The translations under genes and the position numbers were made by a program. Positions 1-64,000 of a DNA stretch of 64,000 nucleotides are shown here, one piece after another. The stretch comes from Pecten maximus (taxonomy: Eukaryota): positions 16,616,001 to 16,680,000 of the forward strand of contig NC_047023.1 in assembly GCF_902652985.1 (NCBI RefSeq), in the 5' to 3' direction. The notes beneath the pieces were generated by a model. That model ran no database searches. It was not told the DNA's origin and saw only the letters and a program-made list of their open reading frames with translations. Positions within the stretch are counted from its first letter, which is position 1, and the number at the start of each line of letters is the position of its first letter.

Positions 1-459
1 AGTTCAGTATACTCGTGAAACTTACACCTAATATTGTTACGAGACAAGCGGATGTTCATTTTACATGTATGTGGCGAGGAGAAAACTAATCCGACGTTTC
101 TCTATTTACTTTCGATTCCCTGCCCAAATACTACCTTACCAAAGTCAAGGTCTGCCAAGCAGCCAAGACTCGGCAAGTTATGTCTTTATAATGAGATAGA
201 GTACACCTCCAAATCACAGTCTGTTTATTTTACTGGCGAGGCAATTACTCTAAATACATATGAATGTGTTTCTTTAGTTGGTTAATGGCTGAAAAAAATA
301 TATATAAACAAGCAGAATATGACTCAGAAGCGCAAAATCTCACATTTCCAACCCTCCACCCCCACCCCACCCAACCTTCTATTTACTCTCCACGCAGTAT
401 TTCTCAAAAACCGTCATCCTTTGAAGTCTATAACAAGTATTCCTTTCCTCCTTTATATT

Positions 460-735
460 GCCCCTCCCTCCGATCCTCCAATACTGCCACTACCACCCCC
501 CCCCCCCCCCACACGTTTCTCCGACCCTCCAATACTGCCACTACCCCCACCCCCGCGACTCTCCGATACTCCAATACTGCCACTACCGCCCCCCCCCCCC
601 CCCCCCCCCCCCACGATTCTCCGACCCTCCAATACTGCCACTTCCCCCTCCGATCCTCAATACTGGCACTATCCCCCCCCCCCCCCCCCCGATCCACCGA
701 TTCCAATACTGCACCCCCCACTCCCGTCCCCCGCC
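460..735. repeat. C-rich minisatellite: about 6 copies of ctccga(t/c)cctccaatactgccactacc separated by variable poly-C runs
   Basis: Repeated core read directly; it explains the Pro-rich and Gly-rich ORFs overlapping it on both strands. Confidence 0.9.
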
Positions 736-2179
736 GTTCACTCTATTGCCTTCCGGTTAAACACATCATCTGCACCCTTCACATCATTTCTCAACATCCA
801 CTTCTTCTCGACACCCCCTCGTTCTTCTTCCCTTCCTGATGTTTCTCTGTTCTTTCTTTTCATGATCTCATCGGCCTTTCATATTAATAAACATACATAT
901 GTAAACAAAAATCGTTTAAAAGTACTCAAATGGAATTGGCGGGGGTTCAACACAGAAACTTAAATTCAACAAGCGTTTCGCGTTGCACATAGAAGAAAAG
1001 GATGATTTGGATAGACTTGGATGTCGTTCGGATGCACTGACCGCACGCTTATTTCGATGACCTTTATTTTTGATATGATAAACCCAAATATTGATGTGCA
1101 TAAAGTTGGCAAAAACAAGCTCTTCAACATTCCACTGGATATAATTCGTCAGTAATATCCACAGACTGAAATATTAAAGGTATGCCGTATAACGTTCGGT
1201 GATTTGAAAATCAGGATTTCGGGACCATTTTAAAGTGCCTGTTTAACAACTTGATAGATAGAATATATCATTTCAAAGACATGAAATCCCTCCACGCCAT
1301 TTTTCAGTGCATCTTTGTAATGATAGTCTTGACTTTAAGAAATCCTATCTCAGTGACGTACTTGCCACGTTCTCTTATTCCAAAATATTTGACCGTAATA
1401 TCAAACTTTAATAAGATCAATTATATGTATTTTTTTAAATGTAGAATGTAAGGTTTTCAGTGCCAAGTCCCGTATTCCGGATCATATTGGTTCAGTGCAA
1501 AATGTTTAGATGTGAAATCACTTTCTTATTTCCTTTTTTTTGTTTGTTAATTTTTGTTGTGTTCAAGAATCTGTTGCATATTAGATTATGTCCCAAAATC
1601 CGTAGACGATAATATTGTGTTAAACGTTTGGAAAGTCCCGATCTGCACTCCCATGTGGTAGAAACTACATATACACTATGTACATGTACATGTATGTATG
1701 TAGACAATTTGCAGACAATATTTTGATTTTTATGTCATTTAAATAGTCCCATAGATAAACTGCAGTGTACAGATCAGGTCATATCCGGCCTATACTCTGC
1801 TCTTGGTCGGTGTACCTAAGGACAGGGCTAAGTGTCTCGCCAAACATAAGGCAAAAGAGGGACAGACTACTGTCTGCTGGATTCCAACCCATGACCGTTG
1901 GGCACACAAAAAATGTTCGGTATGTTTTAAGTATATTGATCATGATGGCTAATATTTGCCAATATTTCATTATTTCAATGACTATGATTGGCATCCCTGA
2001 TATCTCTATCTTGGTACGAGCAATCGTTACCGAGCTGTTAATGCGAAGTTTGTGTTCCAAGTATATACATGTATCTGTAGGATAGGTTTAACATGTACAT
2101 TGAGCATTAACGATACTTTAATCAATATACCTTTCAGTAAGACTTGGTTTGTCGGCTAGACAGGCTGGCCAATAAACGA

Positions 2180-2872
2180 TACTAATGAAAGAATGATAGC
2201 TCGGGGACATATGGATCACAAGGATACAGCTTGGATTTTTTCATCGAGGGATAATTACATTAAAAAAGTGTCTGTGTTGTTTCCTGGTCTCTATCATAGC
2301 ATGGAGTTAACCATAGGGACTTTCTAACGCATTTCTAACCAACGGTCCATATATAACAGTTTATTTTCATTATAAACTGGATTAGGAATTCTTGCCAATT
2401 CCTTGTCTTCGTCGCTTGTCTCATGTTTCCGATGTATTCATACTTTCTGACTTCTATATTTGTGCAAAAAGGAAGATATTTTGCATACTTATATTTATGA
2501 TGACTTTCTTATTATCTCATACATTTACTCATATCAAGTTTTGAAGTAGTTTTAATATCGCGAGAGATTACCTACGTCACCAAAATGTTTGTTTCTCACT
2601 CAGCGGATAGGAGAAACTTCTAAATGACACTGATCCGGTTACGCTTACTTAACTACGAACTAAATCTTTAAAAATATAATTGCGAGAATAATGTGACGTC
2701 ATGGACTTGATATAGTTTTGTCTATTTTTCACGATAGTCAGAAGAAGACACCCTTGTTATCACAAAATGTCGTAGAAATGTTTAAACCCTGGGTAAGCCT
2801 CAGGTTTCACAACATTTGGTAATCTTCGGGTGGAATATCCTAATCTTACTTACACACGTGAAAGAGTCTTGT
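2180..2872. mobile_element. Degenerate foldback/MITE-like element with palindromic end
   Basis: Imperfect palindrome around aaaccctgggtaagcctcaggttt (~2785-2806) followed by a ggtggaatatcctaatct...gaaagagtctt terminal segment. The left end is poorly conserved and boundaries are approximate. Confidence 0.3.
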
Positions 2873-3190
2873 GATATTACAAATTTTGCGTAATGTGATA
2901 TAACACATTTTAATCATTGTCTATTCCACTAGATAGTTGTAAATGAAATAGTAACAAATATTTAACCCGACAGAGCCTCATTAAAGGAAATATCCGAGGA
3001 CGTATTTTGACGTATTTTTGATCTGAAACGAATCAAATGAAATAGAAACACAGCAAATATGTTGTGTAAGTAAAGAGTTTCTGAATATATTTTATGATGA
3101 AATTATCAGAATTTCAATTAAATTTTCGACGTCTGCTTTTTCTTAACTCCCCTCCATTGGCGTTCATTTACTTTGCAGACATCCCAAAAA

Positions 3191-4346
3191 CGAGGGATGA
3201 TTGATATGTTGTGAGCCTCGTATTAAAGGAGGTACTCAAGGATGTTCTTTCTAAGTCCTACTATTCTTTGACTATACTAGTATAAGGCCGTGTATCCAAG
3301 GACTGGTCTCATTTGGTCTGTTTATATCGACGAGGTAGCACTCTAAAGTAAACAAGACAAGAGACAAAATGGACAAAATCGGTGAAAAAGAGGTGATCCA
3401 ATATTTGCATAAAAATGTTTAACACCTAAGGATATCCATAATGATATGATAGCAATGCTAGGGAAAGATGCCCCTTCATAGGCTACAGTGAAAAGGTTGG
3501 TGGCAAAATTTAAGGGCGGCCGACAGAGCCTTGAGGATGACCCCCCGTCCTGGAAGGCCTGTCAATATTGCAACCCTAGAAATGGTCAATGAAGTTCATG
3601 ATATTGTTATGACTGACAGACGAGTCACAGAAATATATATAGCCAATAGAGTTGGCATTTCACAGGAAAGGGTACATTCCATTCTGACCGAGGATGTTGC
3701 AGTGAGAAAGCTTTCGACCCGATAGGTACCAAGACTTTTGACAGTTGATCAGAAGCACACCAGGCGCACAATATCGCATGTTATTCTTAACCTTTTTGAG
3801 GAAGATCCTGCCAACTTTCGTTAGAGATTTGTCACTATGGATGAAACATGGGTCCATCATTTTACCCCAGAGGCCAAACAATAGACGAAACAATTGAAGC
3901 ACCCTAGCTTTCCCCTGACAAAGTAAGCAAAGATTGTTCTCTCACCTGGGAAGGTTATGACCTCGGTTTTCTAGGATGCAGATAGTATTCTGCTGATAGA
4001 TTATCTCCAAAAGGGACAAACAATCAATGGCACATACTATGCTTCACTTCTGAGGCAGTTACGGGAAAATATTAAACTTTAGCGCCGCGGAAAGCTCACT
4101 AAAGGTGTGTAATTCAGGACTATGCTCCTGTCATTGGCATGGCTGCCATTCACGATTGTGGCTTTAAATTGATTGAGCATCCGTCGTATTCACCTGATCT
4201 CGCTCCATCAGACAAAACCTGTTTCAGGCACCCACTTTCAGTCCGATGATGACGTCATAGAGTGGATAACTTTCTGAACAGCCAAAAGTGGCATTGAGGC
4301 CCTTGATCCTTCAATAAGAGGCTCACAACATATCAATCATACCTCG
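3191..4346 (+). mobile_element. Tc1/mariner (mariner-family) DNA transposon, defective
   Basis: Inverted repeats cgagg(g/t)atgattgatatgttgtgagcctc at 3191-3219 and 4318-4346, extendable to 40 bp with 3 mismatches. TA follows the right end and AA precedes the left end. Confidence 0.93.
3369..4305 (+). pseudogene. Mariner transposase pseudogene
   Basis: Manual translation gives MDKIG..., PGRP, (W>stop)VPRLLT, VTMDETWVHHF, GKVMTSVF, TINGTYY and HPSYSPDLAPSD, with many stops, frameshifts and C-terminal deletions. Confidence 0.92.
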
Positions 4347-5239
4347 TATATCAAAATGAAAATAAATTAATCAACATACATGTATACAAGTGATGAATTC
4401 AACATTAAACACACATAACATTTCTAAGGATTTCGATACGAATTGATTCAACAGAAAAAAACATTACATAAATCCATATTTCACCTTTTGATTCATATCT
4501 CGTTTCCATTAGTGTTCAAAGGAGACTGTAACATATTTTATTGACGTTGGCGGTGTTACATATCAGGAGAGTGGGAAAAGACACGTAAACAGGCGATTAT
4601 GTACACCTTATGGTGGAAACTCGTGTTTCCGGATACTTTTAGTTCCGTAAAAATATTCGGATTAATTGATATGTCGGTTTTTACACAGAAAATTAAGATA
4701 ACCATATCCCAAAAAAATCTACACGATAACTCATTTTTCTAACTTGTATTCATTGATATCAAGGATACTGTTATTCAATTAGAATACGACGGCTTTGTAC
4801 TTAACTTTTTGTAATTGCTTATCTTTCAAGCTTTTAAAACATTTATAAAATCATACATGCAAAAAGCACAATCCTCCTCCTGGTTGACATAAATCATTAT
4901 CATCCATTTCAGTATATGTAAATTCATCATCAACAACTTCATTCAACATTCACATGCTTATTCATAATCAGCCATTACTAATTCAGCATCACTACCATTG
5001 TGATTTATTGTTGGCTGTATAGAATGAATGAAAGGTTAAAAAGGAAGACAAAGTCTTTAACTTCTTTAATTATTTTTCTTCTGTTCATGACATATTGGAG
5101 TACCAAAGAGGGGGACCTGATGTATCCCATGTTGATAAGATGCCACTGTGCCCTCTACCTTGTAGGGTCAGATTGTCGTACCTATTTTTTGATTATCCAA
5201 ATGTCGTGGTATCTTCTTGGTATATTTTGTAACAGTTAA

Positions 5240-5700
5240 TCGATACATTAACAAAGAATCAAAATGTTGGCGGAGCCGATGTAATGGTTGTGGCCTGTTT
5301 GACCGATCACGTGACTATGTTAGATTGTCGTACATGTTCAGGAGACAAAGGAGATGTTCAACAGAATGTCGTCCTTTATTAATGAAAATAATACGCTAAT
5401 CCTTAATTTTAACTCTCGCATTGTGGAAATCAATTTGGAAACAGTTTGTTGGGGAAATCCGTATCTAACCTTAGACCTTAACTCTAATATCTTTAATCAT
5501 GTGCAAACTTTCTTCAAACTCAGCCACGGATTTTATTTTTTAAAAGTCATTGTAGAAGTATGCACGTTTTCGGTGTAACGATATAGTGTTCTATGTGTAA
5601 ATGTTTACTTGGAGAAAGTGTTGATAAGATGTTATAACTTTCGTCCTATTCCTTGTTCATTCTTGATTGAGAGTAAAAATGTTTCAAATCAATCAATCAA
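5240..5700 (+). mobile_element. 3' remnant of a CR1-like LINE
   Basis: ORF 5354 peptide (INLETVCWGNPYLTLDLNSNIFNHVQTFFKLSHGF) resembles the C-terminus of invertebrate CR1 ORF2, preceded by a decayed Cys/His motif. It ends in a ggagaaag...aaaaatgtttcaaatcaatcaatcaa tail. Confidence 0.5.
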
Positions 5701-6600
5701 AATTATAACCATTTTTCGACTACACAGCATTGACACCTGGCCAGAACTTACAGTATACAAATTGGTCTAGTTGATAACTCTTCGCTACCGATTAATTCCA
5801 ATAATTTGTGAACTACTTTGAGACAGCTTTGTGGCTGAGATATAGCGGTATATTAAACTCCATATTATTATCATTATCAACCGACTTTCCTAACCAAAGA
5901 ACCGGTCTGTTATCTGGTTTCAAGAATGATGTACTCTACCGGAATGGTTGAATTTATTTTTGGAAGATAAAATTGATATGAGTAAAAACAAATATTATTT
6001 TCAAACTGATGACAATATGATAGCCAATCAAAACATCGGTTAGAACGCGATTTGAAGTCTGGTTGTCATGTCAGGATACACACATATGCCCCACGTCACT
6101 TTTTGCTGAGATGGAATTTCGTAATACAGTTTTTGTTGTAATCTAATTCAAACAGGTGCTTTATTATCCTTTCGCAGTTTATGTCTGTAATTACAATCTC
6201 TATTTCGGTTTTGTGTTATTCAGAGAAACCGGAGATATATTTACACAAAAAGATCTGTAAAATACGGTTAAACCGTAATGTATATGTACCGTTCTACCTC
6301 TAAAAAACCTGAAGTTAAGAATTCGCATCTGTTTTCGTCGTCTCTGCAATGAACAGAAATTACGGAAACACTGCAATGTAAACGATATCATTTATGTGTA
6401 TCTGCATGTGTGATTCAATTACATTTAACAATCCCCTGTCCATGGTTGAAGGTACATGTATATCTAAAGACCGAGTACGTACAAACGCGTCAATAAAATC
6501 TGCGTTCGTAAAAATGAAACCATTCTCATGCTTAACCATGGAATCTGTACTCAACCGAAATTCCTTTAATTAAACTCGCTTGAATTCGGAAATAGAAGTT

Positions 6601-6717
6601 TAATGACTCATTTGTCTCTGATATAGCGGCTGATTTCTCTCTGATGAATGACTCATTTCGTTGTGATATACTGCTGATGTTTATCTGATTAATGACTCAA
6701 CTCGCTGTGACATACTG
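6601..6717. repeat. ~44-bp minisatellite, left part (interrupted by the Ngaro element)
   Basis: Unit ~aatgactcatttcgctgtgatatactgctgatttctctctgatt, period 44-45 bp. Confidence 0.85.
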
Positions 6718-6976
6718 ATTTTAATTTATTTAATTTAAGTTTATACAAGTGTGAAAAGTCCATCCTCTTATCGTCTAAACATGTTATTAAATAGGTTAGT
6801 ATATTGGAGGTAGATCGTAAGGGAAATATATGCTAATTAGGCCAAGAGGAAGTAACTGCTATAGTAGTCACGTGACCTAACTGACCAATGGTCAGCAGGA
6901 AGCATCCAGTCAGCCATCTTTGTGATGCGAGGATAAGTCAGACTCTAGAGATAGTTCATCTGCTTGATCGTCAACA
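6718..6976 (+). repeat. Ngaro split direct repeat A1 (259 bp)
   Basis: Identical by eye to 11438-11696. Confidence 0.97.
6867..6921 (+). promoter_or_regulatory. Putative Pol II promoter motifs in repeat A (duplicated at 11587-11641)
   Basis: Palindromic E-box GTCACGTGAC (6867-6876), CCAAT inside the palindrome ctgaccaatggtcag (6881-6895) and a YY1-like GCCATCTT, upstream of gag. Confidence 0.45.
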
Positions 6977-7148
6977 TATCTCACCGCACGGTTCCTGCCA
7001 CGATCTTTTTTCCATCACTGCTATAGGGGATACTTTCATACATATTATACATCGCGTGTGCTTGGAACTACTACGATATCGGTGCTTTTACGATGAACTG
7101 TTTTGGGCTTGTTGACCTACGGCCAAATCCTCTCTGAAACAAAGGATC

Positions 7149-8447
7149 ATGATGAGACCGTCACGTAATAACTCGAGATCGGCGCCGTACGACCTTTCTA
7201 TGCCCGAGAATTGGACAGCAAAGAAATTACGAGAAGAGTTAACTTCACTCGGTGTGGTCGTTCCTTCCAATTACCGTAAGTCACGTTTATTGGCTATGTA
7301 CAAAGACAAAACCCAAGTCTCAAACGGGGTTCATTCAACCATGACATCTGACCCGACCCCTGGGCGGATGGAGTTTACGGATTCCCAGAATGCATCGCGC
7401 AATACACACCAAGATGGCGGAGTTACGGAGGTGCTTTCACAGCTGACTGATACGCTAGCGTCCATGCGACAAGATATGTCATCCATTAGACAGAGGATGT
7501 CGTTTCTGGAAGAACGGCAGGTCCCGGCGGCAGCAGCAGCAGGCGGTGTATCGCAAATAGCGACAGATCCTGGCTTAGTACCCGTTCAGGGACCTTCGGG
7601 CGGCGAGTCATTCACCCTGCAGTCGGCCATGGTAGCTTTCCAAACGTCTTCCGCCACATCAAGTACGTCGGGGAGGACCCAATTTGGATTTTCATCGGAA
7701 TCTTTACCATTCGTGGAGACTATCTCACCTGCCATAAGGAAACAAATAGTGGAAGGTAAGGATATCAACCTGGCGTGTTTGTTGATCCCATATTTCAACG
7801 GCCCAGCATCCGGCCATAACCCCGACAAACCCGACCCCAGGTTAATGAGGAGCTTATCCATCGGGGAATTTGTACAGGCATTCAGTATATTTAAACATGT
7901 GATGTGTCAGGCCTACCCCAATAGACGATATGAATTAGACATGTACGAGAGAGACGTGGTCGACATGGCGTCGCGTTACGGCGGCCAGGGTTTCTATGAG
8001 TACCATAAACAATTTAGTAGTAAGGCTGCAGCTCATTTACGCTTTCAAAACGTTATGGTTGACTGGTCCATAAGGAACAATACCATGTTTTGCAACATTT
8101 TCACAAATCTCCCCCCGTTGGCATGTTCACAGTGCGAGAGTACCAGTCACACTGCTGGTTTTTGCCCTCTTATGACTCTTAACACCTTGGATATGAAACA
8201 ACAGTCTACAAATCCCCAATATAAATCTTCTCCCAACGCAGACAGCTATGGAAGACACAAAGTGCTGTACAAAGGCAGTGAGATTTGTAATAACTTCAAT
8301 GACAGAGGTTGTCATCGCGCAAGATGTAATAATCTTCATGTGTGTTTGGTATGTAAAAAAGACCATTCTAAACGTGTGTGTCCCCAACACTCTTCTACAA
8401 AAAACGACTCGACCCCCTACCACAAACAACATCAGGGAAGACAGTAG
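7149..8447 (+). CDS. gag: Ngaro Gag-like protein (432 aa)
   Basis: First ORF of the element. It has a CX2CX4HX4C knuckle (CSQCESTSHTAGFC), a CCCH finger (CNNFNDRGCHRARCNNLH), a CX2CX3HX4C module and an N-terminal HeH/LEM-like segment. Confidence 0.9.
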   Translation: MMRPSRNNSRSAPYDLSMPENWTAKKLREELTSLGVVVPSNYRKSRLLAMYKDKTQVSNGVHSTMTSDPTPGRMEFTDSQNASRNTHQDGGVTEVLSQLTDTLASMRQDMSSIRQRMSFLEERQVPAAAAAGGVSQIATDPGLVPVQGPSGGESFTLQSAMVAFQTSSATSSTSGRTQFGFSSESLPFVETISPAIRKQIVEGKDINLACLLIPYFNGPASGHNPDKPDPRLMRSLSIGEFVQAFSIFKHVMCQAYPNRRYELDMYERDVVDMASRYGGQGFYEYHKQFSSKAAAHLRFQNVMVDWSIRNNTMFCNIFTNLPPLACSQCESTSHTAGFCPLMTLNTLDMKQQSTNPQYKSSPNADSYGRHKVLYKGSEICNNFNDRGCHRARCNNLHVCLVCKKDHSKRVCPQHSSTKNDSTPYHKQHQGRQ

Positions 8448-10075
8448 GGGGTATGCAGGTTGCTTCGACACCTATTGATATTCAGGAGCTTGAACGAGAT
8501 CTAGCATTACATCCAGACAGAGACTTTGTTTCTTACCTTTTAACTGGTTTAAGGTCGGGTTTCCACACCGGAATTACTTCTCTCCCTAGAAACTCCATTG
8601 AGTGTGCCAATTTGCTGTCTGCTAGGAATCAGTCTGATGTTGTGAAGGAACTGATAGGATCAGAGCTTGACAAAGGTTTTCTGATAGGACCCTACCATGA
8701 GTGCCCTTTCGTCACTTACAGGATAAATCCTATAGGCATAGCAGAGAGCAAATATTCTAGGAAAAAACGTTTAATCGTTGATTTGTCTTCTCCACACAAC
8801 AATGATGATAACCCGAGTTTAAACGATTTAATCAACAAAGATGAGTTTTCTCTGCAATATGTGACTGTCGATGACGCTATCAATATTATTAAGCGATTTG
8901 GTAAAGGCAGCTATTTATGTAAGACAGATATCTCCGACGCCTTTAAGCTAATACCCATTCACCCATCTCTGTGGCCTTTCCATGGTATCAAATGGGATGG
9001 TTTGTATTATTTCTATACTCGACTGGTGTTTGGAAGTAGATCGAGTCCCAAGATTTTTGACTGTTTATCACAAGCTGTGTGTTGGATAGCAGTTCACCGA
9101 TATAACATTCCGAATATCCTTCACCTGCTAGATGATTTCCTAACTGTGGATCCACCAAACTTTCATCAAGCCACCAGTACCATGGAGAAACTTATGTGTT
9201 TATTTGAATCGTTAGGTATTCCCATTGCTCAACATAAGACGGTGGGGCCGTCACTATGTTTAGAATATTTGGGAGTTACCCTGGATTGTGATCTCATGCA
9301 GGCAAGACTACCCGGAGAAAAGATTTTCAGAATTTGTGAGATATTAACTGAATTTAAAGACAAAAAATGTTGTACTAAACGTGAACTCCTCAGCTTACTT
9401 GGACATTTAAATTTTGCGAGTAGAGTTATTCCACATGGTCGTTCATTTGTGTCATATCTCATCAGCTTATCTACCAAAGTCAGAGAATTACATCATCACG
9501 TCAAGTTAACTGAGTCATGTAGACTGGACTTAAATATGTGGCTCCTGTTTCTCTCGCGGTGGAATGGGATTTCATTTTTTCTCAACGACAATGTTACACA
9601 GGCGGCTCACATGCACTTATTTACTGATGCGACAGATCGTGCTTTCGGAGGGATTTTTGGTAATAAGTGGTTTCAAGGGACGTTCCCCTTGGAGTTATAC
9701 GAGGGAAAGGATAAGATCTCCATGGCTTTCTGTGAATTGTTCCCCATTGTGATTGCATGTGTGTTATGGGGCAAAGAATGGTCAAGGAAAAGGATTTTAT
9801 TTCATTGTGACAATATGGCAACTGTGGACATTATAAATAAAGGACGTTCCAAAGTAGAGCTGATTATGAATTTAATGAGGAAGTTGACATTTTGTTCAAT
9901 GTCTAACAATTTCATTGTTCATGCAAGACATATTCCAGGCATAGATAATTCTATAGCGGATGCTATTTCTCGTTTCCAGATGGAGAAGTTTCGTCATCTC
10001 GCCCCACATGCAGATCCATTTCCAACACTGTGTCCTCCACTTTCCAGCCTGATGTTGTTCGGGAAAAGCAAATGA
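8378..10075 (+). CDS. pol: Reverse transcriptase / RNase H (first ATG at 8453; possibly expressed as a Gag fusion by -1 frameshift)
   Basis: DIRS-type RT motifs RLIVDLS, KTDISDAFK, LVFGSRSSP, HLLDDFL and YLGV; RNase H motifs LFTDA, ELFPI, HCDN and HIPGIDNSIADAISR. Confidence 0.96.
   Translation: MSPTLFYKKRLDPLPQTTSGKTVGGMQVASTPIDIQELERDLALHPDRDFVSYLLTGLRSGFHTGITSLPRNSIECANLLSARNQSDVVKELIGSELDKGFLIGPYHECPFVTYRINPIGIAESKYSRKKRLIVDLSSPHNNDDNPSLNDLINKDEFSLQYVTVDDAINIIKRFGKGSYLCKTDISDAFKLIPIHPSLWPFHGIKWDGLYYFYTRLVFGSRSSPKIFDCLSQAVCWIAVHRYNIPNILHLLDDFLTVDPPNFHQATSTMEKLMCLFESLGIPIAQHKTVGPSLCLEYLGVTLDCDLMQARLPGEKIFRICEILTEFKDKKCCTKRELLSLLGHLNFASRVIPHGRSFVSYLISLSTKVRELHHHVKLTESCRLDLNMWLLFLSRWNGISFFLNDNVTQAAHMHLFTDATDRAFGGIFGNKWFQGTFPLELYEGKDKISMAFCELFPIVIACVLWGKEWSRKRILFHCDNMATVDIINKGRSKVELIMNLMRKLTFCSMSNNFIVHARHIPGIDNSIADAISRFQMEKFRHLAPHADPFPTLCPPLSSLMLFGKSK
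8399..8452 (+). promoter_or_regulatory. Candidate programmed -1 ribosomal frameshift signal
   Basis: A_AAA_AAC at 8399-8405 in the gag frame, 6-nt spacer, perfect 9-bp stem accccctac (8412-8420) / gtagggggt (8444-8452). pol lies in the -1 frame and is open here. Confidence 0.7.
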
Positions 10076-11034
10076 ACAAACTGTGGGATTTAGCGGTCAG
10101 TCCTGGGACAGCTTCTACTTATTTAGTAGCCATTCAACATTTGTTACGTTTCATCACAATGTGTGGTATAGTGTGTGGTGCAGGACAATTACCACCAATA
10201 TCAGAAGATTTGTTGATGCATTTTGTATCACATTGTCATAATAGTTTGAACTTGACATTTGCTACAATCAAGCTGTATTTAGCGGGGATACGGTTTCATT
10301 ATTTGAAAGCTGGTTACAGTAATCCTTTCGCTAATACGGAAAGACTATCTTATATCTTACGAGGTATTAAAAAGAGTCAGCAAGGAAGTGTTTCAATTAA
10401 GAGATTGCCTATTACCTTTGACATTCTCGATCGCATGTGTAGATTATTACAGAGTGGTGTTTTCTCCAAAGATTTAGACTTATTATTATTATGTGCATGT
10501 CAGATGGCTTTCTTTGGGTTTTTAAGATGTGGTGAATTTACTGTTAAATGTAAGTCCAAGATCCAAGACGTCCTGTGTATTAAAGATATTGTGGTAGCAG
10601 ACGATCACAAAAGCTACTCATTGTTTTTGAAGGTCTCTAAAACTGATCCTTTTAGACATGGCGTACGGATTGCCATTTTTAGTAATACTGTGTTGTGTCC
10701 GGTCATCACCATGAAACATTTCTTACAAATGAGATTCAATCAGGGAGCTACAGTTTCGTGTCCTTTGTTTGCTGAAAGGAATGGGTGTATTCTCACCCGG
10801 GAACAATTTATTTCCTACCTGAGGCATATACTTGCAAGATTAGGTATTGATAGCTCAAGTTATAGTGGTCATTCATTTAGAATAGGTGCAGCAACTTCTG
10901 CAGCAGCAGCAGGAGTTGAGGACCATCTTATTCAAACCTTAGGACGATGGTCATCCAATTGTTTCACTCGTTATATCAGAACTTCGTCCACTGTTTTAGG
11001 TGATGCCCAGCTGCGCATGTGTGATAGGAAGTAG
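10072..11034 (+). CDS. Tyrosine recombinase (integrase) of the Ngaro element; frame open from 10030
   Basis: Catalytic set FLRCGE (R), SKTD (K), HSFRIG (HxxR), GRWSS (W) and RYIR (Y). ATG 10072 overlaps the pol stop as ATGA. Confidence 0.95.
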   Translation: MNKLWDLAVSPGTASTYLVAIQHLLRFITMCGIVCGAGQLPPISEDLLMHFVSHCHNSLNLTFATIKLYLAGIRFHYLKAGYSNPFANTERLSYILRGIKKSQQGSVSIKRLPITFDILDRMCRLLQSGVFSKDLDLLLLCACQMAFFGFLRCGEFTVKCKSKIQDVLCIKDIVVADDHKSYSLFLKVSKTDPFRHGVRIAIFSNTVLCPVITMKHFLQMRFNQGATVSCPLFAERNGCILTREQFISYLRHILARLGIDSSSYSGHSFRIGAATSAAAAGVEDHLIQTLGRWSSNCFTRYIRTSSTVLGDAQLRMCDRK

Positions 11035-11143
11035 TTATATATATATAGATGCTGGTTCCACATTTCTACCATAGGCTTTGTCTTACCTTAATTTCTTGGG
11101 GGCTCTCTTTTTTGGTAACTTGTGTCACCATTTCAATCGATTT

Positions 11144-11437
11144 GGCCTTTAAAATTCAATATTTGCTGAATTTTTATCCCCCAATTCATTTTTGAGGGTT
11201 AATTTAAGCTATCATGTTCTTTTTCATTATTTAACTTTTATGGATACACCTGCCGGGCTCTCCCCAGGTGCTACTTCTGACCTCCTGGGCTAACCTATAG
11301 TGCTGGTACTATAAACCCCAGGCAGAATGTTAGTTTTTACAGAGTAGCCCCTAAGAATGCCAAAATATAGTTAGTTAGTTTCGGTTCATTAATAAATCCA
11401 ATTAACCTTACTACTGGACTTTGTTGTTTTGTATAAA
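11144..11437 (+). repeat. Ngaro split direct repeat B1 (294 bp)
   Basis: Identical by eye to 12721-13014; contains two hairpins and AATAAA at 11391. Confidence 0.97.
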
Positions 11438-11696
11438 ATTTTAATTTATTTAATTTAAGTTTATACAAGTGTGAAAAGTCCATCCTCTTATCGTCTAAAC
11501 ATGTTATTAAATAGGTTAGTATATTGGAGGTAGATCGTAAGGGAAATATATGCTAATTAGGCCAAGAGGAAGTAACTGCTATAGTAGTCACGTGACCTAA
11601 CTGACCAATGGTCAGCAGGAAGCATCCAGTCAGCCATCTTTGTGATGCGAGGATAAGTCAGACTCTAGAGATAGTTCATCTGCTTGATCGTCAACA
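11438..11696 (+). repeat. Ngaro split direct repeat A2 (259 bp)
   Basis: Identical to A1 and abuts B1, reproducing the right-end/left-end junction. Confidence 0.97.
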
Positions 11697-11744
11697 CCCG
11701 CCAACCCTCCCAAGTTTTATTTATTATATAATTAAGTATATACA

Positions 11745-11828
11745 GGATGCCTGCCGGGCTCTCCCCAGGTCTTCCTACATTTAAAATTTTAGGCTAACAT
11801 CTACACCTGCCGGGCTCCCCCCGGGTGT

Positions 11829-11874
<46 letters not shown>

Positions 11875-12276
11875 TTTTTAGAATATGTTTATATTAGCTT
11901 ATACACCTGCCGGGCTCCCCCCGGGTGTTAATCTCTTAGAATGTGTTTATATTAGCTTATACACCTGCCGGGCTCCCCCCGGGTGTCAATCTCTGAGAAT
12001 GTGGTTATATTTGCTTACACACCTGCCGGGTTCCCCTCCGGGTGTCAATCTCTAAGAATGTGGTCATAATATTAGTTTATACATGTACACCTGCCGGGCT
12101 CCCCCCCGGGTGTCAATCTCCTAGATTGTGGTTATATTAGCTACACACCTGCCGGGCTCCCCCCGGGTGTCAATCTCTTAGATTGTGGTTATATTAGCTA
12201 CACACCTGCCGGGCTCCCCCCGGGTGTCAATCTCTGAGAGTTTGGTTATATTTGCTTACACACCTGCCAGGTGTCA
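11745..12276 (+). repeat. Tandem array (~57-58 bp period) of GC-rich hairpin motif acacctgccgggctccccccgggtgt inside the Ngaro element
   Basis: Copies start at about 11746, 11803, 11903, 11961, 12019, 12087, 12145 and 12202, with a collapsed copy at 12260. Confidence 0.95.
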
Positions 12277-12720
12277 TCTTTTTATTGACAGCATTTTGCA
12301 TCTCATATAATTGGTGTGAGCAGTGGTGTTAGTCAGTCACAGACAATGCAAGTTATTGTCATGTTTTATTTAATTGCAATGCTTAGTTTAATTTTAGGTG
12401 CGAAGTGATTCTATTTTTGTATCAGTACAGTTACAACTGTCATATGCTCATCGTTACATGATTGTATATGGTTATACATATAATCGATTGTTTTAAGACA
12501 AGGTTATGAAAATATGTACTTGCATGGCAGAGATTGCTTTAACAGTTTCTTTATGAATGAGTGTATGTATGTTTGTGTATTCCTGCTGGTTTTACGCATA
12601 CTCTATTACATTGTTTTTGTATATCATGTCACTTACCACCATTGGGCTACTCTGTAAGATGAATTTTATCATAAGTTCTTTTTGACTGCCTTATTGATAT
12701 TTACGGAATTCTTTAATTTA

Positions 12721-13014
12721 GGCCTTTAAAATTCAATATTTGCTGAATTTTTATCCCCCAATTCATTTTTGAGGGTTAATTTAAGCTATCATGTTCTTTT
12801 TCATTATTTAACTTTTATGGATACACCTGCCGGGCTCTCCCCAGGTGCTACTTCTGACCTCCTGGGCTAACCTATAGTGCTGGTACTATAAACCCCAGGC
12901 AGAATGTTAGTTTTTACAGAGTAGCCCCTAAGAATGCCAAAATATAGTTAGTTAGTTTCGGTTCATTAATAAATCCAATTAACCTTACTACTGGACTTTG
13001 TTGTTTTGTATAAA
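12721..13014 (+). repeat. Ngaro split direct repeat B2 (294 bp)
   Basis: Identical to B1; forms the right end of the element. Confidence 0.97.
12968..13010 (+). terminator. Putative polyadenylation signal of the Ngaro transcript
   Basis: AATAAA at 12968-12973 followed by GT-rich tggactttgttgttttgt; the same signal is present in B1. Confidence 0.55.
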
Positions 13015-13265
13015 CTGATGTTTATCTGATTAGTGACTCATTTCACACTGACATACTGCTGATTTCTCTCCGATTAGTGACTCATCCACACTGATAAACT
13101 GCTGATTTCCTTCGGATTAATGACTTATTTTGCTGTGATATACTGCTGATTTCTATCTGATAAGTGACTAATTTCACACTGATTTACTGCTGATTTCCTT
13201 CGGAATAGTGGCTCTTTTCGCTCTGATATATGGATTCATTTTTTCTGATAGAATGACAAATTTCG
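13015..13265. repeat. ~44-bp minisatellite, right part
   Basis: Continues the unit interrupted at 6717 (ctgatgtttatctgattagtgactca...). Confidence 0.88.
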
Positions 13266-13429
13266 TTGAGAAATGCCCATCCTCCCTGGTATAACGCTGT
13301 GTAGTACTAACTCCAAACTATTTACATACTACATGTATATGACATGCATTTATGTCGTTAGTAAACCAAACTGTTGTATATGAAACTGTACACTACAGTT
13401 TTCAGGAATTCCGTCAGTGTAGGAATACA

Positions 13430-13780
13430 GCTAAAGGTGTCCTTGATAAACAAAAATGGCTGCCGGTTACTTTTGTTTTCAATATAAGGAGCTTTTCGAC
13501 TTTGTTAGCCTTTTCTAATCAACACCATCAAGAAAATAAAAGAATTTTACGGATCCTAACTGATGACATTATAAAAATGTCAAAATCGAAGCTGTCAAAA
13601 AATCATTATAAGCGCCATCTAGATACGAAGTTCAACAATATCGTCTGCTAGAGATGCTGCACTCACCTATTAGGCACGGATTTATTTTCAAATGAAATGT
13701 CCTTGGAATCGTTGTCAGCTACTGACATGAAGACATTTATTAAGAATTTCCGAACTGACAACTTTCTGAAAATAACGTAA
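13430..13780 (+). mobile_element. Old dispersed repeat, homologous to ~58190-58630 (probably a non-autonomous DNA transposon)
   Basis: Shared tccttggaatcgttgtca (13700-13717 vs 58564-58581) with colinear diverged flanks; boundaries approximate. Confidence 0.5.
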
Positions 13781-16700
13781 ATCCAGTCGATGCAAACATA
13801 ACCCTTACCGTCGGAACATGCGAGATGTTCTTTGGTGTTGGTTAGGTTTATGATGGCGAACTAAGCGCACTGAATTGCACCACATATATAACTCATTTTA
13901 AATGAGTAATCTGACAGAGAAAACCAGCCACATGTAGTGTTGTATATTATATAATGATCTTGATGCATAAATTCGAAAGAACAAAATTTATCATATTTTT
14001 TTTTTTTATCTTTTTATATATTTTCCTATAAATTTTCATTTTCAAATAAGTTTAAGTCAATAAAAAAACGCCGCTAAGTATTTATAACTCAATTACATGC
14101 AACTTGTTAATCATAAGCTGTACAAAAAACACATAGAAAAAATATTAATTGAAAATAAAATTTGATGTTAGATTATTTTCTTATTTAAAAAAATAGTAAC
14201 ATTTGCTAATCAAATTAAGTCAGGTGCATAAATCTTATGCTTATATAAAACGACCACAATAAGAATAAAAAGGTTTGTAGAGAACGAGTGTTCCTCTCAA
14301 TTCAACAGGAGGCCAGATCATCAATATCCAGTTAGAAGTAATAGTGCAATCCTCAATTTTTGCAACAACGGGCCTTAATTGCGCAAACTAGTATATACTA
14401 TACTAGGTATAATTGTTTTAAAGTCTTTCTGACTGTCAATTCTTTATAGTTGTGATGTATTCCGCATCAGTCGCCCCTTCTTCAATTGAAAGAGGCTTCT
14501 TTTATTTACAGTAGATGTCACTAGTTTAGAATCGACATAATGATTGAATTATGGATTACAAACAAATATGATTTAATCATCCAAGTCCTATAACAGACGT
14601 TCGGATTGCTGACAAATTTGATGACGTTCGACTAATTGTCAGCTATAGCAATGCATTTTTTATAATTATAATGTCGTGATAAAGCATTTATTGTGTATGT
14701 TTATATCTTAATGAAAATATGCATTATTTTGTTAGTTCTCTGTCCTAACGTCAGTGTTGTACGTTCTTGGAACAGTAATGTCATTGTTGTTGTATTTAGA
14801 TGGATGACACAATTCATGTCACATGACCAAGGAGTGTTCTGTATCATTACATACATTGTATTCTCTACATAACGCAACTGAAACAACAGAGCAAATATGA
14901 TCATTATCAATTTGCACTTAAAAGCAATGAAGGTTTCAATTTTAAGATATATTTAGAGAATACAAATAACATCACGGCGGAGGGATTTTCGGCAATGTAG
15001 TGTATAATTGAAATCAAAGTATAATCAGACTTGACGCCAACCCATGAAACTACGACAAAGCTTTTTTCATTAAAAATCAGGGAATAAGTTTGGACGTGCC
15101 ATTTCGCTATCCCGGTAAGGTTAGAATTCTACAACATTTCTCTGAAGTAGTCAGCTGTCAGTGACAGGCCAGTGGTCAGCGGGTCACTACTAACAGCTCT
15201 CCTTAATAACTATCATTATTCCGTTATGTCGAATTTAATCTTTAGACATTTCCGGAAACCTGTGCTCAACAGCGACCTCCAAGAAAAGAGGAGTGTTTTT
15301 AGGAATCCAGATCACGGTCGGGTAGACGCTTTATTGGACACGCGAAAGCAAAGTTCGTGAATAGAACTGAATTGATAAGAAGACATCCGTTGGTGCAATT
15401 TGGGTGGCTGATCAATTTCGGTCACTTCAATGTACTGTTAGGAGAACAGGGGACAGACGACGAAAGGCACAGATTGTAAAGGACCCTGCAGCCATTATAT
15501 TTGTTACGTGTGTCTGGTCTATTTTACTGGTATATTAACCTATCTGGTCTAAAATCTGTAACGTATTACGGAAAATTGTTAAATATTTGAAACGAATATT
15601 TATTTGAAAATATGGGTTAGGTAAATAGTTTTCTTACTGCACAGCTGATCGACCGCTGGGAGTCAATACCTTTCAGCGGTGTCTTTATTGTCAGCGTATA
15701 TCGTCACAGGTTGTCAGCTGATTATACAAATAACGAATTGATAAAAAAGATTTGTTAAATGTCAATGAATGTGTTCAACATCAAACACTTTTAAAGCTTT
15801 TGCTGAAAAGCTAATCAATTTAAAAAGAAACCTGATAAATTATTATTAAAATACCACCTGTCAGTCAAAATATAGATGTACGGTTTGTTTTCTTATAATG
15901 TCAGTTCTATCCTACTGTTTCATAATTAATCATTTCTCACATTGCTTTTGTATTAATACAATGGATCATCATACCTACGTCAACTTAAACGTAGGTAATA
16001 TATAATTCAAAGATTCGTCAAATGATAACGATAAGATCAAATTTATAATTCATTTAAATGCATATTTCTTTGCTAAGAATTGCTCGCTTGGATTCTAACA
16101 CTAAGACATATCCTGGAGATCGAAATTATAAAGCTCAATTTTATTGAAAATTTTGACATTTTAGAAACAAGTGTCAGTTTACCGTTTTTGTGTCTTGAAA
16201 TTGTGACGTATAGGGATCATATCATCAGCGTTTCCAGGCGTGGATCGGTCGTCGGTACTGTAAACGTAGACTTTTTAGCGAGGGGACATTTACGTTAATT
16301 GCATAAAAAGCATTTGGCAGCGAAATAACAGTAACGCGTAGAGTTTATCTATCGAAATCGCCCCCGCGGAAACTACCAGGTTGACAGTATTCAGTCGTCC
16401 GAGTAATGATTTCCATACGGTACTTTGAGTTTCTGCAGGTTACTCTTGTGATTGCCTTCACGTTTAATGGTTTTGTACTATGAATTATATAGGTTCGAAA
16501 CACGAAGCATACATTTTGAACAGTTTTTTAGCTACTAAAATTGCTTGTTTGGGATTGCTTTTCTCGTCTGAAGGTAAATGTTGATATGATTGTTACTCTA
16601 AATAGAGAAAAAAAAAATTCGTGTGATAATTGAAATTTTCATGCAGTCCATCGAATTCAAAAGCTGATACCGTGTTTCTTAACTAAAAGTGCATATCTGG

Positions 16701-17115
16701 AAATGCTTTTCAGGTTTGAATGACAAAGGTAAAGTTAAAAATAAATTGCAATTGGTTAATTTGTTTCAAGTATTTGTGTGTACTTAAAATTCACTGGTGT
16801 AATGTATTGAGGAGAAATTAGCAATATACATTTGTATTGCCCGAGAGTTTCTTTGCTGTAGGAAAACTGTCAAAACAGGAGGGAGCTAGATTGAGAGAAA
16901 CATGATTACTACTGTAGCACTCTTTGATATCAGAGGTGCATGCGATGATGCTGTATGTCTTATGTTAAGTGGACTGAGCTTTGAATAGTTACATACATTT
17001 AAGACAGGTGTGATACTGTAAATGATCTATTTTATGGTACTGAAACTTCAGCGCATAATCGAATTCAAACAAATCTCTGTCAAATGATTAAATGATGCAC
17101 TATTGTAACGTGTAT

Positions 17116-17707
17116 ATAGAGGTTACACAACGAGTGGTTGTTGGATATGGAATTTATTTCACACGAGTAAGTTATTTTTTAAAAGTTACAAAAGACACGA
17201 GCTTTAGCGAGTGTTTTTTGCAACTTTTAAAAATGATAACTGATTAACTGATTGTCTGAGAGTTGAATAACACAGGGTATTGTGGTAGAAAACACCTTCC
17301 AGCTGTTGATTAACAATCTGTTTATACCACACGTGGTATAAACTCTGTACGCATTTCGATTGGCTAACACGGTGAACTTTGACCCAAGCTGCAATTGTTA
17401 TTGACGTCATCAATAATCTAATGACGTCACATCACCGGGTCCCGGACGTCACCGGTACACTTTATTTGCATACGCGAAATTATACTTGGCCACGTTTCCC
17501 TTTGATTCAAGCCGATATTATTGTGATAGAAACAGGTCACACGACTCGTGATTGTTGGATATGGAATTTATTTCACACTCGTAAGTTATTTTTTAAAAGT
17601 TGCAAAAAACACTCGCTAAAGCTCGTGTCTTTTGTAACTTTTAAAAAATAACTTACTCGTGTGAAATAAATTCCATATCCAACAACCACTCGTTGTGTAA
17701 CCTCTAT
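17116..17707. mobile_element. Non-autonomous foldback element with 118-bp perfect TIRs containing palindromes
   Basis: 17116-17233 is the exact reverse complement of 17590-17707; the right end lies in a 160-bp palindrome at 17539-17698. Confidence 0.9.
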
Positions 17708-20497
17708 TTATACAGAAAATAAAATAATCGCAATCATAACTGTCGGCTCGAAAAGCGCAAAAATAAAATAACCGCTAAAATATATGTATTTAAGTGTATC
17801 ACATTTCATTGTGATATTTTTATCCTAGAAATATTTGCAATCGGACCCTCTCTTTTTAAATCATATGTTTACGTCATATATCATATTAATTTGACAACTC
17901 TGGAAATGTAATACATCAAAATAGCAATATGCGAATACAAAACTCCATTTGATTAATTCTATTCTATCAAATTTTATTCGATTTGAATGACAAGTTTGAA
18001 GAATGGGAAAGAAAATATTAATATATTCCTTATACGAAGTCTCAGTTTTTGGCATCTAACTAGGGAATTTTTATTTTGTTTTTACAATTTTATCATCATT
18101 AGAAGCTACCGTTTTATTATTTTACAAATCTGACAAAGAACAGAAAATATATGCATTTAATGCACTTATTGAATTGTCATCAATCGTGTTTTACTGTATC
18201 AAATATTCAAAAGCACGCGAGGGAAAACTAATTGAAAAATACGCATGTGTCATTCATATGTATGTTCTGATAATAAGTCAGCATGATCCGTCTTGATCAA
18301 TCTCGGACGGAGCAACTGTTTCGTAACATCAATTCGGATTTATAGTTTCTTATCATCAGAAACATTTAGAAAATTTCAACTTAGTGAAATGAATGTAATC
18401 GACGTCACGAAGCTAATGTGTTTTACAATTAAAAAAATATCAAAAGGGAAAGAAATTATCCTCAGATCAATTGTACTGTAAAACAATTACATACTTCTGC
18501 GTTTCTCACCCCTTTGGGTTTCAGTCGTCCGACTGAGAACGTAGCTGCTGACAATTGGAGATGCTTGTTACAAAGACTCCAGTTATCTTTATTGTAAGGA
18601 AGCCCCCCTGGGGTCTGACTACTATACAGGGATATTGTGTAACATGATAATTGTTATTTGTATGTGTGTTTATGATCTAGTAACCAAGGTTATATTTGAC
18701 TACTGTTATCGTTACCGGGGTTCTAACTATGAATTCTCCACACAAGCCGTATCTTAATACATTAGATTAGAGGTGAATGCTGGTGTCATTTTCTAGATTG
18801 GAAGAGGCCCACATGTGGCGAAGGAAACGATTACCATTGGAACATATGTTTTCGCTTTTTTTATCGCATGTTGTTTCCCCATTCACTTCGTTGTATCTTA
18901 TTCCTGTTTCCCGTTCTTAGTTTATTTCTGACATTGTCCATTTGTGTTGATGACGCTATGATAGATGTTTATTCTATTTTTTGGCTGACATATGTTTTTT
19001 GTACCGTGGTGAACTCTTAACCAGCTGTTGTCGTTTAAAAAATAAGAAAGCATAGAGATCGGTATTTTATGTTTATTTTCGGTAATAACCTTTCGTTAGC
19101 TTGATGGGCAGTCGCCAACTGAAATTGATTACACTGCAGATCATTGTTACGCTGCTATATTTAAGTTTGTTTTTAGATGGATTTTTAGATGTAGTTTTTA
19201 TGATTGTTTGTGTTTACTTCTGTTTATCTGCGACTCCGAGACTCCACTGTCACCCCCTTACAATACTGGATTTTGTACAGAGATAATTTTATTCCTTTTA
19301 GTAGAACTCACACGTTTTAATATATACAATATGAGGTTTTCATGTCACCATCCGATACATTAACGATAAATTTGCTAAGCTCTTACCATATCGTGAAGTT
19401 ATATAATAAGACATACTGATGCAATGCTACTACCTATCCTGTCCCCAACCAAATTGTCTTGTTTCATTATGTAGTAAGGATTGTGTTTATGAGAAACATA
19501 ATTAAAATGACTTTCATTAGGATATTCATGACAATGTTACGTGATATTGTTGCAGTTATCCCGGCTACTAAATACAACGTCCAATGTTATCACAATCCAT
19601 AGGCAAAGTGAAAGCCGTAAGTATGCATGACATCAGTATCTAGAGTAGGACAGAACTTATGATTCTCAGCATAGTCCAAGCAGAAAGACACAGTTGTGGG
19701 ATGATACAGAGAATGCCCGATTGATACCACTAAATTGAAAACAAATATGTAATCATCTTGTTTATAATTTTGTTATTTCAAAATAGACTTGATTTACCAG
19801 GTTTTCTCGTTCGCTTTCTGTCTCTTTTATCAGACTTATATTGGTATTATTACTCGTACAGGTTCTTGGGAGAGTATAGACCTGTTATGGATACATTCAA
19901 AATGTCGCAAGAGGCGACTTACGTGGAACTCCGCGTGGAATAATCTTTTTCGTCTGTGTCCTCTAATAAGGGACTATGAATAAATGAAAACTCCCCCCCC
20001 CCCTATACACACACATGAACACAATGCATCACTTGAGATATTTATCATTTCCATTTTTCCTACCTTCTCCTTTTATTTATTTCCTCTCTTATTAAGTTTT
20101 CGTGCGCTATTCTACTTTCTGTTTGTACCCCAGTATAGACACATGTCCTCTCGTGACCCTATCTCTTACGTTAAGCCCTGACCAGAAGAAGACTGATTGT
20201 CTACTCCCATTAAACACAGACTGATGTTTTTTTCATATTGATGGGAAGCTACAATCTTCTCACTCACTCAATCGACAACTACTTTCACTGGAATACTCGA
20301 GGGAAACACCTTTTAGCGATACATTAAATGGTCTCCTACACCATCTTGGAGCTGTAAGTGTCTTTGCATCTTGATATGTTGACCTTTTTGCACTCGTTTT
20401 TACCTTCTTTAAATTGCAATTTTTCCCTTTGCAGTAACAATGCCGGCAATTAATTGTCTGTCGTGCAACCTTTCGACATCACGGACAGTCAATACAG

Positions 20498-20635
20498 ATA
20501 GAAGTTATACAACGAGTGGTTCTTTGATTTGATATTTATTTCAATCGAGTTAGATACTTTTTTTCAAGATACAAACGAGCTTTAGTAAATGTCTTTTGTA
20601 GCTTTAATAAATAACTAATGAGAGTTTGAATACAC
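20498..20635 (+). mobile_element. Degenerate solo end of the 17116-17707 family
   Basis: atagaagttatacaacgagtggtt...acgagctttagt aligns with the TIR starting at 17116. Confidence 0.7.
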
Positions 20636-23600
20636 ATGTGTTTACTGACATATGCAAATAAGGAGTAGTGATATTATAATATGTAAAAAGTCCCTACTTG
20701 GAATTCAGAATATATATTTTGATAAATTAAATATCATGTTTTAACACATTTACTCAGGATCAAATATCACACACCTATTGTAGAGTTCTAAACTTTAGTG
20801 TCTGATTGCTGTATCACCTAAACTAAACAATCGCGTGCTATATGCACATATGTATGTGGCGCGGTGCCGTTTGCTTCCCACCATAAATGTCGACTAAGCC
20901 CCTGTCGAGATCCAAGGCTCTGGGTGTGGGGCGCTTCTGTGAGACCGGTCTGTTATTAATGTTTATTGTAAATGTGCCGAAATGCACTCTGTATGACAAA
21001 TATTGTTTCCATCGGTCGTTGTTCCCCGGGAACGTTTTGAAAGGAATCTCGACTTTCTTCACATTACATTGTAGTTACATCTGATGCAATACACCCGTGA
21101 ATATCAAAATTACCGAGAGAATCCTTGTCATAACACGAATCATGGAGATTTTCAACATGATCTGAGAACAGTTTCCAATACCACGACAAATCTAGATTCA
21201 GCAGCAGGTACAACCTAGACACGACTGTATGGCGTCAAAGCGATTTCTTATGAGGTAAACGAAAATTCACGTGACACGAATCATTCGAGAAAAAAGATAT
21301 ACTTTGGGTCAAAGCTCAAAATCAAAAGCAGTCAAAAGTCCGGAAGGCCATATACCACTAGTTAAACATGCACCTGGTATATCGATATATTTATCCAACA
21401 CTCAGTTAATACTTTGGTCCGAGAGTGAATATTTTCTGTCCTCATGCCATCTCATGTATTTTGTTTTATTGATGGGGTTAAACGTTGCCGCAACATCAAG
21501 TGTCTAGTGGACCAAAATAGAGAAAGGACGTGTTGCCAAGGAAGTTAGGGTTCGGGGAGGAGGTGTCAGTTTTGGTCTTAATATCCCCTAAGTTGAACAC
21601 AGGAATAATGGAAACGATTTGATGAAATCTATAATGTTAATTTGGCTCAAGACCAATTTTCAATATATTTGACATTTAGATAGATTTTTATCTGATACAA
21701 CGGATGACATTTCTGGGGATAATTGACTGACGATATAATACGTTTTTATCATATTAAAGTGTGCAGTTGTGATGTTGGCACGTGAGGTTAAAAGTCTTAT
21801 TAGCGAAATGCTATGTTCAGAGTGGTTGAATAATATATAGCAAAATATAAAGATAACAATTTTTTTTCGCAATTTCTAATATTAACTAGTCAGCTTATTC
21901 CACATTAAGTTTATTAATTATCTATACGAGTTGAAGCTGATGAGGCTTTGGATTATTGTCATCACTCTCTGCTAGCCTGACAGAAATATAAATTATACTT
22001 TATTAAATACTGTAGCTATTTTTACACAACAACAGAAGATATACACCACATTAAATGACAGGCGGAATCATTTTGTTTCAAACGAATTAATGCTCGACTT
22101 TTAGATTTGACTTTTGTCCTTGAAGGTTTTTGTCTTCTTTGCCTTGCAGGTGTTATCATTAGCATGTGTTGCATTAAATTTGAAAGATGTAGCAAAAATA
22201 TGTTTTTCAAATTGTGAGATGACCAAGGTTCTTGACACATATGTGTATAATCCTGTTTTCTGAAATGCTTATTTATTATTAATTTGCATATTATGTATTA
22301 ATTAAATTACACCTGTACTTGATTGGAGATATAAAAACGTGCCTTTTCCCAATGTTTATACCAGAAGAGGCGACCAATGTGGGATCACCTGCAGGTATTG
22401 CATTGTGTCTTCCGTGTCAATTGCCAAAATAATATTGGAGGATCAAATTGTTCATCTGCACCAATTGTAACGAACAAGAAGACTAGTGATACTATATGGA
22501 GGTCAATAGGTCATGAGAGGTGTATCGTATACACATGTGGTCCCTTATGTTTGTTTCCATATAGAGCTGACTAATTATGCGTGCAGGTGAATACTAATCA
22601 GCTGTTCATTTCAACACTATTAGATAACGTCATTAATCATACAACGGCTTGACATCAGTCTAATTAAATTAAGAAACATCAAATAAAACCAGTTCATGCT
22701 TTATTACGATGAAAGTATTGTCAACCTTTTTATTCCTTGAATAAAAGATATATGAAATAAATTCCGGTATTTGTAATTATGAAAATACATTTAGATGTAA
22801 TCAAAATATTACATTGAGTATTATGATATATTTACCTGAAGAACGATCACTTCGATATGGTTTTATGGATTTTTTCCCAAAAGAATAATAAAACAATTTT
22901 GTTGTACAACTTAACAATACTTTCATCATAACCTGTCATAAGAAACATTATGATGGGATATCTATTTATAAAGGTTAATTAAGCTGTTTTCTGTTGGCTG
23001 GCCCTTGACCAGTACCTGTCTCGCTTTAGATTCATTGGTGGAAGAAATAATGTTATATCTATCATTTATTGTCTGAAATTTATCTTTTGTTTGAATGATT
23101 TTTGTGTTGAAGTGAACAATGGTACATTGACTGCTGCATATATGGTACAGTAAAAAGAACTTTGCAACAACTTTGACTGATATACATATACCTAGCCTAG
23201 CTGTCACCATGGTAGCGAACTACTGGACAGACCAACAGGTAGGTCATTTTAAATCCTATTAAATATCCTTTTCTTGGAATATGTTTGTATGGACACAGTG
23301 GGACGTTTGCTTTGCGACTTTATCCTTGCAAACTTACAGGTTCGATTCAGGTTATAATGTTTATTGGGGACTACATGATTAAAACTAAGGTTATTTCGAT
23401 TTCCTGTTTTACGCAGGTTAACTCGAAGGTAATTTTTATTCAGGTTGACTGATTACACAGGTTTGTTCTACATATGACGCATGAAATGGGCTGGAGATCC
23501 GGTAAATTAATCTTGAATACACAGGTTCGATGGCTGATATGGGTCCGGTCTATATAGAAATTCAATTAACATATAAATGTATGGAGAGGATGGGAGAGTC

Positions 23601-23794
23601 GGTTCATATAAACCTTTGGTTACACAGGCTCAATCAACATAAATTGGCCAATCTTAATTAGATTCGCTGACAATGAGGAATATTAAATAATGGTTATGAC
23701 TGGCGTAATTTAGATTTTCTCATCAGATAGGTTCATTCTATACACACACATGTTTATATGCTAAGACCCGTGATCGGTTTTGAATATAACATAC

Positions 23795-23799
<5 letters not shown>

Positions 23800-23828
<29 letters not shown>
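23800..23828. repeat. (TA)n microsatellite
   Basis: Read directly from the sequence. Confidence 0.95.
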
Positions 23829-23834
<6 letters not shown>

Positions 23835-23940
23835 GAACTCAAAATCGCCATTGTAGTTGATTATCGCTAATATTTTCAAGTGGTGTAGCTATCTTCAGGC
23901 GATTACTTGTATATATATATATACTGTATACTTATACATA

Positions 23941-24150
23941 CCGAGTGGTGGAGGTGTCCCGACACTTAATCACTAGCCTTCCACCTCTGGGTTGCGAGTT
24001 CGAAACCCACATGGGGCAGTTGCCAGGTACTGACCGTAGGCCGGTGGTTTTTCTCCGGGTACTCCGGCTTTCCTCCACCTCCAAAAACATTGTACGTCCT
24101 TAAATGACTCTGGCTGTTAATAGGACGTAAAAAAATAAACCATAAACAAT
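23941..24150 (+). mobile_element. tRNA-derived SINE with V-like central domain, 5' truncated
   Basis: Partial A box ccgagtgg, B box gagttcgaaacc (23996-24007), central ggtttttctccgggtactccggctttcctccacc, A-rich tail. Confidence 0.8.
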
Positions 24151-25959
24151 CCACGTTTATAACTGCCAGTACCTTTATTTACCACTTTTCTTGATTTAAA
24201 GTAACACGTTGACAAACACATCAATGTTTTGTCTCATCAATTTGCCATAAAGTGAAACTATTTGGGAGCATTTTCGATATCGTTAACTAAGGCACTAAGA
24301 TGTAGCAAACAATATAAACAGGACGTACAAAATATTGCAATTAGAACTTAATATTGGAAGAAAGCTGTTGTTTATTACCTTTATATTGGTAGCATACAGA
24401 GAGAAATAATCACTTCGGCATATGGCGATGGCATTGAGGCAAGGTAAATAAAGATGTTTTTGTGTTTTTCTAACATTGACTAGATAACATGTACAGTTGT
24501 TCAGACATTCTACCTGAGTTACAGACACGTGTATCCTAGTAATATTGTGTTAACATGAAACCAAAAACGTTTTTTTTTTCGCGATGAACAACCAGATTGC
24601 CTCTTTGCTGACTTGGTCTTTATTTATGTTATATGTTTACCAGCTAATCTCTACTCCGCCTAAAGGGGCAATTTATTTCGAAAGTGATGATACTGTTAGC
24701 AATACGTAAATGAAAAATATATGTATATAGAAATTTGGATGTGTTAGCCATTCTATGACGTAGATATCTATCGCAGTGATTCTGTCGGTAAAGCATGTCT
24801 GAAATTGAATTCCATTCACAATTCCTTAAAGTTCTTGATTTCAAAGAAAACAAATCACAGAGAATCTCGGATACACTAGAATAAATTGACTGACACTTCC
24901 AGACCATAGTCCCCCCTGTCCTTATACGGTACGAAGGTAATTCTACCAGGATAACTAACATAAGAAGTGTCAATGTTATGCAGCTCTCATTAAATTTGTG
25001 ATTAAATCTCCTCTGTATAACATAGTGTCTGACTGAACCCCATCCATTTAACAACGTATTGGATTAGATTGCTTACATCATGGCGACAGGAAGAAAAATG
25101 ATGTTTTTTCATTTTCAAGTTCCCCTTGGTTATGTTTTCCTCGGGGTTAGTGGAATCAAAGCTGACCCCTACTGATCGAGGCTGATGACAATTATGTCTG
25201 AAATGTTGTTGTGTTATATCCTGAAAAATACTAAAAGTATTGCCTCGATCATAGGGAAATATAATACCCTGTTTCCAAACATTGTTGATGTTTCTATGGG
25301 AGAAGTAATGCTGATGTCTCTCCGCCGTAAGCGATATATTTTACTGATGGTCAGTCTAGCAGTGTCCATTCCTACACGTGTCAGCTGCCTGTATCAGACA
25401 TTGCCTTGTACTAACTTCATCCTTAGCTCTGACACACAAGTCTCGTGGACTCCTTACCTCGCGACAGATACTGATCAGCTTCATCTATTGTCTGTGTTTG
25501 AAGGCGAACAAACTTGACAATGACATAACGCCTTGTCTATTTTGGTTTTAACCTCAATTGTGGTTGACCTCAATTGTTCAGGTAAATCTAGGAAAGTCGA
25601 TCACGAGTTAAATGACGTCGCGGATATGCATTCAAACCCGTTAGATTCTGCGATTGAGTTACATTTTGTAAATAATTATTTTCGCGAATGTTTTTCAACG
25701 ATAAAATTTGTACTCGCCAAAGATAAAACGACTACCTCTTGTCTATTATTTACTTTATTCTTTGGTACCTGCATCATCTGATAGTTAGCCATTTTATCTC
25801 ATAAGGCCATTGACTTTGCAGGCTTACCCTCACCTGACGAGGATGGTCGCGACCTTGAGGTTGACGATCATTCCCTATGGTCGATAATAACATGGGGGCT
25901 AACGGCAGTTATCGAGATTTACAGTAAAATTGTGGTTGTTAGCCTTTCAGTACTAAAGG

Positions 25960-26500
25960 GTGGTCGTTACCTTATTGCTGGTGGATTATCTATCCCAGAG
26001 GCTGACTGTAACATTGCACATGTTGAATATAAATCCCAATGTTCGTCATAGTTTAGTTGGTGAATGGTTAACGGTATAATCTTGTAGCTGGTGGAATATA
26101 ACACCGGACGTTGTTTTTTAATTGGATTTATGGATGGTTGACGGTATAACCGTGTAGTTGGTGGACTTTAAGTCCCAATGTTTACCGTTACGTTGTAGTT
26201 GGGTTGGTGGATGGTTGACAGTACAACCTTTTAGCTGGTGAACTTTAAGTACCAATGTTTACCGTTACGTTGTAGTTGGGTTGGTGGATGGTTGACAGTA
26301 CAACCTTGTAGTTGCTGGTGGCTGTAAGTCCCAATGTTTACCGTTACGTTGTAGTTGGTGGATGTAGGTCCCCGGGATTGGCCGTTATTTTGTAGTTGGT
26401 GGACTGTTGACGGTAACTTATAACTGGTTACAATTATGTAACTGTCGGTCTCCTATGTTGACTGTTATCTTAAGCTGGTGGACTTTTAATCTCAAGTGGT
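25960..26500. repeat. Degenerate tandem repeat (~37-bp subunits forming ~75-bp units; gtagttggtgga motif)
   Basis: Recurring cccaatgtttaccgttacgttgtagttgggttggtggatggttgacagtacaacctt. Confidence 0.75.
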
Positions 26501-29500
26501 AGGTCGTATCATTCTAGATTGAGTCATATCAGATCCCGAGGTGTTGTTCAAAAATGAAAAATAAAATGAATAAATAATAAGATGCCATTCAAGATAAATT
26601 ACAAAAAACTTTAAAATTCACCTTAACATTTTTATATATAAGTACAAGCTGTTATTTTTGGGGGTCCCATTTGCTTTTTTTTATTTTATTATAAAGCGCT
26701 GTTGGAAAATCACATCATTTGATACTAGGTGAAAACCGGTCTAATAGTATGTTTATAGACGCTGTACAGACGTCCTTACAGTATAATGTAAATATATATC
26801 AGTCAATCAAATATACAATGTAGTGTAAAGATAGAGTAAATACACTTAACATGTTTATCAGTAACTAAATAAAGCACGGGTCAAATAAATATTTATCAAA
26901 AGTAAGACACATTTATCTATGACTTGGTTTGTGTAATTATACGATTGTTTGTTTGCACGTTGGCAGCCTCTTGTTTTTCGTAAACACGTGTTATCTTGAA
27001 TTTCTACTGATGGTTTATTGATAAGAATAGTATAACAGAGTATATGTACTAGAAGTACATGCCAGTGTTATAAGTGCTAAGGTGATGATTCCCTCTTGAG
27101 GAAGACACCATCCGTGTTCACTCTGCGTTGATAGAGTTCGCATGCTATTGAGTACGAAACTCTCAAGAAAATATCTATAATGTCCATCTCACAATTCCAT
27201 TTTGACAAGTCAAGATATAAGCCCAATTATCACTAGCACCTATTTATCAGAAACATCTCTCTCTATCTCTCTTGTCGACATGATATAGCAACACATGTCT
27301 CGACTATGGTTAATATCATTGGAAATACATCGCATTCCTTCACATTTCACAAACACGTTAATCGTTGATATTTCAAACACTCCACTCCTAATAATGATAG
27401 GTCAACGTGCCAATCAAACTCAAATGTTTGCCCCAGATATGTTCTTTTATTTATTTTTTATTCAAAATAATTACTGTAGGAGTAGAGAAGAAGTTTAAAT
27501 CTTGCATACAATGCAAGTAAGAAGACCGTATATATTTGTAACTATTACAAATTGTCAGTTTTCACATCCACAGCTAAGAAATCGCTAAACCTTTAAATAA
27601 AGACTTTTTCAAACTTGCTTTTGAAGCAGCTTTTAAATTTTGAAGTTCCAAATTCAAACAGTTAAAATAAATGCGAAGAACGAACGTAAATAATACAGAA
27701 ATACAGTGAAAATTTCGAAAGAATGCATTTTCATTTCCTTTCCATCAGTAACCCGTATGTAGTTTCCTGTCTCGGTTTTAACGCATTGCAAGCTGTTGGA
27801 CGTAGTTAAACTTCCAGGGGAGATAATTTACAATCTAGTTTTAGAAACACAAGCTCAACCAGATTTTTTTACGGATATTCAGCTCCATTTTAATGTTAAA
27901 ACATATCGCAAATAAAGTTAATTATATAGGGGATAACATAACATTTTGTAATAATAAATAAAGAGAGCATTCGTGTTTTAGATGCATTGACTTCTTTGAT
28001 TATTGTATTCAATTTTTTAATATAGCAACAAGCAAAGTTTGAAACTGAAGATAAATTATCCCCATTGTCATAATGGGGTCAGACGCTGTATTTGATCTTT
28101 CATATTTCTCCTAAGGAGAAGGCGCCGAATCAAAAGACCTGATGTTCAATGATATTTATCATTCAGATTTCTGTCCCTGCAAGGGATATTGTGTTTGAGA
28201 TTTGGAGATCATTCACCGTTTTTGATGGCAGATATAGGGAATATTTTGTCTATATTAGACATATCTAGGATATACCCTGGAAATATCTGTTTTCAATGAA
28301 GCATAATAGTTATAATTTCAATGTTAAGTTTATATTGATGTTTGTATGTCTATACCGGTCTATCAATTATATATTATATACGACGAAACAGGCGACAGAA
28401 ACGATTGGAAACTTTTATAAAACAAAATAAAACATAAAATGTTATTTTAGGTTGTTCGCTTATGGTGGTAATTTAAGTACGTATTTGAGATATTAGAGTC
28501 TAAAAAAATCTCTATATACTTTAATGACGAGACAGCAAACATAAGCGATAACGTTAATGTACATGCCATAGATATATGTTGGTTTTGTTATTAAAACAAT
28601 CAGATTTGATGCAATGTACAAACTTAAATAAGGTAATCAATTGATCGCCTAAGGCAAATTGAGCGCTGAGACGGATCATACGATAAGAGAACGTTTTTGG
28701 GCATTAGAGTGATATCAAATATATTAAACAAAAGCAACATTAAAACAAAGGTTTGGCGTCTGCGTGACTATGTATTGTTATGCACTTAAATATATTGTTA
28801 TTCGTATCAATGTTAATGTTTATGATAAAGTCTGAGAAATACACATTCTGTGACAAACTTATTACTTTCTGACTTGAAATAATAGAAGATAAATGCAAAT
28901 GGTTTGACACGAAGAAATGACATGCAGTTGCTTTATAATTAAAATTATTACTTTTACCTGCATGTGCGATAAGCTCGACATGTTTGATACATCAACGTTT
29001 GCAAATAAAAATATCTTAGAACAGGTACAATTTAATCAAGCTGATTAATTTCTTAAGTTCAAAGAGCACGAGCTTTTAGAGAATTATAAACAACAATTTG
29101 AATGGCTTTCTAGATTTGATATATAATTCACACTCTAGCGCATGTTTTGCTTATTAAATAATGAAACGAGTTAAATTTTGTTTTCGATTTTAAAGAGCTT
29201 ACGTGCTAATATGCCTTTATGTATGTGTAATAACAAACAGTATGACATTACAGGTATGAATAAAGTTACGTTATAAATCACGGCGCGACATGCTTTGTAA
29301 AGTCAAATTTATCATTGAAAATATATACATAACATACGGCACTGCCGAGTCTTCAATGTTAGCCGCTTACTTCTATCGTACAAAGTAACTAGTGTCAGCT
29401 AACAACTATTCACTTAATGCGCGGGATAATTTCAATTTCCCTTTTAACTTATTTTAGTCATTAAATTTCATTTTTAAATAGTACCACCCCCACCCTTGGG

Positions 29501-30562
29501 TTTTGTAAAACACAGATGATTCAATATTCAACAGCTTTTTATCAATGAATATTTACCTGATTGGTATGTTCCCAGCTGGAAAATTATTTTCTTATCTTAT
29601 AGTATCGTTCTTATTCTAGCTCTTTTTGGCGCTGAAGACGTTGGGTTAGATTAATGTGTTACAGTCGTGTTTGGTTTAACGCTGATCTGTTGAAACAGAA
29701 ACTTTTCTTGTTTTCACTATCACAAAAATATATTTGTCCGTGTGAACAGATTCATATCTTCGAAAATATGCAAAAAATTCAAAAGTGCGACAAAATATGC
29801 ATGCCTACAGAATATTTATTAATTGACAATGCAAATCACATGAAAGCTTAAAACAATGCCGTGTAGCAGTTAAACGTCTATTATATTGGTGAATACTGCC
29901 GCTGTTTTATTTGCAAATGAAATACATGTTTATTACTAATATGAACACATTCGAGTTCTGTTTCCTGTGAAATTAGCAGAACTTTCGTAGATTCACATAA
30001 TTTGCGGAATGAACCTGCTGGTATTGTCAGCACGGTCCTGATTGTTAATAATGGAACTAGAACAGATGTTTAGACGTTTTAAGATAGATCCGATTGGTTG
30101 AGAGTTGTTTTTTTTAAAGGAGGAAAAAGCGCTCGGGATATTTGTCGAGGAAACAGAATGGTAACAACATCAACTTGTCATTATATTTATACAAAAATAG
30201 AATTAAGTGATGGCTTGCAACGTTCCATCAGTATGTATGTTGTATCGACATTTATCATATAGATTTTGGTGACATCATGAAATATTTATATATATACGAC
30301 ACTGATGGTGGTACATGTGTTACACCACCTTCATTTGTAGTTTCGGATTCATCATTGTTCGGGTGTAAACTTCAAGTATAAACTAAGGTAAGTGTATTTA
30401 TTTATTTTTTGTTTAATTTCTTCATGTTATTTTGGCATCAAAATTATGTCGCATGTAACGGTACAATACTGTACAATTGTCATAAATCTCTTTGGTTAGA
30501 AATTGATAGAATAAGGATTTCTTTTAATTAATTTCTTAACTGAAACATAAACAACAAAATAT

Positions 30563-30800
30563 GGTGGTCGGGTGGCACAGTGGTAACACACTCGCCTTCA
30601 CCAAGGCGACGTGGTTTCGATCCCCGATTGGACCTGAAAAATTATGCGGTCACCTGCCCAAAAACGTGGGTTTTCCCCGGGTACTCCGGTTTCCCCCCAC
30701 AGTAAGACCCCTCGCATTCTCTTCCATCCGGGCCAACACGTGATTTATATACGTTAATAAAACTTGTTTCGCAATTGTTGTAAATTAAATAAGGTTTATA
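30563..30800 (+). mobile_element. tRNA-derived SINE with V-like central domain
   Basis: A box tggcacagtgg (30573), B box-like ggtttcgatccc, central gtgggttttccccgggtactccggtttccccccac (30667-30700). Confidence 0.8.
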
Positions 30801-32377
30801 ATAAGATATGATGAACTAAAAATAGGTACTTAACACAATATCAGGTCACAAATCGTTTTCCAATCAATTATATTTCAATATAATTACTTGTGCATAATTT
30901 CGTGTTTATTTAATAGATTGAAAAACCATTACTGAAGGAACATTTTATCTTTCACAGCACGTGTTTAGTATGAAATATCAATGACAGGTATATAAACAAC
31001 TTTCCTGTTACGTATCTTATATTACGTGGAAATCTGAACATGTGATATGATTAAAGAAACTGTCCTTTATAAGTTTACAATTAATCGTATGCAGATTGGT
31101 TCGGTTATAGACAGTAGGCAGGTATACGTGTGACAGTTAATACTTTTAGCTTGTCACATGTGACGACTCTCTTGTCCAAGAACAAACTGCTGTGTACAGA
31201 GTGTAATAATATATACGTCTATGGGTTCTGTATTAAGGACATCATATCAAAGGAAAGACAGGCGTCTGTCTTTTATTTAAGTATAAATGTACAATTAGCA
31301 GTTCCAGGGACTAATATCTGTACCAGTGACTTCTCAATGTAGAGTTATTTTAGATATATTTTATGATTAGGGAAGCGCGCAAAAGGCATATGATTGAAAT
31401 AATAAGAAATCGGTCGTAATATGTAGTGTTTTTGGATAAGAATAGAGGGTTTATAACCCAATAAAATCCTCGTGTTTAACTGATTTAAAATAATCAACGT
31501 CACATCTAGCTTCATTTTAGAATATTTGCTACGGCTATTATTGTGAGATGTCTGGTGATATAACGTAGAAGCTCTTGACGTTTTAATAATTCTCATCTTT
31601 TGAAGTCATATGCGCGGTCTTTCATGAGATACATCTTTCTACACCTAATGGCTTATCTTGTTTCCTGCATTTTTTTTCTTTCGTACATGTCAAAGATTTA
31701 GAGAATAATTCATAGATATGTATAATGGCGACTGGAGGGTTCTTTAGAATCCAACAAGTTCTTGTCGGGAGCGGAACTGTTAAATAGTTATTTCTCCCCC
31801 GATAATATATCTGTCTAAACCACACAGGGGCGATTGGTTAAGAACACGTTATCTCTGAAACTTTCCTATCATAAATATATTCCATGTTATACAAATGTTT
31901 GGCAGAACAGGATCCTAACGTGATATAGTTATACTATAAAACATGGGGAAGCCATAAGATTGATGCCTGGCGTCAGCTGTCTTCCCTAATTTCCATATCT
32001 TAAACGCTAAACATAGGGATGCCACATTGTACCAATGTAGCATTCACTTCATCATTTAATGGACGGTGTGTTCATCTTTCTTGTTTCTCTTGGTTTTGGA
32101 AAGTTCACGTAACTAATTTACACTTTCTATTACTTTAGGTGATTGCCTGATTTTGTAATAGTTCATTATCCTATATGGTAGGGATATATTTTACATTGGT
32201 TTGGTTGTCGAAACCTTGGTTATAAGTTTGAGGACATGACAAAACTTTGATTTGTCACACAACATACACTATCGAAAATGCAGTATACACTATCCCGAAT
32301 ACACGGTGGTGTTCTATCGCCTTTTAAAATGTCTCCACACTACTCCTCTGCCTTTTCATATTTCTCCTCTAGTTCAT

Positions 32378-32697
32378 GTTTGTTCATTGGTTGGGTTCAT
32401 CGCCCCGTGAACAGACAGGATCATTTTGAGGCGAAGTCTCCTTGTAGTAGTTTTAGACTACCTCACTGAAAACACACTGGAGGCCCGGCATATGCCATCC
32501 AGAGCAATAAGGGTAAAGTGTTTTGCCCAAGGACACAACCTACGACAACACAGAGCGGTCCGTTTCTCGGTTTCCCGAAAACAAACAAACAAACAAACAA
32601 ACAAACCGCCACAGGTAGGGACCGTCGAACCACGCACACCGGAACTTCACCTGAATTACGTGACCGGCACTCTAACGACTGAGTTATCGCGGCATCC
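32378..32697 (-). mobile_element. tRNA-derived SINE with CORE-like domain and internal (GTTT)n
   Basis: Minus strand shows A box taactcagtcgttagagt, B box ggttcgac and CORE-like gtgtccttgggcaaaacactttaccc. Confidence 0.7.
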
Positions 32698-35499
32698 GCT
32701 CTAGTTCATCTTGATGTTCTATTGTTTTCCGTGATGTAATTCATTTGATTTTATCTCATACAAATTTTGACTCTGGATTTTCTACAGAAAACCAAACTAT
32801 CTGTGTGAACATAATTTTACACGTCTTTTACATTACAGCAGCATTTCAAAACAAAATATATTACGTAACGCTGAAGACAAAGGAATACACGATCAAAAGT
32901 ATGAGCATTATTGCTAATGAAAGACACAATTTATCTCAATTCTACTGCAAAGCTATTTCCTGTAATAACAGGCAGTTCTAATGCATTTTATGTCACAAAA
33001 TCATCTGAATCACCCATCCTTTTGTAATCCGGTTCAATGCATTAACACATCAATGTCACTTCCGGTTTCAGAGATCGACGGGATGTTCAAGGTCATATTC
33101 GTATAAGGCGGATTAGATGTATATATGACATTCAAGAGTGTACATATAACGTAGCACGAATTGTTGACTATGTAAATGATGATTAATATTAAAATACACT
33201 AAAAGAGATTAGGGATGAATCCATCCGTGATGTGTTACCCTGTCAACAGGAGCTCGTCTGCGACTGATCCATCGCTATTGTCAAGACTGAGTTCAAATAG
33301 TCTGTAATCGGGTGTGAAACTCACTCAATTACTACTTAACACTGGAATACAGCAGAAGTGCCGGGTCAACGCATTCCAAGCTTTAAATGCCGGAGCTTTT
33401 TACATTATGTTGTTTTATAGCTGTTGATAAAGGTTAAACTCACCCCTGAGTATAACACGATGTACACTATAATTATTTGTATTTGTGAGTTGGAACAATT
33501 TACTCTCAAACAACGTATTGATAATGGCTTTGCGACGCCGAGTTAAGTTAACATGTCTTTAAATAGGTTGTTTATATGCCGCCAAGATACGCTAAAATCT
33601 ATAATAGCTGGAAGAATGAGTTCAGAGACAATTCACCGTTATTTAATTAAAAACCTATTCCAATTATGCATAATAAGCAAACAATGAGGTCCTCTTCATT
33701 CTCATTGAATTATAAACCGATTCCGATTTTTGGTGTAGAAAAAGCATCTATACCATTAATCTCCATTACAAGCGGGCGACTATTCCACTTGATTTGCTCA
33801 AGCAGCATATCCTTTAATAAGACTAGTGGCGTAGTAATGGACGGACTTTTCACACGCTATCGAAAAACGGAGGTAGGACTATTATCATTGTTTCTATAAC
33901 CAACCATAGCGCGCAATTGCTTCTCCCTTGCTTCCTGTCTCTAATCGCCAACGTCGTCAAATATGATTATGTCTATGATATAAAGGTTCTTCCTAAGTCT
34001 ACAACGTCTGGAGTCATATATTTACTGTCAACACAATAATTTTCATGAATACCTTGTTCCTCCTTTCCTTCTCAATTTTGGTTATAAATAAAGAAATATT
34101 TCTTTTAAAAGCTCGAAATATAGTTACTGTTAATTCCTTAATTATCTTGGATATCTATTTTCATCAATGTGATTTTAGTAAAATTAAGACGAATATAAGG
34201 AATTTTAATGTAACGTGGGCTTAAAAAGATACTGATTTAGAAATTATATTTAATATGAAACATCACAAACGGAGAGAACATCATAAAGGTTACATTTTTG
34301 CGAGGACTGCGAAATAATGTATAAAATGTATAAAACAAAAGATGTAAATATAGACCTCCATTAGTGTTTATTTTGAAATATGATGTTTGGACTTGAATTT
34401 TTTTATCTTATTAACGAAAGTACATGACTGACCTATCCCATAACCTTAAATTTCTATAGTAAAGAGCAAACCGTATTGAGGCATGCGTTAACAGATACGT
34501 AACGCCTTGAGGATATTCCGAAAGACTGCAATAGACATTGGACAACAACGTTTTACATATTTACTAAGAGGAACATAGTCCAACTGTTTTTGTGGGTGTT
34601 ATTTTCATGTGATGTACTTCTCATGTGTACAGTTGTCTTTAAAAGGGACAGACTGTAGTCATAGTTCGATAAATTTCTTTGTCACTATCTTTGTAATCAT
34701 TTTCGCCTTTCAAACCCTACGCATCAAAAAACATCGGTTGTTTGGATATATTGGCTAATTGCCAATACTGTACTTATTGCTTATAAAACATGCTTTGAAA
34801 CATCAAGGTTTGTTCGCAGCAAATGAATGTTCCAACGGCATTTCTGGAATTCCGTCTGCTCTTGAATATCGTTAAACTTGATCCATCCACGGAGGTAACA
34901 GGCAGGTAATTATTCTTCTTGAAATACTGATACTTTAGTATGATAACTAAACTTCCCGTGGCATCCAATGTCATCGACCGTACAAAAGACTTCCCGATGC
35001 TCACAATTTACCCACTGTTCTGGGAGCAACCCGGATTATTGATAGGCTTTTTATTTGCTTTGTTGAAGCCTCCTCCTTGTAGGAGCTGGTGGCTACTTCA
35101 GTCAACTATCTTTAGATTTATATTATACTCGGTATGATGACCATGGTTTCCAAGCTCTTCCTCCAGCCAAACTGTTAAAAGATGGAATTTTCATTTTTTC
35201 TTGAAAACGCTCCAAAATTATCCTTTGATTAACCCCAAATTCTCAAAACTGTTTTTAGTTCTAATTATAACCATAAACAATGCAAAAAAAAAAAAAAATA
35301 ATGAACGTTGTCGAAAGCTGACAAGGTCCAAAATCATTATAATTAAGTATAACATTAGTTTGGTATTCAACAGAAACAAATTGCTCTTCCACGTCATTGC
35401 ATATTAGGTGCGTGCAACACTTGCAGTCTAACTAAGTTAAAACTAAAAGTGTCAAAATTGAATAATTGCGGCTAAACCACATTAGAAATACATACTGGT

Positions 35500-36522
35500 A
35501 CATAACTGCAATGTGTATTGTACAACTCTGTGACATAACACTGATATGTATTGTACAACTCTGTGACATAACACTGATATGTATTGTACAACTCTGTGAC
35601 ATAACACTGATATGTATTGTTCTTATCTGACATAACACTGATATGTATTGTTCTTATCTGACATAACACTGATATGTATTGTTCTTATCGTACATAACAC
35701 TCATATGTATTGTTCTTATCGTACATAACACTCATATGTATTGTTCTTATCTGACATAACACTGATATGTATTGTTCTTATCTGACAAAACACTGATATG
35801 TATTGTTCTTATCGTACATAACACTCATATGTATTGTTCTTATCTGACATAACACTGATATGTATTGTTCTTATCTGACATAACACTTATATGTATTGTT
35901 CTTATCTGAAAAAACTCATATGTATTGTTCTTATCTTACATAACACTGATATGTATTGTTCTTATCTGAAAAAAAATCATATGTAGTGTTCTTATCTTAC
36001 ATAACACTGATATGTATTGTTCTTATCTGACATAACACTGATATGTATTGTTCTTATCTTACATAACACTGATATGTATTGTTCTTATCTTACATAACAC
36101 TGATCTGTATTGTTCTTATCTTACATAAAACTGATATGTATTGTTCGTATCTGATATTACACTGATATGTTTGCTCTTATCTGAAAAAAACTCATATGTA
36201 TTGTTCTTATCTTACATAACACTGATATGTATTGTTCTTATCTGAAAAAAAATCATATGTATTGTTCTTATCTTACATAACACTGATATGTATTGTTCTT
36301 ATCTGACATAACACTGATATGTATTGTTCTTATCGTACATAACACTCATATGTATTGTTCTTATCGTACATAACACTGATATGTATTGTTCTTATCTTAC
36401 ATAACACTGATATGTATTGTTCTTATCTGAAAAAAACTCATATGTATTGTTCTTATCTGACATAACACTGATATGTATTGTTCTTATCTGACATAACACT
36501 GATATGTATTGTTCTTATCTGA
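35500..36522. repeat. 31-bp minisatellite (~32 copies; first units 33 bp)
   Basis: Unit ctgacataacactgatatgtattgttcttat. Confidence 0.97.
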
Positions 36523-37580
36523 CAGACGTAGATACGATCAGTGTGCCACTCCTTTTGGCAAGTGTCATGTGATTGTGACTGGCATTGGGCATATGGCGAA
36601 TGTATATATAACGTATAACCTTTATCCTTTAAATGAGAGTATCGTTATTATATTAAGCTTTAAATTGTCATCATTACGTCAGATTGAACAGCAGTTGAAG
36701 GACAGATGTCTTTTGTGACTGTAAATAGAATCATTTTAACAATTTGCTTTGAAATTGTATCATTGTCATTGACGTATAGATTAACGGAATGTAATGAATA
36801 AACCGGCGGTTCTGAATGGGTTGCTATGTTGCTTTAATCATTTAATCAATTTAAACAATTAAGACATTGGAGAGTATCAACTAAGTATATGCTTAATGTT
36901 TATAATCTGATGCAATATCTTTATCATATATACCTTATTTTTCTGAAATACAAAATTTCCCCATGTATCTTTCATGACATATGTTTATGAATTATAGTAT
37001 TTGCCATATTGACATGTGTTTAACGAAATAGGCACATGGCCATTTATGAGGACACTTCCTATCTATGATGCAGTAAGTGCAGTTAGGTGCTTCGTTCTCG
37101 TCAATATTTATGTACAAACCATGATGAAAGTGACACTTTATTAGATTTGTTTTATTTCATTTTCCAAGCATTGCACTTTTTATTGAACTAGCACGTTTGA
37201 TCTCCATAGAAGAACACCTGTTGCGTTCGATTGTAACCGGGCTCATATCTGCATTAAAAGCAATGGATAGGATCATCGATATTCATTCCGGATATCTGAA
37301 ACCTTCCGTAGGACTATATAGTGCAAAAATTCAAATAAAATGTTGATTAAATAGCCAAAGACATTTAGGACATATCGATTGAGCACGTTTTCTTTAAAAA
37401 AAATACTACCGTATGTTCATCACATACATGGATGATCAAAGGCTACGGCTTCTTCAGAAAGATCGTATCACTTCCGAACGGCTGGGACATGGCGCCAGAC
37501 TGGGAAAAAGTCCGAAATCAATCAATTGATTATGAAGTCGTCAATTGTCGTGACCACGTTAGTATGACCTAATGACTAAA

Positions 37581-37870
37581 ACGTGACAAAGTCAATCTGA
37601 CTCATTTACATTTACCACGTGACAAAGTCAATCCGACTAATTTACATTTATCACGTGACAAAGTCAATCTGACTAATTTACATTTATCACATGACAAAAT
37701 CAATCCGACTAATTTACATTTACCACGTGACAAAGTCAATCTGACTAATTTACATTTATCACGTGACAAAGTCAATCTGACTAATTTACATTTATCACAT
37801 GACAAAGTCAATATGACGTATTTACATTTATCACGTGATCAAATCAATATGACTTATTAGGTATTTATCA
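37581..37870. repeat. 36-bp minisatellite (~8 copies)
   Basis: Unit acgtgacaaagtcaatctgactaatttacatttatc. Confidence 0.95.
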
Positions 37871-37935
37871 TATGACTCAGTGACTTTTTATCATCGAATT
37901 GTTCAGATTTGTTGTGTGTGGTACTTTCTTAATCC

Positions 37936-38200
37936 TATTGTACTGTTCTCTCTTAAAGTTATGGTGTTGTTCTGTCTTAAACTTATGGTGTTGTTCTGTC
38001 TTAAAATTATGGTGTTGTTTTGTCTTAAACTTATGGTGTTGTTCTGTCTTAAATTTATGGTGTTGTTCTGTCTTAAAGTTATGGTGTTGTTCTGTCTTAA
38101 AGTTATGGTGTTGTTCTGTCTTAAAGTTATGGTGTTGTTCTGTCTTAAAGTTATGGTGTTGTTCTGTCTTAAAGTTATGGTGTTGTTCTGTCTTAAACTT
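37936..38200. repeat. 24-bp minisatellite (~11 copies)
   Basis: Unit cttaaagttatggtgttgttctgt. Confidence 0.96.
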
Positions 38201-38291
38201 AACTTGAGATTCTTACAGTTTTAAGACCGCGTCATGCTAAGTCCGAGTTAATATTATTAATACATTGAACTCGCTTTACGCTAAGAATTAG

Positions 38292-38344
38292 GGCCCAGTT
38301 GTTCAAAAAGTGATTAGTCTAATCACGTTTTGAACAACTGGGCC
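38292..38344. mobile_element. Minimal TIR-only element (hairpin), PIF/Harbinger-like ends
   Basis: ggcccagttgttcaaaa-agtgattagtctaatcacg-ttttgaacaactgggcc; the superfamily is inferred only from the GGGCCC terminus preceded by TTA. Confidence 0.55.
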
Positions 38345-39156
38345 AAGGTAGATATATCATATAGTCAGTTCTACAGAACAACTGGGCCACGGTAAATATA
38401 TCATATAGTCAGTTCTACAGAACAACTGGGCCAAGGTAAATATATCATATAGTCAGTTCTACAGAACAACTGGGCCAAGGTAAATATATCATATAGTCAG
38501 TTCTACAGAACAACTGGGCCAAGGTAAATATATCATATAGTCAATTCTACAGAACAACTGGGCCAAGGTAAATATATCATATAGTCAGTTCTACAGAACA
38601 ACTGGGCCAAGGTAAATATATCATATAGTCAGTTCTACAGAACAACTGGGCCAAGGTAAATATATCATATAGTCAGTTCTACAGAACAACTGGGCCAAGG
38701 TATATATATCATATAGTCAGTTCTACAGAACAACTGGGCCAAGGTAAATATATCATATAGTCAGTTCTACAGAACAACTGGGCCAAGGTAAATATATCAT
38801 ATAGTCAGTTCTACAGAACAACTGGGCCAAGGTAAATATATCATATAGTCAATTCTACAGAACAACTGGGCCAAGGTAAATATATCATATAGTCAGTTCT
38901 ACAGAACAACTGGGCCAAGGTAAATATATCATATAGTCAGTTCTACAGAACAACTGGGCCAAGGTAAATATATCATATAGTCAGTTCTACAGAACAACTG
39001 GGCCAAGGTAAATATATCATAGTCAGTTCTACAGAACAACTGGGCCAAGGTAAATATATCACATAGTCAGTTCTACAGAACAACTGGGCCAAGGTAAATA
39101 TATCATATAGTCAGTTCTACAGAACAACTGGGCCAAGGTAAATATATCACAGAACA
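38332..39156. repeat. 44-bp minisatellite (~19 copies)
   Basis: Unit gaacaactgggccaaggtaaatatatcatatagtcagttctaca. Confidence 0.97.
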
Positions 39157-41911
39157 ATGATTGATGAATAGAATATTCAAATTTTACACCTGATCCATTT
39201 CGTCAACTGCAAAGAAACTGCAGTCCTCATGCCTCTAGAAATCGCGCACTCCATGTTATAGGACTCTATATGTATAAAGAGTGTTAAAGGGTGTCAAATA
39301 TACCGTTTCTAACCTTTTTTTGTTAGATGGATATGAAAAACAGCCGCTGTTACGTAATTAAATGTACATTGATAAAAGTTCTACAAACTACCTGACGTCA
39401 TCCGTATCTCTAAAAAGACAAAACGATCATGCCGATCAGTTAGATTGGCTGCAAATTTTAACTGTAAATTGTTTGTTTGTGGTGCCATTTGCAGTAGACA
39501 TATATATAAATATATATTGATATAAACCTGAGTATCGAAGTCAAGGTCCAGGATTTAGTGGTAAATACGAAACCAAACCTCAGTGGAAATATAAACAATT
39601 GATCTACTTCTTGTCTTGTCGATAAATCTCTACCTTCAGTCTTCAAACGAATGCTGATGCTCCAAGGGATACTACATGTGCTAAACCTCTATATTCTCCC
39701 TACATAACGATAATAAAGATTAGTGATAATAACGCTTATGAATCCCAATAGAGTTTCACGACATGTCACCATGACAACCATGCCATCTTTGATAACCGGC
39801 GCGTGACTGGTTACAACTGTTGGGAATATGATAGTGACGTCAGTCATTTTGTCCAACAATGATTTATGACAAAAAACTCACAAAATTTTTGTTTATAACT
39901 TTTACGATTTCTGTACCACACACGTTAAGTAGTTAAAGTTCGGTTGCACTTTAATATGGGCATACGATTTTCAACAAGCAGTTTATGTAAAGGTATTTCC
40001 GGTTTTTTATCTCCATGAATAATAAGTCATATTAAGAAAACGACAAAGTCATCAGTCACCCATCGCTTTCCTTTTCATTATTAGGATAATATAATTTGGC
40101 GGTGTCATTTTAAATAATATTATGATTTATATACTAAAAAATGACAGTATATAAACCTTGTTTCAGTTTTGATGCTTTGGAAAATTTGACTGTAGTCCGA
40201 CATGTCGGCTATATGTACCTCATGCAATGCCACCGATAAGTAATAATCTTTGATAATACGGATTTCCCGATCACAGTTATTTGGAAATATCCTCATATGT
40301 GCTCTGCATGTACATCATTCCTATAGCATCGATAGAGCATCACTAGATGAAGCGATCCTCTTTCAAGGAATAAAAAATCGTATATCATTTCCAGTCCGGC
40401 GCTCAGTGCTCTCCTAATCGAAATTAGACAGTTACTGTATAAGGACTTGGTATGATTTACACATGTACAAGTACTGTTAGCTTCTCAACAAGTAAAAATG
40501 TTTTTTTTTGTATGCACTAAATTAGCAGCTCCTTCGGTACTTGGCTTAAACATACAATGGAAGACGCTTTCTCTTCCGGAACATGGTTCTCATTATCCAT
40601 GCACTCTTGATATATTGACATCGTTAACATCATTTTGAGTTAAAGTGATGGTTGTGTTATATTCTCCCTTGTCGGTTTTGACATTAACTGAGTCTCAGTC
40701 ATTTTATATTCAACACATTCAGGATGTAGTATGTCACATTTTGTTTACTTTATATCGAAGGCCGACATTGCATTATAATGTTTAATGTGAATAAATCGCA
40801 AACTGCAAACATTTATGTGGTTAAAAGCCATTTTTAATCAGGATTGGTATGGCTAAATGGCCGAGATACGCTTTAATGTATTTTACTAATTATGCGTTTC
40901 TTCAGATTGTCGCGGTCAGGTCAACAGTTTGAAAAAAGACCGCACCTTTTTTCAAAATGTTCTAGCCAGGCCATAATATTTTTCTCAGTATCTTAAATTT
41001 ATTTTCTATTCATCTATTTTAGCGAGTTTATTATAATCTGGAAAAGAGCGAAAATGAAAATAACAACCCTAACAGAACTCATCTTCAGTGTCAGCAGTAT
41101 TTGTCAATTAACACACTCCTAAGTACTCAACGACTGGCCTTATAGTGTTCTGTTGTAAATATATTATAGGCTGATTTGTATTACACCTCAACTCAGAGTA
41201 AAAACAGGAATATTACCATATGTGGACTCTCTATAATGCCATGGTGTAAGGCCACCTGCTGGATTAAGAAAACGATTATATATCTGAGGAACGGTAACAG
41301 ATAAAGTCTCAAGTGAACTTGTTCATGGAAGAACAATAAAACATGGAAGTTTTATTCCGGTGTCATGGTAGGTCACCTAGTGCAATGCTTCTGTTTGTCA
41401 CCAGATCGTGACGTCAGTTATACTAATGTCTCGTCAGCTGTCAACCATTCCTTCAGGGACACCGTCAGATTGGCTTGAGAGGAAAAAGAAAAATCAACAA
41501 AAATAAAAAGTGTCTTTGTTGTTTTGTTTTTGATATAGTGTCCTTGAAACGGTGAAAGCCATAGGAATATGGTCGTCTAGAAGGCTATAAAATAGTGCTG
41601 ATATATTTGCCGTTTGTTCTACATTAGAGTATTGAAGGTATTTGGAATCAGATCAAATAAGAATAAACAAATAAGAAAATAAATAGACCAAAATATTCCA
41701 TTGTTGTGAATATATGTCGTCCTTAATTAGTCTCAACAATTCCCATCGAAAGAAAAACAAATGTAGAAAATGGTATATCAAGGGCGCAATAAACATTAGT
41801 AATAGGTTTTAAGAGAATACTTTCTTGTGGTTCCAATTTACAAGCGATTCTATTTTGAGAACGGGACATTGCTTTGGTTGGTGGTTTTACGTCTCCTATC
41901 TTGGCCATAGA

Positions 41912-42210
41912 CGTGTGCTGCTCATGCGACATAATGGTGCCGACCATGTGTGCTCAGACGACATAATGGTGCCGAACATGTGTGCTCAGACGACATAATG
42001 GTGGCAGTGTGTGTTTAGGCGAAATGTCGGCGCCGGCGTGTGCTCAGGCGACGTGATGGGCCAATGTGTGCTTAGGTGACGTGATGGGCCAATGTGTGCT
42101 CAGGTGACGTGTGGGCCAATGTGTGCTCAGGTGACGTGATGGGCCAATGTGTGCTTAGACGACGTGATGGGCCAATGATGATAGTTCCAGTGTGTGCTCA
42201 GACTACGTGA
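41912..42210. repeat. ~28-30-bp GC-rich minisatellite (~10 diverging copies)
   Basis: Unit gtgtgctcaggtgacgtgatgggccaat and variants. Confidence 0.88.
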
Positions 42211-45200
42211 GGGGGCGGTGTACGAGACTGCTGGTGGACAGGATACCCCTCTGGTGTAACTTGTTCTTTCCATCTGGTACGTATAAAGGACCATACAGCT
42301 CTCTGGGACGGACATACATGTAGGTACCTAAAATTGACTTTAAATGGCGGTTGAAGAAGAGGAAGACTCTTTTCTTTCAGGAACATTGGTTTATTATCAT
42401 CGTACTTTTTAAGAGTTTGTCTGCATTTGTTACTTGTTGTGATAATTTTTCAATCGATTTGGAGTTCGAATGTCGGGTTCGTTAAAGCGTTGTGATCTTA
42501 TACTGTTATTTCTCTCTGATGATTTAAGTAACATCATTGACAAATAATTTTATGAAGAAGCAGATTACTTGGAATTCTGGAAATAGATATTACAATAGTG
42601 ACGTACCATTTTTGTAATCGACACAAAGTTCACACGAATCTATGATTATGGTCGAATAAGATTTTACTCTATCTAAATGAACAGTGAGGTGCGTGCTTTC
42701 GAAATTTCGTTTTCAAATACGAAATTTACCAACCAGATTTTGTTGTAAATAGTAAGGCGATTAAAATCGTTGTGTCTATAAATTCAAATTATTTAAAATG
42801 CAATAAATTAATAAAGCAATGTGCACATAGATTGACTGATACCCAAGAGACTTTGTTACTAGTTATCAGACAATCTGCACGTTCTTTACTGCACGTGACC
42901 AGTATGCTAATCTTTAATTGTATCAAAATCAGAAACGCCTCAAACGAGATGACGTTAATGAATTTGTTAATATGTTAAACATTGTATATAGATTTTTTTT
43001 ATATTTCAAATTGAGGTTTGAACAAGGTAATTAACTTGTATATCGATGTATACTCGAAAACGTGATATATATGTTAAATAGACTGCGTATTGAAAGTGAA
43101 ATTAGATTTTGACAAAACAGTCGTGTTTTTCAGCATTCGGCTCTCAAAGATCCAAACCCAGTCTGGATATCAAACATACATGTACAACGGCAAGTGACAT
43201 CTCACAAGGCAAATTTGTTTGAGTGTACAAGAAGATAATAGCTGACAACCATTTGGCATGTCGCAACGACCTCATGCAATTTTGTAGATTTTATTGTGCA
43301 TGATGTTATAAAGCTGTCTTTTATTCGATCTAAATAAATGTATTACTTAATAGATATAAAATTATTATATTATATATGTTTCTGCTTTTACTACTTTGGA
43401 AAATGCACATTTCCCATTAAGTTTCATTTTGGTGACATACACTTTATTCAAACCAAAGAATGTCCCTTTAAACAGTAACACCGTGTTTCGACTACCGGGT
43501 TTCCCTGCGTATTGCCCGCGGGCTGTACGATTTTACGAAATTGTTTTTTACAAATGCTTAAAAATGCCGTGTTTTACATCGCGTCGGCTATACACCGATT
43601 CGGGTATCGTTTACACAGGAAGTTAACCACTTAAAAATTTAAAGATTTGCATTGAGAAGAATTCCTTAACAGACGTAATAGCTACCACATAACAAAGAAC
43701 TTATGTAATAAATTATAATATTGACAAATAGTACCTTCTTCAATTTACATTTTAAGCCGTCTGTGATACATATGTAACACAAGAATGCATCCCGCAGAAA
43801 TATTAGACCTTGGCTGTTTGTGTATTCATATCTAACCTCTAGCCTACAATGCGGGTGGTTTTGTGACGTCATAGTACCCGTTCCTGTCGCCGGACACCTG
43901 TCGTGAGAGTTAGGTGCGCGAGACATCAACAGAGGTCACTAGTGGTCGCCTAATCTTACCTGTCAATCAAAACTGTTCCATAAATAACATAAAAAGGAAA
44001 TTCTAGTAGCTGAGGTGTGAAAAGGCGTTGTCATGCGTGATGAAATTTTGATCTATTTTTGGATAAGTGAATGGATTATTTGAACTGGTAAGGTGCGACT
44101 TGTCGACATGAATTAGTGTTAAATGTCTGTATTATTTGTTCGTGTATCGACATTCTAATCATTCCCAATAAATATAAAGCTGTTTCCAAGCGGAACATGA
44201 CTGTCGGCAGAGTGTATGAATCTCTTTTGTGTCAGGTTATGTTAACAACAAAATTACCGATCATCAAATTTTACTACTTGTTAACTCATTTAAATTACAG
44301 AATTTTACATGTTTTAATACCCTGACTCAGAAACATGTAAATATGTACTTTAATTAAAGGCAGTCTTCAAAGGGGAAAAAGGGAAAAAACCTGTCCAAAT
44401 TAAAATTAAAAGATGTATAAAGATGTAAGTTCTCAGCCGTATGTTACAACTGTTTATACTTTCTAGGTAATGACATTTAGCTGTGAATTATAAAGATACT
44501 GTAAATTATTGGACGTGATAATTCCATTTTGATATCATATTAAACTGCTTCATTACAGTACATGTATTAGTCACCGCTTTCATGAAGGTTTCCTTTTTTT
44601 GCCTAGTACATCAATTCCTGTAACTTAATTCATTTTTGTGGTTATCTTATTTAAGCGATTTTCGCGCTTGAAGCATTCCGTTAAATTGTGATTGCGCTTT
44701 TTGTAGTTTCTGTACATCATTGTCCATGGTTAGGGTCGTGGTAGCACCAAGTCATCATGGCGCTTATGCTTTAACTCGGTTATACGATAAAACGTGAGTG
44801 TGCGGAACTCATTTCGTTTACAGTATATGCTTTTGGTGAAAGAACATGTTCTGAAAATCTGAACGCACGTAGAAATTGAATATTTCATTAACAAATCATG
44901 ACGTTTATCATAAAACGTTAATATATTTGCACTTATTTTGCGTTTTAATTACAATTGAGAGCATATCGCATGTAACTAATCAGTCCATTGTGAACCTCTG
45001 AGCTAAACTTACCTTCGAGTCTAATATGAAATACATTTGTAGTACCAGGAGATTGGAGTTCATTATTTGTGTAATGTATCCGGGACTGTGAGGGCAACAT
45101 GTATTTAACTTTCAATTATGAAAGGTACAATTTGTACGATTGCAGGTGGTAGACACTGATTATCCCTGGGGGTATATCGTAACCTGTTTGTCACGAACCC

Positions 45201-45276
45201 ATATTTTGACATTTCCTTTGGCCTATTTTGACATTTTGGTCGACTTCTGTCATCAACACTTTAGGCCCTTACTTAG

Positions 45277-46155
45277 CATCACTGACAAGTCTGTATGGTG
45301 TTCCTAACAAAATCACTGACAAGTCCTATTAGGACGGTACAGATGTATGGTGTCCCTAACATCACTGACGAGTCCTATTAGGACGGTACATCTGTATGGT
45401 GTCCCTAACATCACTGACGAGTCCTATTAGGACGGTACAGCTGTATGGTGTCCCTAACAACATCACTGACAAGTCATATTAGGACGGTACAGCTGTATGG
45501 TGTCCCTAACAACATCACTGACAAGTCATATTAGGACGGTACAGCTGTATGGTGTCCCTAACAACATCACTGACAAGTCATATTAGGACGGTACAGCTGT
45601 ATGGTGTCCCTAACATCACTGACAAGTCCTATTAGGACGGTACAGCTGTATGGTGTCTCTAACAACATCACTGACAGGTCCTATTAGGACGGTACAGTTG
45701 TATGGTGTCCCCAACAACATCACTGACATGTCCTATTAGGACGGTACAGCTGTATGGTGTCCCTAACAACATCACTGACAAGTCCTATTAGGACAGTACA
45801 GCTGTATGGCGTCCCTAACAACATCACTGACATGTCCTATTAGGACGGTACAGCTGTATGGTGTCCCTAACAACATCACTGACAAGTCCTATTAGGACAG
45901 TACAGCTGTATGGCGTCCCTAACAACATCACTGACAAGTCCTATTAGGACAGTACAGCTGTATGGCGTCCCTAACATCTCTGACGAGTCCTAAAAAGAAG
46001 AATGTGTATAATGTCCCTAACATCACTGACGAGTCCTAAAAGAAAGAATATGTATGATGTCCCTAACATCACTGACGAGTCATAGAAAGACTAACAGTTG
46101 CATGAAGTCCCTAGCATCACTGACGAGCCCTAGAAGGACAAAACATTTCTATGGT
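45277..46155 (+). repeat. 49/52-bp minisatellite (~18 units) whose monomer is a degenerate minimal type I hammerhead ribozyme
   Basis: Unit catcactgac(g/a)agtcctattaggacggtacagctgtatggtgtccctaa(caa). The repeat itself is certain; the hammerhead origin is inferred from core and stem layout. Confidence 0.85.
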
Positions 46156-46497
46156 TGGTGCAATATAATTCATTTTTAAATTGTGGTTTTATCTTGTCTC
46201 TTTTGTTGAATCCCTCAAGACGGTTGCGGATCATTGTGTGATCGACGTGTTCTATTTGGAAATCGAATGCTGTGCAAGTCACGTGCTTGGATCAATGTCT
46301 TTTCTATTTCATATATTTCATCAAAACAACACATATACATTGTACCTTAAAGTTCATTTAAGGACAGTTGCAATTTCTTTTAAAAATCAATAGTCAATAA
46401 AATGTGTTTGGTAACTCTTTAAGATTTATTTAGTACTGCGATCTCTTTCGGCAAATTTATCCTGGAGCTTCTGCTCTCACTGAAAAATTTCAAATGA

Positions 46498-46528
<31 letters not shown>

Positions 46529-49337
46529 CTTTCAATTTTTAATGTCAATGGGTTGAATCTTCTTCACTCGTAAACAATTTTTAACTTTTAAAAGGCTTCT
46601 GTTGCAGAGTTATGTTCAGCTGCCCTTGCGATCTGATGTTTTTTTACTTGTAATCGGGGGCGAGGGATTGATGGCTTTGAACTGTACTCACGAAATGGAT
46701 TATTTCAAGTGCCATTAGATATCTAATCCCTTGGTGTCAGTGGGCTCCGGCGCTCCAAATACATATCCCCGTCTCTGAGAGATTTAATGTCACTAGGAAA
46801 AACGCATTACAGTATACTATATCCGTGAAATTCTCCCATAGAAACATATATTTGTCAATTAAACGTACATTTACAATCCTGACTTTTGTCGAAATTTACA
46901 TTTCTATCAAAAGCTGCATATTATACTGTAAGTTAGCTTAGCATTAGTCTTAAGGATTTTGGTTTAAATTATGCAATGTTCCCTTGATTTTACACTCTAG
47001 CAATACATATACATATATATTTACTGTTTTACGAGCTTACGGCCTACTTACCATATACACCATTATGTGGATAGGTGCGTTATTTGTCCGTATATAAAAC
47101 TGTGTTGTATTTGTCCGTATATAAAACTGTGTTGTATTTGTCCGTGTTTTCAAATCTTTTCTCCAAGAATAAAATTACATGCATTACTTTTGTATCCGTG
47201 TATTTGAATGTTATTCTTTTCTGTTCTGTGTCTTTAAAATAGGAACTGACGGTTCCGCTGGTTTCTCTTTATCTTATGTATCACTGTTTTGATAAAGCGG
47301 TGGTTGGTCGATAAGTTCTTTCTTTGTCCGTGCTGTTCTTTTTCCACTGCTACATTAACGCAGTGGTAACAGTAGATATTTAACATTGTAATCGTATATT
47401 GGCTCACAAATTAGAACAGAGTGTACAAAGATAGATGCTTACATTATCTGAAATACAGAAACAATTGTAATTCTAGTAATAGCTGAATAATGAATATTTA
47501 TCCGCTGTATCTTAGTACTTTCCTTTGGCGAGTCGTTTCTTTCTTTAAATCAACTTATATCTATTATTGTTGATGGCTAAGGTAATGGAAAAAGATGTAA
47601 GTACTTTCGGTCTAGGAATCATAATAAAACATTTCATATTGACCTAGAAAACCATTTGTCATTGTAACTGGTCAATCAGTGGTCAACGAATTTTCATGAA
47701 AACGATGAACCTCTACCAGACTTATTTTCGATTGGCTGTCATGAAGTGATGGCCGAATGATATACAATGTAATTGTCGTTATTTACACCGCCCAGCGACT
47801 GTATTACAACCATGGCCCCGCTTCTCTTTGTAAGAAAGCTAGGATTAATAAAGTGTACTTTTAAACAGGGGAACAAGTCACGAACTACATGTACAAGTTT
47901 GGTAACGTTATTTTCACGACTGTTAACCTACCTCTTCTTGTGTAGTTTACATGTCACAATCAGTACGCTATCCCGAAGTACTGCAAACGTACTTAATCTG
48001 GCGCACTCAAATTTTCGAGTGTAACCAAAGTAAAGCATTTAAGGGCAATGTTAAATCAAGCACCCACAGTTCTTCTCTTAGAAAACATTGTGCAGAAACT
48101 ACTATACGCATATTCATAATTTTGAGAAATGATTCCTACGCGGAAATCGCTAAACGAAGATTACCGCTAAGATATATACATATGTATATACATTGTAGTA
48201 TACGTTTTCAGTCTATGGCAGACTTTATGGATAGTGCGTAGTGTTTTTTTGTTGTAACATGTTTCTTATCCATTGGCATCTGTTATAGGTGCTAAAATCA
48301 ACTCTAAATGTAGGGGATAATTATCCACCGTTTGGTCAATTAAAAACACAACAACAAATAAACCTTAATATTTATTGATACCATTTTGATTTCCTTTCTA
48401 TTTCCGTAATTTTGACCTCCAGAATTACTGACGAGACCAAAACGATGATGCCATTTTCTGTTTATCATTGGGCATATACTGTTCTATTACTTAATTCACC
48501 CTTAAACGGGTTTCTTTTGTAATCCTTCTGCCAATGGCATATTTCCTACGAATATAGAATGGGTCCCTGATTAGTCAGGACACAACACCTTATTTCGCTC
48601 TCCAAAAAGACAGTTGTTGTCGTCTCCAATGTTTTTCGGAATGAATTATGTCTTTTTCAGCTCTGTTACCGTTATTTTCCTATCATTAATTGCGATGACA
48701 TTAAGTTCGGAATTTTTCCATGTGTTTTGCCGATGTGGCAGGTATTTTGTCTTCTTTACCATTGAACAGGTAGAAGAGTGTCACTATTTCCTTTATGTAA
48801 GCTAACGGGATGAACTCTTGAATAAAGTGTAACTTTCTAAATAAATATAATGAATAGTAGATATTATTTACATATATATTCAAGAACATAAATCAGTGTT
48901 TATAGATCACAGGTGTGGCAATATTGTATTCATTTGGAACAGTTCACCACCTGGTGGGTTTTTCCTGTGAACACGTGGCATGAACGTGTAAATGTCTAAC
49001 TAGCATGATGCGTTATATTGATTAGATATTTAAATAACTGCCATATCAAACGTGGACGTCCTTTAAGATTCCTATCGATTGGTTCCCTTACCTTTTACGA
49101 AACCAATGCTTAAGCTACTATCAGCCAAAATAAAACACGTTTCAAACCCACTAAGATATTTTGCTACATGCTTATTTTAAAAATAGTTGTTTCATAAAAG
49201 AAGTATTCCGGTAATTAAATCACTATAGAAACAAGAACGAATGCATCATGATAATAGCATTATTCGACGATCAATAATTTAGGCTGGGCCTTTCATTTTG
49301 ATGAAGACTAGTAAAATCTTCAGGGTCATGATACTAT

Positions 49338-49940
49338 ACAGTTATCAAATGGGTATGAGGGCGATGGTAATTTTGTCAGCCCCGAGGCAACAACTGTTGC
49401 ACGAGGGCTTTAGCCCTCGTGCAACAGTTGTTGCCTCGGGGCTGACAAAATTACTATTGCCCGAATTACCCCATTTGATAACTGTTTTATTATACCTTTA
49501 CGTTTTTTCTTGGCATAAAACTCACCATTAGCCTTTCGGATATCTACGTAAAATGTTCTAAGAAATAGGTTAAAATTCGTTGTCGGTATCTCGTATAATG
49601 CTTTTATAGTGTTTTTGCTATCTATGTCCGTTAATAATGACTCAATCTCTACGTCTGTGGCGTTTTGAAAACGCGTGTATTGATCCATGTTTGACAGTTT
49701 CGTGAGAGAAAACAAAATGTTAGGCTACTGTCTGCAACAACAAACAATCTGTGTCAATTAAGCGCTTGCATGTCGTTGTGTCTTTCAAACGTTCTGACGA
49801 CGTTACAGCAGGGGTGTGACAGTTCGCCGTGTGACAGTTTGCCGTGTGACAGTTTTTTTCGAACTGTCACATGGTGTGATAGTCCTAGAAACACATGCGT
49901 AATCCTCTCGAGGCTGATAGTCAAATTATCACATTACTTT
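49338..49940 (-). mobile_element. Internally deleted Crypton-like (tyrosine recombinase DNA transposon) remnant with terminal palindrome
   Basis: Peptide RFQNATDVEIESLLTDIDSKNTIKA...NLFLRTFYVDIRKANGEFYAK matches the N-terminal region of Crypton/DUF3504-associated proteins. Palindrome at 49338-49485 has 43-bp perfect arms. Right boundary approximate. Confidence 0.7.
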
Positions 49941-50009
49941 TATATAGAGAAAAAAACGTAAAGTTATAATAATGGCTAATATCATACTCGAATACAGGGC
50001 TACTATTGC

Positions 50010-50210
50010 ATCAAATGGTCGACCTGGACATATTTGTCACATGGCCAAATGCGTTAAAATCTTTAAGGGACCATTTCTCAGTAACCAAGAGACACAGAGT
50101 CATGATATTTAGCTAGTAGCGAGCTTTGATAACGGACTACAAAGTTTGTTCCAATGAACGACCTTGAATTACTTCAAGGTCACGTGCGTCAAACGTGTTA
50201 AAATCTTAGT
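50010..50210 (+). repeat. Fragment resembling the ~160-bp internal tandem unit of bivalve Helentron-derived (HINE-like) elements
   Basis: caaagtttgttccaatgaacgaccttgaattacttcaaggtcac, with gttaaaatctt recurring ~134 bp apart; family assigned from recollection only. Confidence 0.4.
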
Positions 50211-50508
50211 ATCAGCTATCAGTATGTATTCCAGATCTCATTTGGCTGTTTAGTTTAACTGGTCTCATTCTTATTCCAAGACTGTTGCCTTTTCTTTTCC
50301 TAGAAGCATTGCATATGGTCTATCTGAAGTTTTCATGTCAATGTCCCACGACCTAATACCAGTATTAGAGTAATATGGTAATTATTGTCCTGTTCACCAT
50401 TTACGATACGGTGAAAACTTTTTATGTCTGGTTGTGTGTCGAAGTGGATAGCGTACTCGTTTTTCATATAGACGACTGGGGCTAGATGGTCTGGTCGGAC
50501 ATAAAATA

Positions 50509-50719
50509 CTGTAAAAGTGGAAATATTCGCGGTGTGGAAATTTTCGCTTATTTCGCTATCGGTAAATCTCCGCGAAAATTTTCACACGCGAATATATTAA
50601 CACATAAAAATACTAAATATAAAAGATACAAGTTAGCGCAAAAATATCTTGACGACACGAAAATATCCACACCGCGAACACTTTGGAAGCTGGCTAAGCG
50701 AAAATTTCCACTTTTACAG
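50509..50719. mobile_element. MITE with TA target-site duplication
   Basis: TIRs ctgtaaaagtggaaat / atttccacttttacag flanked by TA on both sides, with internal cgcgaaa repeats. A related partial end lies at ~57097-57150. Confidence 0.85.
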
Positions 50720-52169
50720 TATATAGAGTTCGGTCCAATCATGATCAACCGCAGTGATTAATGAGAATTGTTAAATAATGTCTTTTTCTAGATGATGTTA
50801 ACTGTATATTGTAATAATTTGCTTTCAGTGCCTGTCATGGTCAGTGTGCCTTAGGCCGTCCGTGACCAGTAGACTTTATGTGATGGGCGTCTTATGTTAT
50901 TACCAAACAAACCAATTAACCTTTATGACGCTCCTAGCTTCCGTCTGGTTCATGATATGTTAAACATTTGTTTGAGGTATCTTGTGGTTACTGTTTCTAT
51001 GTATGTTCGATGTTATTTTGCATGCTAGCGGTAAGGTGTATCACTAAAGATAATCAAAGTAATATTCAATATCTCGAGGCATAACGTAATATTTTTGAAC
51101 ACGGCGATGGACCTGATGTTAGGAGCTGTTCCGAAAAGAAAAGCTTCGTTATGCTTGATAGCTGAGCATGAATTTCATATCTCTGTCAGTATAATTCAAA
51201 AGACGAAGTTAAAGCAATAAATACCATAATTCGGAAGCGAGTTACATAAAGTGACACTCAGCGCAGATTGATGATTTGTGATATTTAAATATACTGTAGT
51301 AACTAACGTTTCTAGAATGAGATTGTTACCCAGCAAGTCATCGAGGTCGGTGTCCTTGGACAGTGAAATAACGTATGAGACAGAGATCGACCAAACTATT
51401 GTAAACATTCATTAAAGAAATAATTAGTTAAAATTAGTATGATAAGTGCACATTCTGAGTCTCTATCTCATTTAATGGACTGGGATTACAATATACAATG
51501 TGGGTCAATAGACAAAACAAATAAGAACTCCATTATCATGGACGATGCAAAAAGTATTGGTTAACTTGAAACATATATTTGATAACAAAAAAAGCATTTG
51601 TATACTAATTTCTGTCGATATGATATTTCACACTTATTAAAGAGTTTAATATGAAGAATGGTAAAGTAACCTAAAACAGATTCAATAGTTATTTTTCTTC
51701 ATAATTTGATTAAGAAAATCGATGAATTACAAGTAGGAAGTTAAGCACAAAATGACGATGTCATATTACTGAAAAGAAGGAGTCATACCACGATAATATA
51801 CCAATGTGTACATAGTATAATTAGAGCAGCCGACATGAATTTGTAATCTTTACTTTTTCACAGAAGTGTCCCACTAGTCGATCAATGTCGCGATGTTACT
51901 GTGGATGGAACGTGCTGTATTGTAGTCGACACGAGATGGAAACATCGATTTTATCGATGGGTGATGTCGCCGTCAATTCCCCCGTCCTTCTTTACGGTCT
52001 TTTGGAGAAGTTCTTTTAGAGCGGTTTCTAACATGATGATTGGATTTAGTGTCAAGTCTATAGAAGGATTAACCTATATGATAACCACCTCTAAAGCTAG
52101 TTTATCAGCAATTTGCCTTCCAATGTGTGTTAGAGTTATTTCAATTAGGAAATTACTACTTATACTTAA

Positions 52170-52780
52170 GGTCACGTCTTACCATATACAATAACCACCT
52201 CTAGAGCCCATCTAAATGCCGTATGCAAGGTGTTAGGGTGCTGTACTTAGAGGATCACGACTTATCCTTCAGGGAGCGTCGTAAAACACCTTAATGAAAT
52301 AAGTAACCTTACGGATATGCACCCATCGAGAATTGCTGAAATTTTATTTTAATTTGTTTTAGAGACAGCAATTCGTTTTAGATCTAAAATATACCATTAT
52401 CCTTTCTTTGAATTAAATAATTTAAAATGGGGTCTTCTAGAACCAATTGTCGGCAATGTACAAAGAGGGTTTTAACGTCAATACCATGGAGACATTTAAA
52501 AAAGGTTCGCCTTTAAACGACTTTATTTTTATCAAATTAATTTCCTTTCTCGATTGTCACGAATAAATGCAGATAGCAGACTGGATTAACACGTACAGAA
52601 GGGACATTGTAAGGCTGCCATGCACAAACACATTGAAATATACCACAGTATTAGGATGCACAACGGAAATCTTCTTCTTCTTCGGTATCTTTTCTGCAAC
52701 CCCTTTTAACATGTTTTCTGAATCTGGTAAGCCAATGAGTAAAAGTATTTCCAGAGTAATTGTCCAATCGGTTGTTCACG
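52170..52780 (-). pseudogene. Heavily decayed LTR-retrotransposon gag-like fragment
   Basis: Frame-broken peptides NYSGNTFTHWLTRFRKHV and KVTYFIK..LRRSLKDK..QHPNTLHTAFRWALEV resemble Gypsy capsid motifs. Confidence 0.3.
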
Positions 52781-53967
52781 TGTATGTGTCTAATGATAAT
52801 AGAATATGTGTAGAGGTGTGATAGTTTTATACCGGTAATGAGGTGAGACCATCATCTGTATCATGGCTTTGCCCTCTTCTCTTCTTAAAGACAGCCGATG
52901 AAATGGGGATTTATTTATGTTCTTGTTATCTTGTATTAGTTGTCCCACGACAACAATTGAAGCGATGGAGATCAGTATATCTGAAAATGTTGATCAGTTA
53001 GCTCAAGGATCCTTTATAGTAAACTAACGCCGTTATTTTGCCATAGGTCTTTTCCCTACATTACTTTCACACCTTCATTTCCTCTCCGCTGTGTCCTCCT
53101 TATAATATCACCACTGGAAATAGAAATCTAAACAACAATTTTAACAATACTACGAAGCTGAAAAAATAAGTAACGCCCATGGAAGTAAGTTTAAGATGGA
53201 CTGGCACTTTTTCAAATGGATGCGTATACCATTTGCCGTTCAGTAGAAAGCAACCATATGTTTTAGGTTTTCCGTTTTACTGACCTTTAAACTTGACATG
53301 ACTTAATTGTGACCTAGAGTTATGGAAAGGCGATGCTTCACTCTGAAAATAAAATGAAAGACAATGTTTTTTAACGATTTCTTTAATGTCAATTAAAACA
53401 AAATAAAATTACATATCAGTGGATTTCATTTACATAAATGTATAGAAGTTTTTCTATCATATGAGACTCCGTCTTGCTGATAATCTGTATAATCGGGGGC
53501 GGGGGTGGGTGGGGGATTATTTCAGATTAATCGATACTCGTCTATATGTATACAAAGAAATCCAATTTCCTTGATGTCTCTTTGTAAGTATAACATGGAA
53601 ATGTTTTGAGCATAGCAAAATCATTAACACTTGGTGATCCCCGCTTGATGCTCTGCTATATATGAAAGCAACAATGAGAGACATTCCAGTTACTGTAAAA
53701 TGGACAAAAACACATCCTATATAACAGTGGAATGGAAATATTAAGCGTCCCTTAAAGGGATCCTATGCGGCCCTTTAGTCAGTCCCATCCAGAAAGGCAC
53801 TGTCTTAATGTTTCACACTTTTAAAAAACAGTAACATCCGTGCTATCCCTTCCAACATTTCCGATTATTACGATTTCCGCTAACGATGTCGACTCCTCAG
53901 TGAAAAATTAACAATACACGGGTTCGAGGGATGCCTCTACGATATGTTGGACATATTCTACTTATAT

Positions 53968-54282
53968 TGACCTAGATTTGTAGCACGGGTGTCGTCGTGA
54001 CCTATATTTGTAGTATGGGTGTCGTCGTGACCTAGATTTGTAGTACGGGTGTCGTCGTGACCTATATTTGTAGTATGGGTGTCGTCGTGACCTAGATTTG
54101 TAGTACGGGTGTCGTCCTTACCTATATTTGTAGTACGGGTGTCGTCGTGGCCTAAATTTGTAGTACGGGTGTTGTCGTGACCTATATTTGTAGTACGGGT
54201 GTCGTCGTGACCTAGATTTGTAGCGGAGGTGTCGTCGTGACCTATATTTGTAGTACGGATGTCGTCGTGACCTAGATTTGTA
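53968..54282. repeat. 30-bp minisatellite with 60-bp dimeric higher-order structure
   Basis: Unit tgaccta(g/t)atttgtagtacgggtgtcgtcg; cctat alternates with cctag (once cctaa). Confidence 0.96.
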
Positions 54283-57269
54283 TTCGATGATATACTTTTC
54301 CAAGTGTCGCCATACAAATCTATATTTTTGTTCGTTTTTGTCCTCGGTTTATCGATTTTTAGTTAGAACTACAGTTTCTCAGTATATCCTCTGTTGCTCT
54401 TGTCACTACGTGTATGTCTTCTGTTTCTGGATCCGCATGGAGGCTGTCGTCAATGAAGCAGAGGACGCTTCCTCTTTCTGAGCCTGTGGTCTCAATCTTC
54501 TTGTACCTCTGTATTTTCTGTATGTATTTTGAGTAAGAATTATGGTTTTGTTATTGCATATGTAGAAATATAACAACGTTTGTGGTATTTACTTTGAGTG
54601 ATGTATTTTGTAATAGCGATTTCAGTGAAGAATCAACTGCATGTAAAGAAAGTTTGCTATTATTGCTTCAGACACATCAATCAAATGGTATACACGTATG
54701 GTCGTTCAACGTTATCAAACGTGCAATTATGAAATTGCAAATTGAGGTAGTCATCCTGTTCATATATGTAGCTTAGAAGAGATCCGAGCACTTTCGTCGA
54801 TTTATATGGGCTCTTCTGCTGCGACCATACACAATACCCTATCTCCATTATCTGTTGGGTCCCTGTATACCTGACGGTCCCACATTATCGTATAAGATGT
54901 ATGTACCGTCACGTCATGGGTAAAATTAAATGGAAAAAATATCGAAGAATTTTGCATGTTCTAAACAGAGTATGCTCATGGCCATTGTTAGAAGTGTAAT
55001 TCCTTGAATATAGGGCAATTTTGTTTGACCATATTTTGAGTATTTTGTAACATAAGAAATTCATGAAAGCAACGAGGTAGTTCTCTTGCCAGTTTACAAA
55101 AGTCCTTAAATTAGAAGCACCTCTCGTCAGTAGTAGTTTCAATAATAACCGAACCACAGATAAAAAGAGTACGTCTTGCCCAGTACGTTAGAAATAACTC
55201 TAAGGTTAATGAACTTCTAGTGTCAGTACCAGAGCTCCATGATTGATAATTCTATTTTTAAAATGAGCCTTTAATTCATTTATAAATGAAACAACTACCT
55301 ATTCATCTATGAGAAGAAAAGAGATAACAGCAGGGCACCTCCGTCTTCATTAGATACCAACCACCGTGCGAGGACCTTAAACTCAAAAAGGTTAAGGTAT
55401 TGCTAACGCCAGAATCAGCAAATTTCATCTAAATTACATAATGTTTACTCTGAAGTATGTCTTGCACATGACAGATTGCATAAAGCTTATAAATCATTGA
55501 TGGACATATACCTGTATATCCTGTCAGGAATTAATGTCACTTGCTCAGGATTTGGAGGATGCAGGTAATGCAATTATAAAGTGAAATACATTAAAATGAT
55601 TGACATTTCTGTCGTGACCAATACCAAAACGGGACGTTTTCCATTTCACAGGTAGGCAGTCGTATAATCCGAGCGTGAATGATAATAGTTGACATAAATT
55701 TATTAAGATTAAAGTACAAAAAATACCGACTTTACTGTATATTATCTGTTTTCCACACAGTAACACAATCAGTCCGACGATTTATTTGGTACAGTCCGAA
55801 ACAGAGATGGTGTAACAGAATTTAACATTTGCCTGTATCTCACAGCATTCCACATCGCGTCAGTATCAAGTAAACTTATTAATGACTTTCTCTAGTTTGG
55901 ACCAAACGCATGTCAACATTTTATGACAGAAGCCAGGGGCTACGTATTTATAGATTTTACCAAACAAGGTAGGTTTGTGCATTCTAACTATTTGTTTACT
56001 TGATTGAATTATGAATATTACGTATGACTTGAGAATAATGCCCTATTCATGTTTATTTATTACCATTCGTGACACAATGGTTTTACTATATCGGATGTCT
56101 CCACACATCTATAAATAGAGACAAACGATTTAATTTTGACCACAAGTTATTTGCAAATGACGGCTCAGGATCACTGGTCTATTGTCTGGACGTGAGTTCC
56201 TCCGGCTGTGATTTTATTACACGAGCCGTATATGCTAGTACATGATACGCTTAGAAAACTGACAAAACAACGATGAAATTAATTATTGATTGTTCATACA
56301 AATGCTACAATGGACCATTTCCTGGTTTTAATAATTATTTCTGTGTAATCTCACCACAATATAGCTTTCAGAGTATAAAGTAACCATTTAGCTGTGTCAT
56401 TTGATAGTTTAATAAGCCAGGTCTATAATTAAAAGTGTCAATATATTAGTAGCTTTTGAGACAATTACATAAATACAATATGACGGTTACATGTAATACA
56501 AATCTTGTGAATATCATTTGTGTTTGCTAACATAGGCATTAAACAGAACACCCAGTGAAAATTGGCTTTTTGGAAGCCTTCGTCTCTGCATTAATCTGTA
56601 GGCTGCATCCAACTTCAATGACACAGAAAAAAGACCCCTCGCCTGTTTGGAAGTCAATGTCCTTCATGCTCTTAAACACAACACGAATGCCAGTCGTCAG
56701 GGGATCGGTCTTGTGATTGACGAAGAGATCTTAAATGCAGCAGAAACTACACGTCAACAATCAAAGGAGACATTGGGCACACTGGATGGGACCGCTAGTT
56801 GGTTTATAAAGATAGTAACATCGAGATTGATACGCCGTCTATACCATAATACAGTATGTAAGACCTACCTACCAGACACGTGACATCTCCCTGACAACCC
56901 ATGAACCAGCAGTATATACCAACGGATCGCAACGGCCGTACCTTACCAGGACATTGAAGTAGACGGTGGTCCTGTAAATATTCGGTACGTTTTGAGTTCC
57001 TAGCATCATTTGCAAGTGAAGGAAGGAAAAGACAGCTGTATTATACTCCTTTATTCATTATTCGGCATCTATTGTTATTATCATGCTTAAATGTGTTACT
57101 GTGTAGTTGGTAATATTCGCGGGGATTTGATTTCGCTATGTTCGCGGTCATTAAATTAATGCAACTGCTCATCTCTGAGTAACAGGAACTATTTTCATCA
57201 GCGCATTGTTTTTCAAGTAACAGTCAGGCCCAGCTAAATCAAGTTATTCAAAATCACAGAACCGCGGGG

Positions 57270-57332
57270 AAAACAACAACAACACAAAAACAAACAACCA
57301 AACAAACAACCAAACAAACAACCAAACAAACA
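57270..57332. repeat. (CAA/CAAA)n simple repeat
   Basis: Read directly from the sequence. Confidence 0.85.
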
Positions 57333-58189
57333 GAATAACAGCAGCCTATTAGTAGATCAGTAACACTCTTGGCATCATATTCCAAGTTGTTTAAAAATTG
57401 AAGTTAGAATGTCTTATTTTGCTGGGAAAAAAACACGTGCTTTTAATAATACGCATGTTTTATATAATTTTCTATAAGTTCAGAATGTGAAGAATTCCCC
57501 GACATGGAATTGAACCGTGTATATATTTATAACCGCTCTAGTTGATAAGTCACACACAGGTAACAAGAGGATGTGTGTAGTTATAAGATGAAATTTGTTT
57601 ACATGTACCATGTGATGGATATGTCTATATATAGGTTAATCACCGGAAGTGGTCATTCTTAATTATGATCAATAGTACGTTACCTAGATTATACCCTCTG
57701 GCAACAAGTACATACATGTAACCTCTATGCTTCAGTATGGGTCTGATATCTATATATGCATAGATGATGTTCCGTCTATTCTTAAAAAAATGAGAAAACA
57801 GACATCATCCATCTATCTGACAACACTAGTGGCTGCTGAAAGGCCAACAACAAGAGCGGAACGGGGGAAATAAAGGCCAAACGCCTTCTCCTGTATCACA
57901 GACACTCCAAAAACCAATTTATTTTACATCAACCTCGGACAATCCTCTTTGATATGTTACTGTAACGTTGAATTAAAAGTGATGAATGGGAATTTTATTT
58001 AGAATGAGATATTGATATATTTATTTCGTTATATACGATACTGTTCATCTTCGTATATTAACATTTTGTGTTACATTTTCCTATAGAAACGTATGTCCTT
58101 AGTAAACCAGATTGTGGTACATTGTATGTGAGACTGTATACTGCCATTTTCAGTGAATCGGTCCTTTCGAAATAAACTTTCATGTGTTC

Positions 58190-58630
58190 CAGGAAAAACA
58201 AATAAAACTACCTGCCAGTTACTTTCAGTATCAATAGGCCTAGAGGGTCTCCTGTAAGCGGATATTAAGTAACTTTAAAAGTTGTGGCGCTTGTGAAGCT
58301 GTCACAAAAAAACTTTGCAAGCGCGCCAGATACGAAATTACTAAATTTGTCAACGGGGGCTCAGTATCGAATTTTTAGAAATTCAAGACACGACAAAACT
58401 AAAAGCCCAGGATATCTATAAAAAACATTTTCAGTGTTGTTATTATTTACTGATGTCAAAGGCCTACCTAACTTCAAATGTCGACACCCGAGCCCTTATG
58501 AACGTCATCTGCTAAAGGCGCTGATCTGACCGATTAGACATGGAATCTGTTTCAAGCGAATTATCCTTGGAATCGTTGTCACCTGCTGTCAGGAGAATTT
58601 TAATTTAGAATTTTAGAGTTGATATTCTGA
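58190..58630 (+). mobile_element. Second copy of the old dispersed repeat at 13430-13780
   Basis: Colinear similarity including ctgcc(g/a)gttacttt, tctgcta and tccttggaatcgttgtca. Confidence 0.5.
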
Positions 58631-60005
58631 TTACGGTATAAAGGTATATTACGCAAAAACAGCTTAAATTTGAACATTCTGAAAGTCTGCGATTGTTAGC
58701 AATCTTGATATATCTACACACTTATGAAAAATATATAATAAAGCTAAATTTGTGTTAAAACTATTCTATGAACTATTATATGAGCGTGTCGTTTACGATG
58801 ACACTAGGAACTATATTACTTCTTTGGAGAATTTGGCTATTGTTGGATTTAACGTCATTGACGTGACAAGCGTGAAATCCAAATGCATTTTTGCTTCAGT
58901 CAAAAATATAGATATTGGCATTGAATTCTTACCAGATGGTAGCATGCAGGCGATATGAATACAAATTGGATGACTGACGTCATTCCATTCATCTGTCACC
59001 CAAACACTATTCATATCCACTGTATAATAGCATCTGGTATCAGTTCAATGTTTAATTACAAATGTCTGTGAATACGATTATATATACATAATTATATATA
59101 TAAATACTATACACATTTTAATAGTCAGCACTGCTACATTAAATGTATATTTAAACAGAAATTATTTTAATATTGCAATATTCATGTGCAGACAAATGTC
59201 TATTTAATTGACTCTGGGTTTTTAAAATTTTTTTTTTTAAAACTGGCTGGCCTAAAAATAGCCCAAACTTGTATGGCAGTCTGTTTACAAATTGAATAAA
59301 TTTCAATACTCTTAGTCTCCGAAAGCAGACATAGCCTGTTTTTGCGCTATATACATAGATAAATAGGCCATCAGATCGAGGTAATCAAGCTATCTATAAA
59401 CGACTTTGGGACATAAATAAATAATTTTAATAACAAATCGTGGATAAGATCGATCTTCAATGTATGTGGCCATTTTGATAAGAATACCCCACGGAAGATT
59501 GTATCAGGATAAGTAGACACAAAAGTACAAAATAATTTCTCATCAAGAGGTGACATTAATATTAATTGGTATGAAATTAGGCACAAAATTTTGTTTGAGT
59601 TCAAATTGATTTTTTTTTTCTTCTTTAAAGTGCCGTAAACGAGTTTACTCAAGTTAATGGTTTAATCTTTTTAGACTTGAATCCTTCTTTCGTCGATCTC
59701 ACGGGTAATAGAATTAAGTTGGTTGATACAAACATCTAATGAACAGCAAAGCAGTCCACATGGACAACATTCAACGTGAAAATATATAGTGTGTCATTCA
59801 ATGATCTTTGCAATGGACAATGTTCGAAACCATTCCTTCTAAATGCAATTTCCGAAGTGCAAAAACATCTGTACACGAGTTCATTGCTAGTTTGTCTACA
59901 TCAGTATATTTACTAGTTTAAAATACAAGATACCGCTCCTGTAGTTGGGGGATGAGAAATATCGAGGAAATACACATGGTAATTCTTAAATCATGCGTAA
60001 GAATT

Positions 60006-60426
60006 GACTTATGCGGGTACCCACTACAAGAGAAAGGGGGCGACTAATGTGGGTACCCACTGCACGAGTAAGAGGCGACTAATGAGAGTACCCACTACAA
60101 GAGAAAGGGGCGACTTATGGGGGTACCCACTGCACGAGTAAGAGGCGACTAATGAGAGTACCCACTACAAGAGAAAGGGGGCGACTTATGGGGGTACCCA
60201 CTGCACGAGTAAGAGGCGACTAATGAGAGTACTCACTACAAGAGAAAGGGGCGACTTATGGGGGTACCCACTACAAGAGAAAGGAGGCGACTAATGTGGG
60301 TACCCACTACAAGAGAAAGGGGATGACTAATGTGGGTACCCACTATAAGAGAAAGGGGGCGACTAATGTGGGTACCCACTGCACGAGTAAGAGGCGACTA
60401 ATGAGAGTATCCACTACAAGAGAAAG
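60006..60426. repeat. 35-36-bp minisatellite (12 units, two alternating variants)
   Basis: gactaatgtgggtacccact followed by acaagagaaagggggc or gcacgagtaagaggc. Confidence 0.95.
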
Positions 60427-63400
60427 TTTGTTTTCATGATAATTTCATAAAATTTATCTAATGAATGCCCCTTTTCATGATGGTTTTCTGATGTTTTAAA
60501 TTTTAAACATCTTATGATGACATTAGAGAGATCACGTACTGTCGTTATCGTCTACGCGTTATTTCTGGGTTTGAATTCATATAATGATTTCATAAGGTTG
60601 TGTACCTGTGGTAATTTAATATAAGACTCAAGGGTCCGTAATTGACCTCAAGGGTCTTGGGTTAGGGTACTTGACGTGTATGCAATGTTTCACTTTATCT
60701 TCTCAGAGAAGTTAATAAAAGTTCTGAAAGAGGTCATGTCAGCCCAGCATGAAGAGCATCGGGCTGAGTATGTAACACGTGGTTCGCGAAATCACCAGGT
60801 GTTTTTCTCCTGTTTGCTTCGATTTAGAATAAATACCAAGACACAATTATTTTAATACTTTGTCCATATATTGCTAATTCTAGATCTAATATACATGGTA
60901 CATGTCACAGATAATTTTCATCACATAATTATCACCGGAGACTTTATTTTTTAACTTTCAAATAAGTTATCAAAATATCTATTTACCAAATCTAGTCTCA
61001 TAATCTATAAAATATATCTTACGATTTCTAAACGCAATAACTCTTTCGAGATGAAGGTACATAATCACTTATGTACATGTACGTGTACGTAAATAAATCG
61101 TTAACAGATTGAAGGTCAATACAAAGACAAGGTAAGATGGCAATGAATGTTTGTTAGATACTTAATCAGAATGACATAAGAGACAAATATAACTTCATTA
61201 AAACAAAAAAGATATATAAATAGCAATGACAACAACAACAATAACAACACAATAAAATAAGTGCGCATGCGTGTCTTCAGACTTTGTCACACACTGACAT
61301 TTTAGAGGAAAAAAACAAGACATGAATTAATTAAAAAAAAGTTCTTAATGAAGAGATAACATTCATCACCGTTAACTAGATAAAAGGAGTTAAAGTAATT
61401 GCAACATGAGATGATTTATGGTGATGTAACGTTCCGTTTTATAGTCTTTGTTGTGTTGACTAGTTTTTGTCTTTTGATATATATATTTTTTTATATTTAG
61501 TTTACTCATTTATACGTATATTTATCTATTTATTTTGTATTTCAGATACAAATTGTATATCCTTACTAGTCAATTCCTCCATAATCCCTGGTAGTGTAGG
61601 AGCGTTTATGTAGAGGTAGGTAGAACGTTAATAGAAATCATTGTAGTAATCAGTCTGATAGGACGATTCAGATTCTTTATTTGCTTAAGTTTTACAACTT
61701 ATCACAATAACACAAGACATGATACATTATATACAAAGGCAAACATAACAGCACAAGTATCTACCTGGCACACAACTTTCACCATACGTCTCTCGCCCAT
61801 TCAATCTATTTGAAATTAGATGTAATTATACAGTATACAGTTTAATCCAATACAGCGCCAACGGGTCGGACTCTGCCGCATACTACCATGACACGAACGA
61901 CACCATTTAACCCCAGTATCCTCTGACCCTACGATCCAACAATCGAAGTTTTTTAGTCTAACTTCACCTTTAATACCCTGTCACACCACGTGTGGCGTCA
62001 TCAAATCCAAGTATCCTCTAGCCCTATCGTCAACCAATCGACCTTTTCTTGTTCAAGTATTCGCTACAATTCTTAAACAGGAGTGATTTCCTCTACTCAG
62101 ATTGTCCTTTAATCTTACTTTGTCAACTTTGTCTAGACTATTAACCGGAACGCCTCGGGCCTTTCAAGAGATGCTCCGGCTTATAATGGTTCATGTTTCC
62201 CGTATCCTACCCAGTGACGCAATCTCTTTCGACTATCGCCTGACCCTTCTAATATACCTATACATATATATTTTAACATCCTATCACACTACCAAATAGG
62301 CATTATTTAATCCAAATGTCTTTATCCCAATACTGTAAGATCTCTTCAAAAGTTTTTTGATATGTTTGGAAAGTATTTCAAGCTCTGGTATTCATTTTAC
62401 AAATTAATTCTTCCCGTTAGTCTTGTGGACACCGGAAGTCAAACTTACAAGAGCTTTTCAATTGTGACTTGAAGTTTATTGTTTTCTCAGTGTATTTTCT
62501 CTGCTATTTACAAGCATGTCGTCACTTAAATCTGGAAGCAATCATAATTTCAAACGTAAACAGTTTGGAAATTGGCAGTCTACCTCTTTCATGTACATCA
62601 AAGGAATAACGCTGATTGACAATGAGATAAGACACGCGTAACTTACCCATAAACTTTTCATAAATGTAGATATTTCTGTAAACAGGACTTGACTGTTCAA
62701 ACAAACACTAACCGTTATCTTCACTACACGTGCATCGCTATAAATAGTGTAGCACGCCATCTTTTCATCGTTTAAAAAAGCAATATCATTCGTCGAAATA
62801 TGTCTTTGTTATTTTGTTTCATGTTTGATATTATATTTTACTGTACTTCATTAAATCAACATTCTTTGATGCACGTGTCAAATATAAGTTATCCGTGTTC
62901 CTTATTTGTTGTTGACACGGCAACTGTTAGAAAAATCAGAATGCAGAGTACAAAATGCCCTTCTATGTTTAGGAGTATTTATAAACAACCTTATTTGGCA
63001 GTAGAAATATGCTCTCCCCCGTAACGTTTTTGTCTAACGTAGTGTTTTAACGACCTGCTGGTGTCGATTAACGATAGTTTTAAGACATCCACACACCCGC
63101 CATTGTGAAACATATGACCTTCTGGCACGTACGAATTGGAAGCACGTGCGAACAACCACAAAATGGTCATGAAAAGTGGTACGCAGACGTTTTTGATTAT
63201 GATAGGTCGCTATTTATTAGCTCTTTATGACAGGAATGCAATCTCTGAATTTTACGACATAGAAGAATTCTCCAATTGCTTAAGTGGGGAGGTAAGAAAA
63301 TGTTTGTAGTGAAGGTTCATTAATATGCTATAGCCAGAAATAGTTCCTTAATTACGTTGAAGGATAATTTTGAACTACAAAAATGAACATACATTTTCTA

Positions 63401-64000
63401 AACAAATGATGTTATTAGCGTGGGCACACGTAAATGTATTAAATATATATATCTATTTCTGACACTTGTGAGGTAACCAATGAGGGTACTGTTTTTGGTA
63501 TTAACTATTTCTGCGTACATCTTTTCTCCAACATCAAAAGTTGCTTAGAAGCATGCGCCAGAATATAATGTAGTAAAAGAAGGAAAGAATATACAAACTT
63601 TGTTATTAAGAAAAGGTACATCCCCATTGGTTTAAAAAATAATTACCAGTCAGGTTACTTTTCTGATGGAGTTGTACGCGTTCGTACTTATGAGGTTATT
63701 TTTATTCCTGTATTCAAGTTGAAATCCTTACTATAAAACAAATTTGCGAGAATTCAGTTTCTCAGTTAAAGATATGTTACCATTACACTGCACTGCTAAG
63801 AAGCTTAGTTGTGAAATACTCTCTACAATACATTGTACATGTATGTAACAATGCTTGTGTGTATTTTCTGATGGGGAGTATTCTCCAGGTCCAGGAATTC
63901 GCATTGTAGGATTGTTTAATGAGATAAGATGTGAAGACCACGAGCCATGACAGGTGACACAAGGTATGTACACGTACTCGGTACGTGCTCTGTATAGGCG

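Follow-up and report, generated by a model that had tools for sequence, protein, structure and literature searches.

In the window, the whole 64,000-nucleotide stretch of Pecten maximus DNA analysed here, a Ngaro-type retrotransposon very probably makes its reverse transcriptase (RT) by -1 ribosomal frameshifting in the gag/RT overlap, which would yield a Gag-RT/RNase H protein of ~975 aa. This is the favoured reading because a canonical slippery heptamer is found in 17 of the 20 related families whose gag and RT overlap in -1, because 10 of these 17 lack an AUG ahead of RT, and because sister families join gag to RT across UGA-C or in fused ORFs. The portions of the Ngaro literature covered give no mechanism for gag-to-RT expression and contain no account of such a frameshift.

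With split direct repeats and neither methyltransferase nor protease, the element has Ngaro anatomy and is a young Ngaro-type retrotransposon, a class assigned on structure, the RT tree holding no named Ngaro reference. All its features lie on the forward strand. Repeat A1 (6718..6976; 259 nt, family D14) is identical to A2 (11438..11696), and B1 (11141..11437; 297 nt, family D12), which A2 directly adjoins, is identical to B2 (12718..13014) at the element's 3′ terminus; with both pairs at 100% and the internal copies after the recombinase, this is the Ngaro layout A1-[ORFs]-B1A2B2. Between A2 and B2 lies a non-coding stretch (11697..12717) that contains a poly(A) run as well as repeats of ~58 nt and is also found in run contigs. 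The ORFs stand in the order gag, RT/RNase H and tyrosine recombinase (YR). ORF1 (7149..8447; 432 aa) is assigned as gag-like by its position and its C-terminal Cys/His zinc-finger motifs, and its N-terminus has a weak HeH/LEM match below the cut-off (PF12949, E 0.043). The RT/RNase H ORF (8372..10075) matches RVT_1 (E 1e-8) and ends about 35 codons past the last RNase H motif; the RNase H part is recognised by its D-E-D-D motifs, the domain library giving no match and the PDB nothing significant. The YR ORF (9949..11034), -1 relative to RT and 351 codons long counted from the splice acceptor described below, matches Phage_integrase (E 1e-5) and SAM_4 (E 0.0045), with R, H-x-x-R and Y motifs visible.

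No methylase family was found in the element at E 0.1, a feature that separates Ngaro from DIRS1-like and PAT elements, and a DIRS1-like retrotransposon was rejected, with no terminal inverted repeat among the repeats listed and no methylase. Structure alone can mislead on class, as one PAT lineage has lost its methyltransferase according to the text available of PMC4157794. Neither a protease motif nor a protease domain was detected in the element, in agreement with the original prediction. The repeat arrangement A1-ORFs-B1A2-B2, the order gag, RT/RH, YR, the lack of methyltransferase, protease and DDE integrase, and a YR overlapping RT/RH in -1 all resemble Ngaro elements, tyrosine-recombinase retrotransposons of the order DIRS, as described in the available portions of four sources (PMC8547959, PMC9210276, PMC3783388, PMC4157794). 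The window element differs from Ngaro in its about 1 kb between A2 and B2 and in that no hydrolase ORF is seen after YR. Among 102 pattern matches from a scan of IMG/VR there was no relative.

The slippery heptamer A_AAA_AAC lies at 8399..8405, where gag reads ACA AAA AAC (T-K-N), so that it has the form X_XXY_YYZ in the gag frame. A 6-nt spacer, GACTCG (8406..8411), separates it from a perfect 9-bp stem, whose 5′ arm ACCCCCTAC (8412..8420) is the exact reverse complement of the 3′ arm GTAGGGGGT (8444..8452) across a 23-nt loop (8421..8443), and the 3′ arm contains the gag UAG (TAG 8445-8447); phase, spacer and stem are as originally predicted. The -1 frame is, as also predicted, the open RT/RNase H frame, but it opens at 8372, directly after a TAA at 8369-8371 and six bases before the predicted 8378, and runs to 10075. 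In-phase canonical heptamers occur elsewhere at 53 of 18,810 gag codons, or about 7% for a 24-codon overlap. All nine stem pairs have a probability of at least 0.93 in five folding windows, and none of 200 shuffles gave a helix as strong 4-10 nt past the heptamer; for the whole fold, z was -2.3, with 7 of 200 shuffles as good, and longer windows gave -1.8 and -0.6. The gag/RT overlap is common to five copies at 99-100% RT identity, and contigs from six of eight runs (X1, X3, X5, X6, X7, X9) span 8399-8465 with no indel listed, so the overlap is not an assembly error.

Both the heptamer and the open -1 frame had been expected in relatives, and both are there. Of the 20 families whose RT overlaps gag in -1, 17 have A_AAA_AAC (11) or C_CCU_UUA (6), where 1.2 would be expected, in gag phase and at one place, where the zinc finger of Gag ends, at most 23 nt from its last Cys; between the heptamer and the conserved start of RT (TP motif) the -1 frame is free of stops in all 17. 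The exceptions are the L083 group and L135, which have no canonical heptamer, and L142, whose heptamer lies elsewhere. The Gag tail around the heptamer differs between families in length and sequence, and every free (synonymous) position is fixed for slippage in both heptamer classes: the A_AAA_AAC families read xxA AAA AAC in 11 of 11, though the first residue varies among T, S and A, and the C_CCT_TTA families read TGC CCT TTA in 6 of 6, codons with frequencies of 0.45, 0.29 and 0.19.

In the 10 frameshift families with no AUG before the TP motif, the first AUG lies in five cases 104-237 codons inside RT, of which residues 13-57 hardly vary across 55 homologues; intact multi-copy L007 and L018 have it at +237 and +150 codons. 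Where an upstream AUG is present, its position varies from -4 to -40 codons. The 17 heptamer families form one clade (SH-aLRT 99 in a first tree; 88/82 in a second, from which L075, a broken translation in the first, was left out) and are therefore not 17 independent events. Within this clade the families with A_AAA_AAC enclose those with C_CCT_TTA (95/90 and 96/87), and the frameshift form therefore survived a change of both sequence and place.

In the mechanism that we propose, a minority of ribosomes would slip back one base at A_AAA_AAC, presumably by tandem slippage of tRNA-Lys and tRNA-Asn, and the 9-bp hairpin could stimulate this slippage. The product would consist of 419 Gag codons followed by 556 codons in the -1 frame, and it would stay uncut, no element-encoded protease being predicted to cut it. 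The originally predicted fusion gains support, from sequence, in the 17 of 20 heptamers and the 17 of 17 open frames. A fixed ratio of Gag to Gag-Pol might then carry RT into Gag particles. In the frameshift lineage the slippery site has been exchanged once, A_AAA_AAC giving way to C_CCU_UUA in a different position.

Part of the predicted 3′ structure recurs in relatives. A strong spaced hairpin occurs in 4 of the 17 frameshift families, the window's own and three more; in L001, L007, L010 and L122, helices of 6-9 bp that begin 4-9 nt past the heptamer are stronger than all of 200 shuffles, and these four differ in sequence between families. The other 13 families have no significant spaced hairpin, and the mean folding z of the 17 is -0.2, like control windows; L006, a fairly close family, is without a hairpin, and the decayed near copies L014 and L154 have one stem mismatch each. 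Between L001 and L007 the stems do not show clean covariation but are offset by one base within runs of C and G. The C_CCU_UUA families and L006, lacking a local hairpin, may use an unrecognised stimulator. As for the suggested pseudoknot, CAAC (8427-8430) in the loop and GTTG (8459-8462) are both present and would form 4 bp with a second loop of 13 nt, but their pairing is unsupported: by arithmetic, more than one chance 4-bp match is expected between the 23-nt loop and the next 25 nt, and while L154 retains the pairing with a wobble, L014 has it disrupted or displaced and L007 lacks it. The best compact pseudoknot scored about as shuffles did (p 0.12), in a scan that covered middle loops of up to 2 nt, a range that does not take in the caac/gttg geometry.

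Sister lineages likely reach the same Gag-RT fusion, judging from their reading frames, via UGA-C readthrough or an outright fused ORF. All 34 families with gag and RT in frame are split by UGA-C, which in the -1 class accounts for one stop in 20; the codon after UGA is CTA in 11, CAA in 8, CTT in 6 and CTG in 4, and CAA stands just before the stop in 10. An AUG before TP is lacking in 28 of the 34. Neither heptamer occurs in their last 25 gag codons, where one A_AAA_AAT was seen, and their K-N and C-P-L use other codons (among 17 instances listed, none is either heptamer and four are A_AAA_AAT). No 3′ structure was found after UGA-C in this class (mean z +0.2 and +0.3). Two families are outright gag-RT fusions. 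L105, L106 and L108 are single ORFs of 1044-1198 codons, and the uncut fusion therefore exists as a plain gene.

Other routes to RT have to be weighed against frameshifting. The ATG at 8453..8455, which the original prediction had offered as an alternative start, does exist in the RT frame, five codons before the TP motif and with G at -3, and re-initiation there, after the gag stop five bases upstream, would give a separate 540-residue RT/RNase H; some AUG upstream of TP is found in 7 of 17 frameshift and 6 of 34 in-frame families, and stop-restart of pol is known in victoriviruses from the text available of PMC3542737. Yet such an AUG is missing from 10 of the 17 and from 28 of the 34 families, the UGGGA motif is absent from the 100 nt before the gag stop, and the heptamers and UGA-C would be left unexplained. 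Since AUG 8453 is not conserved in relatives, re-initiation is unlikely as a general route, and it is a very improbable explanation of RT expression here, though it may still make a minor contribution in the window's family. Less probable again is an RT made from its own mRNA, through an internal promoter near the junction or a splice from 7755 to an acceptor before RT. The gag donor appears to be used, and AGs ending at 8435 and 8444 are, as read from the letters, phase-compatible with it, but no pyrimidine tract lies upstream of them, and contigs of eight runs, which show presence and not absence, have no joint into the overlap. In Tca2, as far as the available portions of PMC2194720 go, the gag-UGA-pol junction alone gave no readthrough in a yeast reporter, which counts against the favoured reading, and it held a minor promoter; an internal promoter would nevertheless still require the AUG that most families lack, and an mRNA of its own gives no reason to keep X_XXY_YYZ or UGA-C.

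A heptamer that is merely a by-product of inherited Gag sequence (x-K-N, C-P-L), with RT made by some other unrecognised route, would fit families that form one clade, Gag tails that are A-rich and a downstream structure that is not generally conserved. It fits poorly with synonymous positions that are fixed while the surrounding tail differs, with the replacement of the site by another canonical heptamer in a different place, and with in-frame families whose K-N or C-P-L use other codons, and we hold it to be more doubtful than either route above. Nearly negligible is a slip of RNA polymerase on the A6 run that inserts a base and fuses the frames in the mRNA: the run is present, and in one genomic copy of L017 a lengthened A run fuses gag and RT, but six As are short for polymerase slippage, C_CCT_TTA has no long run, and the run contigs, which drop rare variants, show no insertion at 8399-8405. 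Ribosomal frameshifting remains the preferred reading.

The recombinase is likely a Gag-YR fusion of 553 residues, translated from a spliced mRNA of its own in which 7755 is joined to 9980. The donor AAG/GTAAGG (7753..7761; exon end 7755, phase 1) and an acceptor region of pyrimidine tract plus CAG (9960..9979; next exon from 9980) were predicted from codon bias (7755/7756 and 9979/9980) and are matched by one contig joint, in one of eight runs and with 25 letters on its short side. No intron-less genomic copy that could be the source of this joint was found among 16 matches in the genome G000, and a GT/GC donor is missing at the donor place in 5 of 41 families. A second donor candidate (7276/7277) is not conserved, and other contig joints (7763-9743, 8102-9237, 8109-9792, 7510-7578) lack GT..AG ends; differences in contig depth between YR and RT were left out as evidence, since parts cannot be ranked by it. 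A frameshift for the YR ORF was proposed by Poulter and Butler 2015, as cited in the available text of PMC13003380, and is the only published proposal in the texts covered on how tyrosine-recombinase retrotransposons express their overlapping ORFs, whereas the contig joint points to a spliced Gag-recombinase. The RT/YR overlap has an in-phase heptamer in 4 of 30 elements with intact RT, all different, and AUGA at 10072-10075 in the window, with an AUG there in only 4 of these 30; frameshifting and AUGA stop-restart were thus rejected as general routes to YR.

MMTV and HTLV use A_AAA_AAC at gag-pro. With these beta- and deltaretrovirus sites the element shares an upstream-frame X_XXY_YYZ, a spacer of 5-9 nt and, by prediction, a 3′ structure, as described in the portion covered of PMC3542737, but its -1 frame is RT itself with no protease, it is not an LTR element, and its 3′ structure is a large-loop hairpin in only some families. 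The available text of PMC5009743 places pol in -1 with such heptamers in many animal LTR elements and A_AAA_AAC among the heptamers most shift-prone on mammalian ribosomes. In that its fusion would stay uncut, the element resembles totivirus Gag-Pol. The gag-UGA-C-pol of the sister families (34 of 34, 11 with UGA-CUA) is akin to Tca2 and to type II readthrough (UGA-CUA/CGG) of alphaviruses and tobraviruses, UGA-CUA being a type II motif in the same portion of PMC3542737; in contrast, UGA-C is not the state of the window element, and the sister class is without a detected 3′ structure.

Our results suggest that one animal Ngaro lineage probably follows a retrovirus-like expression programme from one transcript, without protease, in which an uncut Gag-RT/RH would be made by recoding, with the switch exchanged among UGA-C readthrough, A_AAA_AAC slippage, C_CCU_UUA slippage and simple fusion, while a Gag-recombinase would come from a conserved splicing event in which the zinc fingers and RT are lost. 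The -1 frameshift mechanism itself is textbook, and those who gain are specialists in transposons and in recoding, to whom exact, testable sites are given both for the recombinase mRNA and for recoding between gag and RT. Annotation of these elements is likely wrong where a gene caller places the start of RT at an internal AUG. The families would form a natural series of close relatives, all within one genome, with readthrough and frameshifting taking each other's place, and they argue for selection on Gag-Pol stoichiometry even where no protease is present, which points to a Gag particle.

The element in the window has the anatomy of an Ngaro. Repeat A (6718-6976 and 11438-11696) and repeat B (11141-11437 and 12718-13014), the copies of each being 100% identical, give it the split order A1-ORFs-B1A2-B2, with ORFs for gag (7149-8447), RT/RNase H (RH; 8372-10075; RVT_1, E 1e-8) and the tyrosine recombinase (YR; 9949-11034; Phage_integrase, E 1e-5). 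Domain searches matched no methylase or protease family in the window element, and the aspartic-protease motif was absent from the three translations searched, in agreement with the original prediction of an element devoid of protease. Its named homologues come from scallops and mussels. Between A2 and B2 (11697-12717), a region covered by contigs of the sequencing runs, there is a poly(A) run, together with some eight repeats of ~58 nt; their GC-rich core is self-complementary and is also found once per B repeat. A ~44-nt degenerate tandem repeat surrounds the element, continuing on either side (6629-6717, 13014-13233). Elsewhere, an inverted repeat pair of 124 nt (98%) and a 51-bp near-perfect palindrome, at 17110-17713 and 49359-49462, are probably small DNA transposons.

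The gag/RT junction carries the signal that had been proposed: A_AAA_AAC at 8399-8405 in the correct gag phase (codons ACA AAA AAC), a 6-nt spacer, and a 9-bp stem without mismatch (8412-8420/8444-8452; loop of 23 nt) whose 3′ arm contains the gag UAG (8445-8447), with an AUG at 8453. The RT frame is the -1 frame, as claimed, and opens at 8372 rather than at 8378. When helices starting 4-10 nt past the heptamer were compared, that of the window was better than 200/200 shuffles; the whole-fold z-score of the junction was modest (-2.3, and -1.8 and -0.6 for longer folding windows). Five copies in the searched genome, with RT identity of 99-100%, have this junction in common.

For comparison, the searched genome contributed 70 loci (drawn from 133 RT matches, which came from 131 scored candidates out of 1029) and metagenome contigs another 77; 119 of these 147 loci included the junction, and 117 had sufficient RT for clustering, which at 88% RT identity gave 73 clusters. 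L011 was merged by hand into L007 and L081 into L075 (common junction, broken RT), L075 was moved to the -1 class on the basis of L081, and the decayed cluster L141 was left out. In the remaining 70 families, RT is in -1 relative to gag in 20, in frame across a stop in 34, fused in 2, and in +1 in 14 distant ones (33-40% identity).

The heptamer proved to be conserved in relatives, with a canonical one at the zinc-finger end in 17 of the 20 -1 families: A_AAA_AAC in 11, located 8-23 nt past the last zinc-finger Cys, and C_CCT_TTA in 6, beginning within the last zinc-finger Cys codon. The background of 53 in 18,810 gag codons corresponds to 1.2 expected in 20. Decayed L142 has a different heptamer in another place, and L083 and L135 have none. 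The heptamer is changed in the decayed copies L013, L154 and L169. The 17 families (10 from the genome, 7 from metagenome contigs) show 55-78% RT identity to the window, and the tree, which holds 15 of them, groups these as a single clade (88/82; SH-aLRT 99 in another tree), so that the count does not stand for 17 independent events. A stronger argument than family count is that the C_CCT_TTA families (95/86) are nested within the A_AAA_AAC families (95/90, 96/87): the slippery site switched sequence and position yet remained canonical. L082, L083 and L112 have a 94-nt -1 overlap lacking a canonical heptamer, and there an A-rich gag end directly precedes UAA.

The stimulator is the weak part of the frameshift case, because 13 of the 17 families, L006 and the six C_CCT_TTA families among them, have no significant spaced helix, the mean folding z of the 17 (-0.2) equals that of controls, and the suggested caac/gttg pseudoknot, 4 bp of atypical geometry, is not conserved. 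A strong predicted 3′ helix occurs in four families, L001 (the window's own), L007, L010 and L122; these helices start 4-9 nt past the heptamer, are better than all 200 shuffles and differ in sequence and loop. In L001, L007 and L010 the gag stop lies within the helix or is enclosed by it, and the register is shifted by one base between L001 and L007. The stems of L014 and L154 have one mismatch each.

Re-initiation at AUG 8453 seems improbable, since the open RT frame of 10 of the 17 heptamer families lacks any AUG ahead of TP, the conserved motif at the RT start. Their first AUGs fall at +10, +29, +44, +104, +150, +150, +161 and +237 codons; in the remaining two copies the frame breaks earlier. 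RT residues 13-57 are near-invariant among 55 homologues, and the +237 AUG is beyond the catalytic DD (~+221 in the window). AUG initiation could not yield whole RT in families without an AUG before TP. Translation of RT from a separate mRNA is rated slightly lower; beside it, Tca2, in the part of PMC2194720 consulted, serves as a warning for reporter design. Lower again stands the heptamer as an inherited by-product: its synonymous positions are fixed in 17/17 families, and neither heptamer occurs among 17 K-N or C-P-L instances near in-frame Gag ends. Polymerase slippage is the least credible of these alternatives, and contigs of 6 of the 8 sequencing runs (7 of the 8 presumed RNA) span the window junction without indel or joint.

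Gag ends in UGA-C in 34/34 in-frame families, against one stop out of 20 in the -1 class; the codon after UGA in the former is CTA in 11, CAA in 8, CTT in 6, CTG in 4 and others in 5, and 28 of the 34 lack an AUG before TP. The portion of PMC3542737 consulted calls UGA-C leaky and identifies UGA-CUA with the type II readthrough motif; the UGA-C junctions of these sister families are candidates for stop-codon readthrough. The in-frame loci, L021-L050 of the genome and many of L073-L134, often read CAA-UGA-CUA at the junction. Gag and RT/RH form a single ORF of 1044-1198 codons in L105, L106 and L108, and L110 and L128 are fused likewise, albeit decayed. The tree holds five junction states requiring four changes; rooted with the +1 group, it places the frameshift clade among the readthrough families, although the branches setting this direction are poorly supported. 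Three junction states would converge on a single product, an uncut Gag-RT/RH. The fourteen +1 families of the genome (L051-L070; L187, 2659-4503; L188, 2224-4101, minus strand), where RT/gag overlaps reach ~250 nt or more and mostly contain AUGs in the RT frame, could use a different expression route, an internal start or a +1 shift. Upstream of gag, L188 has a 202-codon ORF (6306-6914, minus strand) whose motifs, we presume, recall an SGNH hydrolase; amphibian Ngaro elements have an SGNH hydrolase-type ORF placed after YR.

For the YR ORF, a frameshift was proposed by Poulter and Butler 2015, as quoted in the part of PMC13003380 consulted. Across the RT/YR overlap no heptamer is conserved (4/30 elements, each different), and most families are without an AUG for YR. 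AUGA at 10072-10075, a YR-frame AUG over the RT stop, was rejected as a general route, being found in only 4/30 elements. The Gln after the RT S-R-x motif is coded CAG in 21/21 elements having it (background 188 CAG : 201 CAA), the other 9 of 30 having pyrimidine-CAG one to three codons further on, and the Gly codon of the gag G-K-D motif is GGT in 31/41 (background 324/1123), GGC in 5 and GGA/GGG in 5. This codon bias predicts a phase-1 intron at 7756-9979, and one contig joint, bounded by GT..AG precisely where predicted, skips 2224 bases (run X6, 1 of 8 runs; depth 22, with a short side of 25 letters); no intron-less genomic copy was found among 16 matches in the searched genome. Removal of this intron (7755/7756 to 9979/9980), whose splice signals are kept in relatives, excises the Gag zinc fingers and the entire RT/RH and joins Gag to the recombinase in a frame of 553 codons.

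Most ribosomes would stop at 8447, giving a 432-residue Gag, a minority would likely slip at A_AAA_AAC with the hairpin's help to make a 975-residue Gag-RT/RH, and the spliced RNA would likely encode Gag(1-202)-YR. We infer the frameshifting, its rate and the hairpin's role from sequence, and the -1 reading appears real, well supported by comparison among families. Neither recoding at the gag/RT junction, by frameshift or readthrough, nor a Gag-YR splice was found described for YR retrotransposons in the consulted portions of PMC3783388, PMC8547959, PMC3266345, PMC6681497, PMC9210276, PMC7192593, PMC4157794, bioRxiv 2021.04.08.439009, PMC3542737, PMC13003380 and PMC2194720, and the first 300,000 characters of PMC5009743 do not mention DIRS; older Ngaro papers and Repbase entries could mention the junctions. 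The finding would extend a known mechanism to a group for which we found no account of it, and in which recoding modes appear to have been exchanged among close relatives.

What the first reader, a model, noticed from the sequence alone, without database searches (positions are those of the whole stretch)
11745..12276. Array of about nine bulged GC-rich hairpins inside the Ngaro 3' region, with RNA-type variation
Seen: the core cctg-cc-ggg-ctc(t/c)-ccc-c(a/g)gg occurs 8 times plus one collapsed perfect hairpin (acacctg-c-caggtgt), separated by ~30-nt AT-rich linkers, and once more in each B repeat. It folds as outer stem, CC bulge, 3-bp stem and CUCY tetraloop; array copies have an alternative ccggg/cccgg stem. 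The A/G difference swaps U-A for U-G, and the first copy keeps the core with a different outer stem (ggatg..tcttcc). Inference: a multivalent protein-binding or packaging signal for the zinc-finger Gag, like an MS2-type hairpin array. I know of no description of this in DIRS-order elements, which lack tRNA primers.
Basis: partly seen in the sequence, partly recalled or inferred. Interest (0 to 1): 0.8.

Follow-up and report, generated by a model that had tools for sequence, protein, structure and literature searches.

The report
Conserved hairpin array in Ngaro retrotransposon
The nine GC-rich hairpins are a tandemly amplified copy of a small bulged stem-loop that related Ngaro retrotransposons of scallops and an oyster also carry in several copies, so it is probably a working signal of the element (most likely protein binding on its RNA), though what it binds is untested.

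Summary
Window 11745-12276 holds nine copies of a bulged GC-rich hairpin, organised as a 58-nt minisatellite. It lies in the spacer (X) between repeats A2 and B2 of a Ngaro element with open ORFs, and one more copy sits in each B repeat.

Comparison with other elements gives strong support.
- **Conserved top:** the part TG-CY-GGG-NNNN-CCC-CR recurs in a second family of this genome (YR 64% identical, array also in X).
- **Other locations:** it occurs three times in B of a third family, in B of two Ylistrum elements, and seven times in tandem in B of an oyster element.
- **Covarying lower stem:** its sequence changes between lineages but stays complementary. Five pairs carry compensatory changes, covariation is 0.228 against 0.097 (0/500 shuffles), and the flank-shuffle Fisher p is 2.7e-6.
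- **Multiple copies:** every lineage for which both B repeats were read carries at least four per genomic RNA.

A neutral minisatellite, an E-box array and a recombinase core site are therefore unlikely. The best reading is a multivalent single-strand (sense RNA) binding platform, perhaps for the Gag, whose three Cys/His modules are conserved. Binding, packaging and strand are untested. No published description was found.

The parts
6718..6976 (+). A1 repeat of the Ngaro element (identical to A2)
   Evidence: the repeat finder D3: 259 nt, 100%
7149..8447 (+). ORF1, Gag-like, 432 aa. The C-terminus carries CX2CX4HX4C, CX7CX4CX3H and CX2CX3HX4C motifs
   Evidence: The motifs are conserved in Ylistrum and F64-like relatives. 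No Pfam hit
8378..10075 (+). ORF2, reverse transcriptase
   Evidence: Pfam RVT_1, E 1e-8
10030..11034 (+). ORF3, tyrosine recombinase
   Evidence: Pfam Phage_integrase, E 9e-6; 1967 homologues, best in bivalves
11141..11437 (+). B1 repeat. It contains the B-start palindrome, one hairpin, the conserved block ACAGAGTAGCCCC, AATAAA, and the junction end TTGTATAAA
11244..11273 (+). Hairpin copy in B1 (CACCTG-CC-GGG-CTCT-CCC-CAGGTG)
   Evidence: fold -11.6 kcal/mol; model R1 42.1 bits
11438..11696 (+). A2 repeat
11697..12717 (+). Spacer X between A2 and B2: non-coding, holds the array
   Evidence: The same layout was mapped in family F64
11745..11774 (+). Array unit 1: B-like core (CTCT loop, CAGG) with a different outer stem
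   Evidence: 35.6 bits
11801..11830 (+). Array unit 2
   Evidence: 37 bits
11830..11870 (+). Run of 41 A, specific to this copy (A4 in other copies)
11901..11930 (+). Array unit 3
   Evidence: 40.1 bits
11959..11988 (+). Array unit 4
   Evidence: 38 bits
12017..12047 (+). Array unit 5 (variant GGGTTCCCCTCCGGG, still folds)
   Evidence: -13.4 kcal/mol; 27.3 bits
12085..12115 (+). Array unit 6 (one extra C)
   Evidence: 30 bits
12143..12172 (+). Array unit 7
   Evidence: 37.6 bits
12200..12229 (+). Array unit 8
   Evidence: 37.6 bits
12258..12276 (+). Array unit 9: collapsed palindrome ACACCTG-C-CAGGTGT that lacks the top part
   Evidence: -6.1 kcal/mol; 16.6 bits
12644..12657 (+). 14-nt exact reverse complement of the conserved B block (11337-11350, 12914-12927). 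Possible long-range pairing partner
12718..13014 (+). B2 repeat, with its hairpin at 12821-12850

Best explanation
The stretch is a tandem amplification (58-nt units, nine copies) of a small bulged stem-loop. That stem-loop is a conserved cis-element of one lineage of bivalve Ngaro (DIRS-order) retrotransposons.

**Shown.**
- The element has the layout A1-ORFs-B1-A2-X-B2.
- The hairpin has a sequence-conserved top (U)UG / CY bulge / GGG-YYYY-CCC / CR, sitting on a lower stem whose sequence differs between lineages but stays complementary.
- It always lies on the sense strand, in B and/or X, upstream of the B poly(A) signal. It would therefore sit in the 3' part of the full-length transcript.
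- It is present in several copies: 11 here, and at least 4-6 in each lineage whose 3' region was read through both B repeats or through the X array.

**Inferred.** It folds in single-stranded nucleic acid, most likely the sense genomic RNA. It acts as a multivalent binding platform for an element protein. The best candidate is the Gag C-terminus, with one CCHC knuckle, one CCCH finger and one CCHC-like knuckle. The platform would mark the genomic RNA for particle assembly or for recruitment of the reverse-transcription machinery. Slippage creates extra copies, which are kept because added valency raises avidity.
For: **Layout and identity of the element**
- Element map.
- The array is present in all 5 full and 3 partial copies of the family, with positionally orthologous units, 5-9 per copy.

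**Hairpin cores are more conserved than their surroundings**
- Within the array the cores vary less than the linkers do.
- In family F64, pairwise identity is 0.90 for the core against 0.50 for the downstream flank.

**Homologous hairpins elsewhere**
- F64 (YR 64% identical): an array in X at the same place.
- L039/L041/L047: three tandem copies in B.
- Ylistrum L061 and L064: in B or the 3' region.
- Saccostrea L065: seven tandem copies in B, up to 40.7 bits.

**Covariation**
- 90.3% of cells paired; 5 of 10 pairs carry compensatory changes.
- Covariation score 0.228 against 0.097, with 0/500 shuffles reaching it; slid controls at most 0.051 (smaller set).
- Lower stems are complementary beyond shuffled flanks, Fisher p = 2.7e-6.
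- Pair 8-25 is U-A in 22 and U-G in 8 distinct sequences, never unpaired.

**Context**
- Only other cis-blocks (junction, promoter, B block) are similarly conserved between families.
- Gag Cys/His modules are conserved in hairpin-bearing relatives.
- RNA-seq-derived contigs cover X.
Against: - No binding, packaging or structure-probing data exist.
- Strand is unresolved. Both strands fold equally well, and wobble-type against A.C-type changes tally about 8 to 5.
- The recurrent A/G toggle is at a CpG, so mutation bias could produce it.
- The X array is not universal. The nearest clade has hairpins only in B, and unit number varies, so a large array is dispensable.
- Many other Ngaro 3' arrays in this genome have no hairpin.
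- Pfam does not recognise the Gag fingers.
- The reads evidence is contigs only, so transcription, strand and RNA ends are not shown.
- Rows in the covariation tables come from only 4-6 independent lineages.
Confidence: 0.45

Rival explanations
1. The hairpin in B is the functional element. The copies in X are by-products of replication slippage at a palindrome, tolerated but adding nothing.
For: - Unit number varies from 5 to 9 between near-identical copies.
- The last unit is collapsed, and an A-run is expanded in one copy.
- The sister clade and Ylistrum L061 have no X array.
- Tandem arrays without hairpins are common in Ngaro 3' regions here.
Against: - Family F64 has no hairpin in B and 5-7 in X, so there the X copies are the only ones.
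- Hairpin cores are conserved while linkers have diverged, both in the own array and in the old, degenerate F64 array.
- Every lineage read through both B repeats or the X array keeps several copies per RNA.
Confidence: 0.2
2. The hairpin works in the minus-strand single-stranded cDNA. There its loops are purine-rich (AGAG, GGAG, AGGA). It could serve nucleocapsid coating, second-strand priming or end-joining of the linear cDNA.
For: - DIRS-1 makes linear single-stranded cDNA intermediates, and its primer is unknown (PMC7192593).
- The minus strand folds as well or better, -14.3 against -11.6 kcal/mol.
- From memory: retroviral zinc knuckles prefer exposed G in loops.
Against: - The recurrent U-A/U-G toggle would be an A.C mismatch on the minus strand.
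- The hairpins are internal, not at a cDNA end.
Confidence: 0.15
3. It is an RNA element read by host proteins, not by Gag. Candidates are C/U-loop binders of the PCBP or PTB type. It would serve stability, export, or the choice between the B1 and B2 poly(A) sites.
For: - The loops are invariably pyrimidine-rich (CUCU, CUCC, UCCU, CCCU, UUCC).
- The hairpins lie upstream of AATAAA in B.
- X distinguishes the B2 site from the B1 site.
Against: - The hairpins are 120-700 nt from the poly(A) signal.
- They are present in both B1 and B2 in most lineages, so they cannot by themselves distinguish the two sites.
- No host data are available.
Confidence: 0.12
4. It acts as double-stranded DNA: as recombinase core or accessory sites, or as a transcription-factor (E-box CACCTG) or enhancer array.
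For: - It is palindromic.
- CACCTG/CAGGTG is an E-box.
- Tandem repeats in retroelement control regions often act as enhancers (general knowledge).
Against: - Lower-stem sequence is not conserved, only its complementarity. The E-box is lost in F64, the oyster and L039 (AACCTG, GGCTGT and others).
- The conserved top is asymmetric, not a dyad.
- The gap between the complementary arms varies from 1 to 12+ nt. That does not fit a 6-8 bp crossover spacer (the spacer figure is from general knowledge).
- The conserved B|A junction has a different sequence.
Confidence: 0.08

Closest known systems
Alphavirus packaging signal (several stem-loops each with a GGG motif) and dispersed packaging signals of ssRNA viruses such as MS2 and STNV (recalled from memory)
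   Same: Many copies of a small stem-loop share a short conserved motif on variable stems. The proposed mode of action is multivalent, cooperative capture by the capsid protein.
   Different: Those lie in coding regions of RNA viruses and have been tested experimentally. Here the copies are exact tandem repeats in a non-coding 3' region of a retrotransposon, and nothing has been tested.
Hepadnavirus epsilon (recalled from memory)
   Same: A bulged stem-loop located in a terminally repeated region, so it is present twice in the pregenomic RNA. It serves as a combined packaging and reverse-transcription initiation signal in a retroelement without a tRNA primer.
   Different: Epsilon is a single larger hairpin with a 6-nt priming bulge and protein priming. 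The Ngaro hairpin has a 2-nt bulge and a 3-bp top stem, occurs in 4-14 copies, and shows no evidence of priming.
3' hairpin of DIRS-1 noted by Poulter and Goodwin as a possible self-primer (cited in PMC7192593)
   Same: Same order of elements. It is a hairpin in the 3' part of the RNA, and the primer is unknown.
   Different: That one is a single hairpin at the extreme 3' end. These are internal, at least 120 nt upstream of the poly(A) signal, multi-copy, and have a conserved bulge and loop.
CR1 and stringent-type LINE 3' UTR hairpin plus microsatellite, recognised by the reverse transcriptase (recalled from memory)
   Same: A structured element next to tandem repeats in the 3' UTR of a retrotransposon, thought to recruit its own RT in cis.
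   Different: Those are non-LTR elements using target-primed reverse transcription. There the repeat is a short microsatellite and the hairpin itself is not repeated.
Ordinary minisatellite inside a transposable element
   Same: A 58-nt period, unit-number variation between copies, and a collapsed terminal unit.
   Different: The unit core is conserved across families whose recombinases are only 55-64% identical. It covaries, whereas the linkers are unalignable.

Membership tests
Ngaro (DIRS order) retrotransposon | Reverse transcriptase plus tyrosine recombinase instead of a DDE integrase | tested here: met
   Pfam RVT_1 (E 1e-8) and Phage_integrase (E 9e-6)
Ngaro (DIRS order) retrotransposon | Split direct repeats A1-[ORFs]-B1A2-B2 | tested here: met
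   A1 = A2 (259 nt) and B1 = B2 (297 nt), both 100% identical, with B1 abutting A2. The definition is taken from PMC8547959 and PMC9210276
Ngaro (DIRS order) retrotransposon | No target-site duplication | tested here: met
   The flanks rejoin to an uninterrupted 44-nt satellite unit with no duplicated bases
Conserved structured cis-acting RNA element | The same fold in independent lineages, with compensatory substitutions | tested here: met
   five pairs with double-sided changes, 0/500 shuffles reach the score, slid controls are low
Conserved structured cis-acting RNA element | Folded on the transcribed (sense) strand rather than as duplex DNA or antisense | tested here: inconclusive
   All model hits are on the sense strand, and the U-A/U-G toggle fits the sense strand. 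But both strands fold, and the overall wobble tally is not significant
Retroelement packaging signal | Specific binding by Gag/nucleocapsid and a cis requirement for RNA incorporation | not testable with these tools
   Only indirect support: conserved Cys/His modules in Gag
Retroelement packaging signal | Present in the genomic RNA | tested here: inconclusive
   The hairpins lie upstream of AATAAA in B. Contigs from RNA-seq libraries cover X, but contigs cannot show transcripts or their ends
Tyrosine-recombinase core site | Sequence-conserved inverted arms around a short fixed spacer, located at the recombining junction (spacer length of 6-8 bp from general knowledge) | tested here: not met
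   Arm sequences vary between lineages, the gap between arms runs from 1 to 12+ nt, and the conserved B|A junction is a different sequence
E-box transcription-factor site array | CANNTG kept in homologous units | tested here: not met
   F64 and the oyster have AACCTG/CAGGTT; L039 has GGCTGT/ACAGCC
Any Rfam family | A match at or near the gathering score | tested here: not met
   Only two chance-level hits, E 0.11 and 0.88, far below gathering

The most novel reading that the evidence does not exclude
The bulged hairpin is the first cis-acting RNA recognition signal identified for DIRS-order retrotransposons. On this reading it is an ancient, multivalent Gag (or RT) docking module shared by scallop and oyster Ngaro elements. 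The UGCY bulge and pyrimidine loop would be read by the conserved CCCH/CCHC fingers. It may work together with the conserved B block and its complement in X to start reverse transcription without a tRNA primer.
Probability: 0.3. Interest if true: 0.75.

Novelty: new variant of a known kind. Interest (0 to 1): 0.6.

Why it matters
How DIRS-order elements pick out their RNA and prime reverse transcription is an open question. PMC7192593 states that the primer is unknown. The library searches here found no description of a cis-acting RNA structure in Ngaro elements.

A short hairpin that is conserved, covaries and occurs in multiple copies gives a concrete object to test. It is found in elements whose recombinases are only 55-64% identical, in scallops and in an oyster. 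Binding, structure-probing and mutation experiments all become possible.

It also gives a practical marker (covariance model R1) for annotating this Ngaro lineage. And it is a natural example of a tandem RNA hairpin platform.

Tried and rejected
- **Rfam scan:** nothing.
- **Single-hairpin shuffle z-scores:** too weak to argue from.
- **Folding doubled units against shuffles:** uninformative, because shuffled dimers also pair.
- **"All Ngaro 3' arrays are hairpin arrays":** rejected. Only 4 of 11 array units have a stem longer than shuffles give.
- **E-box or enhancer reading:** rejected, because the E-box is not conserved.
- **Recombinase core site:** rejected, on variable arms and variable arm spacing.
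- **Satellite-specific insertion:** rejected. Other copies lie in unrelated unique flanks.
- **X as a degenerate B copy:** rejected. Only the hairpin and one inverted 14-mer match.
- **Contigs joining X-B-A**: they could hint at circles or tandems, but a de Bruijn path through the identical B repeats explains them, so they were not used.
- **Fetching full elements of 20 more families:** Families L036-L060 were therefore seen only to 1.5 kb past the recombinase.
- **Other look-ups:** four ENA look-ups returned no DNA. The P0002 contigs end before the 3' region.
- **Family F51 (L046):** its CCTG-TTC-CAGG hairpins share only the core and lack the conserved top. I leave their homology open.
- **Pfam on the Gag C-terminus:** no zinc-finger family found.

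Full report
**What is there.**

Window 6718-13014 is a Ngaro-type element.
- A1 (6718-6976) is identical to A2 (11438-11696).
- B1 (11141-11437) is identical to B2 (12718-13014), and B1 abuts A2.
- Three ORFs lie between A1 and B1: a Gag-like ORF with no Pfam family, an RVT_1 reverse transcriptase, and a Phage_integrase-type tyrosine recombinase (YR).
- The 1021-nt spacer X between A2 and B2 is non-coding.

The finding lies in X. TRF reports a 58-nt period with 6.6 copies at 87% match. Direct reading and folding show nine hairpins between 11745 and 12276, plus one in each B.

The last unit has lost the top part. A run of 41 A interrupts the array in this copy only.

It is weak.
- Single hairpins are only 0.7-2.3 sd better than dinucleotide shuffles, and the opposite strand folds as well.
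- The units are recent duplicates, so they say little about selection.
- The A/G difference is a CpG/CpA difference. Among close B copies, one CpG-type change keeps pairing and another breaks it.

**Copies in this genome.**

The array occurs only inside this family. There are five full and three partial copies, and it does not occur as a free satellite. Units are positionally orthologous between copies, and their number is 9, 9, 8, 8, 8 and 5. The array therefore predates the present copies and changes by gain and loss of units. Between units, the 26-nt hairpin is almost invariant while the 32-nt linker varies at many positions.

**Comparison with other Ngaro families.**

This comparison changes the picture. 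A recombinase search found more than 100 Ngaro loci in this genome.
- **Family F64** (L036-L038, YR 64% identical) has the same A1-ORFs-B1-A2-X-B2 layout. It has a degenerate array in X that starts about 190 nt after A2. Each unit carries AACCTG-CT-GGG-TTCC-CCA-CAGGTT. The 20-nt pattern that covers both families has 105 genomic hits against 0 for its reversed control, all in these two families.
- **Variation within F64.** By my reading of the list, the F64-type single-base variants fall in the loop or make G-U pairs. Core identity among units is 0.90, against 0.50 for the downstream flank.
- **Other conserved blocks.** Between the two families, the only other conserved non-coding blocks are recognisable cis-sites: the B start, a block ACAGAGTAGCCCC, the B|A junction and a promoter-like CACGTG/CCAAT block.

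**The covariance model.**

I built model R1 from these hairpins. It found weak hits in the B repeats of the clade that lacks an X array. On inspection these are true homologues.
- **L039/L041/L047** have three tandem hairpins in B.
- **Ylistrum balloti L061** has them in B1 and B2.
- **Ylistrum L064** has one in the same 3' region.

In all of these the top TG-CY-GGG-NNNN-CCC-CR is kept, while the lower stem is a different sequence each time:

| Lineage or unit | Lower stem |
|---|---|
| This family | CACC/GGTG |
| F64 | AACC/GGTT |
| L039 unit 1 | AGGTTGT/ACAACCT |
| L039 unit 2 | CAGGCTGT/ACAGCCTG |
| L039 unit 3 | GGTG/CACC |
| Ylistrum L061 | AGGCTGTC/GACAGCCT |
| Ylistrum L064 | CAGCC/GGCTG |

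**The oyster element.**

An element from the oyster Saccostrea echinata (L065, YR about 55-57% identical) has seven tandem hairpins with a period of about 38 nt. They score up to 40.7 bits. They lie inside B at the same relative place as the single B hairpin here, between the B-start palindrome and the conserved block.

**Statistics.**

| Measure | Value | Control |
|---|---|---|
| Cells paired (30 distinct hairpins) | 90.3% | 81.4% shuffled; 29-58% slid |
| Pairs with compensatory change | 5 of 10 | 2.6 shuffled (0/500) |
| Covariation score | 0.228 | 0.097 shuffled (0/500); at most 0.051 slid |
| Pair 8-25 | U-A 22, U-G 8, unpaired 0 | - |
| Flank-shuffle test, 7 hairpin types | Fisher p = 2.7e-6 | - |

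- The table's rows come from four lineages, and the alignment was fitted to the model.
- A smaller hand-chosen set gave the same direction.
- The flank-shuffle test held the top constant and shuffled the flanks. Six of the seven hairpin types fold better than their shuffles.
- The rows are not independent, because only about six lineages contribute. I count roughly five or more independent compensatory events.

**Phylogeny.**

On a YR tree, this family is sister to F64 plus (Ylistrum P0001, L039/L041), with moderate support. The hairpin is therefore ancestral to this clade and to the oyster relative. Its location (B or X) and its number have changed. F64 has none in B. The L039 clade has none in X.

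Copies per full-length RNA, counting both B repeats, are as follows.
- This family: 11.
- F64: at least 6.
- L039: 6.
- L061: at least 2, and 4 if the very weak second hit in each B (8.6 bits) is real.
- Oyster: 7 in the one B seen, since no second B was found.

**What it is not.**
- **Not an E-box array.** CANNTG is lost in most lineages.
- **Not a recombinase core site.** The arms vary, the gap between them runs from 1 to 12+ nt, and the conserved junction is elsewhere.
- **Not a general property of Ngaro 3' arrays.** Arrays with units of 31, 38, 23, 33 and 40 nt in other families mostly lack hairpins.
- **Not any Rfam family**.

**Mechanism.**

A sequence-conserved asymmetric top on a covarying stem points to recognition in single-stranded form. 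It is always on the sense strand and upstream of AATAAA in B.

My best explanation (0.45) is a multivalent protein-binding platform on the genomic RNA. The Gag C-terminus has a canonical CX2CX4HX4C knuckle, a CX7CX4CX3H finger and a CX2CX3HX4C knuckle. All three are conserved in Ylistrum and F64-like relatives, although Pfam does not score them. From memory, CCCH fingers of the MBNL type read YGCY, and the conserved bulge region here is UGCY. This is a lead only.

The steps from "conserved hairpin" to "Gag binding" and "packaging" are inference. The rivals are:
- incidental slippage copies of a functional B hairpin (0.2);
- action in the minus-strand cDNA (0.15), which is plausible because DIRS-1 uses linear single-stranded cDNA and its primer is unknown (PMC7192593);
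- a host-protein target for stability or poly(A) choice (0.12);
- duplex-DNA roles (0.08).

**Expression.**

Twenty public runs of the same organism hold X. Two of them are recorded as RNA-seq, from one study. Their contigs cover A2, pieces of the array, the rest of X and B2. These are contigs, so they show neither transcription with certainty nor strand, ends or level.

**Literature.**

Full-text searches for Ngaro with tandem repeat, split direct repeats or hairpin found no description of such an element. The only related remark is Poulter and Goodwin's terminal hairpin in DIRS-1, cited in PMC7192593.

**Organism.**

The best recombinase relatives are from scallops and oysters. The assembly size and contig number match my memory of the Pecten maximus assembly. 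This was not verified.

**Limits.**
Most other families were therefore seen only to 1.5 kb past the recombinase.
- F64's B2 and the far end of its X were mapped by coordinates only.

**Verdict.**

The structural reading is supported by new comparative evidence. The functional reading is plausible but untested. I classify it as a new variant of a known kind, with interest 0.6.

Noticed in passing
window 12644-12657 vs 11337-11350 and 12914-12927; L065:9456 vs L065:11274: X contains an exact 14-nt reverse complement (GGGCTACTCTGTAA) of the most conserved B block (TTACAGAGTAGCCC). It is kept in all five copies of the family. The block ACAGAGTAGCCCC is identical in F64, L039, L041 and Ylistrum L061. 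The oyster block has changed (GCAGCCCC), and an 11-nt exact complement with the matching change lies 1.8 kb downstream. This may be a long-range RNA pairing or a primer-like site.
   Followed up: partly
window 11151-11188 (B start); the same place in L035, L036, L039, L046, L049, L055, L065: The start of B carries a three-arm palindrome AATTCA..TGAATT..(C)CCCC AATTCA. It is conserved across Ngaro families whose recombinases are only about 50% identical.
   Followed up: partly
window 11421-11469 (B1|A2 junction) and 12998-13014: The junction TTGTATAAA|ATTTTAATTT...TTTATACAAG is conserved in F64 and F51. It contains a 9-bp inverted repeat (TTGTATAAA / TTTATACAA) around the B|A boundary, a candidate recombination site.
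   Followed up: no
window 6600-6717 and 13015-13264: This copy sits inside a 44-nt satellite, and the flanks rejoin to one intact unit with no target-site duplication. Other copies of the family lie in unrelated unique flanks, so the satellite is not a preferred target.
   Followed up: yes
window 11830-11879: A41 followed by T9 occurs in this copy only; other copies have A4 and T6-8. It is either copy-specific homopolymer expansion or an assembly effect. Contigs of public runs break here.
   Followed up: partly
L042-L045 oriented 2661-2778 and 3628-3722; L055/L056 2840, 3142; L060 3041, 3085: A more distant Ngaro clade of this genome has a different multi-copy hairpin in B. L042-L045 carry (C)TCTTGA-ATCGC-TCAAGA(G) four times in tandem at a 25-nt period. 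L055/L056 carry CTTGAG-ATCA-CTCAAG, and L060 carries TAGAACA-TCCC-TGTTCTA. This suggests clade-specific hairpin repeats in B.
   Followed up: partly
L035/L040 (G000:C1:16310251-16319118); L044; L064:10503-15918: Large non-hairpin satellites directly follow B in some Ngaro copies: 31 nt x 30-35, 38 nt x 25, and in Ylistrum 40 nt x 142 or more. On C1 the order A-ORFs-B-satellite is repeated twice in tandem.
   Followed up: no
G000:C10:10563124-10563725 (L013/L024): A solo A - 46 nt - B copy of this family without ORFs or array. It is analogous to the isolated AB repeats described for Cafeteria Ngaro elements in PMC8547959.
   Followed up: no
window 9800-13200, runs X1 and X13: Contigs run from the 3' part of X through B into A (X1 record 3; X13 record 15 with a 13-nt overhang equal to the start of A). 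This is compatible with circles, tandems or B1-A2 read-through. A graph path through the identical B repeats explains it equally well.
   Followed up: partly
window 11256 in run X2: One public run carries a B variant with a 24-nt insertion that duplicates the 3' half of the B hairpin (table 4).
   Followed up: no
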